Assembly (NCBI GenBank): GCA_029856145.1
Contig: JAHQWK010000001.1
Coordinates: forward strand, 64,001-128,000
Reading direction: 5' to 3'
From: Promethearchaeia archaeon
GTDB taxonomy: Archaea; Asgardarchaeota; Lokiarchaeia; Sigyniarchaeales; SOKP01
Length of the DNA: 64,000 nucleotides
Part shown: one piece after another, positions 1 through 64,000 of the stretch
Layout of the letters: each line of letters opens with the position of its first letter
Numbering within the stretch: position 1 is the stretch's first letter
The notes under the pieces: generated by a model
What the model was told of the DNA's origin: nothing
What the model saw: the letters and a program-made list of their open reading frames with translations, nothing else
The model's database searches: none
Made by a program: the position numbers and the translations under genes

Positions 1-211
1 TTAAAAGGATTCTATTATAAAATATTTCTTGAGATATAAACGATTCAAAAAGAGTATAAATCTTCTGATTATAATTTAATATACTTTAATACTAACTAAG
101 AAAATTCTATAAAATCCATAGAAAAAGATATTTATATTTTATAAATCTTTTAAACCTAGATATTAAAATAGGGAAAATTAAAGAAAAAAATTTCAAAAAA
201 ACAGAAAATAT

Positions 212-847
212 TCATTCAATTCCAGCTAATCTTTTAATATGTTTCACTCCATCAACTGCATCGTCGGCAAAATCATCAGCACCAAGTCTCTTTGCAAGTT
301 CCATATTTAAAGGAGCCCCCCCTACGATCAGTTTAACATTATCACGAATTCCTGCTGTTTGTAAAGCTTCATGAACAACTTTTATATGTTCTACTGTCAT
401 AGTTAATAATGTACTTAAAGCGATTATAGTAGCTCCTGTTTCCTTTACTTTTTCAATTATAGCTTTCTCATCAACATCCATCCCTAAGTCATATAGTTCA
501 AACCCAGAACTTAAGAGAAGAGAACTTAATATATTTTTTCCTATATCATGGTTATCTCCCTTAACTGTAGCTAGAATTATTTTCACTTTATCTTCTGATT
601 TATCTGAAGCAGCTAACACAGGCTTCAAAATATTAAAAGCTTCCTTCATTGTTTCTCCCGCTAGAACAAGTTCTGTTAGATAATATTCTTTTTCTTCATA
701 AAGACGTCCGACCTCATCCATACCTTTTTTTAAGGAGTTTAATACATCAAAAGCATCCTTCCCTTCATCTAATGCTTCTTTCACTGCATCGGCAATATCG
801 TCTACTTCCAATTCAATTACTAATTCAGTTAATTTTTCAAAATCCAC
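212..847 (-). CDS. Methyltransferase corrinoid (cobalamin-binding) protein, MtbC/MttC-like
   Basis: N-terminal B12 cap domain plus DxHxxG motif (GDNHDIGKN), SxL and GGA motifs. Confidence 0.92.
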   Translation of the reverse strand: MDFEKLTELVIELEVDDIADAVKEALDEGKDAFDVLNSLKKGMDEVGRLYEEKEYYLTELVLAGETMKEAFNILKPVLAASDKSEDKVKIILATVKGDNHDIGKNILSSLLLSSGFELYDLGMDVDEKAIIEKVKETGATIIALSTLLTMTVEHIKVVHEALQTAGIRDNVKLIVGGAPLNMELAKRLGADDFADDAVDGVKHIKRLAGIE

Positions 848-964
848 AAAAATCTCCTTTCTTTACGAAATATAAATGGTAATTGATACTAAAGTAAATT
901 AAATTTATCCTTTAAATCTTATTTTACTAAAAAAAGTAATTTAAAATTAATTTGTTTCAAAAAT

Positions 965-1136
965 AAAAAGAAGAGAGAGAGGGAGATGAGAAAAAATCAA
1001 AATCTCAACAAGTATGTTTAAGATTTTGCAAAATTTAGTTTAGTTACCATTATAATCCACTTAGCAGAGAGCCATAGTGCTTAATTAGGAAATTAGGGGA
1101 TATTATTTGTATTTTCTCAATCTTCCCTCTATTTTA
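965..1136 (-). ncRNA. Candidate small RNA or leader with a terminal stem
   Basis: Minus-strand TATA-like TTTAAATA (1154-1161); imperfect inverted repeat 1112-1130 / 978-994 followed by a pyrimidine/U tract. Confidence 0.35.
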
Positions 1137-1381
1137 TAATTATGATACTTTACTATTTAAATTTAATTTAACAATAGCCTAAAAATCCAAAAATTATACA
1201 TTAAAAATGAATAAATTGACCATTCTAAGATTTATCATTAAAATATTGAAGAAATACAAATTCAATAAATTAATACCAATTTCCAAAATTTTTAATATTC
1301 ATATGAATTAATTTTCAGCTTATCAACACAAATAGCTAAATTTGACACTAAAAATTTAAATAAATAATAATTATAAACATT

Positions 1382-2179
1382 GTGCCAGAAATAGATAATT
1401 CCCTAGAGGATATTGAACAAGAAAATTCAGTAAAAGGGGATAAAACCACCTCAAAAGCTGATTTTTTGAAAGAAATAAGTTCAAAATATGCAATTATTTG
1501 TGAAGAGTTATTTAAAGATTATGAAATTGGTGATTTTATTGTTCGAGCTGTTGACAATGTATCATTATCAATTCATAATGGAGAATTTTTAGTTATTAAA
1601 GGTCCTAGTGGAGCAGGTAAGACATCATTATTAAATTTAATAGCTGGATTAGACTCCCCTAATAGTGGAATATTATATTCTTATGGTGTTAAAATTTCAG
1701 ATATGGAGGAAGAATCACTAACAACGTGGAGACTCTTAAATACAGGTTTTATATTTCAGAATTATAATCTTATTAGTACACTTACTGCTGAGGAAAACGT
1801 TATGTTTCCCATGAATCTTTCAGGTGTAGCTTTTAAGGAACAAAGAAAACGTGCAGAAGAACTATTAAGAAAAATGGGCCTTTTTGATCGAAGAGAACAT
1901 CTACCTTTTCAACTTTCTGCTGGAGAACAACAAAGGGTTGCAATAGCAAGAGCTTTAGCAAATGATCCTCCTATGATCTTAGCTGATGAACCAACAGCTA
2001 ATCTAGATAAGAAAACTAGTCAATTTATTAGAGATCTTTTTAAAGAGTTAAAAGATGACATTAGAACAATTTTAGTCGCCACGCATGATGATTATTTAAT
2101 AAACTTAGCCGATAGAATTCTTTCTTTTGATGATGGAAAAATTATAAATGAAGAAATAATAAGACAATTCGAAAAGTAG
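1382..2179 (+). CDS. ABC transporter ATP-binding protein (LolD/MacB family)
   Basis: Walker A GPSGAGKT, signature LSAGEQQRVAIARA, Walker B ILADEPT, H-loop. Confidence 0.93.
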   Translation: MPEIDNSLEDIEQENSVKGDKTTSKADFLKEISSKYAIICEELFKDYEIGDFIVRAVDNVSLSIHNGEFLVIKGPSGAGKTSLLNLIAGLDSPNSGILYSYGVKISDMEEESLTTWRLLNTGFIFQNYNLISTLTAEENVMFPMNLSGVAFKEQRKRAEELLRKMGLFDRREHLPFQLSAGEQQRVAIARALANDPPMILADEPTANLDKKTSQFIRDLFKELKDDIRTILVATHDDYLINLADRILSFDDGKIINEEIIRQFEK

Positions 2180-2194
2180 GAATTAAAAAACAAT

Positions 2195-4105
2195 ATGTCG
2201 TCATTTGATTTTGCGTTGAAAGACTTATATCGGAAAAGACAATCTAATTATCCATTTTTAATTATTATTATATTAATCGTCGCTTTTACTGAGTTTTTTA
2301 TATATTTTACATCATCAATAGGCTTGAATATCTTTATTCAACCTTCATTTCTAAATACATATTATTTCTCCGGTGGAATTAGTTTAACCTATAAACAGTT
2401 TAATAACCTAATTCAGATCTTATTGATTTCATTAACTGTTGGTATAGTAGTTGCTGTTAGTACTACATTAATTATTTCTAAAAAGAAAGATATTGCCATA
2501 ATGAAATCTTTAGGAACTCTCCCCCGGAAATTATATAGTTTTTATTTACTTGAAGTTTATATTTTATTTTTTATTGGTTTTTTATTAGGGTTAATTTTAG
2601 GACTAATAGTATTTGGAATATTTGCTTTAATTATGTTTTTTTTCAATTTTCCTATTCTAATTCAAATTGATTTTTTTTACACTCCATTTATTTTTTTTTC
2701 TTGTATAATAGGTATTTTTTTTGTGAGCGGTTATGCAATAAGGAAAATTGGGAAACAGAAAATAATCCAGACTTTCTCTAAAGATATTCCTTATAATTAT
2801 AATGCTGGAAAAAATTTAAAATATATTCCTAAATGGTTGACTTCAATTGGATTTAATATTAAAATTGCCGTTGTTAATACAATAAGAAAAAAAGGCGAAT
2901 TTCAACGGTATTTAATTCTATTTTCTATTATTGGAATATTGATATTTACATTAGGTTTAGGAACTATTGTATTAAACATTTCCTCTCGAGAGTGGATAAA
3001 TAAATCACAAAGTGAAAACATAGTGATTATAGGACATGAAGACGTTGTTTATAACTATTCTTTAATGTATAGGATGTTTTCTGATCCTACTCTTTTAATT
3101 GACGAAACGAATATAAATTTTACAGAGTCACAGTACTTCTTTAATTTAAGTGATATAAACACTTTAAATAGTGTTGAAGAAATTGAAGAAATTGATGAAA
3201 GAATAATTAGTTTTTATGATGTTAAAGAACTTACTGGAACTCATATAACTGAAGATGGTTCCTATATAACTGTTGGTAAGCATCGAGAAGGGAATATTCC
3301 TATCATTGGTGTGAATCCTAAGAATATAATTCAAAATTTTGAAATAGAAGGAAGATTTTTCACTGAGGAGGATGCTTTTTTTAATATGACTATTGGAGAT
3401 GGTTTAGCTCACAACTTTTTCGAATTTCCATTAGTTCAAGGATTAGAACTTACAGGGCTTGGTAAGACATTCCGTATCGCTGGAGTGATTATCGATAGTT
3501 TTTATTCTGGGTGGGGGGGATATATAAGTATTAATGAGTCGAGGAAAACATTAAACCTCGTGAATGATGAGGTCAATTTAATAATGTTAAAGCTAAGTCC
3601 TGGTGCATACCAAGGAATTAATGAAACTCTTGAAAATGTTACTAACACTATTGGAGAAAATTTTACCTATTTAAGATTAGATCAAGTATTCCGGGAAAAT
3701 TTAACTTTCGTAAGCTTCTTATCTATATACCCAATACTGTTAATTATAGTGATATCAACTATCGCAATTTTATCATTGTACAATTATCAAAAATCAGCAA
3801 TAATGGAGAAAGCTCAAGATTTTCTTATTATGCGTGCTATTGGTTCAAAAACTAGATCATTGAAAAAAATTCTTTTTATGGAGTCAATCTTTGTATTATT
3901 TCCATCTTTACTTTTAAGTTTAGGAATTGGAATGATGATAAGTTCTTTATTTTTATTTGAGCAAGTCTATTTACCTCCATTATACGTACCCTTTATCTTC
4001 TTCTTATTTTTATGTTTCCTATTTATGATTTTTAATTTCTTAAGCCTTTTTCCAATAATTAAGAAAATCAATAAATTTTCTATAAAGGATTTTAGCATGT
4101 ACTAA
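2195..4105 (+). CDS. FtsX/MacB-like ABC permease
   Basis: Two FtsX-type transmembrane blocks (DIAIMKSLG; DFLIMRAIG) flanking an extracytoplasmic domain; follows the ATPase gene. Confidence 0.85.
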   Translation: MSSFDFALKDLYRKRQSNYPFLIIIILIVAFTEFFIYFTSSIGLNIFIQPSFLNTYYFSGGISLTYKQFNNLIQILLISLTVGIVVAVSTTLIISKKKDIAIMKSLGTLPRKLYSFYLLEVYILFFIGFLLGLILGLIVFGIFALIMFFFNFPILIQIDFFYTPFIFFSCIIGIFFVSGYAIRKIGKQKIIQTFSKDIPYNYNAGKNLKYIPKWLTSIGFNIKIAVVNTIRKKGEFQRYLILFSIIGILIFTLGLGTIVLNISSREWINKSQSENIVIIGHEDVVYNYSLMYRMFSDPTLLIDETNINFTESQYFFNLSDINTLNSVEEIEEIDERIISFYDVKELTGTHITEDGSYITVGKHREGNIPIIGVNPKNIIQNFEIEGRFFTEEDAFFNMTIGDGLAHNFFEFPLVQGLELTGLGKTFRIAGVIIDSFYSGWGGYISINESRKTLNLVNDEVNLIMLKLSPGAYQGINETLENVTNTIGENFTYLRLDQVFRENLTFVSFLSIYPILLIIVISTIAILSLYNYQKSAIMEKAQDFLIMRAIGSKTRSLKKILFMESIFVLFPSLLLSLGIGMMISSLFLFEQVYLPPLYVPFIFFLFLCFLFMIFNFLSLFPIIKKINKFSIKDFSMY

Positions 4106-4206
4106 ACATTTTTATTTTAGTAATAAGATAAGATGGATAGGGTATTGATAAGTTAAATTTTAATTTCTAAAATTGTATTATTCTAATATAAAGGTGATTC
4201 TTTTTA

Positions 4207-5523
4207 ATGTCTGAAGATGCGTTAAAAGCCCGTATCAATGATTTAGAGGCAGATCTTGATAAAAAAGATATAGAGAACCATAATCTACTTGATAGAATTG
4301 AAGAACTTGAAGACAATATTATGAGATTAGAGGCTCTAATTCCAGAAGAAGATATTAAAAAAAAAAGCAGGAAACAACAAACATCAGATTCAAAATTGGC
4401 CATTGAACTCGATGAAAAAGATAGACAAATTAGATTAGTAAAGGATAAAATGGGTTTTTTAAGAAAAGAGAAAGTACAACTTCAACAAGAATTAGATAGA
4501 ATAAAATCTCAACTGGGTGAATCTTCGGTTATTAGAGTTGAAGATTTGAGAAGTAAAGCCCCACTTAATATATTAGTAAAAGAACTCCAAGAAAAAGTCA
4601 ATAATCAACGCTCAATAATTAATAAATTAAGATTTCAAAATGCCGGTAGCAAAGATTTTCGTGATCAACTGAACCAAAAAGAAGAAGAGATTGAAATTAT
4701 AAAATCAGAAAACTTAGATTTAAAACAAAAATTAAAAGAGTATAGCAATGCATATAGTGATAAAAGCAATGATTCAATAACAAAAGAATTAATAGAAGAT
4801 CTTCAGAACCAATTAACCAAATCTAAAAGACAGATAGCAGAATTAAAGCAAAGAATTGAAAAATCAGATAAAAAAAGTAAAAAACATGAAAAAGAAATTA
4901 TAAAAGTAAAAGAATTTAAAAAGGAGATCAATGAACAAAATAATCTACTAAAAGCGAAGGATAATGAAATTAAAGAATTAAAGAAAGAAATTATTTCTTT
5001 ACAAAAAGCTGAAATTGCAGCAAATTTTGAGCAAGATGACGTATCTTCAAGTGAAATGATGAGCACATTAAAAGAAGATCTCCAAAATAAACTAAATAAA
5101 GCTAAAGTACGAATAAAATCACTTCAAGCTGAACTCAAGAAATATCAAAGAGGAAAACCTGCAGAATCAGCAGGACCTCAAAAGGAGTTAGAAGGAAAAC
5201 TCAAAATGCAAAGAGAGATGGCCATCTTTCTTCAAAAACAACTTGAAACAAAGGAAGAAGAAATTGAAACAATTAAAAATGAGGCTGTACAAATAAAAAG
5301 AAAATACAGACAATTAGAGAATCAATTGAGTTTAAAAGATGAAAAATTTAATGATTTACAACGCCAATTGGATAGCCTAAATATTCAAACTCAAGTTCAA
5401 CCTATAAGAGAAGATCCTGACTTAGATTTGAGAGTCAGAGAACTTAAAAATAGAGTTGAAAACTTACAAAAACAGAATAATGAACAAAAAGTAGAGATTT
5501 CTCAGTTACGAAAAAAGATTTGA
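4207..5523 (+). CDS. Long coiled-coil protein of unknown function
   Basis: 438 aa of K/E/Q/L heptad-rich sequence; GGTGA RBS upstream. Confidence 0.7.
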   Translation: MSEDALKARINDLEADLDKKDIENHNLLDRIEELEDNIMRLEALIPEEDIKKKSRKQQTSDSKLAIELDEKDRQIRLVKDKMGFLRKEKVQLQQELDRIKSQLGESSVIRVEDLRSKAPLNILVKELQEKVNNQRSIINKLRFQNAGSKDFRDQLNQKEEEIEIIKSENLDLKQKLKEYSNAYSDKSNDSITKELIEDLQNQLTKSKRQIAELKQRIEKSDKKSKKHEKEIIKVKEFKKEINEQNNLLKAKDNEIKELKKEIISLQKAEIAANFEQDDVSSSEMMSTLKEDLQNKLNKAKVRIKSLQAELKKYQRGKPAESAGPQKELEGKLKMQREMAIFLQKQLETKEEEIETIKNEAVQIKRKYRQLENQLSLKDEKFNDLQRQLDSLNIQTQVQPIREDPDLDLRVRELKNRVENLQKQNNEQKVEISQLRKKI

Positions 5524-5533
5524 ACTTATTAAA

Positions 5534-6514
5534 ATGGAACTTATTATTTTAGGTAGCGCAGCTGCGACTCCTATAGAAAATCGAAATCTACCCTCTATAG
5601 CATTAAGATACAAAAATCAAATTCTCTTATTTGACTGTGGAGAAGATTTCCAACGTAGGTTTGCCAAGGCAGGCTTAAAATTTAATAAACCAATGAAAAT
5701 ATTTATTACTCATTTTCATGGAGACCATATCCTAGGCCTCCCTCCATTCCTATTTCGTTTAAGTTTAAATGACAGAACTGCACCAATGATGATCTTTGGT
5801 CCTCGAAATCTTTTTCTTTATTTATACATCCATAGAAAAATTCTCGGTTTGAAAGCCAAATATCCTATTAAGATTGTAGAAATTGATCATAAAAATCAAA
5901 AATTAATAGAGTTTGAGGGATTAGATTCTGAAATACCAAAGAGGACAATCAAGATAAATGGTAATTTGATATTTGAAACTAATTATTTTTCAATAAAATA
6001 TGCTTTGGTAGAACATTCTGTAATTACTTTCGCATATGCATTCATTGAAAAACCACGATATGGTAAATTCGTTCCTGAACGTGCCAGAAACCTAGGTATC
6101 CCTGAGAGTAACCTTTGGAAAAAGTTACAAGAAGGACAAATCATTGAATTCAATGGAAAGCTGATTGATCCGGTTAAGGAAGGAATTGTTGGTCCTGAGA
6201 GGCCAGGAAGAAAAATAACTTACTCTGGAGACTTGAAACCTTGTAAATCTTTAATAGATTTAGGAAGGGATTCAGATCTTTTGATTCATGAAGCAACATT
6301 TGCAAAAGCTTTAGCAGAAACTGCTGAAGATAAAAAACATTCTACATCTATAGATGCTGCAAATGACGCAAAAAAAATGGGTGCTAAGCAACTTATCTTA
6401 ACCCATATCTCAGCAAGATACCAATCTGATGCCTTAATTTTACTGGAAGAAGCTAAAGAGATTTTTCCAAATACAATATTAGCAGAAGATTTGCTTAAAA
6501 TTGAATTAAAATAA
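5534..6514 (+). CDS. rnz: Ribonuclease Z
   Basis: Metallo-beta-lactamase HFHGDH motif, exosite GPERPGRK, HEAT, HST and LTHISARY motifs. Confidence 0.95.
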   Translation: MELIILGSAAATPIENRNLPSIALRYKNQILLFDCGEDFQRRFAKAGLKFNKPMKIFITHFHGDHILGLPPFLFRLSLNDRTAPMMIFGPRNLFLYLYIHRKILGLKAKYPIKIVEIDHKNQKLIEFEGLDSEIPKRTIKINGNLIFETNYFSIKYALVEHSVITFAYAFIEKPRYGKFVPERARNLGIPESNLWKKLQEGQIIEFNGKLIDPVKEGIVGPERPGRKITYSGDLKPCKSLIDLGRDSDLLIHEATFAKALAETAEDKKHSTSIDAANDAKKMGAKQLILTHISARYQSDALILLEEAKEIFPNTILAEDLLKIELK

Positions 6515-6575
6515 ATTATCTTCTAAATTTAATTCGTTAAAAAGAGAAAAATCAAATAAAAATCTTGATTTTGAG

Positions 6576-6794
6576 CTAAAATCCGCCTGCAATGTGTGGG
6601 AGTATAATAATCTCGTCTTCTTTCCCTATCTTCGTTTCTGGTGTTGCTTTTTTACCATTTACTATGATTCCGAAAAACTTGTCTTCAAGATTAAGTTCTC
6701 GTAATAAATCAGCTACGGTCATTGTTTTATCAGGCGAAAATGTTTCATACAATCCAGTATCTAATAATTCTGAAACTTGTTTTATAACAACCAC
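6576..6794 (-). CDS. MoaD/ThiS/SAMP ubiquitin-like (beta-grasp) protein
   Basis: TVADLL, IIVNG and IILPHIAGG-F C-terminus. Confidence 0.88.
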   Translation of the reverse strand: MVVIKQVSELLDTGLYETFSPDKTMTVADLLRELNLEDKFFGIIVNGKKATPETKIGKEDEIIILPHIAGGF

Positions 6795-7044
6795 CTAATA
6801 TTTTTAATTACTTATTATATGTTTGTAATAATATTTAATATTATTTCTTTAGTTTTATTCGTTTCAGTAAGCAGTGAATTCTTGTTTTTGAAACACTTCT
6901 TTAGACTTATTTTAATCATTCAGCGATTATATTCATATTTATTTGAATTAAACACATTTTTTTTAAGCTAAATTAAAATCCAATTTTTTTTATTTTTACT
7001 TTAATTTCTATATATAGGCTTTACTTTTTTGAGGAGATAATAAA

Positions 7045-8697
7045 ATTATTGAAGAAGAAGAATTCATCGAATACACAGAGTTTTTAGACAAACTAAGAAA
7101 ATATGAGTTTAAAATAAAGCAAATCAAAGATCCAATAGAGAAAAATAAAACAATACAAGAAATGGTTTCAGAGTCATTTAATTTTTTTAATGAGATTGCT
7201 CAATCTGGAGAATTTTTTGAAGCAGGGGAATTTCTTTATTCTGTTGCTGAAATAATGGAAAATATTGATTTTTCTGAAGCTCTTAAATTATATAATGAAA
7301 TAATTGAATTGTATAAAAAGCAAATTATAGATTATAAACTTCAAGCGAAATTACGTGAAATTGCTGAATTATACTTAAGAATTGCGGAAATTTATCGTGA
7401 GAAAATTAGAGATTTTCAATCAGAAAAAAAAAATATTCTAAATAGTATAAAATTTTTAAAGCAAGAAAGTGATCTTTTAAAAGAATTTAATGAAACTAGA
7501 AAAATCGCTCAAAATTTTCAAAATATCGCAGATTTATTCTTAAAGTTCTCTGATTTCAAGAATGCTATAAAATTTTATGAAAAAGTTATCAATATTTCTA
7601 AAAATCATAACTATTTTGACATGCTATCTTACTCTTATCAGCAAATTGGATCCTGTTATGAAGAAATCGACGATTATAACAAATCGCAAGATACAATTTT
7701 AGATGGTGTAGAATTCTTCTCTACTTTAACAACTAAATTTGAAGAGAAAAATGATAATTTAACTCTTGCTCAGATTTATCAAATCTTAAAAAACTTATAT
7801 AAAATTTTAGATAAGCAAGATCAATACATAAATTTCTCTAAAAAAGAAGCAGGAGCATATATAGACTTAGCAGAAACACTAGAAAAGACACAAGAAAACT
7901 ATTATAAAATTGCGCGGTATTATCGAGGAGCTGGATTATGTTATCAAGACATTCAAAATAATCTAATTGAATGCGCCTCATGTTTTGTGTTAGCTGGTAA
8001 CTTTTCAAAAAAAATTGAAGATTATAACCAAGCAGCGACGAATTTTTTTGATGGGGCTAATGTTTTTAAAGAAATGGATAATTTTGAAATGGCATATAAA
8101 CATTTTGTAGAAGCAGGTGATAATTATTGGAAGATTGGAAGTATTAACGAATCTACAGAAAGTTATTTAAACGCTTATGATATTGCAATTGAAGGGGAAT
8201 TAGAATTTAATAGATTCGGCATTTTTAATCAAATTATAAGAGGGTTAAATAAGATCGCTGAAGAAGGATTAAAAAACAAACAATTCTTTACAGCAGCCAC
8301 TTTGATTTTAGAAAGTATAAAATTTTATGAGCAGCTTGATACCGCAAAAGATTTCCTTCTAAGAGAAATGGTTAACAATTTGTATCGTTATTATTATCGA
8401 GCAGCAAACTTAAAGAAGATTGGATCTTCTCACATCGTTCTTAGTTATGTTTTGGCCTCTATTTCATGTATTTTAAATGGTAAATTAGATAAGGCTTGGA
8501 AAGTTATCTCTGAAATAGAATCTGAAAAAACTACGGTAAAAAAATACAAAGAAATAATAAAAATAATGATTGAAAGAGTTTCTGAAGGAAAAAAGGTTGA
8601 ACTAAATAATTTCCCTTTCGATTTAAAGAGAATTATTGAATCCTCGGAAGAAATAATGTTTCTTCTAAAACTTTTTAAGGGTTTTAAAATAAAATAA
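7045..8697 (+). CDS. TPR / alpha-SNAP-like helical repeat protein
   Basis: SNAP-like repeats (ASCFVLAGN, AATNFFDGANVF, AYKHFVEAGDNY); frame open from 7033 after a GAGGAG RBS, so start is probably ATT at 7045/7048, upstream of the tracked ATG at 7162. Confidence 0.7.
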   Translation: MIEEEEFIEYTEFLDKLRKYEFKIKQIKDPIEKNKTIQEMVSESFNFFNEIAQSGEFFEAGEFLYSVAEIMENIDFSEALKLYNEIIELYKKQIIDYKLQAKLREIAELYLRIAEIYREKIRDFQSEKKNILNSIKFLKQESDLLKEFNETRKIAQNFQNIADLFLKFSDFKNAIKFYEKVINISKNHNYFDMLSYSYQQIGSCYEEIDDYNKSQDTILDGVEFFSTLTTKFEEKNDNLTLAQIYQILKNLYKILDKQDQYINFSKKEAGAYIDLAETLEKTQENYYKIARYYRGAGLCYQDIQNNLIECASCFVLAGNFSKKIEDYNQAATNFFDGANVFKEMDNFEMAYKHFVEAGDNYWKIGSINESTESYLNAYDIAIEGELEFNRFGIFNQIIRGLNKIAEEGLKNKQFFTAATLILESIKFYEQLDTAKDFLLREMVNNLYRYYYRAANLKKIGSSHIVLSYVLASISCILNGKLDKAWKVISEIESEKTTVKKYKEIIKIMIERVSEGKKVELNNFPFDLKRIIESSEEIMFLLKLFKGFKIK

Positions 8698-8877
8698 TTT
8701 TAACTCTTTTCTTTTTACTTTCTTGTAGAATCTTGTTAGCTCATGATAAAAACTTAAATATATTAAATTAAACCTTTATGATAATATCAAAAAGAGATTT
8801 TTGAAATATCTAAAATAGCAATATCTAGTAAAAGATTAGATAATTTCTTTAATCGAATCGTAAAGAAGAGATGAATT

Positions 8878-10104
8878 ATGAAAAAAATTAATAAATCTCT
8901 AATAGTATTAGTATTATGCTTCATATTCATCGGAGCGACAATACCATTTTCCCTAATTTATTTTGGTAGGAGACAGCCTACTCAATCAAATCTTGTTCAT
9001 ATTTATGTAAATTCAACGATCTATTCTAGTTTATCTTCTGATATTGCACAATATAAACAAGACATTGAAACACAAGGATATACTGCAAATGTGATCAATT
9101 GGTCCATTAATGGAATTACTCAACTTAAGAATCACATGACAGCAGCTTATTCAAATGGGTTAATAGGAGCTGTTTTAATAGGAAAACTTCCCTATGCAAA
9201 AGCAAGATATTGGGATGCAAGTTGGGCCATGTATCGTCATTTCTCATGTGATTATTATCTAATGGATTTAGATGGAAATTGGACAGATGTAAATGCAAAT
9301 AATTATTATGATGTAGGGGCCTCAGATAATAATATAGAACATAATAATGGTACTGCAGATTGGTTTCCTGAAATATGGGTAGCACGTATAAGTCCTTATA
9401 CGATATCTAAAGTTGGTTTCAATCCACTTAATTCATTAAATAATTTCTTTAATCGAAATCATAATTTGAGAATTGGACTCACTTATCGACCACATCAAGG
9501 ATTATTATATATTGACGATGAATGGGCGAGTTTTGCAACTGAATGGGTTAGTAATTTTACAGCTTACACTGGAGTAAATCTTACGTGTGAATCTGATTAT
9601 AATTATATTGCTAATGATTTTACCAATTCAACACATTTTCTTTCAAACATATCGGATATTACTCATCCAGCGTTTATGAATTATGAATTAGTTCATGTAA
9701 TGGCCCATTGTAACGGTACTGAACAACAATTTGGGATTAATGTGTATCAAGGGGTTCCAAGTGCTGATGATGGTATCTTAACATATCATGATATATATAA
9801 TAGTGGACCACAACCACTATTCTTTAATTTATACTCTTGTTTTTCGTCAAATCTTATGATAACTAATAATATCGCAACACATTATCTCTTTGATGGTCAA
9901 GCCTTAGTTGTAATAGGATGTTCAAGATCAGGGGGGATGAGTCTTTATCAACCATTTTATGATTCTCTAAGAGATGGAAAGATTTTCGGAGAAGCTTTTA
10001 AAGATTGGTTTTATGGACCAGAAATTATTCCTCTTAATCACTGGGAAGAAGTATATGGTATGACATTTTTAGGAGATCCATTACTAACAATTTATATGAC
10101 ATAA
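8878..10104 (+). CDS. Secreted or membrane-anchored C25 (gingipain-like) cysteine peptidase
   Basis: N-terminal TM/signal; VLIGKLP, DYYLMDLDG, PEIWVARI, His (MAHC), Cys (YSC) and LGDP motifs. Confidence 0.7.
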   Translation: MKKINKSLIVLVLCFIFIGATIPFSLIYFGRRQPTQSNLVHIYVNSTIYSSLSSDIAQYKQDIETQGYTANVINWSINGITQLKNHMTAAYSNGLIGAVLIGKLPYAKARYWDASWAMYRHFSCDYYLMDLDGNWTDVNANNYYDVGASDNNIEHNNGTADWFPEIWVARISPYTISKVGFNPLNSLNNFFNRNHNLRIGLTYRPHQGLLYIDDEWASFATEWVSNFTAYTGVNLTCESDYNYIANDFTNSTHFLSNISDITHPAFMNYELVHVMAHCNGTEQQFGINVYQGVPSADDGILTYHDIYNSGPQPLFFNLYSCFSSNLMITNNIATHYLFDGQALVVIGCSRSGGMSLYQPFYDSLRDGKIFGEAFKDWFYGPEIIPLNHWEEVYGMTFLGDPLLTIYMT

Positions 10105-10198
10105 TCACAATAAAATTAAACTAATTGTAACAATAATTTTTAATAAGGTTTCTTTTTTTTAATTTTTACATTTTACTAGTAATTGGAATAATACAATA

Positions 10199-10867
10199 AT
10201 GATTAATGAAAAGACAAACAACATTGTCTTAAGTTTTGATTTAGATAATACTTTAATTAATAACAGATCGGGTATTGTGGCTTCATTTAATTACGCATTA
10301 AATAAATATGAATTACCTAATTTGGAAAGCCACGTAATAGAAGTTATGATTGGTATACCTTTGAATGAGATGTTTATTAAAGTAACCAATCAAGATCCTT
10401 TAAAATTAACTTCAGCCTTCAGAGAATATTATGGAAAAAAAGGGATATATCAAGCAAATATTTTGCCAGGAATTAAATCTAAACTAAAGGAATTGAAAGA
10501 ATTACACTTCACTATGGGTATTATAACTTCCAAAAAACAAGAAATGGCAAAAAGAATCATCGAAGTTTTAAATGTTCAGAACTATTTTGATTATGTTTTA
10601 GGAGAAACAGAAGATAGAAAGGAATTGGGAAAACTTGACCCAACATTAAAGAAAATTCTAAATAGTAAATATCCCGGATATAAGATTATTGTTATTGGAG
10701 ACCATCCTAAAGATGTAATGCTTTCCAATAATTTAAACTGTCCATTTATCGGAGTATTGACAGGACATCATTCAGCTAATCAATTAAATGAAATAAAAGA
10801 GGGAAAAGCATTAATAATTGATTCAGTTAGTGAATTAGATATTGATTTAATATATTCTTTAATTTAA
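10199..10867 (+). CDS. HAD-family hydrolase (phosphoglycolate phosphatase-like)
   Basis: DLDNTL motif I, TSK motif II, IGDHPKD motif IV. Confidence 0.88.
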   Translation: MINEKTNNIVLSFDLDNTLINNRSGIVASFNYALNKYELPNLESHVIEVMIGIPLNEMFIKVTNQDPLKLTSAFREYYGKKGIYQANILPGIKSKLKELKELHFTMGIITSKKQEMAKRIIEVLNVQNYFDYVLGETEDRKELGKLDPTLKKILNSKYPGYKIIVIGDHPKDVMLSNNLNCPFIGVLTGHHSANQLNEIKEGKALIIDSVSELDIDLIYSLI

Positions 10868-10932
10868 AACAGAATTATGTTATTGGTATTTCAGTATTAA
10901 AAAAGAGAAAAAAATTAGAGATTTTTTCTATC

Positions 10933-12399
10933 TTATTCTTTTGACCAGGATTCGTATTCCTTCATGAATTCTTCTGGTTTCCACTGACTATCCATAAATT
11001 TTGGGATTCCAGAACTATCTCTAGGTCCTACAATTACAAAAGCATCTGCTTCATCTTCTAAGGCTCCACTCAAACGAGCAGCCATGCCAGGAAGAATGAG
11101 AATTCTATGTTTAACTTTATCAAAAGCTCCAAATTCTTTCACGGCTTCAGCTATTGAGCCCGCATTAAATTGACCCCCCGCAACAGCGCTTTCAATTCCT
11201 ATCCCCTCACTGTCGACTACTAAGAGCCAGCAATTCAAATTTGCACCCTTCAAATCTTGTTCAACTGGAATTTTAGTCATTCTATAATTACTGGTGACGA
11301 ATATTGGGGCCATATCTTCAGGTTCTCCAATTATATAAAGACCAGGATCAACAGCGGGATAAATTCTAGGATCTGAAAAAACACTTTGTCTTAATGTCAT
11401 TAAAGCTAATAGAGCCCAGATTTCTTCTTTCTTTTGACCTGTATGTAACACAATTAAGTTTGTATCAATAGATTCCATTATAGCACCCATTATCAGTTCT
11501 TGATATTGATGTTCCCAGAGCTCCTTATCATTTCCTATTTTAACTTGACTCCAATAGGCAGCAGGAACTCCCATTACTGGCCAACACGCATTTAAATCTT
11601 CTTTATTTATTGCTACTGTTCTTAATTGCATAATATTATCATATGTAACAGAAAGATTACCAGGTCCAAAATAAGTTCCTGAATCTAAAACAATTTCTTT
11701 TACACCAAATTTCTGTAGAGTAGCACTTAATGACAGAAATTCATCTAGATTACTAGAAACAATAGCAACAGGTAAATTATTTTCAATAGCAAATTTTCCA
11801 ATCCGTTCCCATGAGTCTATTGTAATAGCGTAAAGTAATGGTTTATTTTCCTTAATCGCTTCTGCTGCTGCTAATAATACTTCAGCATTAAAACTACATA
11901 AAATGATTGGAAGATTTGAAATTTCAGTAATTTTTTTTGCTGCTAATTTAAACTGATCAGCATCTCCAGAGACATTTCTTAAAGCAATTCCATCTAGGGT
12001 AAGTACATCTCCAATTCTTTCTATCTTAAGATCTGTTAGATATTTTACAATTTCTTCTAAATCTGCATCGTCATCGGCGATTTCTATAAAAATTGCTGTT
12101 TGATTATAAAACGTGAGTTGATGACGCATTAATACTTCCTCTCCTCCAACTGTAACTGCTCTGTCTCCGGTTCCAATTATAACGGGTTTTTGGGGAGGAG
12201 TGATAACTTCAATAAGTTTATCTCGCTTTTTTGCTTGTTTAGGATCCTGCATTAAATGAGGACAATCTTTTATTTTGACTTTTCTTTCAAGAATATCGGT
12301 CGCAAAAGCCATGCATGTATCATATCCGCATTCCTTACAATTACTTTTATCTAAAAGTGCATATATTTCTAAAGGGCTTGGTCGTGCCATTTTTGACAA
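10933..12399 (-). CDS. acsC: Corrinoid iron-sulfur protein large subunit (ACDS gamma)
   Basis: N-terminal 4Fe-4S motif NCKECGYDTCMAFA..CP, GGEEVLMRH, and C-terminal VTSNY, ILPG, VGPRDSS. Confidence 0.93.
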   Translation of the reverse strand: MSKMARPSPLEIYALLDKSNCKECGYDTCMAFATDILERKVKIKDCPHLMQDPKQAKKRDKLIEVITPPQKPVIIGTGDRAVTVGGEEVLMRHQLTFYNQTAIFIEIADDDADLEEIVKYLTDLKIERIGDVLTLDGIALRNVSGDADQFKLAAKKITEISNLPIILCSFNAEVLLAAAEAIKENKPLLYAITIDSWERIGKFAIENNLPVAIVSSNLDEFLSLSATLQKFGVKEIVLDSGTYFGPGNLSVTYDNIMQLRTVAINKEDLNACWPVMGVPAAYWSQVKIGNDKELWEHQYQELIMGAIMESIDTNLIVLHTGQKKEEIWALLALMTLRQSVFSDPRIYPAVDPGLYIIGEPEDMAPIFVTSNYRMTKIPVEQDLKGANLNCWLLVVDSEGIGIESAVAGGQFNAGSIAEAVKEFGAFDKVKHRILILPGMAARLSGALEDEADAFVIVGPRDSSGIPKFMDSQWKPEEFMKEYESWSKE

Positions 12400-12566
12400 T
12401 TCTTTTAATTTGAATTTTTTTCTATTTAGAAAAATGAATATATATGTGTAGTCTAATTTTAAATTGAATTAAAAATTTGGTTTTTTAAAATTCAACTCTA
12501 ATTATCTGGATTTTATCCATAGATTAAATAGTAAGTTTTTAAAAAATATTTGAATTTAATCAGTTA

Positions 12567-14024
12567 ATGGATAAGCATAAAAAAGAGTCTGAAGATCTTT
12601 ATTCTTTATTTTACCCACAACATATTGCGTTTATAGGTGCTTCAGAGAGCTCAAGATTGGGGTCAATGATGTATTTACCCGCTTTTAAAGAATCTATATG
12701 GGCAAATACTTTTTATCCAATTAATCCGAAACACGATAGAATAATGGATTGGAAATGTTACCCCTCTGTTTTAGATGTTCCATATCCCATTGATACAGCA
12801 TATATTTCATTGAAAACAGATTTTATCCCAGAAGCGGTAAAAGAATGTGTACAGAAAGAAATAAATTGGGTTATTATCTTTGCTTCAGGATTTTCTGAGA
12901 CAGGAGATCCTAGAGGTAACGAATTGGAGGAAGAACTTTTAAGAATTATTAAAGATTCAAAAACAAGAATAATCGGTCCTAATTGTTTAGGGCCTTTAAA
13001 TGCGGAAATCGGGATGGCACTTACTTTTGCTTCTCAAAAAGGGAACCAAGGAGGAGTATCTTTCATGTCACAATCTGGAGGACACTTAACCCAATTAGTT
13101 AATGTAGGATATAAACGAGATATAAGATATCGTTATGGTATTAGCTTTGGTAATCAAATTGATTTAAATTGTGTAGATGTAGTAAATTATTTTCGTCAAG
13201 ATTCAAAAACTTCTCTAATTGCTGCATATTTAGAATCAACTGGTTCAGCAACGGCTCAAGAGTTGTTTATTGAACTTAGAAAAACTACAAAAATCAAACC
13301 AGTAATCTTATGGAAAGGAGGATATACTAAAGACGGTTCAAGAGCAGCATTTTCACATACAGGGGCTATAGCTTCGAATAATAAATTATGGAAATCAATG
13401 GCTAATCAGACAGGAACAATCCTCGTTAAAGATAATGAAGAATTTTGGAACACTATTAAAACATTTGAATTATTATATCCACATTATATTCCAAAAGGAA
13501 GGAATATAGGGATTATTACTCCCGGAGGAGGTGCTTCCGTTAATTTGACAGACTTATTTGCTTCCCAAAATCTGTCGATACCAGAACTAACTCCTGAATC
13601 ACAATCAAAAATTGGTAAGATTTTACCCGATGTAAATGTAAACATTAAAAACCCTATTGATTTAGGGGCATCGGGGTTTATTTTAGATATTTTTACTCAA
13701 TGTATGAACGTTGTAGTTAATGATCCTAATATTGATATTATTATGGTTCCACTCTGGCCAGATCATATTTATCGTCATGTTTTTAATAGGATGATTAGAA
13801 TACGGGATTCAGTATCAAAACCATTTGCTTTTTGTTTACCAAATCTTGCTGATGATAGTGCTCTAGCTAAAAGATTTAATTCTGCAAAAAAATTATTGCA
13901 CAAAAAAAGAGTTCTCTATTTCTTTTCATTAAGAGATGCTGCGAGAAGTGTCTCACTTTTGTGTGATTATGTGGAGTTTTTGAAATCTCGCAATATCCCA
14001 ATTAACAAACCAAGCATAAAGTAA
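12567..14024 (+). CDS. acdA: ADP-forming acyl-CoA synthetase (acetate-CoA ligase) alpha subunit
   Basis: CoA-binding domain, IIGPNCLG, SQSGG, phospho-His motif SHTGA, NPIDL. Confidence 0.85.
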   Translation: MDKHKKESEDLYSLFYPQHIAFIGASESSRLGSMMYLPAFKESIWANTFYPINPKHDRIMDWKCYPSVLDVPYPIDTAYISLKTDFIPEAVKECVQKEINWVIIFASGFSETGDPRGNELEEELLRIIKDSKTRIIGPNCLGPLNAEIGMALTFASQKGNQGGVSFMSQSGGHLTQLVNVGYKRDIRYRYGISFGNQIDLNCVDVVNYFRQDSKTSLIAAYLESTGSATAQELFIELRKTTKIKPVILWKGGYTKDGSRAAFSHTGAIASNNKLWKSMANQTGTILVKDNEEFWNTIKTFELLYPHYIPKGRNIGIITPGGGASVNLTDLFASQNLSIPELTPESQSKIGKILPDVNVNIKNPIDLGASGFILDIFTQCMNVVVNDPNIDIIMVPLWPDHIYRHVFNRMIRIRDSVSKPFAFCLPNLADDSALAKRFNSAKKLLHKKRVLYFFSLRDAARSVSLLCDYVEFLKSRNIPINKPSIK

Positions 14025-14037
14025 ATAAATTTTATCT

Positions 14038-14367
14038 TTAAATTCTTTCAGAAATACTTTTTAAATATAACTTCATAAAAAATCGTTGACTACTACAATA
14101 GTCATATTTCTGGTTTTGAGTTAGATCTTGAGAATTTTTTAAAATGAAATGGATTTTTTGTATCATATCAAAATGATTATCCATAACTCCTTTAAAAGGA
14201 TCTTGCATATTAATATGAAACTCTTTATAAATTCCTTCTTTACATGATTTTGATTCAGAGAAATGACTTTTATGTAAAATGTCTTCAGAAAAAATAACAG
14301 ATTCATTGAAGATTAAACCATCTTGAACATTCTTAAAATAATTTTGTTCTATTTTTCCCGAACTCAT
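14038..14367 (-). CDS. Hypothetical protein
   Basis: 109-aa ORF with ATG start; no recognisable motif. Confidence 0.45.
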   Translation of the reverse strand: MSSGKIEQNYFKNVQDGLIFNESVIFSEDILHKSHFSESKSCKEGIYKEFHINMQDPFKGVMDNHFDMIQKIHFILKNSQDLTQNQKYDYCSSQRFFMKLYLKSISERI

Positions 14368-14498
14368 AATAATAATGACCTTATAGGTTGAAATTTACTA
14401 ATACTATTATTTTACTTATATTAATTTCAGAGTTAAACATTCTATTAATCCATTAATATGTTTTTTTGAATTGATAAAATTAAATTCTTATAAGGAAT

Positions 14499-14602
14499 AA
14501 AAAAAGGAGAAAAGAAGGAATGCAAAATTCAACTTTTAATAAAAAATAGAATATTAAAGGCGAAATCCAATGTAAGATTGAAAATTTTGTTTCCCTTCCA
14601 AA
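14499..14602 (-). ncRNA. Candidate small RNA or leader with a terminal stem
   Basis: Minus-strand TTTTTATA (14622-14629); imperfect inverted repeat 14578-14598 / 14514-14532 followed by a U-rich tract. Confidence 0.35.
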
Positions 14603-14750
14603 TAATTTGTTTAAATTAAACTATAAAAATATAACAGAATTTTAAGTAATTAAGAGGTAGACAATTGAATTATGTTACCAAGTAAATTGTCTCGTTATAA
14701 TATATTAATAAGAAAAAAAAATAAGGAAATCTTAAATTTTCGAATCATAT

Positions 14751-15281
14751 TTAATAATATTCTGTTTTTGAAACAAGGACCGCGAAAAAGCCGTAAAATA
14801 CTATGTTTATTGTGCAACTGATAATAATATTGATAAGAAGAACATCAATCGTCATAGCCCAACCATAAACAGTATTTAATTCGGTTTTGAAAAAATCACT
14901 TAGAAAAACTCCACTAATTACTAAAACTGTACTGATAATTGCGGTTAAAAGCCATCCTCCAAAACATTGACCTTTACTTTCTCCGAACTTTCCAGCAAGA
15001 ATCGCTGCAATTATTAGAGCAGCTAAGTATCCTATCCCCAAAATTAGATCTGTTAAGACCAAACTGCCAAAAAAAGGTTGTGCTATAGTCCAATTGAAAA
15101 TTACAGATGGGAAACTGATTATTGAACCGAACAAGTAATAGAAAATCATTAGAGGGTGATTTTGAATCGTGGCAAACAAAGAATCAAAACCCGGGCCAAT
15201 AGCATAATATATTATTGTAAAAATGAAATTTAAACCGACAAAAGCAAGTATACTAAATAAAAACGCCTTACCAAATCCCAT
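14751..15281 (-). CDS. Integral membrane protein of unknown function (~5 TM)
   Basis: Hydrophobic helices; likely start is the ATG at 15281 (MGFGKAFL), downstream of the tracked start at 15332. Confidence 0.7.
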   Translation of the reverse strand: MGFGKAFLFSILAFVGLNFIFTIIYYAIGPGFDSLFATIQNHPLMIFYYLFGSIISFPSVIFNWTIAQPFFGSLVLTDLILGIGYLAALIIAAILAGKFGESKGQCFGGWLLTAIISTVLVISGVFLSDFFKTELNTVYGWAMTIDVLLINIIISCTINIVFYGFFAVLVSKTEYY

Positions 15282-15456
15282 TTTGCTCAGACTCTTTTTT
15301 GTTAGTGTAATTTTATTCCTTATTATCCTCAAGGAAGTAATGAATTTTAAATTTTAGGGTGTAATAATTCATTTCATCAAATTATTGTAAATAAGTAATT
15401 AATGAATATTTGCTCAAAATTTTAATAAATTATGAACCCCTAAAAAGACTATAACA

Positions 15457-16485
15457 ATGAAAAGAGTTAATGAAAAATTTGCTCTTGGAAAGCTTAAACA
15501 TGATTATTTAGCCCAGTTGCTCTCAGAAATAGAAATTCAAGATAGTAGAGTAATTTCGGGATCAAAAATCGGGGAGGATGCCGCAGTTATAGATATACCT
15601 GGAAAAAATTATCTAGTGGCAAAAACTGACCCAATTACCTTCGCAACTGATGAGATTGGCTATTATGCAGTAATTGTAAATGTTAATGATCTTGTATGTA
15701 CAGGAGCTAAACCAAAATGGTTTCAATCAACGATCTTATTACCTCCTAATTTCACAACAAGTAATATGATTGAAAAGATATTTAATGATATTCACAATAC
15801 CTGTAAATCAATGGAAATAACTGTCATAGGAGGTCATACAGAAGTTACACCAGGGCTTACTAGACCAATTGTGATTGGATCTTTAATCGGAGAGGTAGAT
15901 AAAAATAAACTTGTACTTACTTCAGGAGCTGAATCAGGAGATGCATTGATTTTAACAAAAGGTATCTTTATTGAAGGTACATCTATTATAGGTCGTGAAA
16001 AAGAAAAGGATTTAATAGAAAAAGGATTTAATCACAATTTTATCGAAAAATGTAAGGATTATCTTTATAATCCTGGGATAAGTGTTTTAAATGAAGCTCT
16101 CTTAGCAAATAACCATTTTCAAATAAAGGCTATGCACGACCCTACAGAAGGGGGACTTGCTACCGGAATTGCTGAAATGACGATAGCTTCTAACACTGGT
16201 GTGTTGATAGATGAAACAAAAATAAAAATTCTTCCAGAGCCATTAGAATTAAGTAAAATGTTTAATTTAAACCCTTTAAACACTATATCATCAGGATCAT
16301 TATTGATTGCAATAGAGGAAGATTACTCTATTGAATTAATCGAATTAATGAAAAATAATAATATTTATGCTGAAAAAATTGGCAAATTTTTATCTAAAGA
16401 AAGTGGTTTGAAAATTAAAGAAAAAGAAGGTAAAAAAATTCCTTTAGAGTATTCTGAAACAGATGAAATAACAAAAATATTTTGA
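15457..16485 (+). CDS. AIR synthase-related protein (HypE/ThiL/PurM superfamily)
   Basis: GEDAAV, KTDPITF, NVNDL, GGHTE and MHDPTEGG motifs. Confidence 0.88.
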   Translation: MKRVNEKFALGKLKHDYLAQLLSEIEIQDSRVISGSKIGEDAAVIDIPGKNYLVAKTDPITFATDEIGYYAVIVNVNDLVCTGAKPKWFQSTILLPPNFTTSNMIEKIFNDIHNTCKSMEITVIGGHTEVTPGLTRPIVIGSLIGEVDKNKLVLTSGAESGDALILTKGIFIEGTSIIGREKEKDLIEKGFNHNFIEKCKDYLYNPGISVLNEALLANNHFQIKAMHDPTEGGLATGIAEMTIASNTGVLIDETKIKILPEPLELSKMFNLNPLNTISSGSLLIAIEEDYSIELIELMKNNNIYAEKIGKFLSKESGLKIKEKEGKKIPLEYSETDEITKIF

Positions 16486-16648
16486 TTTTTATCCAAAATT
16501 GACAACGAAATATTAAGTTTTGTCAACCAAACCTCACTTAACTAAGATTTTTATTTTAAAATTTTTATTTTAATAATATATAATATTTTTTTCTTAAGGT
16601 TTTTTAAAACCGAATAGAAAGATAAACTGATTAAATACTCGATCAAAC

Positions 16649-18571
16649 GTGGCTTATAAAGAATTAAAACACATTGTTGAAAATCTTGTAAATTCAACGA
16701 ATAATCAAGATTCTAGTATTAATGCTATTAATAACGTATTATTTGGTCTCTTGGAGAAAAATAGCAATAAGTACGAAGAATTCAAAAATGATATTAGGCT
16801 AAAATGGGACAATTTTAAAAAGAAGAATCAAAATCGAATAATTAAAAAGACTTTTACTTCATTTTTCTATGAAAACTTTCACGATTTATTTTCCTACTTT
16901 TTACATGTGTTTTTTAACTTTGATGAAAATTCTCTTGAGCTGTTTAGTAAAGAAAAGATATCTGAAAAAATCATATTTTTTGAATATAATTATCTTTTAA
17001 ATCCAAATGAAGAAAAAAAATTTATCAATATTTCTGATGAATTTCAAGTTGAAATATTATATGGATTTTCAATAATTACGGGATACCTTTACTTTATTGT
17101 TCGACTTTTAGGGATGGTTATTAGAAATGCAATTCAAGAGAATGTTTTCATTCTCATTGATGCCATTACCATCAAAAACGGAGATATGAATAAAAACTTG
17201 AATTTTCTAATAATTTGTAAGGATAGTAAAGATGAAATCTTTGAATCTTATTATAAAATGGTTTTATATTATTTCTTAAGACAAATTAAGGGTATTCCAG
17301 AAGAATATTTTGAGAGATTATATGAAGGAAGAGAAAAATTGTATGAAATTGCTTTAAATGAATATTCTTCTTCAAAAGAAAAATTAGTAGATCTATTATA
17401 TTATTTCTATAAAAAATGTAATTTGCTTCAAAGTTTCTCACCTATATTAGACTTTTTTAATTTTGTGGGTGCTAGAGTAGAAGATTCAGTATTTTCAAAG
17501 TTGGATGTTATCAAAAAAGAATTCCTTGTTAACCTTAACTATTCAACCGAAAAAAAAAACTCTATTCTCAAATTTTTTGAATATCTTGATAAGAAATCTA
17601 CCTTGTATTCAACTTTTCAAGCAAATAATTTGCCTTCACCAAAATCACAATTAAATCTATTCTTATTATATATGAAATATTATTTTGGAAGTGGTCTCGA
17701 AGCATTAGAAGTAGGAGATTTACTATTTTTGCCCGAAGTTTTTAAAACGACATTAAATCAATATAATAAAAAGGTAGATGAGGTAATAGGGACAAATACT
17801 ATTAAAAATATAAAAGAATTTTCAAATTATCTGTCGGCTTTGTCAAATATTCACAATATCAATCTATTTTTTCATAAGATATTTAAGAAAAATGTATCTC
17901 AACTAAATTATGGTTTCTTTAAAACATTCCTAAGAAGCTTTAATTCAAATTTTTCTCAGAAAATATCTCAAGAAAATGAAATTCTTACGGAAAATCAAGA
18001 AAATTCTCCTTTAACATTTCATATTATAGTTGATCATATTTGCAAAATTCTTTATGTATTAATTGATAAAATATTTTTGAGACCTTCTCCAAATGAAGCA
18101 TCTAGAAATTTCATTGATCCACGTAGTCGATATATTGGGAAAAATATTGCTTTAAGAGTTTTAGAACTATTTGTTTTTCAAGATATAAATTATTCTGACG
18201 ATGTATGGCCAGATTATATAATTAGTTTAAATAGAGAACAGCTTAAGAAAGAATTGAAACCGTTTAACGTAACAATTCCGAAGAAGTACTTTTACTCTCT
18301 TGAAGAATTAATACAAATTATGATAACTTATACTATTCAATCTTTTTCTGATCAACCCTTTTTCGAAGAATGGTTAATTTATGAGATTATAATTCCTTTA
18401 AATAATATAATTCAAGAAATTCGAAATGCTGTTAGAGACCCAACCAATGAAATTGAAGTATATGAAAAACTAAGTGAATATTTTATTACAGATATAAGAG
18501 ATGAAAAAATTAAAAAAGACTTCAAATTCTTTTGCCAACAACTAGCTCCTTTTTGGAGAAATGTTAAATAA
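16649..18571 (+). CDS. Large hypothetical protein
   Basis: 640-aa uninterrupted ORF; no recognisable motif. Confidence 0.7.
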   Translation: MAYKELKHIVENLVNSTNNQDSSINAINNVLFGLLEKNSNKYEEFKNDIRLKWDNFKKKNQNRIIKKTFTSFFYENFHDLFSYFLHVFFNFDENSLELFSKEKISEKIIFFEYNYLLNPNEEKKFINISDEFQVEILYGFSIITGYLYFIVRLLGMVIRNAIQENVFILIDAITIKNGDMNKNLNFLIICKDSKDEIFESYYKMVLYYFLRQIKGIPEEYFERLYEGREKLYEIALNEYSSSKEKLVDLLYYFYKKCNLLQSFSPILDFFNFVGARVEDSVFSKLDVIKKEFLVNLNYSTEKKNSILKFFEYLDKKSTLYSTFQANNLPSPKSQLNLFLLYMKYYFGSGLEALEVGDLLFLPEVFKTTLNQYNKKVDEVIGTNTIKNIKEFSNYLSALSNIHNINLFFHKIFKKNVSQLNYGFFKTFLRSFNSNFSQKISQENEILTENQENSPLTFHIIVDHICKILYVLIDKIFLRPSPNEASRNFIDPRSRYIGKNIALRVLELFVFQDINYSDDVWPDYIISLNREQLKKELKPFNVTIPKKYFYSLEELIQIMITYTIQSFSDQPFFEEWLIYEIIIPLNNIIQEIRNAVRDPTNEIEVYEKLSEYFITDIRDEKIKKDFKFFCQQLAPFWRNVK

Positions 18572-19060
18572 ATTCAAAAATTTTGAAAAATGGGTGTCAA
18601 TATCTATTATTGGTATATTAAAGACACTTTTTTTAGTTATTTCCTCTGAACAGATTACACCTGAAATCATTTTGACGTTTTCCGTTAATTGTTCTTTAAT
18701 TTCATTTAAGTCAGATATGCATAAAACTGTAGGATTGTTTAGTTTTCTAAAACCTTCTGTAAACATTAAATCTAACTTAAAAGGTCCATATTTTAGCCAT
18801 TTTAAAAGTCCTTCTAAATTGCCTTCTTCAATTTTTATAAAAATAGCAGTTTCATTAATATCATTTTGAATTACAGAAAAAATTGCTCCAGCTTCAGTAA
18901 ATCTATAAGAATCTTTTCCCTTCTTATCAACTGGATGATTTTTTACGTTTTTTATTACAGAAACATTATAATTTAATTTTTTTCTTAATAATTTTATTGC
19001 ACTTGTAATAAATAATGTCTTTCCCGAACCCGAATATCCCACAACATCTATTAATAAAAT
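18542..19060 (-). CDS. mobB: Molybdopterin-guanine dinucleotide biosynthesis protein MobB
   Basis: LLIDVVGYSGSGKT P-loop, DKKGKDSYRF, EGFR; the strand before the P-loop requires an upstream ATT start (19060 or 19066). Confidence 0.85.
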   Translation of the reverse strand: MLLIDVVGYSGSGKTLFITSAIKLLRKKLNYNVSVIKNVKNHPVDKKGKDSYRFTEAGAIFSVIQNDINETAIFIKIEEGNLEGLLKWLKYGPFKLDLMFTEGFRKLNNPTVLCISDLNEIKEQLTENVKMISGVICSEEITKKSVFNIPIIDIDTHFSKFLNLFNISPKRS

Positions 19061-19247
19061 AAGAATTCACACTAGTTAATTTTTAATAAAAATTTATTAA
19101 ACTTATTCTAAGATTAACATTCTAAATTATATTTGATTCCATTTCTATTTTGATTTATTTTAATGAAAGAAAAATATATTATTTCTATATCTATTATTTA
19201 TTTAAATAAGATTTTTCGAAAACAATCAAAGAAATTTCGTTAATCAA

Positions 19248-21236
19248 ATGAGTAGCCCAAATAGATTTGTTTTTGATGCTAATTTTTTCATTTGTATGCT
19301 GCAAATTAAAGCACGTAATATTTTAGGAAATTTAAAAAGAGTTGCAGAAGAATTAGGTTATAAATATTACATATCTCAAACTGTATTTGATGAAATTAAA
19401 GCTCCACACACATATAGGGATAAAATGAAAAGTTTTATTAATGTAGAAAAGGTCTCCCCTTATGAAATTGATGCTGTAAAAGACATTCTTAGCCGATATA
19501 ACGTAAGATTTCCTGCCCAGAATCCAGATCTCACGCTTGTGTGTATTGGAAATAAACTCTTAGAAAAAAATGACGTTTTACCCGTTCATCTTGTAACAGA
19601 TGATTTTAAACTAGCTAAAAACACAAATTTACTTTATAAAGGAAAAATAAATATATTATCACTTTCAAGCTTTCTTTTAAAATTACAAAGAACAACTGCT
19701 GATTCTCAGATGCGAAAATACTTTAAAGAAATTTGGAAGAGAAGTTTAAATTACACATTATCCTACATGATTGAACGCTCTAAAATTTATCCTGCTGAAC
19801 AAAAAATAACCTGGTTGATTGAAAAGGCGATAGCTGTTACAGAAAGCTCAATTTTAACTCAAGATGTAGAGTTAGAAAATCCCGATGCTGGTGTGAAGTT
19901 CGAGATTGGTGCTTCTAAATATATAAATGAAATTGGTATTGCAGAGAAGTATATTTCAAATCAAGATCTCCCTCAAAGTGAAGAGGAGAAAATACTCGGG
20001 ATTCTAAAATTTCTTGAAAATTTAAAGATTTCAAGGGAGTATATAATTCGAGCTCGTGAAGCGATAATCAAAAGCGAAACAAAAGATGCTATAAAATTTT
20101 TAAAAACGGGGAATGGATTTTTAGTATCTTTACTTCAAGTCGCATCAGGGCAATTAACAAATTTAAAGGATTATGAGATTGTTGAACAGTTGATATGCTC
20201 TGAAATTAGTAAAACGGAATTTTTAAGAGCATTTTTATTAGTTTCTCTTGGTCGTATTAATGCTGCAGTAGATTCCCTTGAAAGAGCAGCATTATTCTCA
20301 ATTATTATTCATAATTATAAAACTTGTTTGACTCTAAATTATATAAAGGCTATGATATACTTATTTTATGGGCTTTATGAAAATGCTATCAAACAATATA
20401 ATTTTTCTGAAGAACTGGCCGACATTTATGAAGATGATAAACTACGTCTTAAATGTTTAATCGGTAAAGCGATAGCAATTTATATTCAAGGTAAAGATAG
20501 GAATACAGCGATGAATATCATGGAGGAAATCTCGAAAATTGACTTAGATGAAAACTTTCTTGATGCCATAATCGTATTTAGTGAGCTTGGGGATTATTTC
20601 TTGGCCTTAGGACATTCTCAAATTGCTGTAAATCTATATAACCAAGCATTAGAAATTTCAATTGATTATAAATTGTCATTTAAAAGTGAGATATTGATAG
20701 AAAAATTAAAAAGATCTTATATTGCAACAGTTTTGGATGGATATTCTGCTGTAGATATGATTGATAAATTGGATCTTTTATTAGATAAAGCATATGAAAT
20801 TAAAGATATTGAAAAATATAATGAACAAATTAAGAAAATTTCAAGTTTTAATCTCTTATTTTATACACCTTTTCCATATATTTCGGGTAAAAAAAAGGCC
20901 ATTCCATTCTCAAAACTACCTAAGGAACTTCAAGATGATTATTTAGAAGTGGTATATTTTGAGAAATCAGAAAATGTTCAAGATCAAATACTTTTTATTG
21001 TTTTTCATCTCGAACTCGGGTTATTGGGCATTAAATTAATGACGGATAAAAAAATAACAGGTATAGCTGAAAATTATACTTTAAAGATCAAACCTATAGC
21101 AAAAGTTAAAATATACGAACCAAACGAAGAATTAAAAGAAAGATATTTAATCAGGGCTATAATTGAGACAACAATTAAAAATCAAATTCAAATTTCCTAT
21201 ACTCTTCCATCTTTCTTTAAGAAACTAAATTTATAA
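19248..21236 (+). CDS. PIN-domain ribonuclease fused to TPR repeats
   Basis: VFDANFFI, TVFDEI, PDLTLV and VTDDFKL acidic PIN tetrad; TPR-like helices in the central and C-terminal part. Confidence 0.75.
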   Translation: MSSPNRFVFDANFFICMLQIKARNILGNLKRVAEELGYKYYISQTVFDEIKAPHTYRDKMKSFINVEKVSPYEIDAVKDILSRYNVRFPAQNPDLTLVCIGNKLLEKNDVLPVHLVTDDFKLAKNTNLLYKGKINILSLSSFLLKLQRTTADSQMRKYFKEIWKRSLNYTLSYMIERSKIYPAEQKITWLIEKAIAVTESSILTQDVELENPDAGVKFEIGASKYINEIGIAEKYISNQDLPQSEEEKILGILKFLENLKISREYIIRAREAIIKSETKDAIKFLKTGNGFLVSLLQVASGQLTNLKDYEIVEQLICSEISKTEFLRAFLLVSLGRINAAVDSLERAALFSIIIHNYKTCLTLNYIKAMIYLFYGLYENAIKQYNFSEELADIYEDDKLRLKCLIGKAIAIYIQGKDRNTAMNIMEEISKIDLDENFLDAIIVFSELGDYFLALGHSQIAVNLYNQALEISIDYKLSFKSEILIEKLKRSYIATVLDGYSAVDMIDKLDLLLDKAYEIKDIEKYNEQIKKISSFNLLFYTPFPYISGKKKAIPFSKLPKELQDDYLEVVYFEKSENVQDQILFIVFHLELGLLGIKLMTDKKITGIAENYTLKIKPIAKVKIYEPNEELKERYLIRAIIETTIKNQIQISYTLPSFFKKLNL

Positions 21237-21286
21237 TTAACATAATTGATTTAAGAATCGAACCTATAAAATAAAGCTTTATAAAC

Positions 21287-21559
21287 TTAGTTCTTTCTTA
21301 AGCCCTTGTTTCGTTGACTTATCTGATGTCCATGAATAGCACAGCTAATACAGTAATACTTAGTCTTACTTGGAGTTTGGATAATTGTACCAGTTTTTTT
21401 TAATTCAGTATACATTCGACTATCAACAAGAGAAACTCTTCTTGTCACAGCCTTAGCTTTACTCCTTGCTACAAATCTTCCACATTTGCTGCACTGAACT
21501 CTAGCATAATGTCCTTTACTAGAACCACTTCTTCCGCCACTTTTTCTTTTTTTTGGAAT
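21287..21559 (-). CDS. rps26e: Ribosomal protein eS26 (missing from the ORF track; ATT start)
   Basis: Manual translation (M)PKKRKSGGRS..VQCSKCGRFV..KAKAVTRR..YYCISCAIH; 90 aa. Confidence 0.95.
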   Translation of the reverse strand: MPKKRKSGGRSGSSKGHYARVQCSKCGRFVARSKAKAVTRRVSLVDSRMYTELKKTGTIIQTPSKTKYYCISCAIHGHQISQRNKGLRKN

Positions 21560-21720
21560 AAAAATCAGCTACTTTTAGTTTTTTCTTATTTATCTTTACT
21601 CTATATCCTAATTGAATTGTATAAAACTTAAAAAATTTATCCTTTAGCGTGAAAAAGTATAAAATAAATATTGAAAATAGATATTTTAAGAGCTAAGTAC
21701 CCTATCTATTTTATTTATGT

Positions 21721-22419
21721 CTAACTTTTTAAAGTCTTAAAAGTATAGCTTAATCTTTGTATAACTGTATAAATTAAAGTAAGAGTGTAAATTAGAATAC
21801 TAATGAGAAAAACTGGTGTGACAGGGACTCTAGTGACAAACGGAACAAACGGAATTGTCAAAGGCTCATTGAATATAAGGAATGTTGTAAAATATAATAT
21901 TAATTCTATGATTATAACAAAAAGTAGGAAAAGAATTCGTTCAGCTCGTTCCATGAATCCAACACCTTTCATATTAACACCTTCATTTTCGGCTCTTGAA
22001 CGTATATAAGAAATCATAATAACTAAAAACAATATAATATACCCTAATAAAAAATCTACCAAACCTCCATAAATTAAACCCAAAACAAAAATTGCATCAG
22101 AAAGCCTATCTAAATTTGAATCCAGAAATGCGCCAGCTTGAGTTTCTTTATTTGTTCTTCGCGCCACTTCCCCATCAAATAAATCCATAGCACCAGCGAT
22201 TCCTATCATAAAAGGTATAATCCATGAAAGCCAAATTGAAATATACAACCCATATATAGCTATTAATAATGATGCAACTAAAGAACATATAAATCCTATA
22301 TAGGAAATCTTATTGGGTGTAAAATTGTGTTTAATCAAAAATTCTACGGGGTAATTTATAAGTTTATTTGAAATTTCTCTCTGTCGAGTTCTTTTATTTT
22401 TATCTTCTATTTCATTCAA
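21721..22419 (-). CDS. CDP-alcohol phosphatidyltransferase (archaetidylinositol phosphate synthase-like)
   Basis: TPNKIS and DLFDGEVAR..GAFLDSNLDRLSD signature; SYIRSRAE; ERAER. Confidence 0.9.
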   Translation of the reverse strand: MNEIEDKNKRTRQREISNKLINYPVEFLIKHNFTPNKISYIGFICSLVASLLIAIYGLYISIWLSWIIPFMIGIAGAMDLFDGEVARRTNKETQAGAFLDSNLDRLSDAIFVLGLIYGGLVDFLLGYIILFLVIMISYIRSRAENEGVNMKGVGFMERAERILFLLFVIIIELILYFTTFLIFNEPLTIPFVPFVTRVPVTPVFLISILIYTLTLIYTVIQRLSYTFKTLKS

Positions 22420-22490
22420 TTTCTTAATAAATCCTACAATCTCATCATTTAGATTAATATTTTTAAAATTTCTTTATAATAAAAAATTTA

Positions 22491-23099
22491 TTATAATCCC
22501 ATTCTATATAATTTCAATAATCGAATAACTGAGGAAGCTAAATACGATTGATTTCCAATACTTATAGTTGGAATTTTTAATGCTAATAATTCCTTTGAAT
22601 TGAGAAATTGATCATCTTGGCTCCCTATTATGAAAACAATATTTTCCTTTTCTTGGATGTTGCTAAATAGTTCAAAAAAAGCTTGACCTTGTTCATGTAA
22701 AATAAATACTTTATGATTCATTTTCTTAAAATGCCTTATTGCTTCTATTATATTCATTTTTGAATTTTTAATTGTGTTTAGTGGATTAAGCTTCAGATCT
22801 TCATTAGCATAAATTTTCTGAAGGAAATCAACAAAGTAATCTGTAAAAAGTATTTCATTTTTAGGAAAAAATTCGTAATTAAAAAACTCGGGTTTAAAAA
22901 TAAATGTACCATAACGATCCAAAAATGTCCATATCTGAATATTTCTTTCAAAATCATTATCCCGTAGCATTGTTGAAAGGATACATCGTGAAATTACGTC
23001 TAATCGACCAGAAGATCCGGGTATATCTTTTATAGTATAATTTTTTATATTTATAGTCTTAGATTTAATGAAAAAAATTAAATTCATATAATTGTTCAT
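22491..23099 (-). CDS. trmY: tRNA (pseudouridine54-N1)-methyltransferase
   Basis: DIPGSSGRLDVISRC and SPOUT C-terminus FIIGSQ..ISIGNQSYLAS. Confidence 0.85.
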   Translation of the reverse strand: MNNYMNLIFFIKSKTINIKNYTIKDIPGSSGRLDVISRCILSTMLRDNDFERNIQIWTFLDRYGTFIFKPEFFNYEFFPKNEILFTDYFVDFLQKIYANEDLKLNPLNTIKNSKMNIIEAIRHFKKMNHKVFILHEQGQAFFELFSNIQEKENIVFIIGSQDDQFLNSKELLALKIPTISIGNQSYLASSVIRLLKLYRMGL

Positions 23100-23223
23100 T
23101 AACCTTTTATTTTATAATAAAAAAAATGAAAAAATGGTCTAAATTTCATTTAAATTAAATTTAGTTTTAATAAGATCTAAAGTACAAATTACTTTAAATT
23201 TACTTTATAATTGATGAAAAAAT

Positions 23224-23985
23224 ATGGAGCGAGATAATATCGCAATTGAAGTAAGAAATTTAAAGAAATATTTCAAGAATAAATTTGAAACTGTTAAAGC
23301 TGTTGATGGTATTTCTTTTAATATTAAAAATGGTGAACTTTTTGGTTTTTTAGGACCTAATGGTGCCGGTAAAACTACAACAATAAATATCCTTAGTGGA
23401 TTATTAAAACCTACAGAAGGAACTGCTTTAATTGGTGGGAATGATGTTTTAAAAGAGTTAAATAAAGTTAAAGCGCTAATAGGAATTTGTCCCCAAGAAC
23501 CAGCTATTTTTAAATTTCTTAATGCTAGAGAAAATATTGAGCTTTTTGGAAATCTATACTCAATGCCTAAGGAAAAAATAAAGGAAAGAACTCAAAATCT
23601 TTTAAAAAAGCTTGATTTATTAGAAGCTAGTAAAAGAAAAACAAAAGGCTATAGTGGAGGGATGATCAGACGGTTAAATTTAATAATAGCTCTAATCAAT
23701 GATCCAAAAATTGCATTTCTAGATGAACCAACAGTAGGGATGGATCCAAGAGCTCGTCGCTCAACGTGGGAATTTATTAGAGATCTTAAAAACGATAAAA
23801 CGATTATTCTAACTACTCATTATATTGAAGAAGCAGAAGCTATCTGCGATAGAGTGGCAATAATCGATTACGGTAAATTGATTGAAATAGGATCACCAAA
23901 AGAATTAATGGAAAAATATGAAGTTGAGAATTTGGAAAAAGTATTTATGAAAATAACAGGTAGAAGAATAATGGAGGGAATGTAA
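23224..23985 (+). CDS. ABC-2 exporter ATP-binding protein (DrrA-like)
   Basis: GPNGAGKTT, YSGGM, LDEPT, TTHY motifs. Confidence 0.92.
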   Translation: MERDNIAIEVRNLKKYFKNKFETVKAVDGISFNIKNGELFGFLGPNGAGKTTTINILSGLLKPTEGTALIGGNDVLKELNKVKALIGICPQEPAIFKFLNARENIELFGNLYSMPKEKIKERTQNLLKKLDLLEASKRKTKGYSGGMIRRLNLIIALINDPKIAFLDEPTVGMDPRARRSTWEFIRDLKNDKTIILTTHYIEEAEAICDRVAIIDYGKLIEIGSPKELMEKYEVENLEKVFMKITGRRIMEGM

Positions 23986-23986
23986 A

Positions 23987-24727
23987 ATGGAAGCACAAAG
24001 AATTATAGCTCTTATAAAAATGGAACTTAAAAAACTAATAAGAGAACCGGCTTATTTGTTTTTAATGTTATTATTCCCAGCTGTTCTTACATTAACATTT
24101 GGATTAGCTTTTAGTGACCCTTCACTTGGTATGTCCTTTGATTTTATGGTTCCTGGTCTATTTGCTTATGCTTGTATTTTTATTATAATGACAATAGCCC
24201 AATCTTTTACGGATAACCGAGCAGCAGGACTCTTAAAAAGAATGAATACAACACCAATGACTTCGGGTGAATTTATGGGGAGTCATATAATATCCAATAT
24301 GATAATCGCCATTTTTCAGGTTTTAATAGTTTTTATACTCTCTATCCTTATGGGTTTTAGTCATAATGCTGATGCTGTTGGAATATTATTAGCATTCCTT
24401 GTAATAGCTCTATTATCATTAAGTTCGGTTGGATTAGGACTTATTACGGCATCTATCTCAAAGAATTCTGGAACTGCCACTGGATTGTCGTTTATATTTA
24501 TTCTACCTCAGATGTTTTTTGGAACTTTCATCCCAGTTACTAACAGTACTCGGCTAATAGCTATGTTTCTTCCAAGTTATTATGTAACAGATGCGTTAAA
24601 ATCAATTTTTAATGGAGATTCATTACTTAGTGCGAATATATTAATTGATTTCGCTTTTATTTCTATAGTAAGTATAATAATTGTAATAATTGGAATACAA
24701 TTATTCAAAAAATTTGGAAATAAATAA
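23987..24727 (+). CDS. ABC-2 exporter permease
   Basis: Six TM helices, GLLKRMNTTP motif; immediately follows the ATPase gene. Confidence 0.88.
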   Translation: MEAQRIIALIKMELKKLIREPAYLFLMLLFPAVLTLTFGLAFSDPSLGMSFDFMVPGLFAYACIFIIMTIAQSFTDNRAAGLLKRMNTTPMTSGEFMGSHIISNMIIAIFQVLIVFILSILMGFSHNADAVGILLAFLVIALLSLSSVGLGLITASISKNSGTATGLSFIFILPQMFFGTFIPVTNSTRLIAMFLPSYYVTDALKSIFNGDSLLSANILIDFAFISIVSIIIVIIGIQLFKKFGNK

Positions 24728-24947
24728 AAAAGGGCATAATTTTATTATTTACTATTTTTTTTATTTATATTAATTCTTTAAGCCATCATTCCCCGCCTGG
24801 TTTGAAGGACTGTTCTTTGCATTTATTTGTTGCACCGAATCTTTCTATAATTTAAAAAAGAAATTTTTAAATTTTCTAAAAACTTATTCGATATGAAGAA
24901 ATTATAATTTAGTATGAATTCTAAGAATAATTAAGCTATAATTTAAA

Positions 24948-26918
24948 ATGACTCATAAAATTGTTTATCCCTTTACTGCGATAATTGGCCAAGATTTAAT
25001 GAAATTAGCACTGATATTAAATGCAGTGAATCCAAAAATTGGAGGAGTATTGATACGTGGAATGAAAGGAACTGCTAAATCAACAGCTGTAAGGGCTATA
25101 GCCGATATTTTACCAGAAATACAATATATCAAATCATGTTCATTTAATTGTAATCCCTCAGATCCAAAAGAAATGTGTCATACCTGTCAAGAAAAATATC
25201 AAAATAATCAAATTGATGAGAGTGATATTGATAGTAAAAAAATGAGGGTTATTACTCTTCCTATAAATGCAACTGAAGATAGAGTAGTAGGTACAATTGA
25301 CATTAAAAGAGCATTAAAGGAGGGATTGAAATTTTTAGAACCAGGAATATTAGCTGAAGCTCACAGAAATATTCTTTATATCGATGAAGTTAATCTTTTA
25401 GCAGATAATGTCGCAGATATATTATTAGATAGTGCTGCTATGGGATTAAACATAATTGAGCGTGAGGGTATTAGTTTTCATCATCCTTCTAGTTTTATTT
25501 TAGTTGGAACAATGAATCCAGAAGAGGGAAATTTAAGACCCCAACTCCTCGACCGATTTGGATTATGTAGTGATGTTGAAAGAATTAAAGATGTTGATAA
25601 AAGAGTTCAGATTGTAAGAAATGTTGAGGAATTTCAAAATAAACCTCATTTATTCTTGAAAAAATTTGAAAAAGAACAAAAAAAATTAAGAAGTAAAATT
25701 CTGAATGCTAAAAAGCTTTTAAATCAGGTAACTATTTCAGAGGATTTCTTAAAAAAAATTGCGAAGACCTGTATTATATTTCAAATAGACGGTCATAGAG
25801 CAGATATAACGATCACTCGTACAGCTAAAACATTAGCAGCATTAGATGGAAGAGATGAAATAATAGAAGAAGATATAAAAATTGCTGCTAAACTTGCTCT
25901 TACTCACAGATTAAGAAAATTACCCTTTGAAGATCAAACTCTTGATGAAAATGATATCGAAAAAATATTTGCCGAACAAGAAGAGGAAAAAATAGACCAA
26001 AATAAAATATATGAAAATGAGAATGATCACCAAATTTTGAACATAAAGCAGGAAGTATTTGAAATAGACAAGAATGTGAAAGCAGATAATATCATTCAAA
26101 ATAAAAAGATAAGAAAAATTATGAATACATCTGGACAAAGAATCATACATCCAACTACTAGCGTCCGTGGAAAGTATATTGGAGGTCAGAAACCTAGAGA
26201 TTTTGATATTCCAATTTCTCACGATATTGCTTTGAATGAAACAATAAATGAGGCTGCATTAGAACCCGAAAATAGAGATGCAATTAAGAATGGGGGAAAA
26301 TTAACTGTTAAGGAAGATCATATTCACATTAAGAAAAGAATGGGTAAATCAAGTTATCTAATTGTTTTTTGTGTTGATGCTTCTGGATCAATGGGAGTTA
26401 ATAGTAGAATGGAAGTAATAAAGGGTACAATTTTTTCTATTTTACAATCTAATTATGTGTATCGTGATAAAGTATCGTTAATTGTGTTTAGGAATGAAAA
26501 AGCAGAAATAATTTTACCGCCAACTAGAAGCACAGATTTAGCGTATAAATTATTGAAAGAGATCCGGACTGGTGGAACTACTCCACTTGTTGCTGGCTTA
26601 TTAAAAGCTATGGACGTTGCACTTGAAGAGACACGAAAGAAAACAGGATATACACCATTAATTATCCTTTTAACAGACGCAAGAGGGAATGTATATTATA
26701 ACGATCCTATTGATGATATATTAAAAGCAGGGGAACAAATTGCGAAATATAGTATAGGTACGATTATTATTGATGTTGAAGATTCAAATTTAAAATTAGA
26801 AATCTGTAAAAAATTGGCAAAATTTGCTAATGCTGCATATTATCATATAAATAATTTGAATCAAGAAAATTTAAGCCAAATCTTAACTAGTGAAGGGATT
26901 CTAGAGAGAATTAAATAA
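24948..26918 (+). CDS. Chelatase ATPase subunit, ChlI/ChlD-type AAA+ / vWA fusion
   Basis: [45 protein letters not shown]; vWA MIDAS motif DASGSM and TGGTTPL. Confidence 0.92.
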
Positions 26919-26933
26919 GAATTTGATTGTGTA

Positions 26934-29900
26934 ATGAAAGAAAATTTAGATGAAGTTAAAAAAGTACCTAAAATTTCCATTATTACTGCCGCAGTATTTA
27001 TGAAGTGGATAACTGAGGGTATAATAGAAATTTATCAAAAATTTGGGCGAATTTTTAGTTTTAAAACCTATTTTTTGAATGATGTTAATGATGGAAAGGT
27101 TTCAAAAGAAGAATTTACTAAAGTAATTTATGAATCTGATGTAATGCTCATTGATATAAGAGGCCATTGTTTAGCAGTGGATATTCTTGAAGAAACTTAC
27201 GATAGAATGGAAAAAGAAAACCCAGAATTATTTGAGACAAAACAAATTATAACTTTAATTGGAGGAAATCCTCAACTTATGAAGCTCACTAAACTAGGGT
27301 CTTTTATAGGGCGTAAAATTCCAGTACCCCAAAAAAAATTAGAATTAGGCTTTGATGAAGTACTAGATATCACTGAAGCAGTTAATAAAGGCATGAAAAT
27401 AGACAAGATTATGGGAAAATTTTCAAAAATGTTTCCATTTAGATTGCTTAAGCATATTAGAAATTGGGTATATTTAAGAGATTATTGGAGTCATGGCTTT
27501 GCTGGAATAGCAGAAAACCATAAAAATTTGATCTTATTTCTTTTAAAAAATTACTTAGGATTTAAAAATATTAAAGTACCTAAACCATCAAAAATCCCTG
27601 AAATTGGGATATATGAGCCAATTTCAAATAAATATTTTGACACATTAGATGAATATCTAAATTTTAAACCAATAGACCCAGATAAACAAACGATAGGTTT
27701 ATTTTTTTATGGATCACTTTATTTTGAGCAATCATTGCCGATAATTGAGGAATTTGTAAATAAATTATCTGAATTTAATATTATTCCAGTTTATTCAGAA
27801 GTATTATTTAATATTGAAGCTCATCAGAAATTTTTTTTTAAAAATAGGAGGAATCTTGCAAGTATAATTATCAATCTTCAATATTTCCAACTTAACGGAG
27901 GACCCTTTGGGGGAGATTCCTCTATAACAATAGATTTATACAAAAAAATGAATATACCTCATATCAATCCAATAATTCAATATGATCTTCTTTATGATGA
28001 ATATCTTAAGTCGGAACAGGGATCTAGTCCTATAAATCAAGTTATATCCATTGTAATGCCAGAATTAGATGGAAGAATTGAGATGATGACCGTTGGATGT
28101 ATGCGAAATTTAGGATATTCTGAAGAGATACATTCAGAAGTTTTAGAGGTCGCTTCTATTTCTCATCATATTAATTTTATTATTGGGAGAGTAAAGAAAT
28201 GGCTTAATCTACGTATTAAAGATAATTCAGAAAAAAAAATTGCGATTATTATTTATAATTATCCCCCAAGTGAGGATAAGATAGGAAATGCAGCCTATTT
28301 AGATGTTTCAAAATCTGTTAGGAATTTAATAGATTTTTTAATGAAAGAAGGGTATAGTGGAGAAAATATCCCTGAAGATAAGAATTTATCAGATATTTTT
28401 ATTGAAAGCGGAGCTCTAAATAATGCAAAATATACAAATGTAGAAGTTTTTAAAGGAATAAAATGGAAAAACGAAGAATATTTAACATATTTTAATCAAT
28501 TACCAGAAGAACTTAATAATAATATTATTGAACATTGGGGAGCCCCCCCAGGAAAAATAAATGTTGAAAATAATCATTTTAAACTTCCTATAATACAATT
28601 TAAAAATATATATATTGCATTACAACCTGCCAGAAGCATGATTTCTGGAGACCCTAATGATTATCATGATAAGAATTTACCTCCTCATCATCAATATCTA
28701 GCTTTTTATCGTTATCTTGAAAATATTTTAAATATAGATGCTATAATTCACTTTGGAACACATGGAACTGTTGAATTTCAACCCGGAAAGCAAACTTCTG
28801 GAGGTCCAGATGATTTCTGTTTAAATCTCATTGGGACAATACCGAATTTGTATTATTATCATATAACAAACACTAGTGAATCAGCAATAGCAAAAAGAAG
28901 GGGAAATGCTGTTATAATAAACCATGCAGGACCCACTTTCAAAAATTCAGATTTATATCAAGAACTTGCTAAACTAGAATCTTTAATCTCCGAATATCAA
29001 AATGAAAAAATTTTAGATTTAAAAGAATCAATTGATCCTGTGAAAGCCGATAGAGTTAGAGATATGGAGAATGATATCTCTAAAATAGCTAAAAATTTAA
29101 ATTTTGAATATTCCTCTATTGATGAGCTTGAAGCTCTATTATATAGATACAAAACAGCAGTTATACCAATGGGGCTTCATGTATTAGGCAAAAGTTATAA
29201 TATGGAAGAGAAAAAAGATCTTATTCTCCAAATTCTATTGAATTCAGGTGAAATACCCGATAATTTAAAGGAAATGTTATTGAAATTCGAAAGACAAGAA
29301 AAACAACAATCTAATCTTTTAGAGAAACATATACAAGGAATTATAGATGAGATCTATGATTCAGAAAAAAAAATTAAGCAAAGTGAGTTAAACGAGGAGG
29401 AATATTTGTCTTTAAAAAATTGGGTTAAAGATTTCCTCTTTAGAATTGATAGTTCTATGGAGATGGAGAATTTAATTCGAGGATTAGAAGGTGGATATGT
29501 AGAACCTGGCCTTGGTGGCGATCCAATACGTTCACCGAATATATTTCCAACAGGCAGAAATTCTTACGGGTTTGATCCGAGATTAATTCCAAGTTCGACA
29601 GCTTATAAGAGAGGGACATTAATTGCCGAAAAATTAATTGAGAATTATAAAAAAGAATATGGAACATTTCCTGAAACAACAAGTGTAGTTCTATGGGCTT
29701 TCGAAACAATGAAAACAGGAGGCGAAACTATTGGGCAAATTTTTAATTACTTAGGTGTTAGACCAATTAAAAATAGATCTGTATGGACAACTGAACTTGA
29801 AGTAATACCTCTTGAAGAAATGAAACACCCTCGAATTAATATTATCGTTACTATTTGTGGGATTTTTAGAGATACTTTTCCTTATATTTTAAATTTATTA

Positions 29901-30725
29901 AATGAAGCAGTAGAATTAGTGGAAAATTTAGATGAGCCTTTTGATAAGAATTTTGTTAGAAAGAGCATAATAGAATTAAAACAAAAAGGTTTAGAGCTCC
30001 CTGAGGCTAAGGTATATGGTCCTGCACCAGGAAAATATAATACTAACTTGACTGATATTATTTCAGCAGGAGTTTGGGAAGATGAAAAAGAATTAGTTGA
30101 TGATTATATAAATTGCATGAGCTTTGCTTATATGAAAGATCAGAAAGTTCAGAAAATTGCTAAAACATTTACAGAAAATATAAGTAAGATTGATATAATG
30201 AGCCAAGTAAGAGATTCTTCTGAATATCATATAACAGATCTCGATCATTATTTTGAATTTACTGGCGGATTAGCAAGAGTTTTTAACGAAATTAATGGAA
30301 AACAAGCAAATATTTATATTGCAGATACGACAACAAGAGAGATAAAAGTTGATCCTTTAGAGAAAAGTATCAAGGAAGGTGCAGTTACAAGGTCATTGAA
30401 TCCTCGGTGGATAGAAGCAATGTTAGCTCATAAATATCATGGTGGTCAAAAAATTGCTGAAAGAGTTGAGAATGTTTTAGGGCTTGCTGCTACTACTCAC
30501 TCTGTAGATAATTGGATTTGGGATAAAAGTTATCAACAATATGTAGAAAATGAGGAAATTCGAGAGGCACTTATTAAAAATAACAGATTTGCAATGATGG
30601 ATATTATTAGAAACATACTGCAAGCAGGAAATAGAGGTTATTGGGACGCAACGGAAGAACAGATTGATAATCTAAAAAAATTGTATTTAGAGTTAGAAAA
30701 CTGGGTTGAGAGTATTTATCAATAA
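26934..30725 (+). CDS. cobN: CobN / BchH-type chelatase large subunit
   Basis: MPELDG, YNYPP, HFGTHG, PTGRN, ICGIFRD, LNPRWIEAM motifs. Confidence 0.9.
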   Translation: MKENLDEVKKVPKISIITAAVFMKWITEGIIEIYQKFGRIFSFKTYFLNDVNDGKVSKEEFTKVIYESDVMLIDIRGHCLAVDILEETYDRMEKENPELFETKQIITLIGGNPQLMKLTKLGSFIGRKIPVPQKKLELGFDEVLDITEAVNKGMKIDKIMGKFSKMFPFRLLKHIRNWVYLRDYWSHGFAGIAENHKNLILFLLKNYLGFKNIKVPKPSKIPEIGIYEPISNKYFDTLDEYLNFKPIDPDKQTIGLFFYGSLYFEQSLPIIEEFVNKLSEFNIIPVYSEVLFNIEAHQKFFFKNRRNLASIIINLQYFQLNGGPFGGDSSITIDLYKKMNIPHINPIIQYDLLYDEYLKSEQGSSPINQVISIVMPELDGRIEMMTVGCMRNLGYSEEIHSEVLEVASISHHINFIIGRVKKWLNLRIKDNSEKKIAIIIYNYPPSEDKIGNAAYLDVSKSVRNLIDFLMKEGYSGENIPEDKNLSDIFIESGALNNAKYTNVEVFKGIKWKNEEYLTYFNQLPEELNNNIIEHWGAPPGKINVENNHFKLPIIQFKNIYIALQPARSMISGDPNDYHDKNLPPHHQYLAFYRYLENILNIDAIIHFGTHGTVEFQPGKQTSGGPDDFCLNLIGTIPNLYYYHITNTSESAIAKRRGNAVIINHAGPTFKNSDLYQELAKLESLISEYQNEKILDLKESIDPVKADRVRDMENDISKIAKNLNFEYSSIDELEALLYRYKTAVIPMGLHVLGKSYNMEEKKDLILQILLNSGEIPDNLKEMLLKFERQEKQQSNLLEKHIQGIIDEIYDSEKKIKQSELNEEEYLSLKNWVKDFLFRIDSSMEMENLIRGLEGGYVEPGLGGDPIRSPNIFPTGRNSYGFDPRLIPSSTAYKRGTLIAEKLIENYKKEYGTFPETTSVVLWAFETMKTGGETIGQIFNYLGVRPIKNRSVWTTELEVIPLEEMKHPRINIIVTICGIFRDTFPYILNLLNEAVELVENLDEPFDKNFVRKSIIELKQKGLELPEAKVYGPAPGKYNTNLTDIISAGVWEDEKELVDDYINCMSFAYMKDQKVQKIAKTFTENISKIDIMSQVRDSSEYHITDLDHYFEFTGGLARVFNEINGKQANIYIADTTTREIKVDPLEKSIKEGAVTRSLNPRWIEAMLAHKYHGGQKIAERVENVLGLAATTHSVDNWIWDKSYQQYVENEEIREALIKNNRFAMMDIIRNILQAGNRGYWDATEEQIDNLKKLYLELENWVESIYQ

Positions 30726-30747
30726 AAAAAATATTGTACAATAACAA

Positions 30748-30954
30748 TTATAATGAGAGATATTTTTTTCTAATTATCTTTCTTTCATTAAATAATTTTG
30801 ATTTCTTTTTCTTCAAATATGTAATTAAGTAAAAAGCAGCAATCATTATAGCTATAGAAAGGATAATACCAATAATTCCGGCGATATAATCATTGGTAAT
30901 CCAACTTAAGATAGGAATCCAGGGAGAGAATAAACTTTCAAGCCATTCTTCGCT
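30748..30954 (-). pseudogene. 5'-truncated small membrane protein remnant (possibly PDGLE/CbiN-like)
   Basis: Frame SEEWLESLFSPWIPILSWITNDYIAGIIGIILSIAIM..KKKK directly preceded by TAA with no usable upstream start. Confidence 0.3.
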
Positions 30955-31101
30955 TTAAATGTCAAGAATTTACTAGGATCTTATGATGATATTCTATCTT
31001 TAATAAAAAAGAGTTATTAGTAAATTGATACAATACTTTTTCTAAAAAATTAATTTTAAATTTGTATAATTTATTTTCTAATAAACTTCTGGTGACCAGA
31101 T

Positions 31102-31593
31102 ATTCACTTAGTCCTAACTTTTTTCCATCAAATTAATGGCCCGAGTGTTTTATTATCATATCCAGATGAAAAATTAGAAGAAGAGATTATCAGCTCTCTA
31201 ATTAAATTCTTTGACCTGGAAATCAACGAAACGTTTTTTGAAATCGTTCTTATCACAAAAAAAAAGAAAATTATTAATTTTCATTTTGAGATCCCGTCTG
31301 AGTGGGCACGTGGCAAAAAAGAATTTGCTATGCTCTCTTTGATAATGAAAATAGAATATAACAGTGAAGATCTTTATGCATTCCTCGTAGACTCGAGCTA
31401 TAAAATCCTAAAAACAGAGAATGTTTATAAAGCATTTTATAAGGATTCAGATTTTCATTATAATGATATAGAAATCGATCTTAACTATGAGATAATAAGA
31501 AAAATACTCTTTGATTGTTTAACTAATTTAATATCAAGAATTGAGGATAAAATTAAAGGATTAGAGAAAAAGGATCCTTTTCCTTTTACTTAA
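31102..31593 (+). CDS. Longin/uDENN-like domain protein (163 aa from an ATT start)
   Basis: GGTGA RBS then ATT; HLVLTFFHQINGPSVLLSYP and IPSEWARG..AMLSLI match the F-H/D-xxx-GP..P and ARG motifs of uDENN longins; the track caught only the C-terminal half. Confidence 0.7.
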   Translation: MHLVLTFFHQINGPSVLLSYPDEKLEEEIISSLIKFFDLEINETFFEIVLITKKKKIINFHFEIPSEWARGKKEFAMLSLIMKIEYNSEDLYAFLVDSSYKILKTENVYKAFYKDSDFHYNDIEIDLNYEIIRKILFDCLTNLISRIEDKIKGLEKKDPFPFT

Positions 31594-31639
31594 AAATAGA
31601 AACTAAAAAAAGAATTTTACTTTCCTTTAAATTATAAGT

Positions 31640-31938
31640 ATGTCGCCTGAAACACTAACACAGTCTTTTTCATCTCAAGGAATTCTACCCTTTAAATCAA
31701 AGGCGTTCTCTCATGCCAGGCATTTAAAACGTTGGGACATAATCATGTCGCAAATCTGGGTTGCTGACTCTACATTCATTGCTGTGGTTTTTACCATCGC
31801 TCTGTAAAGAGCCCGTATTATTTTTGCATTTACTGATTATTAAACTCTAGATATTCGCATTAGTTTGCACTGCATAATCATTTTTTCATCATATGAGTCC
31901 TCGAACACGCGGTTATTCCATCATCGTTTTCCCATCAA
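31640..31938 (-). ncRNA. Unassigned ~300-nt structured RNA candidate
   Basis: About 38% GC by hand count versus much lower GC in flanking intergenic DNA; multiple hairpins; no convincing ORF; strand inferred from an upstream AT-rich box. Confidence 0.5.
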
Positions 31939-32025
31939 TATAATAGATTATTAAAAATAAAAGTTTTATTATAATCCCAATTTTGATGAAAAAATTCAAA
32001 TTAGTAAGTTGCTATTTAATTTAAA

Positions 32026-32496
32026 TTACAGCATACCTATAGAATCAGACCTAAACAATTCCTTTACTTCTTTACTAAGATCTGCCTGATCGGCTTGTAA
32101 ATATCTATTTAGTATCAAAGATATTTTTGGAGCATATTTCTTCATAGTGGCTCTAATAAATCCTATCTGAGCATTTTTATCAGCTACAATACATAAAACG
32201 CCTTTACCGACTTTCATCGAAAAAATCATACCTTCAAGATATTCTGTAATTTGAAGGTCTATAGTCCCATAACCTAGAATATGGCCTTGTTCCTCTCCTG
32301 CCACAAAGACTGCGCCCCCAATAGCACCAATCTTTTCTACAGAAATTCCATTCTGATCAGAAAATTTAAATTTAGCTTGACTTAGAATTGTTATCCCTGT
32401 ATCATCAGTGATGAGAGCAAACTTTAATCCTGGCGTACTATTTATGATTAAAGTTAAAATCTTCTTTAATCTAAGCTCATCCTCGGAATAACTCAA
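32026..32496 (-). CDS. Roadblock/LC7 domain protein
   Basis: TPGLKFALITDDTGITI..EKIGAI..LCIVADKNAQIGFIR pattern. Confidence 0.85.
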   Translation of the reverse strand: MSYSEDELRLKKILTLIINSTPGLKFALITDDTGITILSQAKFKFSDQNGISVEKIGAIGGAVFVAGEEQGHILGYGTIDLQITEYLEGMIFSMKVGKGVLCIVADKNAQIGFIRATMKKYAPKISLILNRYLQADQADLSKEVKELFRSDSIGML

Positions 32497-32704
32497 ATAT
32501 TTATCAGCCTATTAATTAATATCTCTTTTTATATCAGTTTCTTTAAGGTTCAAAAATATTTATTTAAACCAAACTTTATATTTTTACCTTATACTCTCTT
32601 TAGTTAATGAAGATATTATAAATATAAAAATTTAAGTAAACCATTTGTTTTTCTACGGTACGCAATAAAAAATAATTATAAACTCTGTTCTGTAAACTTT
32701 TTTC

Positions 32705-33040
32705 TTAGAAAAGCTCCTGTGATTTAATTAAACCTTTTAGAGGTTTTAATCGACTCTTATATTCTTTTGATTTTTCTAATAATACCAATAATTTGTAATT
32801 TTTAGATTTGTCTAAATTTTTTTTGATTTGAATAAGATGAGAATCTTCTATAAAACCCCCTTTTTTGACAATCGCAGATAAGGCTAATGTATTTTCGAGT
32901 ACCCATAATTTCTTTGATATTTTAGACGCTATCGGGAAACCATGACGATCAGTAATAATTCCCGCAACAAAGCTCGGGAAAGTTTTCTCTATCCTGTATA
33001 AAAAATAATTAACCTCACTTTCGTTTATTAGCTTATCCAT
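32705..33040 (-). CDS. Roadblock-like (profilin/longin/roadblock fold) protein
   Basis: FVAGIITDRHGFPIAS pattern; lies in tandem with the roadblock gene. Confidence 0.6.
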   Translation of the reverse strand: MDKLINESEVNYFLYRIEKTFPSFVAGIITDRHGFPIASKISKKLWVLENTLALSAIVKKGGFIEDSHLIQIKKNLDKSKNYKLLVLLEKSKEYKSRLKPLKGLIKSQELF

Positions 33041-33216
33041 TCTTATTGCACCTAATCTATCAATATGATCTAATTGAAGTTAATATAACATTAAATGTTA
33101 TAATATGAAGATAATACTAATTTTAAATTAGAAGAAGGATAATATTTTAAAAATTGAGACATTACACCTGTAATATAAAGATAATATGGTTAAATATTAG
33201 GAATTTTGGGATTATA

Positions 33217-34194
33217 TTATTTATTGTTTCTCTTTAATGATATCCCCAAGTTCAAATTTTCTACGAGTTCACTGAAGCGATTTCGAACAGTAACTTCTGT
33301 TACGCAACTAACACGAGCAATTTTTCTTTGAGTTCTCCTTTCATTAGATAAAATACAAGAAGCATAAATGGCTGCTGCACAAACCCCAGTAGGCCCTCTA
33401 CCAGAGGTTAAACCCCTTTCTTCTGCCATTCTAATTATTATCTTTGCCGTTTTTTGGCATTTATTTGTCAACCCTAACTCTGAAATAAATCTTGTAAGAA
33501 AATCGATCGGTTTGGTAGGATTTAATTCCAAAGATAATTCATTTGATATAAATCTAAAAGATCTACCAATCTCTTTCTTATCAACTCGTGCAACTTCGGC
33601 TATCTCTTTTAATGTACGTGGAACCTTATACATTCTACAAGCAGCATATAAACTAGCAGCAGCTACTCCTTCTATACTTCTTCCACGAATTAAATGAGCA
33701 TGAACTGCATCTCGGTATATTTTAGCTGAGCATTCTCTCAAATTCTTTTGAAGATCAAGGTTAGAAGCCATACGATCAAGTTCGCTTAATGCAAATGTAA
33801 GGTTTCGTTCAGTTGCATCAGATACTCTAATACGACTCTGCCACTTTCTAAGTCTATATATTTGTCCTCTCAATTTAGCAGGTATCTCTTTCCCAAAAAT
33901 GTCTCTATTTTTCCAATCTATCATAGTACTAAGCCCTTTGTCATGTATCATATAAGTCATAGGAGCACCTGTCCTTGTTCTCTTCTTTTTTTGTTCAGCA
34001 TCAAAAGCTCTCCATTCTGGACCACTATCAATATGTTTTTCTGAATGAACTAAACCACATTCCTCACAAACTAATAACCCTCTATTCTCATCAAAAAAAA
34101 TGTTTTTTCCACATTCATTACAAATATCGATTTCTGTATTCGAGTCGTCATCTAATGCAGATTTCACATCTCTCCAACTTGAGATAAAATACAC
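33217..34194 (-). CDS. tfb: Transcription initiation factor B
   Basis: Zn ribbon CNEC..CEECG, B-reader GPEWRAF, two cyclin repeats (RGRSIE, SGRGP), VTEVTVRNR. Confidence 0.97.
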
Positions 34195-34247
34195 CTTTTT
34201 TTATAATAATCTTGATTTTTAAAAGAATCGTTAAAAATTGTTATAAA

Positions 34248-34502
34248 CTAACTTATTTTTGTAAAGATTTTATCATCGGGATTAAACGATTGATTAGGTA
34301 AGGCTTTAATTGAAATGAAAGGAGAATCTTCAGGACCAAATACGTCTTTAATGAATCCAATTTTCTCGTACTTTTCGTTATAGATAGAATTTTTAATAAT
34401 TTGTTCTAATTTATTATTCCATTGTTTCGCTCTAAAAATTTGATGATTTTTCGATGATTTTCCAACATAGAATAGACTCAATTTAACCCAGTTCTTTTTC
34501 AA
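34248..34502 (-). CDS. gar1: H/ACA RNP protein Gar1/Naf1
   Basis: IGFIKDVFGP..PFISIK motif; conserved position upstream of tfb. Confidence 0.8.
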   Translation of the reverse strand: MKKNWVKLSLFYVGKSSKNHQIFRAKQWNNKLEQIIKNSIYNEKYEKIGFIKDVFGPEDSPFISIKALPNQSFNPDDKIFTKIS

Positions 34503-34654
34503 GAGATCCCCTTAGCTGAGTGGATGAAATTAAATTTAAAATAAATGATGGTTGTTAATATTTAAATATAATGGTTTTTATTTCCCATCCTTACAAAAAT
34601 GGAAATCTGGTTTTTAACAAACTATAAATGATTTTGTTGTCGAATTAGTCATTT

Positions 34655-35755
34655 TCAAATATAATTTTTCTGTAGTTGATATTTTTTTTTACAGACACAC
34701 TCATATTCCTTCTGCTCCAGCTCATTTAAATTTTGTGAAAGCACAAAGTTCCTAAGTCTTTCTTTTGCAGAAATCTCACATTCTTTCTTTAAACAATTAT
34801 GAATTCCTCTTTTTGTTCCCGCCCCAGAAGGATCAGATAACAATCGTATGCTTTTTAAATCCTCCTGACTTACAGATTTTTTTATACATTTAAAAAGTGA
34901 ATAATACCAAGGTGGTCTATATCTATTCTGGAACCACAAATGTTCTGCTAAAGTTCCTTTTTGAATATTAGTAGGATTAATAGATATTGAATTCACCCCT
35001 AAATCTATTAATGTTTTTATAGAATACGAGCAATCATCAATCGCTGCTTGTTCATTTAGAAAAAGTGGTTTAAACAACAAATACACTTTCACACCTATAT
35101 CTAGTTCTTTACATTTATTTAAAGCACTTTTAAAATCTTTAAATAAAACTCCCTTGTTTATAAAATTATTTCGGATATAATCATCTACACTCTCAAGCCC
35201 AATAGCAATTTCAAGATATTTCTTATTAAAAATCTCTCTTATTTCTCTTAGCTTTTCTGATGTAATATATTCTAATCGTGATTCAATAACTACTTCTTTA
35301 ATTTTTTCAACCATTGAAATTTTTTCATAGATATAGTTTCGGGCTTCTTTAGGTATCTCATTTTCATCTAAAAAACTTCCAGAATTAAAGATTTTGAGAA
35401 TATAATTATAAGAATCTTGTTTAATTTCATTTATTTTATCATTAAATGCATAATCAAATTGACTTATAAGTTGGGAAGTCGAAACATTTTTAGTAGTAGC
35501 ATCCAGATAATATCCACACATGGAACATCCTCCATACTTACTTAATGCCCAACTACATCCTTTAGATCGTAAAATAATTGTGAATTCTTTTCCAATTTTA
35601 TCTCTAAGTCTCTCTTTTTTCGTCCAAAAACTAATTGGACGATTTAATTGCTCCTCTCTATAATTAACCTTTCGTTTTAGAGCATTTTGCTTAATAGAGT
35701 TAATCTTCTCAACAATATCATTATAATTTTCAAGAAAAAAATTTTTATCATTCAT
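34655..35755 (-). CDS. Archaeosine biosynthesis radical SAM protein RaSEA
   Basis: GCSWALSKYGGCSMCGY, KIFNSGSFLD, ESR, INKG, YRPPW, RGIHNC; overlaps arcS. Confidence 0.92.
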   Translation of the reverse strand: MNDKNFFLENYNDIVEKINSIKQNALKRKVNYREEQLNRPISFWTKKERLRDKIGKEFTIILRSKGCSWALSKYGGCSMCGYYLDATTKNVSTSQLISQFDYAFNDKINEIKQDSYNYILKIFNSGSFLDENEIPKEARNYIYEKISMVEKIKEVVIESRLEYITSEKLREIREIFNKKYLEIAIGLESVDDYIRNNFINKGVLFKDFKSALNKCKELDIGVKVYLLFKPLFLNEQAAIDDCSYSIKTLIDLGVNSISINPTNIQKGTLAEHLWFQNRYRPPWYYSLFKCIKKSVSQEDLKSIRLLSDPSGAGTKRGIHNCLKKECEISAKERLRNFVLSQNLNELEQKEYECVCKKKYQLQKNYI

Positions 35756-37823
35756 TGATTTTTACAATTCTCCCACTTTTAGAATTTTTTAAAAAATTAG
35801 ATCCAACAATTAACTCTCCGCATCCTATAACCTTTTTCTTTCCTTTCTCTAATATTACTACTTGATTACTAGGGATAAGATCTAGGCTATAATCTAAAAT
35901 TCCAGTTCTAAATAATGTATTTCCTTGTATTTCTTCTCCATCAAAAACAATATAATTTGTATTTATAGAGTGATGAGAATGAACTAGCCTTTCAAGTCCT
36001 AGAATGGTTAGTTCAATTTGACCTGTTGATTTTTTAAACACACCTAGTTTTTCTTGAGTTTTTAGGTCCATTAAATCAATCTGATTGGTTGATCTGCTTC
36101 GAATTGGTTTTAGACCATTAGAAATAATATTAATACCTACACCTTGACCAAATTGATAATCTAAAATTTTGATAAATTTCCTGGTCCAAGTTTTTGAGTA
36201 ATTTTCATATTTTAAACTACTTTTTTTAGGCTTGTATTCGTTCTGATATTCAATAATTAATTTCTCTAAAGATTGGAGGGAATCATTAGAAGTTATCTTA
36301 TCAGAAATTTCAGAGAAAATGAAATTATGAGATAATTTCGAAGCAGCTCTCTTTATAATTTCGAGATATTCATTTTTTAAATGACAAATGATAGGGATAT
36401 TTGGATCATATTTTTCGATTATTTTAACAAGCATTTCTGATGTGATAATTATTTCTTCATTATCCCATTCACCAGTAACGGAAATATCGTAAGAATTAAC
36501 AGGATAAATATTTTCTAATTGTCTAGGAATGCATCCCAAAGGTGAGGTTAAAATTATTTCTTGGAAAGTAGGAAATTTTGGAAACTTTCTAATAATACTA
36601 TAAAATTTTTTATGAGATTTCGATTCTGAATAGGGTTTCTTAGCTGAACATGGGAGTAAAATTATTAATGTTGTCCATGGTTCAGGTTCGAAATTATTAA
36701 TTGTTCTTTCCCTAAACTGTTGAAAATCTGGTCTATTATATGATGACGGTCCAAGACACCTTATTATTTTACTTTTTTGTTTTATTGGGGTTTCATATTT
36801 AATAATATCATAATATTCTTTATCCAAAATCTTTAACATCGAAATTAGGTTAGTATCATCAAAAGAAGACTTTTCCACAAATACTCTAAAATCTTCATAA
36901 TTCAAATATTGCTTGATTTTTTTCATATAATTATTTGCTGTGATTAAATTATGTAAGCTCAATAAATCAATCTTTTCAGCAGAGTATTTATTGTCTAATA
37001 TTTCATTTAAATTACCTTTACATGCCAAGCAAGAACAAGGTAAATATTTTATTTTATATATCGGTAGTAGATATTCTATCGTATCATAGAAATTTTCAGC
37101 AGATAAGAACAATGAGTAGGAAGAATCAATCAAATCTATTCCTAGGTAAATTAATAATGGATAATATTTCGGGATTATTCTTCCAGAAGCCATTATAATT
37201 AAATTATTATCCAATTCTGTTTTTATTTTAACGATACTTTTTAAAATATTCCTGAAATTACTAAGGTTGTCAAAAAGCCCAACTAGGTTTATAATTTTTA
37301 TATTTTCAAATTGCATAAAAATGGGTATATAGAGCTCTAATAACTCAGCATATTCAAAGATTTTTATAGATATGCCAAAATTTAAATCTGGATGTTTTTC
37401 TAAAATTTTTTGAACGATAAAAAGATAATGTTTTATTTCTTTTAATGCAAATTCCTTACTTATACTGGTTGTTGGAATATTAAATGGAATAAGTGATATT
37501 ATATTATCTTTAGATAATACATTACTATTTTTTATTAATACTTCTTCAAATCTTTGTAAAGTACCTGGATAAGTAAAAATAAATCCATTATTTTTAAATT
37601 TCTCTCGTATAAATCCAACTTTCAAGAAAAATTCTTTAGAAATTGTAAATAAATCATGATTTTCAAATTCTTGAACAAAACTAAATTGTTTCATTAAGGA
37701 ACTTTTTATCGGGATGATTATATTAGGAGTTTTGATATACAATTTCCGTTCCTTAGAAAAGATAATACGCCCTATTCTTGAATAGCCAATCTGACTGGAT
37801 AAAATTTCAAAGAAATGTTTCAT
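35748..37823 (-). CDS. arcS: Archaeosine synthase alpha subunit (ArcS/TgtA2)
   Basis: Degenerate TGT domain with CSCLAC, LPCSAKKPYSESKSH, YDISVTGEW and a C-terminal PUA domain. Confidence 0.9.
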   Translation of the reverse strand: MKHFFEILSSQIGYSRIGRIIFSKERKLYIKTPNIIIPIKSSLMKQFSFVQEFENHDLFTISKEFFLKVGFIREKFKNNGFIFTYPGTLQRFEEVLIKNSNVLSKDNIISLIPFNIPTTSISKEFALKEIKHYLFIVQKILEKHPDLNFGISIKIFEYAELLELYIPIFMQFENIKIINLVGLFDNLSNFRNILKSIVKIKTELDNNLIIMASGRIIPKYYPLLIYLGIDLIDSSYSLFLSAENFYDTIEYLLPIYKIKYLPCSCLACKGNLNEILDNKYSAEKIDLLSLHNLITANNYMKKIKQYLNYEDFRVFVEKSSFDDTNLISMLKILDKEYYDIIKYETPIKQKSKIIRCLGPSSYNRPDFQQFRERTINNFEPEPWTTLIILLPCSAKKPYSESKSHKKFYSIIRKFPKFPTFQEIILTSPLGCIPRQLENIYPVNSYDISVTGEWDNEEIIITSEMLVKIIEKYDPNIPIICHLKNEYLEIIKRAASKLSHNFIFSEISDKITSNDSLQSLEKLIIEYQNEYKPKKSSLKYENYSKTWTRKFIKILDYQFGQGVGINIISNGLKPIRSRSTNQIDLMDLKTQEKLGVFKKSTGQIELTILGLERLVHSHHSINTNYIVFDGEEIQGNTLFRTGILDYSLDLIPSNQVVILEKGKKKVIGCGELIVGSNFLKNSKSGRIVKINE

Positions 37824-37978
37824 AGTTTATATTTAGAGGTATTATTTTCATGTATAAATTTTTACTCTTAAATTATGAAATCTCTCAAAGTTATTAAGAA
37901 TTTAGTCATTTAAAGAAAAATTCATACTTAATAACTAAAGTGACTTGTAAAGATTGTAGTTGTTATAATACACTTGAA

Positions 37979-39283
37979 CTAAAAAATTGAGAAATTAACA
38001 TATGGCTTTAACTCATCTAAAACAAAATTTGTATATGTATCTTCTATTTCCTCTGAAATATATAGATTTTTTATAAAAGTTGCATAATCTTCAATTTCCT
38101 TTACTCTTACGATTGCAAATAGTCCATATTGTTCGCCTATTCGAAATAAATCTGTAATATTTTTATTTCTATCCAATCTAAGGGCAAGTTCATTATATTT
38201 TGAAGGATCCTTTGGTTTAATACGAACAAGATATTTTCCTTTAAAACCTATTTCTTTTGGATGAAAGTTTACTGTATAATTTAAGATAATACCTCGTTGT
38301 TCGAGTTTTTTAATTCTGTTATGAATAGTTGATTGGGATATTTCCATTTTAAGTTGTTCTTTAAATAAGTTTCTTATTTCATAAGTGGATATTGGTTTAA
38401 GTCCTTGACCATCACGTAATATATTTAGAATAATATAATCAATATTGTCTAATTCAAAATCGGGCTCAATATCTTTCTTATCTAATTTTATTCCCGTTTT
38501 CCTTATATTTTTAACAATTTTATCAATTACTAAATCCACTTTTGTTGCACTCTTTAAACCAGTCACAATTATTTTACCACTTGAGAAAATTAAAATTTTT
38601 ACTTGTAAATTTTCAATTTTCATAACTAGACCCGGAAATTTATCCGGACTATATTCAATATCTGCGCTTTTTGCAGCAATTTGATTTAAGTCAATTTTTT
38701 CTGGAATTTCTATAACTACATTCTCACTTTCATAAACCTTCTTTTCTTTTAATACATCAGTTAATTGAGCCACAAGTTCTTCTTCAATAGACATTTTTGA
38801 CTTTCTAAGGCTAATTCCATTTGTTTTAAACACTTTAATAGTTTCAATAATTTGATATTTTTTAAAATATGATTTTGCCATTATTTTATCAATATTATTT
38901 AATATCTGATAATATTCTTCAGGGGATTTAAAGATAAATAAGGCGAATAAAGAAAAATCTCCAATAATACCATCTAACATTCTTAGTTGGGGGATTTCTA
39001 ATAATTCATTTACTAACTCAGGCTCTTTTGGATTGGTTTTAATTTCAAGCATTACATATTTCAAGGTATTGGGACGAATATTTGGATCAATATTTATTGT
39101 AAAATTTGTAATTATTTTTTGATCTCTCAAATCATCAAGTTTGTTTTGATATGTTTGCCTAGAGAGCCCAATCACACGTGAATTTTTTGATATAATAAAT
39201 TTAGTTTTTCCACTTAAGTTTTTTATAAAGTTTTGGGCTTCTACCCTATCTATCACATTATTCAAATTATGACAATTTTGCAA
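37979..39283 (-). CDS. Tandem Lrp/AsnC regulator with an internal single TBP repeat
   Basis: HTH-RAM module, then TBP half (YSPDKFPGLVMK..LIFSSGKIIVTG), then a second HTH-RAM module (ISQSTIHNRIKKLEQRGII). Confidence 0.85.
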   Translation of the reverse strand: MQNCHNLNNVIDRVEAQNFIKNLSGKTKFIISKNSRVIGLSRQTYQNKLDDLRDQKIITNFTINIDPNIRPNTLKYVMLEIKTNPKEPELVNELLEIPQLRMLDGIIGDFSLFALFIFKSPEEYYQILNNIDKIMAKSYFKKYQIIETIKVFKTNGISLRKSKMSIEEELVAQLTDVLKEKKVYESENVVIEIPEKIDLNQIAAKSADIEYSPDKFPGLVMKIENLQVKILIFSSGKIIVTGLKSATKVDLVIDKIVKNIRKTGIKLDKKDIEPDFELDNIDYIILNILRDGQGLKPISTYEIRNLFKEQLKMEISQSTIHNRIKKLEQRGIILNYTVNFHPKEIGFKGKYLVRIKPKDPSKYNELALRLDRNKNITDLFRIGEQYGLFAIVRVKEIEDYATFIKNLYISEEIEDTYTNFVLDELKPYVNFSIF

Positions 39284-39397
39284 TTTTTTTGATTATTATT
39301 AATTAAATGTTAAATTTTTCTTATAAATCATTGCATTCGACCAAAAAAACATTTAAAAATTAATTAAAACTAGAGATCTTAAAAATTATAAATTGAA

Positions 39398-40678
39398 TTG
39401 AAGAAAAAAATGACAAATTATAAAATTGCTGATGAGAGCTTAGCAAATCAAGGGAAAGAGGCATTATATATTGCAGAAAATAAAATGCCTGTTACAGCAA
39501 GAATTATTCGGGAACGGTTTTCTAAAGAAAAACCTTTAGAAGGTATAACTATCGCCGGTTGTTTACATATAACAAAAGAAACGGGTAATCTTGCTCGAAC
39601 TTTAAAAGCGGGGGGAGCAGAAGTATATCTCTGTGGGAGTAATCCATTATCGACTCAAGATGATGCAGCGGCAGCATTAGTACAAGAAGGGATTAATGTT
39701 TTTGCTTGGCATGGTAATACCGACGAAGAATTCTATTGGTGTATTAGGCAGTGCTTAGATGCTAAACCAAATATCCTTATTGATGATGGCGCTGATATGA
39801 TTGTAACTGCACATCAGGAATATGAAGACCTAATAAAATCAGGTACTATTATCGCATGTCAAGAGGAAACTACAACAGGTGTTAAAAGATTTAAAGCAAT
39901 GGAGAAAAGAGGACTTTTGAAAGTACCTCTATTCCCTGTTAATGATGCCCGATGTAAAAATCAATTTGATAATGAATTAGGCACGGGTCAGGGTATAGTA
40001 TCTGCAATATATGGGATGCATGTTCTTTTTGCAGGCAAAAATGTAGTCATCGCGGGATATGGTCATTGCAGTTCAGGCATGGCACTCAGAGCACGAGGAT
40101 TAGGCGCGAACGTAACTGTAACAGAAGTTGACTCCATAAAAGCATTGCAAGCAATATTTGCTGGATATACTGTCAAGCCTATTGAAGATACTTTACCTAA
40201 TGCGGATATTATTTTAACAGCTACTGGTTGCAAGCATGTCATTGCTCCTAAAAAAGAGTTATTTGATAGTTTAAAAAATGGAGTTATCCTTGGAAATCTT
40301 GGACACTTTGATATAGAGATTCCTACTAAAGAACTATATGAATATGCAAAAGAAATAAAACCTATTCGACAAAATGTAGAAGAATTAATTTTTCCTAATG
40401 GTAAGAAAGTTTATCTATTAGCTAAAGGAAGATTAGCAAATTTAGTCTTATCAGAGGGGCACCCAAGTGAAGTAATGGATATGTCGTTTGCTTTACAATC
40501 ATTAATGTCAGAATATATAGTTAAAAATAAGGACTCCCTAAACCCAGGTATGGTTGATGTACCTATGGATATCGATGATAAGGTTGGTTTTCTCAAATTA
40601 CAATCAATGGGCGTTAAAATAGATAAATTATCTGAAGAACAATATAATTATATCCATGGATTTCTCGAAGGCACTTAA
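39398..40678 (+). CDS. ahcY: Adenosylhomocysteinase
   Basis: GCLH, SNPLSTQD, DDGAD, EETTTG, FDN, GHFD, GHPSEVMDMSF motifs. Confidence 0.95.
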   Translation: MKKKMTNYKIADESLANQGKEALYIAENKMPVTARIIRERFSKEKPLEGITIAGCLHITKETGNLARTLKAGGAEVYLCGSNPLSTQDDAAAALVQEGINVFAWHGNTDEEFYWCIRQCLDAKPNILIDDGADMIVTAHQEYEDLIKSGTIIACQEETTTGVKRFKAMEKRGLLKVPLFPVNDARCKNQFDNELGTGQGIVSAIYGMHVLFAGKNVVIAGYGHCSSGMALRARGLGANVTVTEVDSIKALQAIFAGYTVKPIEDTLPNADIILTATGCKHVIAPKKELFDSLKNGVILGNLGHFDIEIPTKELYEYAKEIKPIRQNVEELIFPNGKKVYLLAKGRLANLVLSEGHPSEVMDMSFALQSLMSEYIVKNKDSLNPGMVDVPMDIDDKVGFLKLQSMGVKIDKLSEEQYNYIHGFLEGT

Positions 40679-40717
40679 TTCATATAAAATATTTATTTTT
40701 TAGCTAATTTTTTTTAT

Positions 40718-41743
40718 CTAAGTTTTAGGATTTAAAATTTCATCTGCATAGACATTTTCTCCATAAACTTCGAAAGCAAGAGTTCTCAAACCATCTAATC
40801 CGATAGGTTCTTCTTTAAGTTTACTTGATTGCCAAATTTTTAACTTTTTAAATTCTTTTTTGATTTCTGTAGCATAATTAAGTTGAAGTGATCTAATTTT
40901 ATGGCAAAAATCACATTTCTTTGGTTCAGGTATAATCATATTTATATGAACTCCCTCTAATTTAATATATCGTTTTGTTAAATCTCTAGCTCTTTTAATT
41001 TCTTCAAAGCTTGGTTTTTCAGCTATAGTTACCAATCTAAGTGAACCAATATCGTGAATTAGATCTGAAATTCGTTCTCCGCGCTTTTCTAACTCAACAA
41101 TCATATTAAAAATTTCCCTTCCTAACTCTCGTCTTTCTTCATAATTATCAAATGGTTTGATTAAATTTCTCCACACTTTTGAAACGTTTCGAATCGCACC
41201 CTTAATAGAATTATAAAAATTTAATGAATATTTTAGTACTACTTTTACTTGGTCTTCGGGAATCTCAAAAAGAGTAATCATATTTGCCGTGGGGGGGAAA
41301 TCTGCAATTATAATATCATATTGAGTATCTTGAGTATTAATGTCTTCTGCATCTAAAATTTTTTGAAAAAACATGGCATTTTTTAACGCAAGCGGAATTG
41401 AATCAGCTGTAAATGTTGTGTCTATAAACTTCTCGATTTGAGGAATCCTTCCTACAAGAGGCATTTGCTTTGTAAGGGTTTTCATTTTCTCTATCAAATC
41501 TTTAGTGTATTCCTTAGCATAAATATTAGCATCAGGTTCAATACCCCATAAATTTTTCGTTAGGGGGGTTACTTTGTTTCCAATCTCCAATTTGAATAAG
41601 TCACTAAGGTTATGAGCCATATCAAAAGAAATCAGAAGAAAATTTTTATTAGGAAGTAAGTCTGAGAGTAAAATTGCTGTTGCAGCACTAATTGAACTCT
41701 TTCCTACACCACCTTTCCCACCAAGAACGATAATTTTTTCCAT
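40718..41743 (-). CDS. ArsA/Get3 family ATPase (divergent)
   Basis: GKGGVGKSS, SFDMAHNLSDLF, CxxC (CDFC), EPIGLDGL. Confidence 0.85.
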   Translation of the reverse strand: MEKIIVLGGKGGVGKSSISAATAILLSDLLPNKNFLLISFDMAHNLSDLFKLEIGNKVTPLTKNLWGIEPDANIYAKEYTKDLIEKMKTLTKQMPLVGRIPQIEKFIDTTFTADSIPLALKNAMFFQKILDAEDINTQDTQYDIIIADFPPTANMITLFEIPEDQVKVVLKYSLNFYNSIKGAIRNVSKVWRNLIKPFDNYEERRELGREIFNMIVELEKRGERISDLIHDIGSLRLVTIAEKPSFEEIKRARDLTKRYIKLEGVHINMIIPEPKKCDFCHKIRSLQLNYATEIKKEFKKLKIWQSSKLKEEPIGLDGLRTLAFEVYGENVYADEILNPKT

Positions 41744-42272
41744 GATTAATTGTAGATTTAAAACGTCTAATTTATAATATCAAAAATAAAAATTACATAA
41801 AAAACTAACCAAATAAATTAGAATATAAATGTTATTCATTTAGCAAAAAATAAATTGATTGTTTAATTTTATAAGGATATAATACAAATTATTTTCAATA
41901 ATATTTATTAAAGTATCAATTTAATTAACCAATCATATTAATATATTTAAAATATTAGATTTACATGTAAAAACATCAAAAATTTTCACAGATTAATAAA
42001 ATTAATTAAAATAATAGCAAAAAAATTATCAAAATTATAATCAGTTCAGTATATCAAAATTATTGTTCAGGCTTACAATTAAATATAAGAAGTAGGTTCA
42101 ACAATTCAAGCTTAATAAAAATTCATAGCATTTTATCAATAAGTTAAATGTATAAGAATTCAATTAGAAATACTTAACTTCACATATTTCTAATTTATGT
42201 AGCTAGATACTACTTCTATTGTATAGTTCTTCCTTTAGATTTTGATTTATTGAGCAAAAAATAGAAAAGGAA

Positions 42273-43460
42273 GTGATTAAAATTACAAGTCAAAATGAGT
42301 TTACAACTAAATATATTATAGAAGTTAAGTGTATCATTAAAGGTGTTGTTGAAAAGTCTGATATAGTTGGCGCTATTTTTGGACAGACTGAGGGTTTACT
42401 TTTAGATCTCGACTTGAGAGATCTTCAAAAATCAGGACGAATTGGACGGATAGAAGTAGAAACTGAGGCAAAAGAAGGGGTTTCCAAGGGGACTATTAAA
42501 GTTCCATCTTCCTTAACTAGAAAGGAGACTGCTTTATTAGCTGCAACTGTTGAAACTGTTTCTCGAGTTGGTCCATGCGAAGCAGAATTTTCTCTTATAG
42601 AAATTCGAGATGTTCGTGAAAGAAAACGAAAAAAAATCATAGAACGAGCAACAGAACTCTTAAAAGAATGGGATCAAAAATCTTTAGAACAAAGTGAAAT
42701 TGAAGAAAAAATTGATACAGATATCAAACTTGGAGAAATTATCACATGGGGGTCAGACAATCTCCCTGCAGGTCCAGAAGTAGAAAGTAACCCCAATTTA
42801 ATTATTGTAGAAGGTCGGGCTGATGTTTTAAATCTATTAAGAATAGGAGTTAAAAATACGATAGCCGTACAAGGTACTCAAATCCCCAAATCTGTAATTA
42901 AATTAGCTAAGCAAAAAAAATCAGTGACAGCTTTCGTTGATGGAGATCGCGGAGGTACAATTATTCTTAATGAACTTTTCCAAATCACTAAAATTGATCA
43001 TGTAGCTAGAGCTCCTGAAGGTTTTGAAGTTGAAGAACTAACAAGGAAACAAATGATAAAATCTTTACAAAACGCAAAACCAGCAAAAAATTTCAAAGAT
43101 GTTAAAGTAAAAGATATCAAAGAGAATGGATATGGAGGAGTTACTGGAGTACTTCAGAAGATACTAAAAAAATTTAAAATTAAAGATGAGACCATAATTC
43201 TTGATGCAATTAAGAATATAGGAGCCGGTTTTGCTATCGGGTTTAATAAGAATCTCGAGAAATTATTTGATATTCCTGTTGGAGAAATTTTCGAAAAAAT
43301 TAGAAACTTTAAAGATGCCCAATATTTAATTATTGATGGAATTCTAACAAAAAGACTACTCTCGCTTTCAATAAATATGAAAATAAAATTCATTGCAAGT
43401 AGAAATAAAGAAGAACAATTAGTTATTCCTGCGCAAATAGCAGTGTATTTTTATAAATAA
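42273..43460 (+). CDS. dnaG: Archaeal DnaG-like protein (TOPRIM, exosome-associated)
   Basis: GAIFGQTEGLL, LQKSGRIGRI, VEGRADV, DGDRGG motifs. Confidence 0.95.
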   Translation: MIKITSQNEFTTKYIIEVKCIIKGVVEKSDIVGAIFGQTEGLLLDLDLRDLQKSGRIGRIEVETEAKEGVSKGTIKVPSSLTRKETALLAATVETVSRVGPCEAEFSLIEIRDVRERKRKKIIERATELLKEWDQKSLEQSEIEEKIDTDIKLGEIITWGSDNLPAGPEVESNPNLIIVEGRADVLNLLRIGVKNTIAVQGTQIPKSVIKLAKQKKSVTAFVDGDRGGTIILNELFQITKIDHVARAPEGFEVEELTRKQMIKSLQNAKPAKNFKDVKVKDIKENGYGGVTGVLQKILKKFKIKDETIILDAIKNIGAGFAIGFNKNLEKLFDIPVGEIFEKIRNFKDAQYLIIDGILTKRLLSLSINMKIKFIASRNKEEQLVIPAQIAVYFYK

Positions 43461-43479
43461 ATATTTTTCTTCTAAAGAA

Positions 43480-43719
43480 TCAAGTAAAAGGTAGTGCTAC
43501 AGAAAAGATTAATTGAATTATATAGGAAAGAACACCTAAAATCAAAATCCCAATAGCACATATTTTAAAAACTAAGAAATAGTCTTTTCTACTAGGTTTA
43601 TTTGCAATTTTAGCTATTCTTTTTGTATTTTGGAAAAAGTTGACTATTCTATCGTAATAACTTAGTTTTTTCTGCTTTTCGCTTGTACTATATTTTTCAT
43701 ATTTTGGGTAGGTAGACAC
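43480..43719 (-). CDS. secE: Protein translocase SecE / Sec61 gamma
   Basis: RIAKIANKPSRKDY followed by a single C-terminal TM helix. Confidence 0.9.
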   Translation of the reverse strand: MSTYPKYEKYSTSEKQKKLSYYDRIVNFFQNTKRIAKIANKPSRKDYFLVFKICAIGILILGVLSYIIQLIFSVALPFT

Positions 43720-43781
43720 AAGAAAAAAGAAAGTACTGTAAGATAAAAAGTTATCTTTTAAGGAGAGTATATATCTTTAAA

Positions 43782-44672
43782 TCAAGAAAGGTCTAGTATA
43801 TTTGATATAAATATATCTCGATCAAATGGTTCTAGATCTTTATAGCTCTGTCCAGTCCCAACAAAAATTATAGATTTTTTAGTTTCAAACGAAATCGACA
43901 ATGCAGCACCACCTTTTGCATCAGCATCAAGTTTAGTTAAAATATTGGCGTCAATTCCAACATGTTTTTTAAACTCTTTTGCTTGAAAAAGAGCGTCGTT
44001 GCCCGCAAGGGAATCTCCCACAAACACCTTACAATCAGGTTGAGCAACCCTGCAGATTTTTTGTATTTCTATCATCAAGTTTTTGTCTGTAACTTGTCTT
44101 CCGGCTGTATCGACTAAAACAACATCAACATTTTTGGCTTTAGCATGTTCGATAGAATCATATGCCACTGATGCAGGATCAGATTTATATCCATGCTTTA
44201 TTACGCGGATTCCTACATTTTCCATATGATAAGACAACTGTTCGATTGCTGCTGCTCGAAATGTATCTGCCGCCGCTGCTACAATCGAAAATCCCTCTTT
44301 TTTTAAATAATGAGCGATTTTAGCCATGGTTGTAGTTTTTCCTGTTCCGTTAACGCCAAGAAAAACTATTACATAAGGCTCGTTTTTTTTTCTAATCTCT
44401 ACGAGCAAATCAAGGTCTTCTTCAGGTGTTAAGATCTCCGTGATAATTTCTTTTAATACTTCAAATAACATTTTTTGGGTTGATGTTAAGCGCCCCACTT
44501 GTTCGTTTTTAAAAGATTCAGTGATTCTATTGCATATTTCATCAGCAGTGTCGATTGCTACATCGTTGCTTAAAAGGAGTAATCTAAGTTCATTAATAGT
44601 GATATCTAACTTTTTTTCTGTTAAAGTTTTTTTAACAAATGATGAAAAAGCGTTCTTCAATTTCTCAAGCAT
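43782..44672 (-). CDS. ftsY: SRP receptor FtsY
   Basis: GVNGTGKTT, DTFRAAA, DTAGR, TKLD, GTGQ motifs. Confidence 0.96.
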   Translation of the reverse strand: MLEKLKNAFSSFVKKTLTEKKLDITINELRLLLLSNDVAIDTADEICNRITESFKNEQVGRLTSTQKMLFEVLKEIITEILTPEEDLDLLVEIRKKNEPYVIVFLGVNGTGKTTTMAKIAHYLKKEGFSIVAAAADTFRAAAIEQLSYHMENVGIRVIKHGYKSDPASVAYDSIEHAKAKNVDVVLVDTAGRQVTDKNLMIEIQKICRVAQPDCKVFVGDSLAGNDALFQAKEFKKHVGIDANILTKLDADAKGGAALSISFETKKSIIFVGTGQSYKDLEPFDRDIFISNILDLS

Positions 44673-44738
44673 TTACTTCTCCATAGATCTTTATAATTTG
44701 ATTAAAAATATAATGAGATTGAGGTAAAAAATCTACTT

Positions 44739-45158
44739 TTATGTATAACCTTTTTGAAAATTTTGAGAAATTACTTGTAGGTTTACATCTATATTTCGTA
44801 TTTGAGTTGTTATATATTGAATCTGTTGGTTGATTTTTTCAATTATTTTATCAAGATATTCATTAGCTTCATCTAAATCCTTTTCAATTACTACATCTTG
44901 TGTAACCGCTAATAAAACCTTCTCTGGTTCTTTAATAGATGCTTTTACATTTACTAATCCCCCGATTGGAACCAATATTTCATCATCTTCTTTGACTCCA
45001 TCCTTTAAATTTACTATAGTATTTTTAGTATTTATAACATTACCTAGAGAAGCATTTACGATTTCTAGTTGTCCTTGAAGCATATCACGCTGTTCCTTTA
45101 AATATCGCAATTTTATTAATTGCTCTTGATATTCTTGAGAAGGTTCCATTCTTATCAA
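44739..45158 (-). CDS. pfdA: Prefoldin alpha subunit
   Basis: Coiled coils around an EILVPIGG beta-hairpin; conserved synteny. Confidence 0.92.
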   Translation of the reverse strand: MIRMEPSQEYQEQLIKLRYLKEQRDMLQGQLEIVNASLGNVINTKNTIVNLKDGVKEDDEILVPIGGLVNVKASIKEPEKVLLAVTQDVVIEKDLDEANEYLDKIIEKINQQIQYITTQIRNIDVNLQVISQNFQKGYT

Positions 45159-45181
45159 ATCCTATATTTATTATTTTTTAA

Positions 45182-45409
45182 TTATTCTGATAATTCTCGA
45201 ATAAGATGATCTTGAGATTCTTCCAGACTTATTTCTTTTACTTCTTGAATGTTGATCTGACGTCTATATATCCCAATTGAAGTAATTTGACTTAATACTT
45301 TTTCAAGAGCGTCCTTTTCCTTCAAAGCTCGTACTTCTTTTCTAAACAAATATTTTTTATGATTTTTTTTGTAGTTACCAATAATTCTGAAGATTTTAAT
45401 CTCTGACAT
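45182..45409 (-). CDS. rpl18a: Ribosomal protein eL20 (L18a/LX)
   Basis: KIFRIIG..FRKEVRALKEKDALEKVLS..RRQINI. Confidence 0.9.
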   Translation of the reverse strand: MSEIKIFRIIGNYKKNHKKYLFRKEVRALKEKDALEKVLSQITSIGIYRRQINIQEVKEISLEESQDHLIRELSE

Positions 45410-45543
45410 AACTAATTATAACCACTATTTCAAAGCTATTAAAATAGCATAATATTCTAAAAAATATTAAATTTTGTATTTTATCAACAGTGAGAATTTA
45501 AAGAAAATTATTTTTCAAGTAAGGATAATTTATTATACAATTC

Positions 45544-46215
45544 TCATAAGTTTAACACACTTGTAATTCTCATCATTTCTGGACCTGTACAATAACTACC
45601 AAAAATCCCACTTTTATCATTAACAATTGCTCCTGAACTTAAATACGGTATACCACGATTAACTGTCGATACATCAACCTCATTGACTTTTAAAATAGAA
45701 GAAATAAATTCGATTTCTTCATCTGTTGATAAAGGATGAATTAAACAACCATAATTATTGGCTAAAGATATTGAACCAGGAAGGTAAAAGTCTGCAAATT
45801 CATAAACTACGGTCTCAACATTTAAAATATCTTCAATCTTAGTTTTGTAATTTTCCAAGAAAGAGCTAATTATTGCACCCTTATCATTACATAAGATTAA
45901 ATTTCCTAATGCATTATCGATTGATTTCAGAATTCCAATATTATATGAGTCATTCATATATGACTTTAAATTATTAAGTTCATCTTCTCGTATAATATGT
46001 GGTACAATTATTCCATATTTATTTGATGCAGTATATACTCCTAATAAATTAGAATTATTAATTGTAAGAGGGTAAAAAGGTTCCTCAAAAATTGTTTTGA
46101 ATTTTTTAAGTAAAGGGTTTATTAAAGATGATGGATAAAGAATAAAAGCATTATTCGCCGTTAAATATACTCCTATCAAGCTACGCCCAAAGATTTGGGT
46201 CCTAAGAATTGCCAT
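45544..46215 (-). CDS. eif6: Translation initiation factor 6
   Basis: IGVY, GNLILCNDKGA, STVNRG, TGPE motifs; conserved synteny. Confidence 0.93.
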   Translation of the reverse strand: MAILRTQIFGRSLIGVYLTANNAFILYPSSLINPLLKKFKTIFEEPFYPLTINNSNLLGVYTASNKYGIIVPHIIREDELNNLKSYMNDSYNIGILKSIDNALGNLILCNDKGAIISSFLENYKTKIEDILNVETVVYEFADFYLPGSISLANNYGCLIHPLSTDEEIEFISSILKVNEVDVSTVNRGIPYLSSGAIVNDKSGIFGSYCTGPEMMRITSVLNL

Positions 46216-46245
46216 TTTTATGACTCTTTAAAGATCTAGAGTATT

Positions 46246-46683
46246 TTAAGCTAAATAGACGACTACTAGACCATCAATGTTCTTGGTTGCTCTCACTTTT
46301 AATTTTCTTGGTGGTTTTTGAATTGATCGCTCCCAAATCTTTTCATTTACTTCTTGAGTAATAACTAAAGATTCTGGTTTAAAATGACGCATCATATATT
46401 CTCTTAGATATCTAATTGCTTTTTTACTTCGTTTATTTCTAGGACCTTTACGTGCTTTTGCAAGTGGGATTATATATATCCTCTCATCAATGATTTCTTC
46501 TTTGGGTGCTTCTTCTTCCTCAATTTCTTCTCGTTCTTCAAAAATCTCACTTATTTCTTCTTCTTCAGAAATTTCATCTAAACTGAATTCTTCGATCTCT
46601 TCAATTTCTTCCTCAGGTTCTCCAGTATCTGCTAATTCTTCTTCTAAATCTTCTAAATTAATTTCTTTTTCTTTTTTCGCCAT
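46246..46683 (-). CDS. rpl31e: Ribosomal protein eL31 with an acidic N-terminal extension
   Basis: ERIYIIPL..KAIRYLREY..VNEKIWERSIQKPPRKLKV. Confidence 0.93.
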   Translation of the reverse strand: MAKKEKEINLEDLEEELADTGEPEEEIEEIEEFSLDEISEEEEISEIFEEREEIEEEEAPKEEIIDERIYIIPLAKARKGPRNKRSKKAIRYLREYMMRHFKPESLVITQEVNEKIWERSIQKPPRKLKVRATKNIDGLVVVYLA

Positions 46684-46710
46684 ATTATTTCAACTTTATA
46701 ATAAGTAAAT

Positions 46711-46872
46711 TTAATCTCGTTTTAATCTTGTATTCCGCCATGACCTTCTCGTATAAGGGCTACTACTCACTCTGCGATTTGTTTTTATTGTTACCCAATT
46801 TGGAATCGATTGACTTTGTTTCATTTTTTTTGCTCTACGTAATTTTGATCCTAAATTTTTATTACGAGCCAT
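46711..46872 (-). CDS. rpl39e: Ribosomal protein eL39 (missing from the ORF track)
   Basis: Manual translation MARNKNLGSKLRRAKKMKQSQSIPNWVTIKT..RRSWRNTRLK; 53 aa. Confidence 0.95.
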   Translation of the reverse strand: MARNKNLGSKLRRAKKMKQSQSIPNWVTIKTNRRVSSSPYTRRSWRNTRLKRD

Positions 46873-46892
46873 TTTCCTTACTCTTTTTTTAA

Positions 46893-47234
46893 TTATTTTT
46901 TTATATTAAATTCTTTTTTTCTTTCAAAGGAAGAAATTTGTTCTAAAAGTTTTTTAAATGCATTATCTGGCAAAGGTGTTGCACCTCTTAGTTTTCCCGC
47001 TTGAAATAGTTGAATCAATTGTATTTCTATTTGTTCAGCAAATTTAGGTTTAACCATTCGAATATTTTCTAATCTCTGCCTGCCTTCCGGTGATAATATT
47101 TTACGCATTAATTGGTATTTTTTTGTTTCAAAATCTCTTTCTTGAACTTCTGCTATTTGTTGTTGTGCTGCTTGTTGCTTTAATTCTTCTAACTTTCTTC
47201 TTCTAATTTCGTCCAAATCTTCGTCGTTACTCAC
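46893..47234 (-). CDS. PDCD5-like DNA-binding protein
   Basis: LDEIRRRKLEEL..ILSPEGRQRLENIRMVKP motif. Confidence 0.92.
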   Translation of the reverse strand: MSNDEDLDEIRRRKLEELKQQAAQQQIAEVQERDFETKKYQLMRKILSPEGRQRLENIRMVKPKFAEQIEIQLIQLFQAGKLRGATPLPDNAFKKLLEQISSFERKKEFNIKK

Positions 47235-47259
47235 TCTAAATCCCTAAATAATGCAAATA

Positions 47260-47685
47260 TTATGTTTTTTGCCTTGAAATAACGTATGCCGTTCTTTCTA
47301 ATAGACTCATTCCTTCTGCAGAAACTACTCTTCCTTCTTTTTCCTTTTTTTCAAGTAATTTTGCATTTTCTAATTGTTGCAAAGCCACTCTTACAATTTT
47401 GCCACTTCCTTTAGCAGAGTGATTGAGTCCTGGTCCTCTTCTATTTCGCCCTCCATAATACTTTCTAAGTTTATTTACACCTATTGGGCCATACTTCTTT
47501 ACTTTTCTAAGAATTGAAGCACATCTGATATACCAAAAATTCTTAGTATCTTGTGGTGCTAATTCTTTAAAAAACGCTGTTTTCCAAAATTCTGAACCAT
47601 CTGGAGGTGAAATTTCTGGATACTCCTTAAGTTTTTCCGCAATTGCCTCAATGAGCATATCTGCGTTTACTAGAAAAATCGACAT
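47260..47685 (-). CDS. rps19e: Ribosomal protein eS19
   Basis: WYIRCASILRK, YGGR, GSGKIVRVALQQLE motifs. Confidence 0.96.
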   Translation of the reverse strand: MSIFLVNADMLIEAIAEKLKEYPEISPPDGSEFWKTAFFKELAPQDTKNFWYIRCASILRKVKKYGPIGVNKLRKYYGGRNRRGPGLNHSAKGSGKIVRVALQQLENAKLLEKKEKEGRVVSAEGMSLLERTAYVISRQKT

Positions 47686-47780
47686 GTTAATCTTTAATTC
47701 TATCCTTCTTTATTAAATATAATACGTTTTAAAAGTCAGAATAGATTAAAAATTTTTCGTATTTTCTGTGTTCTGGGACC

Positions 47781-48053
47781 ATGAGTTATCAAAAAGAATT
47801 TAAAAAAACTTTACTTTCACAACCACATTGCATTTTAGGCAAATATGGAGTTTCAGATGAATTTATCAGTCATGTTACCAAGTTATTAAAGAGATATAAA
47901 ATAATAAAAGTAAAAGCATTAAAGTCTGTAGCTACTAAATCGAATATAGAAGAATTAGCTCAAAAAATCGCAAAGTTAACAAACTCTTATTTAATAGATA
48001 TTAGAGGTAAAATTTTCATACTTTCTCTATATGACATTAAAAAGTTTAATTAA
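47781..48053 (+). CDS. YhbY/CRM RNA-binding protein
   Basis: ILGKYGV..IIKVK..DIRGKIFIL pattern. Confidence 0.85.
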   Translation: MSYQKEFKKTLLSQPHCILGKYGVSDEFISHVTKLLKRYKIIKVKALKSVATKSNIEELAQKIAKLTNSYLIDIRGKIFILSLYDIKKFN

Positions 48054-48075
48054 AATTCCTATCAAGATTATTTAG

Positions 48076-48420
48076 ATGCCTAAACGTAATAAAAATACAA
48101 AATATATTGTAAAAGAAATTGCACATTCCCGTATACTATATTTATTTCAAAAAGCTCATGAAGTTTTTCCCGAAAATAAAACTTTAGCAAATCGTTATAC
48201 GTATTTAGCAAGACGTTATGCTCAAAGAGCTAAGATAAAAATACCATTTGAATGGAAAAAACGTATATGTCATAAATGTAAAATGTTTTTATACCCTGGG
48301 CTAAATTGTAGAGTTAGAATGCATTCACAAAAAGGAAATGGGTCTCATATCTCCTTAACTTGTTTTGAGTGTAATAAAACTACAAGGTATTTCATTAAAT
48401 TAAAAAATAAAAAGAAATAA
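48076..48420 (+). CDS. rnp4: RNase P protein component 4 (Rpp21)
   Basis: IAHSRI..LANRY..KRICHKC..PG..TCFEC..RY. Confidence 0.92.
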   Translation: MPKRNKNTKYIVKEIAHSRILYLFQKAHEVFPENKTLANRYTYLARRYAQRAKIKIPFEWKKRICHKCKMFLYPGLNCRVRMHSQKGNGSHISLTCFECNKTTRYFIKLKNKKK

Positions 48421-48454
48421 TATTATTAATTGAACTAGTTTTAAGAAGCTAAAA

Positions 48455-49129
48455 ATGCCATTAATCTTAGTTTTAGTAGAATGCGGATTAGAATTGATAC
48501 CAAAACATATAAGAGATCATCCTGCTGTTAAGAAAAACTTGTCATCAAGGATTTATTCTTCACAACTCTTAGATAATTCCTTACATTTTTCTGCTATGAA
48601 AAACTTGAAGAATAGGGAAAAGAGAGGGCGACCTGATATAATCCATAGTTGTTTACTTAACGCTCTGGGATCCCCCCTAAATAAGAATAGAAATTTAATT
48701 ATATTCATACATACAATTAATGATAAAATTTATGAGTTCAATCCAGAAATTAGAATCGCGAGAAATTATAACCGATTCAAAGGATTAATGTCGAAATTAT
48801 TAATAGATGGTAGTATAGAAACAGGAAATTCAAAATTAATAACTCAATTTAAAGGTGATTTAAAGGAACTTATAACAAAATTTGAAGATCCTGAAGTATG
48901 TATACTTTCGAGTAAGGGTAAGTTGATAAATGAATTTAAAGATTTGTTTATAGAGGGTATAGATAAAAATTATATTGCAATTATTGGCGGTTTTCAAAAG
49001 AGTGGTTTCTCAAAAGACATTTTTAATATGTCAAAAAATTTGATTTCTATTTCCCCACACACACTAGATGCGGGGGTAGTGACCAATAGAATTATTACCT
49101 ACTATGAGCTTACTTATAGAATCCTTTAA
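48455..49129 (+). CDS. nep1: 16S rRNA pseudouridine methyltransferase Nep1
   Basis: GRPDIIHSCLL, SPLNK, RNYNRFKGLM, IGGF motifs. Confidence 0.93.
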   Translation: MPLILVLVECGLELIPKHIRDHPAVKKNLSSRIYSSQLLDNSLHFSAMKNLKNREKRGRPDIIHSCLLNALGSPLNKNRNLIIFIHTINDKIYEFNPEIRIARNYNRFKGLMSKLLIDGSIETGNSKLITQFKGDLKELITKFEDPEVCILSSKGKLINEFKDLFIEGIDKNYIAIIGGFQKSGFSKDIFNMSKNLISISPHTLDAGVVTNRIITYYELTYRIL

Positions 49130-49191
49130 AATCACTAAAGTTAAAAGAAATGATGAATTTTTTATCATACACTAATTTCTAAATTTCGTAA

Positions 49192-49284
49192 GCGCGATTA
49201 GTCTAGTGGTTAGGATCTCGGCCTTCCATAGGTAGAACTAACTGAAGATAGCCGATGACCCGGGTTCAATTCCCGGATCGCGCA
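49192..49284 (+). tRNA. tRNA-Gly(TCC) with a 21-nt canonical intron at 37/38 (49229-49249)
   Basis: Acceptor GCGCGAT/ATCGCGC-A, anticodon stem TCGGC/GCCGA, T-arm CCGGG-TTCAATT-CCCGG; BHB central helix CTTC/GAAG. Confidence 0.93.
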
Positions 49285-49334
49285 TTTATAACCTTTTAAA
49301 CTCATTTAAGAAGGGATTAAACATTAATAAATCT

Positions 49335-49356
49335 TCGTGAAAGGATGGTTTCACGA
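49335..49356. repeat. Perfect 8-bp hairpin TCGTGAAA-N6-TTTCACGA downstream of tRNA-Gly
   Basis: Inverted repeat seen directly; followed shortly by T-rich sequence. Confidence 0.55.
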
Positions 49357-49434
49357 TCTATTGTTTTTGTATAAAAATTATTTTTTTATTATTTCAAAAT
49401 ACAAAAAGTTAAATATACAAGTTTGTATGTTACT

Positions 49435-49525
49435 GTTGAAAAAACGCCCGCTAAATACATTCCATTTCCATATTAGATCACTTCAAAATTTGTATTAAAA
49501 AGGCGTTTTTTCTCTTATTTTGAAT
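49435..49525 (+). ncRNA. Candidate small RNA or leader with an 11-bp terminal stem
   Basis: TTAAATATA box near 49409; GAAAAAACGCC (49438-49448) pairs with GGCGTTTTTTC (49502-49512), then a T-rich tract. Confidence 0.35.
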
Positions 49526-49601
49526 TTTCATATACGTCTCGTTCATTAATCTTAAATTCTTTATTTTATTATTGACCAATACTAAAACAATAATCATTAT
49601 A

Positions 49602-50738
49602 ATGGTCAAGTACATTTATCAAGAGTTTAAATCGGTCTTAAATAAATTAAAATTTCCCGATTCATGGTTTTGGGCTCGATATACTTTAAACACATATTCT
49701 GGATGTGCTCATGCTTGTATATATTGTGATGCTCGAAGTGAACGATACTATATAGAGGATTTTGAAAATGAAGTAATTATAAAGACTAATTTCGATAAAA
49801 AACTGGATCAGAGACTTAAAAGAGCTCGTACATTATTGCCTGATGTTATTGCTCCCGGTGGTGTAAATGACGCTTATCAGCCTATAGAAAAAAAGATTGA
49901 ACATACTAGAAAAGTTTTGGAAGTCATAGCAAAACATAAATATCCGATTAATATTGCTACGAAGTCAAAGCTAGTCACTCGGGATATTGACATTCTTAAA
50001 AAAATTGCAGACGACACGTGGTGTACTGTAGGTTTTTCAATAAGCACTACTGATGAAGAACTAGCTGAATTTTTAGAGCCTTATTCATCCTCTCCTTCTG
50101 AAAGATTAGAAGCATTAAAGATCTTAAAAAAGGAAGCACCTCATATTCAGGTAGGTACATATTTTATTCCAATTATTCCATTTTTAGCCGATGATGATGA
50201 AAATCTAGAGAATATAATAAAGCAATCTAATAACGCTGGAGCTGATTTTGTATTATTTTCACCTGGCTTAACTATGCGTGATTCTCAAGCTAAATATTTT
50301 TTAAAAAAATTAAAAGAAAGTAATTATAAACATGTTGTTAAACCGCTACTTGAATTGTTTAAAGGTCAGATGCATCCCCCCTCAGAATATCATAAAAAAT
50401 TTAATAATAAGTTATGGAATTTATGTCAAAAATATAAAGTCAATGTGCGAGTAAAACGTTGGATTCCTTCAGACTTCCGTAAATGGAATTATAAACTATC
50501 AGAATTACTCTTAAATAAAGAGTATATAGATGCATTAAAAACAGGTAAATCGAATAAAACTCTAATGTGGGCAGGATTAAACCTTAATAACCTAGAAGAA
50601 TCGATATTAGATGTTTATAAGAGAGGTGAATTGCACACTATAAAAAACTTTAATCCCAAAATAATTGAAATTATCGAACCTTACTTAGAAAAAAGTAAAG
50701 AATTAAAACAAAAAAAGGGGTTAGAAAAATTTCTATGA
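49602..50738 (+). CDS. Radical SAM protein, spore photoproduct lyase-like (SplB/Rv2578c family)
   Basis: LNTYSGCAHACIYCDAR, DAYQPIE, ATKS, LEP..ERL; the ATG at 49602 is preferred over the TTG at 49572. Confidence 0.85.
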   Translation: MVKYIYQEFKSVLNKLKFPDSWFWARYTLNTYSGCAHACIYCDARSERYYIEDFENEVIIKTNFDKKLDQRLKRARTLLPDVIAPGGVNDAYQPIEKKIEHTRKVLEVIAKHKYPINIATKSKLVTRDIDILKKIADDTWCTVGFSISTTDEELAEFLEPYSSSPSERLEALKILKKEAPHIQVGTYFIPIIPFLADDDENLENIIKQSNNAGADFVLFSPGLTMRDSQAKYFLKKLKESNYKHVVKPLLELFKGQMHPPSEYHKKFNNKLWNLCQKYKVNVRVKRWIPSDFRKWNYKLSELLLNKEYIDALKTGKSNKTLMWAGLNLNNLEESILDVYKRGELHTIKNFNPKIIEIIEPYLEKSKELKQKKGLEKFL

Positions 50739-51478
50739 TAAAGAAAATAACCCAAGAAATAATTGAAGAATTGAAAAAAACTGCTCCTAAATTAACTCCC
50801 GAACAGATTAAAAGGAGGAATAAAATACTGAATTCTGATAATCCTAAATTTATTGGCTACGGCCATAAAATCTCTGAAATAGAAAAACTCACAAAAAAGA
50901 TATATAAAAAATATCAATGTAACTATGAAGATTCCCTTGTTATCTTTAAAAATCTTGTTAGCTCCAATATTCATGAAGTTAAATTTGCCAGTATCTTTTT
51001 TCTGAACCATGTGAAAGGTAATTTTAATCAAGCTACAATTGATATCATTGAGGATGCGTTTTCTAAATACTGTGATACATGGGCATTTTGTGATAGCAGC
51101 TGTATTAGAGTTATCGGACCATTTCTCGGAAAAAAGAATAACCAAATCTTAGCTGATAGGACTATTGATAAATGGTCTAATTCTGAAAATCTATGGATTA
51201 GACGAGCGTCACTGGTAATTTTACTTAAGATTATTATGATTAAAAAAGAATTTAACGATGGGTATGTTTATGAATTTGTTGAGAAAATGCTTAAATATCC
51301 TGAGGATTACATTCAGAAAGGAATTGGATGGCTCTTAAAAACATGTTCAAAATATAATCCAGATTTAATTTTCAAATACTTAATGAAAAATAAAGGAAAA
51401 CTCTCCCGTTTGATCCTTAGATATGCAAGTGAAAAATTATCAAAAGAAAAGAGAGCAAAAATCCTACTCTTTGATTAA
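50735..51478 (+). CDS. AlkD-like DNA alkylation repair protein (HEAT repeats)
   Basis: TWAFCD, SENLWIRRAS, YIQKGIGWLLK, RYASEKL; ATGA overlap with the upstream gene. Confidence 0.9.
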   Translation: MIKKITQEIIEELKKTAPKLTPEQIKRRNKILNSDNPKFIGYGHKISEIEKLTKKIYKKYQCNYEDSLVIFKNLVSSNIHEVKFASIFFLNHVKGNFNQATIDIIEDAFSKYCDTWAFCDSSCIRVIGPFLGKKNNQILADRTIDKWSNSENLWIRRASLVILLKIIMIKKEFNDGYVYEFVEKMLKYPEDYIQKGIGWLLKTCSKYNPDLIFKYLMKNKGKLSRLILRYASEKLSKEKRAKILLFD

Positions 51479-51550
51479 TTTATTTTAACACTTATAGATT
51501 TATGTCGAAAATATTATAAACTAAACATCGTTTAATACAAACTAACCTCT

Positions 51551-53602
51551 ATGATTTCCCGTGAAAATTTAATGAGATCAAAACTAAATTTTAAGAAAAA
51601 AATAATAACTGTATTGATCTTGTTCTCTTTCTCAGCTATAATTACTACTACTTTCAATTTTTCTCAAGTAGAAACTGATAAAAGTTCGGACTTTTACGAA
51701 GATACTAATTTAATTAACCTAAATTTGAAAATCTCAAAAATATCGGAAAAAATTCATATTTATGATAATTGGTCTGCTGCTAAGTTTGATGGAATATGTA
51801 CGGGGAATGGTACTTATTCCAATCCGTATATTATAGAAGATTTAGTAATCGATGGTAGTGGTTCAGGAAGTTGTATTTGGGTTGAAAATTCAGAGGTTTA
51901 CTTTATAATCGAAAATTGCACTCTCTATAATTCGGGAGGTTATTGGGATGATTCAGGAATCCGATTATCATATGTTAAAAATTCCCAAATAATTAATAAC
52001 ACATGTTTAAACAATTTCTATGGGATATTTTTATCTGGTTGTGCTAATAACACAATTACAGAAAATACCGCAAATTCTAACAGGGATGGAATATACTTGA
52101 ATGGTGGTGCTTTTAACAATGTTTCGGGAAACATCGCAAATCGCAATGATCATTTTGGGATTACTTCATATTCTAATCAATATAACACCATTTCGGAAAA
52201 TAAAGTGATTAATAATTATTATGGAATAGAATTATTTGAGAGTTATAATAACACAATTTCAAACAATTTTGTATATAGCAACGATAATACAGGGTTACGT
52301 TTACATTCAGGACGTAATAATACAATCTCTGGAAATAGTGTGATCATAAGTTATAATGGGATATATGTTTCTATTAGTAATAACAACACTATTTCAGGAA
52401 ATTCAGTAAATGACACCGTTTATGGGATACGTATGAACTTCTGTCACAATAACAATATTACGGGAAATAATATAAACGACAATCTAATTGGCCTAAATTT
52501 ATATGAGTGTGAAAATACCATTGTTTCGGGCAATCTAATGAATAAATGTGGAATTTGCATATCAGGCTCGTTAAAATCACTAAGATCCTATGATATTGAT
52601 ACTACTAATCTAGTGAATGGAAAACCGGTATATTATTATAATAATAAATTGAATTTGGGAACAAATGATTTAATTAATGCTGGGCAGGTGATATTAGTTA
52701 ATTGCAATTATTCAATAGTATCAAACTTACACATTTCTAATGCTTCTCTTGGAATTTCATTAAACTATTGTAATAATATTAGCATTTCAGGAAATGATGT
52801 AAGCTATAATAAGATTAATGCAATCGGTTTATATTATAGTTATAATAATATCGTTTCGGGAAATAACGTATGTGATAACTTGAATGGAGTGTATTTAGAT
52901 AATAGTGATTTTAACACTGTTTTGGAAAATACCGTAGTTAATAATAATTATGGGCTATATATATTTAATAGTACTGGCAATAATGTTTCGGGAAACACAG
53001 TATGTAATGACAATGTTCATGGGATACATTTAGATGGTAGTAATTCTAACTTTGTTTTGGAAAATACCGTATTTGATAATTCTTTTGGAATATACTTAAG
53101 TTTTTATAGTAACTATAATACTATTTCAGGAAATAACGCAAATAATAATTCCTGGGGGATATATTTAGAAGTTAGTGATTATAACACTGTTTTGGGAAAC
53201 ATTGCTAATAGTAATACTGAATCTGGGATTTATGTAACTTTGAGTTATCATAATACGGTTTCAGAAAACATCGCAAATAATAACAATGAATCTGGGATAT
53301 TTTTATTTAATAGCGATTATAACACTATTTCGAGAAATACAGCAAATAACAACAATGAGGGGATATATTTATATTATAGTAATTATAACAGCATTTCAGG
53401 AAATACCTTACTGGGAAATATTGAGTGCATTGTAGAAGAAGATTGCGAAGGAAACACTTTTAGAGATAATGGCTCTTGTAACTACGGTGTAGTTACTCCG
53501 GACTTCTCAATATATATTTTGTTCTCTATACTTAGCATTCTATCCGCATTCTTACTTATCCTAAGTATAATAATAAAAAAATCTAAAAGATTCAATTCTT
53601 AG
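51551..53602 (+). CDS. NosD/CASH parallel beta-helix surface protein, paralog 1
   Basis: N-terminal TM, GNGTYSNPYIIE, repeated GIxL..NxIxxN units, TTNLVNGKP insert, C-terminal TM with basic tail. Confidence 0.88.
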   Translation: MISRENLMRSKLNFKKKIITVLILFSFSAIITTTFNFSQVETDKSSDFYEDTNLINLNLKISKISEKIHIYDNWSAAKFDGICTGNGTYSNPYIIEDLVIDGSGSGSCIWVENSEVYFIIENCTLYNSGGYWDDSGIRLSYVKNSQIINNTCLNNFYGIFLSGCANNTITENTANSNRDGIYLNGGAFNNVSGNIANRNDHFGITSYSNQYNTISENKVINNYYGIELFESYNNTISNNFVYSNDNTGLRLHSGRNNTISGNSVIISYNGIYVSISNNNTISGNSVNDTVYGIRMNFCHNNNITGNNINDNLIGLNLYECENTIVSGNLMNKCGICISGSLKSLRSYDIDTTNLVNGKPVYYYNNKLNLGTNDLINAGQVILVNCNYSIVSNLHISNASLGISLNYCNNISISGNDVSYNKINAIGLYYSYNNIVSGNNVCDNLNGVYLDNSDFNTVLENTVVNNNYGLYIFNSTGNNVSGNTVCNDNVHGIHLDGSNSNFVLENTVFDNSFGIYLSFYSNYNTISGNNANNNSWGIYLEVSDYNTVLGNIANSNTESGIYVTLSYHNTVSENIANNNNESGIFLFNSDYNTISRNTANNNNEGIYLYYSNYNSISGNTLLGNIECIVEEDCEGNTFRDNGSCNYGVVTPDFSIYILFSILSILSAFLLILSIIIKKSKRFNS

Positions 53603-53806
53603 AGATCCAAGTGAGAAACTACTAAAGGAAAAAAGAATGGAGATTTTAAAATAGTAATTATTGATTTTTTTGTATTTTTAATTCTCTCAATTTTATTATA
53701 AATCCAGAGTTTTGTAACAAATTCTAATCTTAAAATAATTTCAGTATAGACAAAACATTTAAATATCTGAATCCAATATATATTTGCAAATAACTTTATC
53801 TTCTGG

Positions 53807-55735
53807 ATGAAAATAAAATATAGAAATTCCAATTTAACTAAAATGACTAGGTTAAAATTAAATTCAATAACTTTAGGAATTCTATTCATATTCTCAATTA
53901 TAATTGGTGCTAGTTTGAATTTTAATGCAGGATCATATAATTATGGTTTTAAAAATAGCGTCGAATTTACTTTAGATAATGTAAATTTAAAGGCCTCAAA
54001 AGTATCAGGAAAAATTCATATTGATAATAATTGGACTGCTGCTGAGGCGGCTGGAATATGTACGGGGAATGGTACTTACTCCAATCCTTATGTTATAGAA
54101 GACTTGATAATTGATGGTGGTGGATTAGAAAATTGTATCTGGATTGAGAATTCCAGCGTTTACTTTAGAATTGAGAATTGTACTTTATATAATTCTGGAG
54201 ATTATAATTACGCAGGAATCCAATTATCATATGTTAATAACTCCCAATTAATTAATAACAATTGTTCCTCTAATTTTTATGGGATTTGGTTATGGAACAG
54301 TAATAATAACACGATTTTGGGGAATAACGCAAATAATAACGAAGAGCTTGGGATATATTTACTGAACTGTAATAATAACACGATTTTAAACAATATTATA
54401 AATAACAATATTTGTGGGATATATTTAACTGGTTGTAACAATACAATTTCCGGAAATATTGTGAGTAAGAATCAGGTTGGGATACATATATTTAATTCTG
54501 ATGATACAATTGTTTCAGGAAATATAATGAATAATTGTGGGTTAATTGTATCAAGTTTACCTTATACAATAGGTTCCCCTAATATTGATATTACAAACTT
54601 AGTTAATGGAAAACCATTATATTACTACTTTAATGAAGGTAATTTAGGATCGAATGATTTTACGAATGCTGGCCAAGTTATATTAGTGAAATGTAATGAT
54701 TCAATAATTTCAAACTTACAAATTTCTAACACTTCTGTTGGAATTTCATTACACTATTGTAATAATATTACCGTTTCAGGAAATGACGTAAATAATAATA
54801 AAATTTGTGCGATAGATATATACTCTGGTTATTATAACAATATTTCACGAAATAACTTAATTGACAACGGGATGGGGATATATTTAAGAGAAAGTAACGA
54901 TAACATCATCTCGGGAAACACAGCAAATAATAATACTCATGATGGGATAACTTTATATAGTAGTTGGTACAACGACCTTTCAGGAAACACTGCAAATAAT
55001 AACAAGGGAATTGGAATATTTCTATCTTTGTGTTATTATACCATGATCCGGGGAAATAATTTAAATAACAATATGAACGGGATTTGGTTAGATGCTAGTA
55101 GTTTTAACACTGTCTTGGAAAACACAGCAAATAATAACAAGGGAATTGGAATATTTCTATCTTTGTGTGTTTATAACACTATATCGAAAAACAACTTCAA
55201 TAATAATACTCATGATGGGATAGCTTTATATAGTAGTTGGGACAACGACCTTTCAGGAAACACTGCAAATATTAACAGTAAAAATGGGATTAAATTAGAT
55301 TATAGTTGGCGGAACAACCTTTCAGGTAACATTGCAAATATCAACAGTAAAAATGGGATAAAATTATACGCTAGTGATTATAACGACCTTTTAGGAAACA
55401 CTGCAAATGAAAACAACCAAACAGGGATAAAATTAATAGAAACTAATTACAATATTATTTCAGGAAATATTGCAAATGAAAACAACCAAACAGGGATAGA
55501 ACTAATAGAAAGTGATTTCAATCTTATTACGGGAAATACTTTAATAGGAAATAATATCTGTATATCAGAAGTAGATTGTGTAGGAAACTACTTTAGAGAT
55601 AATGATTGTCGTACTTCTAGCGAAGTCACTTTAGACATTTCAGGATATAGCCTTTTGTTTCTGCTTGGTATAATATCTCTTGTATTTATCACTTTTAGCA
55701 ATAAAATAAAGAAATCTTCAAGATTCAATTCTTAA
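53807..55735 (+). CDS. NosD/CASH parallel beta-helix surface protein, paralog 2
   Basis: Same architecture; near-identical internal DNA repeats. Confidence 0.88.
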   Translation: MKIKYRNSNLTKMTRLKLNSITLGILFIFSIIIGASLNFNAGSYNYGFKNSVEFTLDNVNLKASKVSGKIHIDNNWTAAEAAGICTGNGTYSNPYVIEDLIIDGGGLENCIWIENSSVYFRIENCTLYNSGDYNYAGIQLSYVNNSQLINNNCSSNFYGIWLWNSNNNTILGNNANNNEELGIYLLNCNNNTILNNIINNNICGIYLTGCNNTISGNIVSKNQVGIHIFNSDDTIVSGNIMNNCGLIVSSLPYTIGSPNIDITNLVNGKPLYYYFNEGNLGSNDFTNAGQVILVKCNDSIISNLQISNTSVGISLHYCNNITVSGNDVNNNKICAIDIYSGYYNNISRNNLIDNGMGIYLRESNDNIISGNTANNNTHDGITLYSSWYNDLSGNTANNNKGIGIFLSLCYYTMIRGNNLNNNMNGIWLDASSFNTVLENTANNNKGIGIFLSLCVYNTISKNNFNNNTHDGIALYSSWDNDLSGNTANINSKNGIKLDYSWRNNLSGNIANINSKNGIKLYASDYNDLLGNTANENNQTGIKLIETNYNIISGNIANENNQTGIELIESDFNLITGNTLIGNNICISEVDCVGNYFRDNDCRTSSEVTLDISGYSLLFLLGIISLVFITFSNKIKKSSRFNS

Positions 55736-57966
55736 ATATGCTTACGAAAAATTCTATAAGGATTTAAGAATCAATTCTAGATTTGTTATTTGTATATTTT
55801 AACATTTAGATCTTTTAATCAAAATATTTAAATATTTGATTATGAATATTTTTTTACATCCTCTTATATTCTCAGCATAAATGACATGAAATCAAAGGCA
55901 AAAGCAAAAATAACAATTTTAATAATTTTGGGAATTTTCTTCAACTTCTCAACTTTAATTATGACGAATCTCAAATTTAATACTGGAAATTTTAATAACG
56001 TCTTAGACTATAGTGATGATTTCAATATTGATACCAAAAATTTGAAGATCTCAAAAATCTCGGTAAAAATTCATATAATTAATAACTCAGGTTGGGTAGA
56101 TTTTAGAAATGCAGGATATTGTTCTGGTGAAGGGACTTATTCTTATCCTTACGTCATCGAAGATTTAGTAATAGATGGTGGAGGTTCGGGGAGCTGTATC
56201 ATTATTGAAAATTCCAACGTGTATTTTAGGATTGAAAATTGTAATGTGTATAATTCTGGTGATGATTATTATTATAATGGCGATGCGGGAATTAGTCTAT
56301 TCACGGTTCGTAATGGAATGATAATTGATAATAATTGTTCAAATAACTATCTTGGGATACGTTTATATGATTGTAATAATAACACCATTTCAGGAAACAT
56401 GGTTAATAACAACAGATATGGGATATATATAGTGCATAGTAATTTTTCTACCATTTCAGAAAATAACGTAAATAAAAACGGGTTTGACGCGATAGCTTTA
56501 CGTTTTAGTAATTCTAATAATATTTCAAGAAATAATGCAAGTTTCAATTATAATTGCGGGATATGTTTATATAATTGTAATAATAACACCATTTTGGGAA
56601 ATACAGCTAATGATAACGCATATGGGATATCTTTAGGTTATAGTGATTTTACCACCATTTCAGAAAATAAAGCAAACAACAACAACTATTATGGGATATA
56701 TTTATCTTTTACTTATTCTAACAATATTTCGAGAAATATAATGAATAAATGTGGTTTAAGGATAAAAGGTTCTCTTGAAGAATTAATTTCTAATGAAATC
56801 GATACTACAAATTTAGTGAATGGAAAATTTTTGTATTATTATACTAATCAAATGAATTTAGGACCAAACAATTTTACTAATGCTGGACAGGTTATATTGA
56901 TCAAGTGTAATAATTCATCAATAACAAATATAAATACATCATACAGTTCTATTGGTATTTATTTATATTGCTGTAATGACAACACGATTTCGGGAAATTA
57001 CGCAAGTTTCAATAAGGATGATGGGATACATTTAGATGGAGGTTCTAATAATATCATTTCAAATAACACCACAAATAACAACAGATATTATGGGATATTT
57101 TTAGGTGGAAGTTCTAATAATATCATTTTAAATTGCACCTCAAATAACAACAGATATTATGGGATATTTTTAATTGGAAGTGATAATTCTATCGTTTCGG
57201 GAAACACCTTTAATAGCAATATCAAAGGGATAGATTTAAGTTATGGAGATAATTGCACAATTTCGGAGAATAATGTATGTGAAAATAGTGGTAGTGGGAT
57301 ATACTTATATATAAGTAATAATAATACTATTTCGGAAAACACAGTAAATTACAACGATAATGGAATATGTTTAGAAGATGAGAGTGATAATAACACCGTT
57401 ACAATGAACACCGTAAATTACAACGATAATGGGATAATATTGAGTTCAAGTGATTACAATATAATTTCAAGAAACATTTTAAATGGAAATGATATTTGTA
57501 TTAGTGAATTTAATTCCGAAGGTAATGTTTTTGTAAATAACTATTGTTATGATCCATTTCAAGACAAAATTCTATTCTTTCTACTTGTTACTCTTTCCAT
57601 TGTATCAGTCATTATAAGTTTTACGTCAATCTTTATATATAAAAAAACGAGAAAATTTTAGTAAAATTAAATAATCTCATAAAAAGACTTTAAATGATAT
57701 TTTTTCCTTTTTAAATTTTTAAAGTTAAATAATAAGAGATAATAAAAATCCAAGAGAATAGATTTTGGTATTTTTTATTTAAATGCCTATAAAATTATAT
57801 GATTTTATATTTTTAGAATAAAATATTAAATAAAAAGAAGTGATAGTTTTGAAAATAAATGGAGAAGAGACTTTCTTTGGAGAAGATATTAGCACTCCTG
57901 AACAATTTATCTTGTATTTATCACTTTTAGCAATAAAATAAAGAAATCTTCAAGATTCAATTCTTA
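55678..57966 (+). repeat. 57-bp perfect direct repeat (55678-55734 and 57910-57966) bracketing paralog 3
   Basis: TCTTGTATTTATCACTTTTAGCAATAAAATAAAGAAATCTTCAAGATTCAATTCTTA occurs twice; it equals the 3' end of paralog 2. Confidence 0.9.
55886..57661 (+). CDS. NosD/CASH parallel beta-helix surface protein, paralog 3
   Basis: Same architecture. Confidence 0.88.
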   Translation: MKSKAKAKITILIILGIFFNFSTLIMTNLKFNTGNFNNVLDYSDDFNIDTKNLKISKISVKIHIINNSGWVDFRNAGYCSGEGTYSYPYVIEDLVIDGGGSGSCIIIENSNVYFRIENCNVYNSGDDYYYNGDAGISLFTVRNGMIIDNNCSNNYLGIRLYDCNNNTISGNMVNNNRYGIYIVHSNFSTISENNVNKNGFDAIALRFSNSNNISRNNASFNYNCGICLYNCNNNTILGNTANDNAYGISLGYSDFTTISENKANNNNYYGIYLSFTYSNNISRNIMNKCGLRIKGSLEELISNEIDTTNLVNGKFLYYYTNQMNLGPNNFTNAGQVILIKCNNSSITNINTSYSSIGIYLYCCNDNTISGNYASFNKDDGIHLDGGSNNIISNNTTNNNRYYGIFLGGSSNNIILNCTSNNNRYYGIFLIGSDNSIVSGNTFNSNIKGIDLSYGDNCTISENNVCENSGSGIYLYISNNNTISENTVNYNDNGICLEDESDNNTVTMNTVNYNDNGIILSSSDYNIISRNILNGNDICISEFNSEGNVFVNNYCYDPFQDKILFFLLVTLSIVSVIISFTSIFIYKKTRKF

Positions 57967-58128
57967 GATAAATTTTAATGAAAAATTACTAAAATAAATC
58001 AGGATACTGATTTTAACAAGTAAACGATATACATGAAAAAACTTTATATGATATTTTTTCCTTTTTAAATTACGAATTTTGATATTTTAAAAACTTAAAT
58101 GTTTTATAAAGTAAAAATTCTCAACCTA

Positions 58129-58290
58129 GCCAAGGTGGCGTAGCCTGGGAACGCACTAGAATCATCAGAATTACTGATAAAGGTGAAACTGAAGATCTAG
58201 GTATCGAGTAAAATGGGCTCTTCGTCCATTTTCGGGAAAGTTCAAAGGGATTCGCCTTGAACGGATTCCGGAATCATCTCTCCCTTGGCA
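58129..58290 (+). tRNA. tRNA-Phe(GAA) with three non-canonical introns (30/31: 58160-58187; 51/52: 58209-58238; 58/59: 58246-58275)
   Basis: Removing the three segments yields a 74-nt cloverleaf GCCAAGG TG GCGT AGCCTGGGA ACGC A CTAGA CTGAAGA TCTAG GTATC GAGAG TTCAAAT CTCTC CCTTGGC A; each junction forms a BHB-like motif. Confidence 0.88.
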
Positions 58291-58303
58291 TAATTCTTCC
58301 CAT

Positions 58304-58870
58304 TTAACTACGATAATAATCAGGATTTATTTTTCGCATATGATTCATTTTTCCTCTCAACTCATAACTTTTAAAATTTAGAAAAGTTTGATAAAATTCT
58401 AATGTAGACGGAGCTCTACCATATTTTTGGTAGTATTTTTCGCTAAAATCATACACCTTTTGATGTCTGGTATTCTCATCCGTATATAATCCCTTATCCT
58501 TTAAATGCGTAATTATATATTTTTTAAGGTCTGGTTTTTCTATTAAAAAATCCCGTAATTGAACACTTAAAACACCTTGGTAATGGATCCTTCCATTGGG
58601 ATTTAACTCTTTGAATTGATTAATATGATTAGTTAATTGTTTGTTTATTGATATTAAATCTTTTACTTTCAAATCTCCTTCTAAAATGGAGATTATTTGT
58701 TCCTTTTCCATTTTCTTTTTAGTTTCTTGCGGCTGTTTTTTTGCAATTTCATTAATCCTATTCAATCTTTTACGATTTTGTTTTAAAGTATTAAATTCTT
58801 CTACAATATTCTCAATATTTGAAAATTCATAGTTTTTGGCATAAAGTGTACCATGATGTCTATAACGCAT
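58304..58870 (-). CDS. Hypothetical protein, probably 5'-truncated
   Basis: Frame stays open upstream to ~58927, overlapping the open frame of the divergent ORF. Confidence 0.5.
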   Translation of the reverse strand: MRYRHHGTLYAKNYEFSNIENIVEEFNTLKQNRKRLNRINEIAKKQPQETKKKMEKEQIISILEGDLKVKDLISINKQLTNHINQFKELNPNGRIHYQGVLSVQLRDFLIEKPDLKKYIITHLKDKGLYTDENTRHQKVYDFSEKYYQKYGRAPSTLEFYQTFLNFKSYELRGKMNHMRKINPDYYRS

Positions 58871-59053
58871 ATTTTTCCTTTCATCAACTTTTAATTTAGC
58901 TTCATTATTTGGTTTAATAATCCAAATTTAAAATTTTTTCAAGAATTAAAAGATTTAATTAGTTATACTTTAATTAAGAATGAAAACTCAGCAAGATCTC
59001 TAATAAAAGCTTTTTTAGATTTAAATGCAATTGAAATACTCGTAATTGATAAT

Positions 59054-59755
59054 TTGGATATAACTTCTAAGGTGTTAATGGATGAGGCCGTTCTACAATT
59101 AAGAGAGATATACAAAAGTGAAGATACTATTCCTTTTAATGAATTGCAAATGAATTTTGTAAAAATCACTTCAGAAATCTTAAGAAAATCTGTTGAATTG
59201 TTGAAACTTGAAGGTCGTATTAAATTAGAAGCAGAAAACTTAACTAATAAAATTAAAAATAATTATGAAACAGTAAAATATGTAATTGGATTGATCATGG
59301 GTTGTTTCGACTTGTTAGAAAATAGATTAAGTAATAAATTTAAAAATTATTTTCACCCAAAAAAAACTCCTTGGCAGCTGTATTTTCCTCCAAAAGATCG
59401 AAAAGAAATCCGACTATGGTTAAAGGATTATTTTAATCTCCCTCAATATGTTAATCAATATCATTCACTTTCATTTTTATTTGAAGAATGGATTTTTACG
59501 CATTTTCGGGAAGTAAGACATTTCAAAGCTCATAAGGAGATTGATACAGCACAAACTATATTGAAAAATAATCTTTATAAAATTGAATTTGATAACAACG
59601 AATATAAATATACGCTATACCAATTGAGAGAAATCTACAAAGATTCTTTTGGCTTTTTATTATGGATTAAACATCTAGTCGCTAAAATTTACTTTAACCA
59701 AGGAGATCAACCATTAAATGAAGATTTGAATAAATATTTACTCAAGAATTATTAA
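59054..59755 (+). CDS. HEPN-like domain protein (possibly 5'-truncated)
   Basis: DLLENRLS helix plus RHFKAH (RX4H); frame open from 58895 without ATG. Confidence 0.5.
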   Translation: MDITSKVLMDEAVLQLREIYKSEDTIPFNELQMNFVKITSEILRKSVELLKLEGRIKLEAENLTNKIKNNYETVKYVIGLIMGCFDLLENRLSNKFKNYFHPKKTPWQLYFPPKDRKEIRLWLKDYFNLPQYVNQYHSLSFLFEEWIFTHFREVRHFKAHKEIDTAQTILKNNLYKIEFDNNEYKYTLYQLREIYKDSFGFLLWIKHLVAKIYFNQGDQPLNEDLNKYLLKNY

Positions 59756-59867
59756 AATGCAAGCTGGGAAGTGAAAGAGAATCCTTAGAAAGATATAAAG
59801 AATCTTTGTAGTTTTTTCAAAAAAATGATTTTATTGAAAATTAATGAAAGAAATTTGAATAAATAAA

Positions 59868-60983
59868 ATGAATGATAATTGGGAAAAGGAAGGACTTAAA
59901 TATTTGGATAAAATTTTTGGGGAAGTACTATCTTTAGAAGAATTTGAAAAGAATTTGCAAAAAAATACAAATAAAGAGTTATTGTTTTCCTTTTTTAAAA
60001 ATGTAATAAATTTTTTAGGGATGTCTTTTAAACTCAGTGAAGAACTTAAACAATATATCCAATTAGATATGCCCCCTAAAAAATATATAGAGACAATTTT
60101 AAAAGTAACTGCTCAATTTTCTAAGAAAAATCCTAAAATTGTAAAACAAATTGAAGATGTAGTTAAAAATATTGTACAAATTTTTCAATCTTTAGATTTC
60201 CATAAAGAATTACTTTCCATTTCTACGAGTAATGAGTTTGAAGATTTGATAAAAAAAAGATTTCTCGAAGAATTGGATAGAGCAGAGCAAATAAATAGAA
60301 ATTTGGTAGCAGAATCATTTAAATTAGCTCTTAAATATGTAGAACGCCAGCAACAGCCAGATAAATTATTTACATTATCGAGTTATAATAAACTCGGGAT
60401 ACAACTTGAAAACCTGAAAACCGATACAACAATGAACCTTATTGTGAGTTTTTTGGAGATGATTCTTACAAAAAAACAGGAGATATTCAAGCTTTCCGAT
60501 GATGAACTTGTGGACTATTTGAATGAATTCGTGAGCAGGTTAGGAAGAGCCATTGAACCCTATTTAAAAGCAATCATTGTTACCATTTATAATCTCCAAA
60601 AAATATGCCAAAAAGAAGATTTTGATGATTTTGAGAAAGGATTTGGGTATTACCTAAGTCCACGCAGTTCCTTACGAATCCAACATTCCAAAAAAGAAGA
60701 TTACATTGATTATCGAAATGCAATTAACCATATAAGTGGATTTGATGTATCTTTTAATCGGAAGCTAGAAGATATAACGATAAAATTTTACTTAAAACGG
60801 GAAACAAGAGGTAGACTATATTGGAGCAAGGCTGTAGAAATGGGATTAAAAGAATTTGAAAAGCTATTTAGGGATTTTCGTAAGTTTCAGAATTCATTTT
60901 TCACTTTCTATGATGTTTATATCAAATCCGTTGATAAAAACTACGAATATCAAATCTTCCCTTTCAAAGATATCTTTAATTAG
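59868..60983 (+). CDS. Helical protein with a C-terminal HEPN-like domain
   Basis: GRAIEPYLK helix plus YRNAINH (RX4H). Confidence 0.6.
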   Translation: MNDNWEKEGLKYLDKIFGEVLSLEEFEKNLQKNTNKELLFSFFKNVINFLGMSFKLSEELKQYIQLDMPPKKYIETILKVTAQFSKKNPKIVKQIEDVVKNIVQIFQSLDFHKELLSISTSNEFEDLIKKRFLEELDRAEQINRNLVAESFKLALKYVERQQQPDKLFTLSSYNKLGIQLENLKTDTTMNLIVSFLEMILTKKQEIFKLSDDELVDYLNEFVSRLGRAIEPYLKAIIVTIYNLQKICQKEDFDDFEKGFGYYLSPRSSLRIQHSKKEDYIDYRNAINHISGFDVSFNRKLEDITIKFYLKRETRGRLYWSKAVEMGLKEFEKLFRDFRKFQNSFFTFYDVYIKSVDKNYEYQIFPFKDIFN

Positions 60984-61014
60984 TAATAAATAAAAAACCG
61001 AAGTTTGGAATTCT

Positions 61015-61182
61015 ATGAATGAAAATAAGGCAAATATGCAAAAATATAGTAATGTAAAACCAGATCAGAAACAAGTTCTCTTAGAAATTGAGAGGTTTAC
61101 AAATGCTGAAATACCGGATTACCAAAATGTAACCTCAGAGAATTTTGGTATAGTTCTTGAAAATATTAAAACTTATATGTAG
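61015..61182 (+). pseudogene. N-terminal remnant resembling Lokiarchaeal LRR proteins
   Basis: QVLLEIERFTNAEIP..ENFGIVLEN, then abrupt termination inside the opposing ORF; family resemblance is from recall only. Confidence 0.3.
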
Positions 61183-61908
61183 AGTTTTATTATGTTTATG
61201 AATATGTATGGAACCATCAGTATCAACTAATCCTTCAATTATTTTTTTCCTTGATATTGTAAATTTAATTGCATCTGCGTCTTTTGGTTCATATATTCCT
61301 GGTCTCTTGTTTAATGTCTTTTTCATCAGTTCATAAACATATAGAGCATATTGAGATTCTTGAGATCTATTTAATGTAACTCTGAAACGACGTCCATAGT
61401 GGGGGATACATCCGTCTCCAAGACCAATACAAATTTTTTCTGCCAAAGCTTTACTTTCTTTTAATTTCCCACTTGGATTTTCTTTGAATTCTAAATCTTT
61501 TTTATCATGTTCTTGTATATATTCCTTTAAACTTAAATTTTTAAGTTGATTTTCAAACCTATCATTCTCATCTGATTTTATTCTCTTATCTTTTAAACTA
61601 TGCACTTTTTCTTTTAAATTAACTTCCTTTTTTTTAGTATTCTCCTGTATAGAGGCTTTTTTTTCATCTTTTTCATCTTTCGGCGTGAATTTTACTTCGA
61701 ATTGTTCATCATTGCTTCTTAGTTCGTCCCCAGATTCAAATGTATCACCAAGATCTTTATCAAAGTCCAAATCTTCATCCAGGGGGTCAAATTCATTTTC
61801 TAAGTCAAGCTCATTCATGTCCTCTTTTTCATTAAATTCAGTTTCTTTATCATTCTGTTCTTCATCGAATTCTTCACTATTATATTCTCCCATAAATTCA
61901 ATCCTCAC
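61135..61908 (-). pseudogene. Degenerate LAGLIDADG homing endonuclease with an acidic N-terminal region
   Basis: ICIGLGDGCI and GLVDTDGSI motifs; the inter-motif linker appears deleted and the second domain is truncated. Confidence 0.65.
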
Positions 61909-62207
61909 GCTTTATGTTTATCATATTTTAACTTTTTATATTAGTCATTTGTATCCTCTTTTTTGGTCAATATCTGGTATAATTTGGTTTTTCATAGTAC
62001 CATTTGCAGGTTTATTTGCCGAAAAGTACTTAAGATTCGACTACAAAGCTAATAGAATACCAGAACCAAATGAAGAACTTAATAAAAATATAAAAAAAAT
62101 TTACAACGAAGCTTCAGCCATTTTTAAATTATCTCCAATAATAAATATTATATTTCGACATTCCCTATCTATTTCTTGACAAATTAGGTTAAAAAAAGGA
62201 ACCCAAG

Positions 62208-62600
62208 TTGAAGGATAGAAATAGGCTTAAATTAACAATAATTACTTGGAAAACTTTAAACGGCCTCTGTATTCTGTTCAGTGCATTTTTATTAATGAGT
62301 ATTTTAACAGCTATTTATTATCTCATTGCTGATCCTCCAGATTTGCCTTGCCTTATGTGTGCTGGATGTCCCTGTCCATATAGAGATTTTATCATAGCCA
62401 GAACTTATTATCTTAATTTTTTATTCCCAACCTTGATTTTACTTAATACGATATTTATCGCTATTTGTATTATTTTAATTGCAATTCTGAAACATAAGTA
62501 TGACTCTCTCAAATTAACTCTTTTTAGAAAAAAATATGGAAACAGTGAGGATTTATTCAAAAAATATAAAGCTACACTTCAATCTAATGAAGTACATTAG
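62208..62600 (+). CDS. Two-TM membrane protein with a Cys-rich loop
   Basis: Two hydrophobic helices flanking PCLMCAGCPCP. Confidence 0.55.
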   Translation: MKDRNRLKLTIITWKTLNGLCILFSAFLLMSILTAIYYLIADPPDLPCLMCAGCPCPYRDFIIARTYYLNFLFPTLILLNTIFIAICIILIAILKHKYDSLKLTLFRKKYGNSEDLFKKYKATLQSNEVH

Positions 62601-62772
62601 AACTAGATTTATTAGAAATGTTGATGCCCATTCTCTCTATGTTCAGATGCGGTTTTTCAAAGGAATTTTCATTGAAATCAGACTCTGAATTTACCATTCA
62701 AGAAATTGGTTTATTTAAAAATTTCTATGTTACTAATGAAAGTTTCTAGTTTGCGAAACTATCGTAATTTAA

Positions 62773-63213
62773 ATGACTATGATATATGCATATAGTATAG
62801 TGCCAGGAAGTAAAAATCCAATAGAATCACATAAACATACAAAAAGAGAAGATCAAACAAGAAAATTAAAAGAATCAAATTATAAGTTGGAAATAGAAAA
62901 GTGGTACAAAGAAGGAAGGAAATTATCAATGAGGAGCCAGTTAGAAGAGATATTAATTAAAAAATCTGGGCTACCCCTATATAAATTAAGAATTTTGATA
63001 GATATATACGAAGGGAATGATTTTCGAAAACGTAAATCTTTCAAAAAAATAATCGATTATTTTCAGAACCTGAATCTTATTGAAAAGAAAGGAAATCAAT
63101 GGATTGTGTCGAAAAAGGGTAATTTATTAATGATAAAATTGTTTCCATTTTTAATAAAAAGTCTTGAATGGAGACCTAGTATGCTATTTCCAGAAGATTC
63201 TAGGGTATATTAA
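62773..63213 (+). CDS. Hypothetical protein with a winged-helix-like C-terminus
   Basis: IIDYFQNLNLIEKKGNQWIVSKKG wing pattern. Confidence 0.5.
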   Translation: MTMIYAYSIVPGSKNPIESHKHTKREDQTRKLKESNYKLEIEKWYKEGRKLSMRSQLEEILIKKSGLPLYKLRILIDIYEGNDFRKRKSFKKIIDYFQNLNLIEKKGNQWIVSKKGNLLMIKLFPFLIKSLEWRPSMLFPEDSRVY

Positions 63214-63413
63214 AAAAAAATCAATCAATTAACCAAAATTCTTTCCTTGAATGGATTTATAGATTACTCTTTTTGTTTCTATAATTTTATAAGATAAATT
63301 TGATTTTTATTGCTAATAAGCCATACACACTCTCTATTTTTTAGCATTGCATTATATTTTTCTTTCTGATAAACATTTAAAAAAGACTCTTAATTTACAT
63401 GTTTAGATTTAAA

Positions 63414-64000
63414 ATGAAATACAATTTTGATCGAATAATTGACCGTTTTGGTACTAACTCAGTTAAATGGGATAAGCATTTTCTTAAAGAAAAATTTGAA
63501 ACTGATGATATTTTACCACTTTGGGTTGCAGATATGGATTTTCAATGCCCCAAACCCGTGATTGATGCTTTAAAAAGGAGAGCTGCTGACGAAATTTTTG
63601 GATACAGCTTGTATAAAACTCCTACATATTTAGATGCTGTTTCAAACTGGATGAAACGAAGACATGGTTGGAAAATTGATAGTGAGTGGATAATATTCAG
63701 CCCTGGGATTGTTCCAGCTATTTATATGATAGTTCAAACTTTTACTAATGTGGGAGAGAAAGTAATCATCCAACCACCAGTATATTATCCATTTTTTAGT
63801 GCTGTAGAAAATAATGGACGTATTCTATTGACAAATCAATTACAGTATGAGAATAGGAGGTATACTTTTGATTTTGATGATTTTGAAGCAAAAGCTAAAG
63901 ATCCGCTAACGAAGCTGTTTATTCTCTGTAGTCCTCATAACCCTGTAGGGCGTGTATGGACAGAAAAAGAACTTAGAAGACTTGGAGATATATGTTTAGA
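63414..64000 (+). CDS. PLP-dependent cystathionine beta-lyase / aminotransferase, MalY/PatB family (runs off the window end)
   Basis: Manual translation MKYNFDRIIDRFGTNSVKWD..PLWVADMDF..QPPVYYPF..LCSPHNPVGRVW. Confidence 0.92.
   Translation, partial: MKYNFDRIIDRFGTNSVKWDKHFLKEKFETDDILPLWVADMDFQCPKPVIDALKRRAADEIFGYSLYKTPTYLDAVSNWMKRRHGWKIDSEWIIFSPGIVPAIYMIVQTFTNVGEKVIIQPPVYYPFFSAVENNGRILLTNQLQYENRRYTFDFDDFEAKAKDPLTKLFILCSPHNPVGRVWTEKELRRLGDICL

Follow-up and report, generated by a model that had tools for sequence, protein, structure and literature searches.

A conserved RNA gene of a Lokiarchaeial genome with the probable anatomy of a three-hairpin box H/ACA guide

Main finding

The stretch of DNA analysed here (the window; 64,000 nt, within which all coordinates are counted) carries a genuine and conserved non-coding RNA gene of ~300 nt on the minus strand, at about 31636-31936. 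Judged from sequence comparison, its product is probably an RNA of the box H/ACA type with three guide-like hairpins, transcribed from the minus strand by a promoter of its own. By its three-hairpin anatomy and one complementarity to rRNA it belongs with the archaeal pseudouridylation guides of the multi-motif box H/ACA type. One of the hairpins, arm A, most likely guides the conversion of a uridine to pseudouridine in the catalytic core of the 23S rRNA. The preliminary description of this DNA, made from a single sequence, had proposed a novel or highly divergent non-coding RNA. The RNA is indeed a genuine structured one, but the H/ACA anatomy and the rRNA complementarity speak against a new class: it is of the known box H/ACA kind with extra folding elements.

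The gene, its promoter and its neighbours

The gene is delimited by the span of the homologue alignments and by the match of R1, a covariance model built from the copies of the genus, which covers 31628-31936 of the window with 267.7 bits. Its 5′ end is inferred from the promoter, and its 3′ end is placed a few bases beyond the last ACA box. A TATA-like box, CUUUUAUUUUU (31953-31963, minus strand), forms a conserved block in a 52-sequence alignment that includes the upstream flank. It reads UUUAUAA in most relatives. The conserved 5′ UGGGA follows about 22-25 nt downstream, a spacing that suggests promoter function. T-rich runs are found downstream of the RNA 3′ end. The G+C content is 36-37.5% over 31600-31899 as compared to 22-28.5% in the flanking spacer, an enrichment that had drawn attention to the region from the start; neighbouring coding DNA has 33-38% GC, and the RNA region does not exceed that. 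The limits and the strand proposed in the preliminary description were nearly exact.

The RNA gene sits between two convergent genes, a longin-like ORF on the plus strand that ends at 31593 and a roadblock-like ORF on the minus strand at 32026-32496 (Pfam MAPKK1_Int, 25 bits). Further along lie tfb (33217-34194; TFIIB, 156.6 bits) and, adjoining it on its upstream side, a Gar1-like ORF of 84 aa (34248-34502, minus strand) 2.3 kb from the RNA. The latter scores 26.1 bits with Pfam Gar1, below the cut-off of 29.3, and annotation pipelines may leave it unnamed. The other H/ACA proteins Cbf5 (429.9 bits) and Nop10 (52.5 bits) are encoded in the source genome with scores over their cut-offs. The gar1 gene is found 2-6 kb from the RNA in the source genome and in three others, belonging to two families, with varying orientation; in the two genomes from family f4, gar1 and the RNA lie on separate contigs.

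The roadblock-like gene lies 90 nt upstream of the RNA on the same strand and the neighbourhood is conserved, as would be expected if the RNA were a 3′ UTR or a processed, cis-regulatory tail of the roadblock-tfb-gar1 row. This origin is very unlikely given the conserved TATA-like box at the right distance from a conserved 5′ end, the differing orientation relative to gar1 in other genomes and a conservation, up to the level of the class, that is far above that of a UTR. Elsewhere in the window, at 49192-49284 on the plus strand, is a tRNA-Trp gene; as it is 93 nt long it presumably bears an intron.

Conservation and coding potential

The RNA is single-copy in the source genome. A homologue was present in 23 of 24 genomes of the genus and then, in a larger set, in 52 of 54, always as a single copy, with 68-100% identity over about 300 nt. 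Full-length R1 matches occur in 119 of the 131 genomes of the family, covering 13 genera. Families f2, f4, f5 and f7 of the class have weaker full-length matches (54-112 bits), and two of the genomes concerned have a G+C content of 57-58%. Second, partial copies were seen in two genomes: one (G086:C17:42375-42465) consists of arm C alone and lies about 500 nt from the full copy, the other (G087:C124:1-179) comprises arms A and B and is at a contig end.

The source genome has an ATG-started ORF of 55 codons on the plus strand (31640-31807), whose codon-level conservation had been named beforehand as evidence that would refute the RNA reading. No reading frame is conserved among the 52 homologues, in which the longest open frame varies in both strand and frame. 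Of 331 indel runs, 326 are not multiples of three, and substitutions track base pairing rather than codons. A protein encoded by this or any other small frame can be set aside with near certainty.

Searches with known RNA families

At the gathering threshold, an Rfam scan of the whole window returned only a tRNA and left the RNA region without a match. A permissive scan (E up to 10) of the region and four distant homologues gave chance-level matches only. The model of HgcG, the Pab40 family (RF00064), does not match the window copy or the same four homologues at E up to 10. An Rfam search and a test for covariation had been proposed in the preliminary description as checks on a structured Asgard RNA outside Rfam; both bear it out, with no strong family match in the former and covariation present in the latter.

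At about 300 nt the RNA has a size that would suit RNase P, SRP or another universal RNA in divergent form. The idea of RNase P arose because the source assembly shows no RNase P match. The preliminary description had found the canonical RNase P and SRP motifs absent, and that reading of the motifs was right. Neither RF00373 (RNase P) nor RF01857 (SRP) matches the RNA locus, even weakly. RNase P RNA was found in most relatives: in 20 of 24 it maps to other loci, with 119-136 bits. The SRP RNA of the source genome is on another contig (83.8 bits). The identity with a universal RNA is refuted by these locations. In the source assembly (G000) RNase P RNA and 23S rRNA were not found, and of 16S rRNA only the first ~700 nt are present, at a contig end; the missing parts are probably assembly gaps. 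In one relative (G017:C66:15325-15981) two RNase P RNA matches of 130 and 91 bits lie head to tail, in what looks like a tandem duplication.

A fold with three H/ACA-like arms

Folding of the single sequence is uninformative. It does no better than shuffles (z -0.44 for the minus strand and -0.04 for the plus strand), which is not evidence against structure; hairpins read from one sequence alone accordingly prove nothing. The fold described here was derived from alignments and contains 79 pairs in 15 helices. In A2, a sequence-only MAFFT alignment of 52 copies, 86.8% of the cells are paired as compared to 39-42% when the partners are slid by 1-3 columns, and 39 pairs change on both sides as compared to 10-22 in the slid controls. 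Any of five fold measures was reached by none of 500 shuffles. In A3, a class-wide alignment, 68 of the 79 pairs are compensatory, a figure biased by the fact that A3 was fitted to the model.

The RNA is organised in three long arms. In each, a lower stem leads through a large internal loop to an upper stem with a terminal tandem G-A, and an A-N-A triplet follows the lower stem on its 3′ side after 0-2 nt. This is how the archaeal H/ACA motif is defined, and one to three such motifs per RNA are known (PMC2377435). The A-N-A boxes of the source genome are AUA in arm A and ACA in arms B and C. In arms A and B both A residues are the same in all 52 copies, and the box of arm C is ACA or AAA in every row inspected. 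No arm shows any variation in its tandem G-A, and the stem that carries it counts 10 layers in arm A as in arm C, and 12 in the family's version of arm B. The strands of the internal loops measure 8/8 nt in arm A, about 7/11 nt in arm B and 6/4 nt in arm C. Some dimensions count against the H/ACA reading: the lower stems have 5-7 bp as compared to 9 in crystallised Pyrococcus guides, the 4-nt loop strand of arm C is below the usual H/ACA range (5-11 nt each), and the bulge beside its G-A pairs possibly has 1 nt and not 3.

Arm A and its predicted target in 23S rRNA

Arm A (motif 1; 31852-31911, minus strand) has stems that are 93-94% paired with compensatory changes. The lower stem (31907-31911 with 31856-31860) and the upper stem (31892-31898 with 31869-31876) flank a loop whose strands would act as the 5′ guide GUUCGAGG (31899-31906) and the 3′ guide GCAAACUA (31861-31868), both complementary to 23S rRNA. 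A K-loop (31877-31891) caps the arm and the AUA box (31852-31854) follows it. Productive H/ACA folds have been described as "10/j/k" with the ANA box 14-15 nt away from the upper stem (PMC4652768, PMC2377435). Arm A has just such dimensions, with a 10-layer G-A stem and the box 14 nt from the upper stem; arm C agrees in the 10-layer stem. The cores of its loop, UCGAGG and GCA, are invariant.

The two guides are complementary to 23S rRNA at CUUGC-UU-CCUCGAUG, on both sides of the UU, with 4-5 plus 6-8 bp. The register of the guides is fixed by the covarying stems. In this register each of the 52 arm A guides pairs with this site by 9 bp or more (10.9 on average). It is the only site of its kind, and three divergent guide variants all rank it first, at p about 0.01 when compared to shuffled rRNA. 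When the register and the choice between UN and UNN are left free the match weakens to p about 0.04; since chance alone scores as high in free-register target scans, only structure-fixed registers were used. The site is found in the genus's own 23S rRNA (G047, G001, G045 and G069). In family f2 the guide of G030 pairs by 4+8 bp with the 23S rRNA of the same genome.

The predicted target is the U directly 5′ of UCCUCGAUG in the 23S rRNA of the lineage. It aligns with the C preceding ACCUCGAUG in E. coli 23S rRNA, which we take to be C2496 in standard numbering, provided that A2503 is the A of CGAUG. The UU is at the 3′ end of helix 89, beside the peptidyl-transferase loop, and the target U is the last base of that helix. 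Yeast has known pseudouridines at Psi2826, Psi2865 (the snR46 site) and Psi2880, spaced 39 and 15 nt apart; a human counterpart of snR46 is marked in the same table as the yeast sites. In P. abyssi, Psi2549, Psi2588 and Psi2603 have the identical spacing of 39 and 15 nt and are said to be conserved in eukaryotes. In the 23S rRNA of G032, from a related order in which the positions were counted, there is a U at -39 and at +15 from the target. On the basis of this identical spacing the target U is equated with P. abyssi Psi2588 and yeast Psi2865, and would be their equivalent. In P. abyssi, motif 1 of Pab40, a three-motif sRNA, is responsible for Psi2588, whose T. kodakarensis counterpart needs Cbf5, Nop10 and Gar1.

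The 23S alignment is interrupted near position 2720 of G032, by ~770 nt in L056 (G045:C35) and by ~120 nt in L057 (G041:C48); there is no such interruption in G047. These are size-variable insertions in domain V/VI, possibly introns.

Arms B and C

All helices of arm B (motif 2; 31740-31839, minus strand) covary. They are a basal helix (31834-31839 with 31740-31745), a lower stem (within 31821-31829 and 31749-31755), an upper stem (31803-31813 with 31766-31775), a K-turn (31799-31802 plus 31776-31782) and an apical hairpin (31783-31798). The A-N-A of the ACA box (31746-31748) is invariant. The lower stem comes in three unrelated sequence versions, CCUG/CAGG, CUGCA/UGCAG and UGCAAA/UUUGCG. Against the guide reading count, in this arm, the species-dependent distance of 12-19 nt from ANA box to upper stem and loop strands that differ from family to family.

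Arm C (motif 3; 31641-31721, minus strand) consists of a lower stem (31713-31721 with 31645-31655), an upper stem (31699-31706 with 31660-31669), a tandem G-A (31697-31698 plus 31670-31672), an apical hairpin (31673-31696) and an ACA box (31641-31643). The upper-stem pairs covary: at two positions A-U, U-A, G-C and C-G are all seen in A2, and CAC/GUG becomes CAU/AUG in family f4. The ANA distance is 16 nt in the source family and 14 nt in f4. The loop strands GAGAGA (31707-31712) and GUUA (31656-31659) are unchanged in the homologues read, from genomes of 30% to 58% GC, with the single exception of a family f2 copy (L100) in which one base of GAGAGA is missing.

No significant target was found for arms B and C in rRNA, tRNA or SRP RNA (p 0.15-1). 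GU-rich matches of these arms at 23S positions 849 (G047) and 2264 (G032) were rejected, being within the null range and not common between genera. The tRNA part of the test is weak, since the parsed ARAGORN output listed only 11 tRNA genes in the source genome (3.55 Mb). Such a count would fit multi-intron tRNAs overlooked by standard finders. GAGAGA and GUUA are complementary to UCUCUU and UAAC, the two flanks of the helix 69 loop. As a guide for helix 69, arm C would form 4+4 bp round the U at the E. coli 1921 equivalent, or leave 6 nt unpaired, with p about 0.7. Such pairing is not significant, and the complementarity is a lead, not a result.

The preliminary description had listed four hairpins and four long-range pairs. 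All of them can be read in the minus strand, and comparative data keep two of the eight, both in arm B: UGGU-AAAA-ACCA is its apical hairpin and UGAUUAU/AUAAUCA its basal helix. The hairpin GCUCU-UUAC-AGAGC is impossible in most relatives and its halves pair elsewhere. GACAU-GAUU-AUGUC would exclude two covarying helices, both halves of CCUUU-N5-AAAGG pair with covarying 3′ partners, and the sides of GACUC/GAGUC each pair inside their own arm. The pairing GGAAU/AUUCC near the ends and the pseudoknot AAAACG/CGUUUU involve positions that are non-conserved or otherwise paired.

Additional helices and a C/D-like K-turn

Four features that are conserved and covary lie outside the known H/ACA anatomy. 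The first, helix H1, joins the 5′ end of the RNA to the segment after arm B. Its 5′ strand AUGGGA (31930-31935, minus strand) pairs with UCCCAA (31732-31737) and 90% of its cells in A2 are paired. Across the class five of its six pairs change on both sides, and in f4 it reads GCGGG/CCCGC. The second is a C/D-like K-turn that encloses arm A at its base. The 5′ strand (31918-31929, minus strand) is C-box-like and made up of the C-stem AAAC, the bulge GAU, GA and UGG; the 3′ strand CUA-GA-GUUU (31842-31850) is D-box-like. The C-stem covaries (CAAC/GUUG, AAAC/GUUU, AAAU/AUUU and AAUC/GAUU) around an invariant GA. Other versions are CAAC-AAU-GA-UGG with CUU-GA-GUUG and, in f4, AAUC-GCU-GA-CGA with UCC-GA-GAUU. 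The third is a helix directly 3′ of the arm B ACA box. The fourth is a helix enclosing arm C, both strands of which are missing together in a subgroup that includes the source genome. Every ANA box is directly followed by a helix; textbook H/ACA RNAs have no such helices, which counts against the assignment.

At the C/D-like K-turn neither a C′/D′ pair nor a methylation guide is evident. In a box C/D sRNA an antisense element of 10-12 nt would end 5 nt upstream of D or D′; here the bases before the D-like strand belong to the ANA box and lower stem of arm A, which leave no free guide. Most probably the element acts as a protein-binding clamp and nothing more. A 3′-terminal D box (CUGA in UAUGCUGAU) was considered and rejected, as only some species carry the CUGA.

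These elements bear on what the RNA might do other than guide. It could be a scaffold or a regulatory RNA, rich in K-turns, to which L7Ae or other proteins bind, with the arm A match being fortuitous or a relic. Two of the three arms are without a target and have spacings off the 14-15 nt rule, closing helices and a fourth K-turn are unnecessary for guiding, and the loop strands of arm C show an invariance that would suit a protein-binding or tertiary motif. Such a role is nonetheless improbable, because the arm A core (UCGAGG, GCA) is invariant throughout the class while the surrounding stems change, and because arm A matches a proven guide-dependent pseudouridine site of Thermococcales in the correct register and with the correct ANA distance.

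For the box H/ACA guide that the data favour, L7Ae would be predicted to bind the K-turn or K-loop of each hairpin, and Cbf5-Nop10-Gar1 its lower stem and A-N-A box. Through the pairing of arm A, Cbf5 would receive the first U of the UU, at the equivalent of E. coli C2496, as its substrate for pseudouridine formation. Arms B and C may direct modification elsewhere or have a role in assembly alone. The three further helices and the C/D-like K-turn would tie the hairpins into one compact fold, presumably for stability or as an extra L7Ae site. A more far-reaching version, which we regard as rather doubtful, has the three hairpins forming one closed particle. H1, the helices after the ANA boxes and the fourth predicted L7Ae site would lock the modules together, and arms B and C would hold rRNA and not act as canonical UN guides. 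The complementarity of GAGAGA/GUUA to the flanks of helix 69 is an example of what such holding could look like.

Relation to known H/ACA RNAs

The closest parallel, and one whose mode of action the present RNA would share, is the group of Pab40, Pf7, Pho40 and Afu4 (HgcG, RF00064) in Thermococcales and Archaeoglobus, which likewise has three H/ACA motifs per transcript with a K-turn or K-loop and ANA box (PMC2377435). Motif 1 of Pab40 is aimed at the same 23S position as arm A, the equivalence being drawn from the spacing. As the RF00064 model gives no match, homology or family membership with Pab40 is not established. The Pab40 group is about 230 nt in size as compared to about 300 nt here and has longer lower stems, whereas H1, the helices after the ANA boxes and the C/D-like K-turn set the present RNA apart from it. 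Yeast snR46 (25S Psi2865) serves the same rRNA position, beside the peptidyl-transferase centre. In contrast to the RNA described here it has a hairpin-hinge-hairpin-tail structure with H and ACA boxes and no K-turn.

U85 and similar eukaryotic scaRNAs carry H/ACA and C/D elements in one transcript. A C-/D-box-like K-turn beside an H/ACA motif, as here, is also a feature of Pab21 (RF00065) (PMC2377435, PMC4652768). Unlike in Pab21 and U85, the C/D-like K-turn here encloses motif 1, and a methylation guide and C′ and D′ boxes are not evident. Another multi-hairpin archaeal H/ACA RNA is sR-h45 of Haloferax volcanii, which acts on the helix 69 loop and on 23S domain V (PMC5029457, PMC7075261). 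Going by its description in these sources, it differs from the present RNA in having two hairpins and modifying positions 1940, 1942 and 2605.

Implications

Asgard archaea encode the H/ACA proteins, and the probable guide RNA presented here escapes Rfam. A full-text search of the literature found no description of Asgard H/ACA guide RNAs, which is not proof of their absence. The practical gain is one of annotation. Where gene finders predict nothing, or a spurious ORF of 55 codons, there is an RNA gene, and R1 detects it in five families of the class. With its additional covarying helices and C/D-like clamp, the RNA indicates that H/ACA RNAs can exceed the Pyrococcus paradigm in elaboration. 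If the closed particle were true, a composite, scaRNA-like H/ACA architecture would exist on the archaeal side of the Asgard-eukaryote split. The predicted target is among the few pseudouridines common to Thermococcales, yeast and human. An RNA-guided origin of this modification before the archaeal-eukaryotic split thereby becomes testable.

Follow-up and report, generated by a model that had tools for sequence, protein, structure and literature searches.

A tandem Lrp/AsnC regulator encoded in the 64,000-nucleotide stretch of DNA analysed here (the window) carries a single lobe of the TATA-binding protein (TBP) between its two modules, and this lobe was copied from lobe 1 of the TBP that the family itself encodes. 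Judged by the defining features that were tested, the protein is no TBP but belongs to the Lrp/AsnC family and carries a new accessory domain. There is about an even chance, in our judgement, that the lobe is a dispensable, tethered minor-groove grip with which a regulator of the divergent ahcY gene would hold A/T-rich DNA beside its operator, probably acting by occlusion. TBP lobes also occur in RNase H3 and DNA glycosylases, where, according to a 2013 survey of TBP-domain architectures (PMC3597702), they are too old to be traced to a donor. For the present fusion, records exist of the donor gene and the junctions, of the ancestor before it gained the insert, of descendants from which the lobe was deleted again, and of dozens of variants. 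It represents a rare and recent natural experiment in co-opting a piece of the basal transcription machinery, and it gives a direct way to test the abilities of one TBP lobe on double-stranded DNA. Should the lobe turn out to be no more than an accessory grip, the protein is a neat lineage-specific domain fusion, while a lobe acting on TBP or TFB would mean a new regulatory principle in Asgard archaea. A term search of the same survey (PMC3597702) gave no mention of Lrp, and a literature search covering few subscription papers found no published account of a TBP-lobe/Lrp fusion.

The gene lies in an uninterrupted open frame at 37979-39283 of the minus strand, and the 434-residue translation of this frame is the basis of the residue numbering used here. 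An earlier reading of the sequence only had taken the full span as the gene; the open frame stands, but the start is probably a TTG at 39265, giving 428 residues, because relatives carry ATG at the same codon and a 428-residue record (P0003) matches with 100% identity. M7 is nearly invariant among homologues. Two features that define Lrp/AsnC proteins, an N-terminal winged helix-turn-helix (HTH) and a C-terminal RAM domain, are present. The AsnC_trans_reg profile (PF01037) matches two stretches (44 bits), HTH_24 matches module 2 at its cut-off, and NCBIfam Lrp/LysM models match in both modules. Module 1 is Lrp-like and the more divergent unit, with 29% identity to module 2. Solved Lrp proteins match the C-terminal module and solved TBPs match the middle of the chain. 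The claim of one TBP repeat between two HTH-RAM modules is borne out. From what is known of the family, the two modules probably form an intramolecular pseudo-dimer, the unit that Lrp proteins need for DNA binding. The full-length AlphaFold model (pTM 0.44) does not give the position of the lobe relative to the HTHs. Lrp/AsnC proteins bind amino-acid effectors, and the ligand-loop residues of this regulator are invariant yet non-canonical. The siroheme decarboxylases AhbA/B and NirDL, whose catalytic motif is H-x-Y-x-R, were considered and rejected as relatives, as scores of about 20 bits fall far below the cut-offs of 125-140 and the motif is absent; the likeness is in fold only.

The best sequence and structure matches for both flanks of the lobe are the archaeal Lrp/AsnC (feast/famine) regulators. 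FL11/PH1519 (PDB 2cyy, 2e1c), P. furiosus LrpA (1i1g), and Ptr2 are built of the same winged HTH and RAM modules, and the archaeal regulators, like the one in the window, sit at a promoter shared with a metabolic gene. Unlike them, the window regulator has two modules per chain, altered ligand loops, and a linker that holds a TBP lobe; Ptr2 itself carries no TBP lobe and has to recruit TBP as a separate protein (PMC2995911).

Table 1. Features of the regulator gene and of its shared promoter region (window positions)
Feature	Position	Strand	Basis or remark
Tandem Lrp/AsnC regulator with TBP-lobe insert (probable start)	37979..39265	-	frame, Pfam, P0003
Module 1 winged HTH	39068..39265	-	R42, Q43, T44, and Q46 of recognition helix invariant
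Module 1 RAM (AsnC-type ligand-binding) domain	38810..39067	-	profile match, model
5' G-I-x-L motif, left insert edge	38807..38818	-	also in insert-free ancestral linker
Acidic amphipathic helix ahead of lobe	38726..38806	-	residues 7-20 of insert model
Single TBP lobe (copy of lobe 1 of host TBP)	38480..38725	-	S1 four residues short; stirrup without E-x-E
F216, first intercalating-Phe position	38636..38638	-	75/75 homologues
F233, second intercalating-Phe position	38585..38587	-	82% (weighted)
3' G-I-K-L motif	38483..38494	-	common to TBP lobe 1 end and Lrp linker
Module 2 winged HTH	38249..38452	-	sequence and profile matches
Module 2 RAM domain	37982..38248	-	R381-I-G-E384 and E414-D-T416 invariant
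TATA-like box, putative promoter of regulator	39320..39327	-	sequence, conserved consensus
A/T-rich element downstream of regulator's TATA-like box; candidate operator	39298..39313	-	conservation
BRE-like purine run and TATA-like box, divergent ahcY promoter	39341..39359	+	sequence; TATA box 39352-39359
A/T-rich element abutting ahcY TATA box; candidate operator	39360..39369	+	conservation
ahcY (S-adenosylhomocysteine hydrolase)	39410..40678	+	ATG at 39410

The lobe is recognised by a single match to the Pfam TBP profile (PF00352; aa 187-262, E 1.7e-20; score 73 bits, cut-off 22.9). The sequence-only reading had placed a TBP repeat at about 38490-38725; a lobe does lie there, but the insert is larger (aa 160-268, 38480-38806) and includes the helix ahead of the lobe, which is absent from shorter insert forms. 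When folded alone, the insert is predicted with a pLDDT of 80 and a pTM of 0.71, and in a comparison of the model with 48,161 chains the top matches are TBPs (1mp9: Z 8.9, 89 residues aligned, rmsd 3.5), as expected of an insert that takes the TBP fold. The helix-grip fold and the F-P-G and G-K motifs of a single TBP-type lobe are present, and these are common to archaeal TBP (PDB 1mp9, 2z8u), the host C4 TBP, and the insert. In contrast to these proteins, the insert has one lobe, a short S1, no TFB stirrup, and an approximately 18-fold higher dN/dS. TBP proper has two lobes per chain, whereas only one PF00352 match was found here, and the lobe scores 72 bits against NCBIfam TBP models with cut-offs of 181-347.

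Conservation across the DNA-binding face is uneven. Both intercalating Phe residues were said to be kept, which is true of the copy in the window but not of the whole family (F216 100%, F233 82%). This copy retains 9 of the 10 scored DNA-contact positions, while the full ten are found in only 5 of 75 homologues. S1 is the strand at the centre of the TBP saddle. In most insert forms it is shortened or replaced, often reading I-E-I-E-I with Glu at alternating positions, and the donor S1 is four residues longer. Elsewhere in the saddle centre, N188 is kept in 39% of homologues and T241 in 35%. The centre of the saddle, where TBP proper has an intact S1 with the Asn/Val base readout and the S5 Thr, has thus decayed. 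Archaeal TBP binds TFB through lobe 2, by an acidic E-x-E stirrup (C.L3.2 and C.L3.4; PMC7221094). At the corresponding positions 212/214, E-E was found in none of the 75 homologues, which have N-E, N-K, N-Q, or D-E instead; Glu is never present at 212, and the stirrup of the window's regulator reads S-P-D. A complex prediction with two insert copies (aa 163-275) scored 0.00, which gives no answer either way.

The insert is 59% identical to lobe 1 and 36% identical to lobe 2 of the host C4 TBP (G000 C4), which makes lobe 1 of the family's own TBP the donor. In one allele (P0027) the motif D-Y-x-T-x-L-D-Y-K-I-E-N, a remnant of the TBP N-terminal tail, is retained ahead of the lobe. Since some alleles keep such a remnant, the captured piece is the 5' half of tbp, and by the same token the acidic helix is probably what is left of the tail. 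Lobe 1 ends in a G-I-x-L motif that the ancestral linker also has, with similar codons, and the 3' G-I-K-L is a likely crossover microhomology. Ongoing gene conversion from the resident tbp was considered and discarded; at silent sites and in overall identity, the TBP of the same genome is no closer to the insert than other TBPs are. The genome retains two intact, two-lobed TBPs. The main tbp (L002:634-2058) encodes a long acidic N-terminal tail whose length varies, and the gene directly upstream of it reads, on its sequence alone, like a Rab-like small GTPase. The second TBP (G000 C13, L004:1231-1830) is divergent, two-lobed, and 199 residues long. Several TBP-like matches occur in many genomes of the family. 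There is also a minor insert form (P0070, P0066, P0077; L203 = G083:C99) that runs on into the TBP inter-lobe linker. It has a full-length S1 (P0070, P0066), has lost F233, and shows features of a different TBP allele. Neither this nor the long form is derivable from the other by deletion alone, and the minor form may reflect either a second capture or a different trimming of a longer ancestor.

The long form of the insert is present in 37 of the 126 family genomes with the gene, most of them confirmed by sequence or profile and one identified by frame length alone. These genomes belong to 5 of the 13 genera of this Promethearchaeota family, 24 to the window's genus and 13 to four others, which rules out a restriction of the insert to one genus. 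The remaining genomes, about 70% of the family, encode a tandem Lrp whose modules are joined by 9-15 residues. Relatives named in public records are Promethearchaeota (Lokiarchaeia), for example Loki_b32. Presence and absence among orthologues, a check that the sequence-only reading had proposed, extended to genomes of other families, and the insert was not found in those searched. The queries used did not match the regulator in two genomes of the window's genus (G005 and G035, 90 and 95% complete). A chimeric assembly, the artefact that the same reading had warned of, is excluded as the cause of the fusion, which recurs in dozens of assemblies made independently. When other long proteins carrying this TBP were sought, only this family and mostly eukaryotic gene models came up, which is weak evidence.

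A tree built from the Lrp modules only places the insert-bearing alleles, with short-linker alleles nested among them, in one cross-genus clade (support 96). The best tree has one gain and five losses (six state changes). As a clade made up only of insert-bearing alleles is not rejected (p-AU 0.097), five independent losses are not a firm count. Re-deleted alleles show junctions of at least three types (9, 10, and 15 residues). Genus monophyly is rejected for the regulator (p 0.0004 and 0.012), while the arcS and RaSEA trees largely track genera; the allele therefore moved sideways at the same locus, and the lobe was also deleted again. The ahcY tree is likewise scrambled across genera irrespective of insert state, so selection for the lobe is not needed to explain the spread. 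The ahcY-lrp pair (window 39398-40678 and related loci) has the look of a hotspot where alleles are replaced in place. The TTG start (39263-39265) is common to the window genome and two insert-free genomes, G023 and G036 (L092, L093), which supports descent of the latter two from an insert-bearing allele.

Pairwise counting gives a dN/dS of 0.45 for the lobe, 0.09 for module 1, 0.13 for module 2, and 0.025 for TBP, and the insert evolves 2.4-3.6 times faster than the modules. With a dN/dS below 1, the lobe is relaxed yet still under selection. TBP lobe 1 is almost invariant within the genus, while the 75 insert homologues are 32-64% identical to the donor. Thirteen positions, which we take to be DNA-facing from the contacts of TBP with TATA DNA, were compared with the rest of the lobe. 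Their mean rate is 1.63, against 1.67 for buried positions and 2.55 for the other surface (DNA-facing versus other surface, p 0.0013), although the test is confounded as DNA-facing positions lie mostly on β-strands, which drift slowly for structural reasons. Basic residues are retained in 96% of homologues at position 215, 93% at 237, 81% at 222, and 77% at 244; at ten donor-basic positions off the DNA-facing side, retention is 11-85%. Some subclades lack F233 or K237, and insert forms without the acidic helix still keep F216 and K/R215. The outer DNA-facing patch of the lobe (F216, K/R215, and K/R237) has been kept. An "outer patch" dN/dS of 0.08 is not relied on, as that patch was picked after the data had been seen. 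Because the DNA-facing surface evolves more slowly than the other surface, DNA contact and occlusion of the TATA box, one of two functions suggested by the sequence-only reading, stay plausible.

The TATA-like boxes of the regulator and of ahcY stand back to back in the intergenic region, each with a conserved A/T element beside it. Lrp/AsnC proteins bind imperfect inverted repeats of 13-17 bp with an A/T centre near the promoter, and no clear palindrome was seen in these elements. The promoter consensus is essentially the same with the insert and in alleles that lost the lobe, so the promoter does not depend on it. Degenerate TATA boxes were looked for in the promoter consensus of insert-bearing genomes and were not seen. 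The neighbours named by the sequence-only reading (ahcY divergent, then arcS, RaSEA, gar1, and tfb) are placed as claimed. Only the divergent ahcY is a constant link, found in 38 of 40 and 20 of 20 loci (both exceptions stop at a contig edge). Among these loci are those of six genomes from other families, in which arcS, RaSEA, gar1, and tfb are not among the neighbours. It is thus probably ahcY that the regulator targets. The tfb neighbourhood is identical in insert-free genomes and therefore uninformative about the lobe. A tie to tfb, or a single operon with arcS, was discarded on the same ground, with intervening genes in several genomes and the arrangement absent from other families.

The preferred reading combines these elements as follows. 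A tandem Lrp/AsnC regulator would control the divergent ahcY and its own gene. In a single event within the family, the 5' half of tbp would have recombined into the inter-module linker, probably via the 3' G-I-x-L microhomology. The HTH pair would settle on the A/T-rich elements beside the back-to-back TATA boxes, and the retained Phe and basic patch of the lobe would grip the neighbouring A/T-rich minor groove, adding affinity or bending and helping to hold TBP-TFB off the promoter. The ligand may be drawn from the SAH/homocysteine/methionine cycle. The lobe would be an optional add-on, as the regulator is also found without it and has shed it again. The proposed mode of working is that of RNase H3, in which one tethered domain of TBP type adds nucleic-acid binding across the minor groove (PMC4132731). 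This N-domain of RNase H3 is ancient, divergent, specific for RNA/DNA hybrids, and fused to a nuclease, while the lobe in the window was copied recently from a real TBP and sits within a transcription regulator. Single lobes are also found in halobacterial TbpA, which is non-essential and close to the TBP of the same species, and in other monopartite TBP-domain proteins, although these stand alone and are not fused (PMC3597702). Several points count against a minor-groove grip. In isolation the RNase H3 N-domain failed to bind dsDNA (PMC4132731), the hydrophobic face of the lobe could bind a protein rather than DNA, the promoter consensus is unchanged on lobe loss, and F233 or K237 is missing from some subclades.

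Alternatively, the lobe may be useless and selected only to stay folded and in frame, having spread since the ahcY-lrp locus recombines freely. The lobe's absence from about 70% of family genomes, its repeated deletion with differing junctions, its faster evolution than the modules, and the scrambling of the ahcY tree whatever the insert state are all in line with this. We nevertheless regard a mere passenger as unlikely, as the exposed Phe is invariant in 75 homologues despite their identity to the donor of just 32-64%, basic residues on the DNA-facing side are kept preferentially, and the insert persists in five genera.

TBP self-associates by its concave face, and the lobe may likewise use that face for protein, either capping real TBP face to face as a tethered inhibitor, decoying the TBP-binding surface of the RAM domain, or packing on the acidic helix. 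The hydrophobic concave residues are conserved, Lrp activators touch TBP by RAM surface residues (PMC2995911), and some TBP-fold domains serve protein binding (PMC3597702). Protein binding is nonetheless quite unlikely, since preferential retention of Lys/Arg suits phosphate contacts better and F216 and K/R215 are kept even in forms without the acidic helix. A gene-specific role in pre-initiation complex assembly, with the lobe pairing with a second lobe or capping host TBP at the ahcY/lrp promoters under the control of a methionine-cycle ligand, is decidedly unlikely; if true, archaeal relatives of eukaryotes would have turned a bacterial-type regulator into a TBP-related factor that selects among promoters. 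Very improbable is the rebuilt saddle of the sequence-only reading, in which lobes of oligomerised regulators pair on the TATA box and recruit TFB as a gene-specific initiation factor. Lrp dimers do form higher oligomers that could bring lobes together (PMC2995911), the fold, both Phe residues, and 9 of 10 scored contacts are intact here, and the minor form (P0070, P0066) retains a full-length S1. Against this proposal stand the origin from lobe 1 and the lack of the TFB-binding E-x-E in 75 of 75 homologues (PMC7221094), the loss of four residues from S1 or its replacement in most forms, with Glu often alternating along it, the rarity of all ten contacts (5 of 75), and the absence of F233 from the full-S1 forms. 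The dN/dS of 0.45 against 0.025 for TBP, the intact TBP genes still present, and promoters that stay the same after lobe loss argue in the same direction.

Several features of the wider locus were also noted. A TATA-like box (37851-37858, minus) lies 35 bases upstream of arcS, a hint that arcS is transcribed from a promoter of its own rather than from the regulator's. Two small genes that follow tfb (32026-33040, minus) are conserved in order across the genus, and the 156-residue product of one reads like a roadblock/LC7-type protein, judged by reading alone. On the other side, a gene for an ArsA/GET3-type ATPase (40718-41743, minus) converges on ahcY in most family loci.

Follow-up and report, generated by a model that had tools for sequence, protein, structure and literature searches.

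Introduction

Transfer RNA genes with several introns are well described in Asgard archaea: in three complete genomes, 92-95% of the tRNA genes contain introns and more than half contain several, with multi-intron tRNAs in Atabeyarchaeia and Freyarchaeia (Valentin-Alvarado 2024, PMC11291895). A preprint of October 2026 (10.64898/2026.10.13.758758), covering 90 Asgard genomes, reports as many as five intervening sequences in one gene, together with repeated gains, an enrichment of bulge-helix-bulge (BHB) motifs and a two-subunit EndA, and its Figure 2a shows a three-insert tRNA-Phe(GAA) of Atabeyarchaeia. The framing of triple-intron tRNAs as best described in the Thermoproteales, given in a sequence-only reading of the locus studied here, is out of date in the light of these two reports.

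Here, we analyse a tRNA-Phe(GAA) gene with three introns from an archaeal genome, which is a sound further instance of this published Asgard phenomenon. It shares with the described Asgard cases the phylum, short introns of about 20-30 nt at non-canonical sites in the D arm, anticodon stem and T arm, BHB-type boundaries, an (alpha-beta)2 EndA, repeated gain and loss among close relatives, and the fact that standard annotators miss such genes. Those papers centre on Jordiarchaeia and Atabeyarchaeia, and the main text of the preprint makes no mention of Lokiarchaeia or Promethearchaeia, whereas the series described here stays within one genus and follows a single orthologous gene, in which 0-4 introns are spread over about nine sites and some alleles are intron-free.

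Three other systems are close enough to be compared. In Thermoproteales, up to three introns per tRNA gene are described (Sugahara 2007, 2008; Fujishima 2010; reviewed in PMC4033280, PMC4090602), which resemble the present case in their non-canonical sites (D-loop, anticodon stem, T-loop), their relaxed hBH or HBh' motifs and their predicted or known dependence on a heterotetrameric EndA with a Crenarchaea-specific loop. The Thermoproteales, however, are another phylum, and similar introns recur across their tRNA genes, which is read as transposition, whereas the three introns here are single-copy in the genome and tRNA-Phe introns are uniform in size across the genus. The three-intron tRNA-Ile(UAU) of the red alga Cyanidioschyzon merolae also combines D-, anticodon- and T-arm introns in one gene (PMC3728597, PMC9602550), and RT-PCR of its intermediates indicates a preferred order of removal (PMC9602550); this is a eukaryote with another endonuclease complex, and the order was measured there but is only modelled here. 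Finally, the canonical intron at 37/38 with its strict hBHBh' motif (Marck and Grosjean 2003, as cited in PMC11291895) has the same 3-nt bulges cut after the second base and the same 4-bp spacing; it is present in the tRNA-Phe of some relatives (L054, L048, L106), whereas none of the three introns considered here lies at that site, their outer helix is weak or absent, and two of their central helices have three pairs.

Results

Structure of the gene and of its spliced product

The gene occupies 162 nt on the forward strand (58129-58290) of the window, i.e., the whole 64,000-nt stretch of DNA that was analysed, and sits in a 640-nt gap separating two protein genes, with no ORF of at least 60 aa overlapping it. 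As read from the sequence, excision of 28, 30 and 30 nt after Sprinzl positions 30, 51 and 58 leaves a 74-nt tRNA-Phe(GAA). The expectation of a fully paired 74-nt cloverleaf agrees with both programs applied to the spliced sequence: ARAGORN calls it tRNA-Phe(gaa), and the RNAfold minimum-energy fold is the full cloverleaf (-24.9 kcal/mol). The spliced molecule has the core bases U8, G18G19, U33, the T-loop UUCRA (UUCAAAU) and G53-C61, together with G20, G37 and A73, which can be read directly. These last three bases are typical of tRNA-Phe, and G20 and A73 are identity elements for PheRS.

The unspliced gene starts with GCCAAGG and ends with CCTTGGCA, encoding no CCA tail. Exon 1 (58129-58159, +; Sprinzl 1-30) contains the 5' strand of the acceptor stem, the D arm and positions 27-30 of the anticodon stem. 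Exon 2 (58188-58208, +) comprises position 31, the anticodon loop CUGAAGA, the 3' strand of the anticodon stem, the variable loop and T-stem positions 49-51. It is followed by exon 3 (58239-58245, +), a micro-exon of only 7 nt (AGUUCAA, positions 52-58), and by exon 4 (58276-58290, +; positions 59-73), which contains AU, the 3' strand of the T-stem (CUCUC), the 3' strand of the acceptor stem and A73.

The motif TTTATAA (58103-58109, +), some 23 nt ahead of the mature 5' end, is to judge from its sequence a likely archaeal TATA box. About 55 nt upstream, TTTATAA included, are conserved genus-wide, also in species with an intron-free gene, and the motif would be the promoter element of the tRNA-Phe gene. 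The upstream neighbour (55886-57661, +) encodes an Asn-rich protein of 591 aa with a hydrophobic segment at its N-terminus, a membrane anchor at its C-terminus and many short NN.IS.N repeats resembling a parallel beta-helix; it is likely a surface protein.

Orthologues across the genus

The window's genome (G000) is a MAG of 3.55 Mb in 32 contigs (97% complete, 5.4% contamination, 30% G+C), and its genus is represented by 54 species-level genomes in the collection compared. The first 15 nt of exon 1, a pattern common to the genus, are present with at most one mismatch in 39 of these 54 genomes, and two further genomes, recovered by BLAST, hold a tRNA-Phe gene with a variant acceptor stem, which gives 41 genomes in total. 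With an intron-free copy as the reference and long insertions allowed, 41 alleles were aligned, and all 41 gave a 74-nt product; with the two variant-acceptor genes, which were read by eye, the set comprises 43 alleles. Introns are absent from three of these alleles, while four alleles have one, 15 have two, 11 have three and 10 have four. They fall at about nine sites (15/16, 19/20, 21-22, 30/31, 37/38, 47/48, 51/52, 58/59 and 59/60), and their sizes are uniform, 80 of the 102 introns of the gene across the genus measuring 28-31 nt. One genome with 9% contamination (G003) holds three tRNA-Phe alleles with differing intron sets on three contigs (L014, L019, L055), probably because strains or species are mixed in the bin.

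The three intron-free alleles (G001, G050, G051) score about 65 bits with the Rfam tRNA model (RF00005) and differ from the spliced product of our gene by compensatory stem changes only; their T-stem reads GGGAG/CUCCC, which does not allow slippage. They carry the same upstream block (attacgaattttgatatt...) and hence lie at the same locus, which means that the three proposed excisions are what evolution did or undid in sister species. Judged by this comparison, the intron boundaries are fixed independently by intron-free orthologues.

Seven relatives (G004, G007, G047, G022, G045, G055, G046) have the same three introns as the gene in the window, four of them with a fourth intron in the D-loop, and together with it they form a set of eight genes. 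In this set variation is seen in 34 of 88 intron columns and in none of the 53 exon columns (Fisher p = 6e-9): positions 21-30 of exon 1 (alignment columns 1-10) and the whole of exons 2, 3 and 4 are invariant. Among the distinct mature sequences predicted for the genus, the stem pairs 2-71, 28-42, 50-64 and 52-62 covary. By these sequence comparisons, the conserved entity is the spliced molecule.

The T-loop site at positions 58-60 is occupied, in different species, by at least four introns of unrelated sequence (L007, L014, L035, L058, L001 and others), i.e., the families GGGAUUCG... at 58/59, AAAAAGCCC...UUCGAGC at 59/60, GUACCCUUUGCGAA... and AUACACCAGCAG..., and this presence of unrelated introns at one site suggests a hot spot of repeated intron insertion or replacement.

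BHB motifs of the three introns

In the standard BHB geometry, which was used here, the central helix joins four exon bases to intron bases n-5 to n-2, the 5' bulge consists of two exon bases and the first intron base, and the 3' bulge of the last two intron bases and the first base of the next exon. This single register fits nearly all of the about 100 introns found at about nine sites of the tRNA-Phe gene genus-wide, whatever their sequence, and the bulges are in register in all three introns of the gene in the window. Intron 1 (58160-58187, +; 28 nt at 30/31) has a central helix CACU/GGUG with all four pairs (one of them G-U), bulges AG↓A and AA↓A, an inner hairpin AUCAG/CUGAU of five pairs and an outer helix that is almost absent (one pair). 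Intron 2 (58209-58238, +; 30 nt at 51/52) has a central helix (A)UCG/CGG(G) with three of four pairs, bulges AG↓U and AA↓A, an inner helix AAAAUGG(G)/(C)CCAUUUU of nine pairs and an outer helix made of G-U pairs only; its central helix has 4 bp in G004 and G022. Intron 3 (58246-58275, +; 30 nt at 58/59) has a central helix (G)UUC/GGA(A), again with three of four pairs, bulges AA↓A and UC↓A and an eight-pair inner helix GGGAUUCG/CGGAUUCC; in relatives the central helix has all four pairs, as GUUC/GAAC (G055, G046) or GUUC/GAGC (G007). Its outer helix, the 4-bp GAGA/UCUC, becomes contiguous only after removal of intron 2. The helices and bulges quoted in the sequence-only reading, including this late extension of the outer helix of intron 3, are all present as it gave them.

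If a central helix is strictly required to have 4 bp, only that of intron 1 is complete in this genome, and under the rule of the preprint (10.64898/2026.10.13.758758) intron 1 is canonical whereas introns 2 and 3 are relaxed. With their outer helices weak or missing, all three motifs are of the relaxed HBh' kind. The same product results if the cut of intron 1 slides to 31/32 or that of intron 3 to 59/60; for intron 3, the registers 57/58 and 59/60 were rejected because they give poorer central helices in this gene.

Covariation points to the same structures. Among 15 distinct sequences of intron 1, 86.7% of the cells are paired, compared with 28-46% in slid controls, and five pairs show compensatory changes, while 30/31 introns of unrelated sequence all keep GGUG and 2 nt before A31. 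The inner helix of intron 2 has two pairs with double compensatory changes among the eight related genes, in which the three-BHB structure as a whole has 90.5% of its cells paired, compared with 25-42% in slid controls. A composite BHB score at least as high as that of intron 1, at exact boundary and length, is reached at 1.2% of the positions of the contig, and one at least as high as that of intron 2 (score 14) or intron 3 at 0.013%. Searched by blastn-short for copies elsewhere in the genome, the three introns matched only themselves, apart from one 20-nt match at C2:124899, which was rejected as a transposed copy since it falls within the coding sequence of an ABC-ATPase.

The BHB conformers make up a minor part of the RNAfold ensembles at 37 C, and in constrained partition-function folds of the full precursor, forming the BHB costs 8.3 kcal/mol for intron 1, 4.1 kcal/mol for intron 2 and 5.3 kcal/mol for intron 3. 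The high cost for intron 1 arises because the D and anticodon stems and a family-specific extended hairpin compete with its BHB. This hairpin (58160-58200, +), in which UC.AUCAG of intron 1 pairs with CUGA.GA of the anticodon loop and UUACU with GGUGA, is the minimum-energy fold, and 92.5% of its cells are paired in the 15 sequences of the intron 1 family. We rejected it as the cleavage substrate because it hides both cut sites, placing them in or beside helices, and is limited to this family, being absent from the unrelated 30/31 introns, which all keep the BHB register. It may be a competing or protective fold.

Inventory of tRNA genes and their visibility to standard finders

A blastn-short search of the genome with the mature sequence matched the locus at 58129-58290 alone. 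We also used an intron-aware finder, which pairs acceptor stems and then seeks T, D and anticodon arms, allowing jumps over BHB-scoring inserts. It gave 25 believable tRNA genes, of which seven are intron-free, 11 have one intron, three have two and four (Phe, Trp, Leu-GAG and Ile-UAU) have three, and none of the 25 has a GAA anticodon besides the locus studied here. The Rfam tRNA model at its gathering score also returned 25 tRNA genes in this 97%-complete genome, to which the intron-aware finder adds several hidden ones, and GAA was not found among the further Rfam matches whose anticodon could be read by eye. A second tRNA-Phe in the genome, listed in the sequence-only reading among the things to check, was thus found neither by blastn-short nor by the intron-aware finder nor among the Rfam matches, and the locus is apparently the only tRNA-Phe gene of the genome, as far as its sequence can tell. 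The strict finder and the Rfam matches together account for about 36 of about 46 expected genes, with about ten unfound; owing to this incompleteness the single-copy case is strong and not absolute, and leaves some room for a second tRNA-Phe that is very divergent or interrupted in the acceptor stem. For a sole reader of phenylalanine codons, the three introns would need to be removed accurately for the cell to live.

Two ARAGORN calls of a tRNA-Phe elsewhere were rejected. The one at C18:15577 is a tRNA-Thr(CGU) whose 18-nt intron is a canonical one at 37/38; the 32/33 intron proposed by ARAGORN has no BHB, and the discriminator is U. The one at C11:16642, with an 'intron' of 1706 nt, is absent from the results of both the intron-aware finder and Rfam and was taken as spurious.

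On the unspliced tRNA-Phe locus ARAGORN makes no call, whether its intron mode is on or off, and the Rfam tRNA model (RF00005) does not match the locus, either at the gathering score or genome-wide at E<=10. The prediction that standard scans may miss the gene therefore proved correct for both tools, whereas the further prediction of a miscall from an intronic CAT did not hold for ARAGORN, which calls nothing there. Elsewhere in the window (49192-49284, +), ARAGORN by default reports a tRNA-Trp(CCA), which becomes tRNA-Gly(UCC) once a 21-nt intron after position 37 is removed; the genuine tRNA-Trp(CCA) gene of the genome lies at G000:C9:633878 and has three introns. The case of the tRNA-Phe illustrates how genomes of this kind seem to lack tRNAs when they are annotated with standard tools (ARAGORN, the Rfam tRNA model).

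Splicing enzymes and host

The genome encodes two EndA paralogues, on contigs C11 and C24. Almost the whole of the C11 protein (198 aa) can be aligned with the catalytic alpha subunit of Aeropyrum pernix EndA (E = 1e-34), including the loop ...G(S/Q)PL...KPR.., which has the counterparts of residues K44 and R46 in the Crenarchaea-specific loop; read by eye, the catalytic Tyr, His and Lys are in the expected motifs. The C24 protein has no His in the catalytic motif, as expected of a structural beta subunit. A two-subunit EndA agrees with the report of Kaneta et al. on Asgard archaea (PMC5829648). The Crenarchaea-specific loop confers a broad substrate range (PMC3241643), and an (alpha-beta)2 EndA with the specificity loop cuts motifs that lack an outer helix (PMC5829648, PMC3241643). 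An EndA of relaxed specificity had been named as a need of such a gene, and the genome does have the two-subunit type that cuts relaxed motifs, with the loop kept in its C11 alpha subunit and C24 as beta subunit. The ligase RtcB is also present (568 bits).

The assignment of the DNA to an Asgard lineage is borne out by a full-length actin (441 bits), three further actin-family genes and a profilin-like match, as well as by contigs with the same tRNA exon which, among the matches listed, are named Promethearchaeia, Promethearchaeota, Hermodarchaeota or Odinarchaeota; over the wider contigs the 15-nt exon pattern is unspecific, most of the at least 120 matches listed being chance bacterial ones. 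On this sequence evidence, Asgard of the Loki type (Lokiarchaeia/Promethearchaeia-type) is a fair label for the genome.

Relation between introns 2 and 3

Intron 2 at 51/52 interrupts the 5' strand of the outer helix of intron 3, in which G49-A52 pair with U60-C63, and A50 and G51, which are bulged for the cutting of intron 2, are paired in that helix. The outer helix forms when the T-stem slips, so that its pairs run from G49-C63 to A52-U60 and no longer from G49-C65 to G53-C61, which is possible because GAGAG/CUCUC is a dinucleotide repeat that can shift by two bases. When intron 2 is removed, the modelled cost of forming the BHB of intron 3 in this gene drops from 5.3 to 3.1 kcal/mol, and in the thermodynamic model it falls by 0.7-4.0 kcal/mol in all eight related genes; these are close kin and count as one observation, not as eight. 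In the reverse case, the cost for intron 2 after removal of intron 3 falls in two of the eight genes and rises or stays in six. The central helix, both bulges and the inner helix of intron 3 can form with intron 2 still present.

Discussion

We consider it highly probable (about 0.9) that the locus is a single functional tRNA-Phe(GAA) gene of an Asgard archaeon with three BHB introns that would be spliced by EndA and RtcB. A precursor of about 162 nt would be transcribed, probably under the direction of the conserved upstream TATA box, and the introns at 30/31, 51/52 and 58/59 would each fold with the adjoining exon into a bulge-helix-bulge, with a central helix of 3-4 bp between four exon bases and four bases near the 3' end of the intron, a 3-nt bulge on each strand that is cut after its second base, a hairpin of 5-9 bp inside the intron and an outer exon-exon helix that is weak or missing, i.e., the relaxed HBh' form. 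The heterotetrameric (alpha-beta)2 EndA with its broad-specificity loop would cut both bulges, RtcB would presumably join the exons into the 74-nt tRNA, and CCA would be added afterwards. As a best guess, introns 1 and 2 are removed independently of the other introns, whereas intron 3 is probably cut more efficiently once intron 2 has gone, as a preference and not an obligation.

The locus might instead be a decaying tRNA pseudogene, or carry insertions that are never removed, with phenylalanine codons read by another gene. That standard tRNA finders miss it, that the BHB conformers are minor in thermodynamic models and that the tRNA inventory is incomplete would all suit such a reading, but a decaying gene would hardly keep its exons invariant while its introns vary, or preserve through compensatory changes the cleavable shape of the inserts. 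Moreover, the same gene, with differing intron sets, is the sole candidate for tRNA-Phe in 41 genomes of the genus, no other GAA tRNA was found in the 97%-complete genome, and the promoter-like block upstream is conserved, so that we regard decay as very improbable. Still less credence can be given to the idea that the inserts are chimeric joins made in assembly or binning, although contamination of this 32-contig MAG stands at 5.4%: the same three inserts recur at the same positions with 90-93% identity in the seven independently assembled relatives, and the gene lies 122 kb inside a 649-kb contig.

The functional three-intron gene is compatible with more than one course of splicing. At its strictest, the order would be obligatory, with intron 3 left uncut until intron 2 is removed and with fixed intermediates, and several observations could be taken this way: intron 2 sits within the outer-helix strand of intron 3 and competes with it for A50 and G51; the effect in the models runs one way in all eight genes and is inconsistent in reverse; the 58/59 family occurs only alongside a 51/52 intron and a GAGAG/CUCUC T-stem (8/8); and the three-intron tRNA of the red alga C. 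merolae offers an experimental precedent (PMC9602550). The modelled effect is small, however, the tail of intron 2 can give an imperfect substitute helix in the unspliced precursor, and shared descent explains the co-occurrence of the 51/52 and 58/59 introns. Besides, an (alpha-beta)2 EndA with the loop cuts motifs without an outer helix (PMC5829648, PMC3241643), and we therefore hold a strict obligation to be unlikely. It is plausible from the models that intron 2 is preferentially removed before intron 3, which would then be cut better because the slipped GAGAG/CUCUC T-stem provides an outer helix of 4 bp; removal in simple 5'-to-3' order during transcription would also agree with these observations. 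A stronger version, in which the slipped T-stem left by removal of the 51/52 intron would turn the 58/59 intron into a strict hBHBh' substrate, with the order 2 -> 3 built into the exon sequence, seems doubtful to us. Of the stepwise splicing proposed in the sequence-only reading, the structural basis and the one-way effect in the models among the eight kin thus stand, whereas the order itself is tentative.

As the general phenomenon has already been published, the value of the gene lies in being a well-documented case and a test system, not in discovery, and the within-genus series goes a little further than the papers compared here, with 0-4 introns in one gene, at least four unrelated T-loop introns and 28-31 nt in 80 of 102 introns. 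For the organism, a gene with three introns appears to be alone in reading its phenylalanine codons. The natural series, from 0 to 4 introns at about nine sites in 41 genomes, is suited to the study of the gain and loss of tRNA introns and of the tolerance of Asgard splicing enzymes, and, if the order of removal is indeed built into the exon sequence, the alleles of the genus with 0-4 introns would make both splicing order and intron gain and loss directly testable in an Asgard archaeon.
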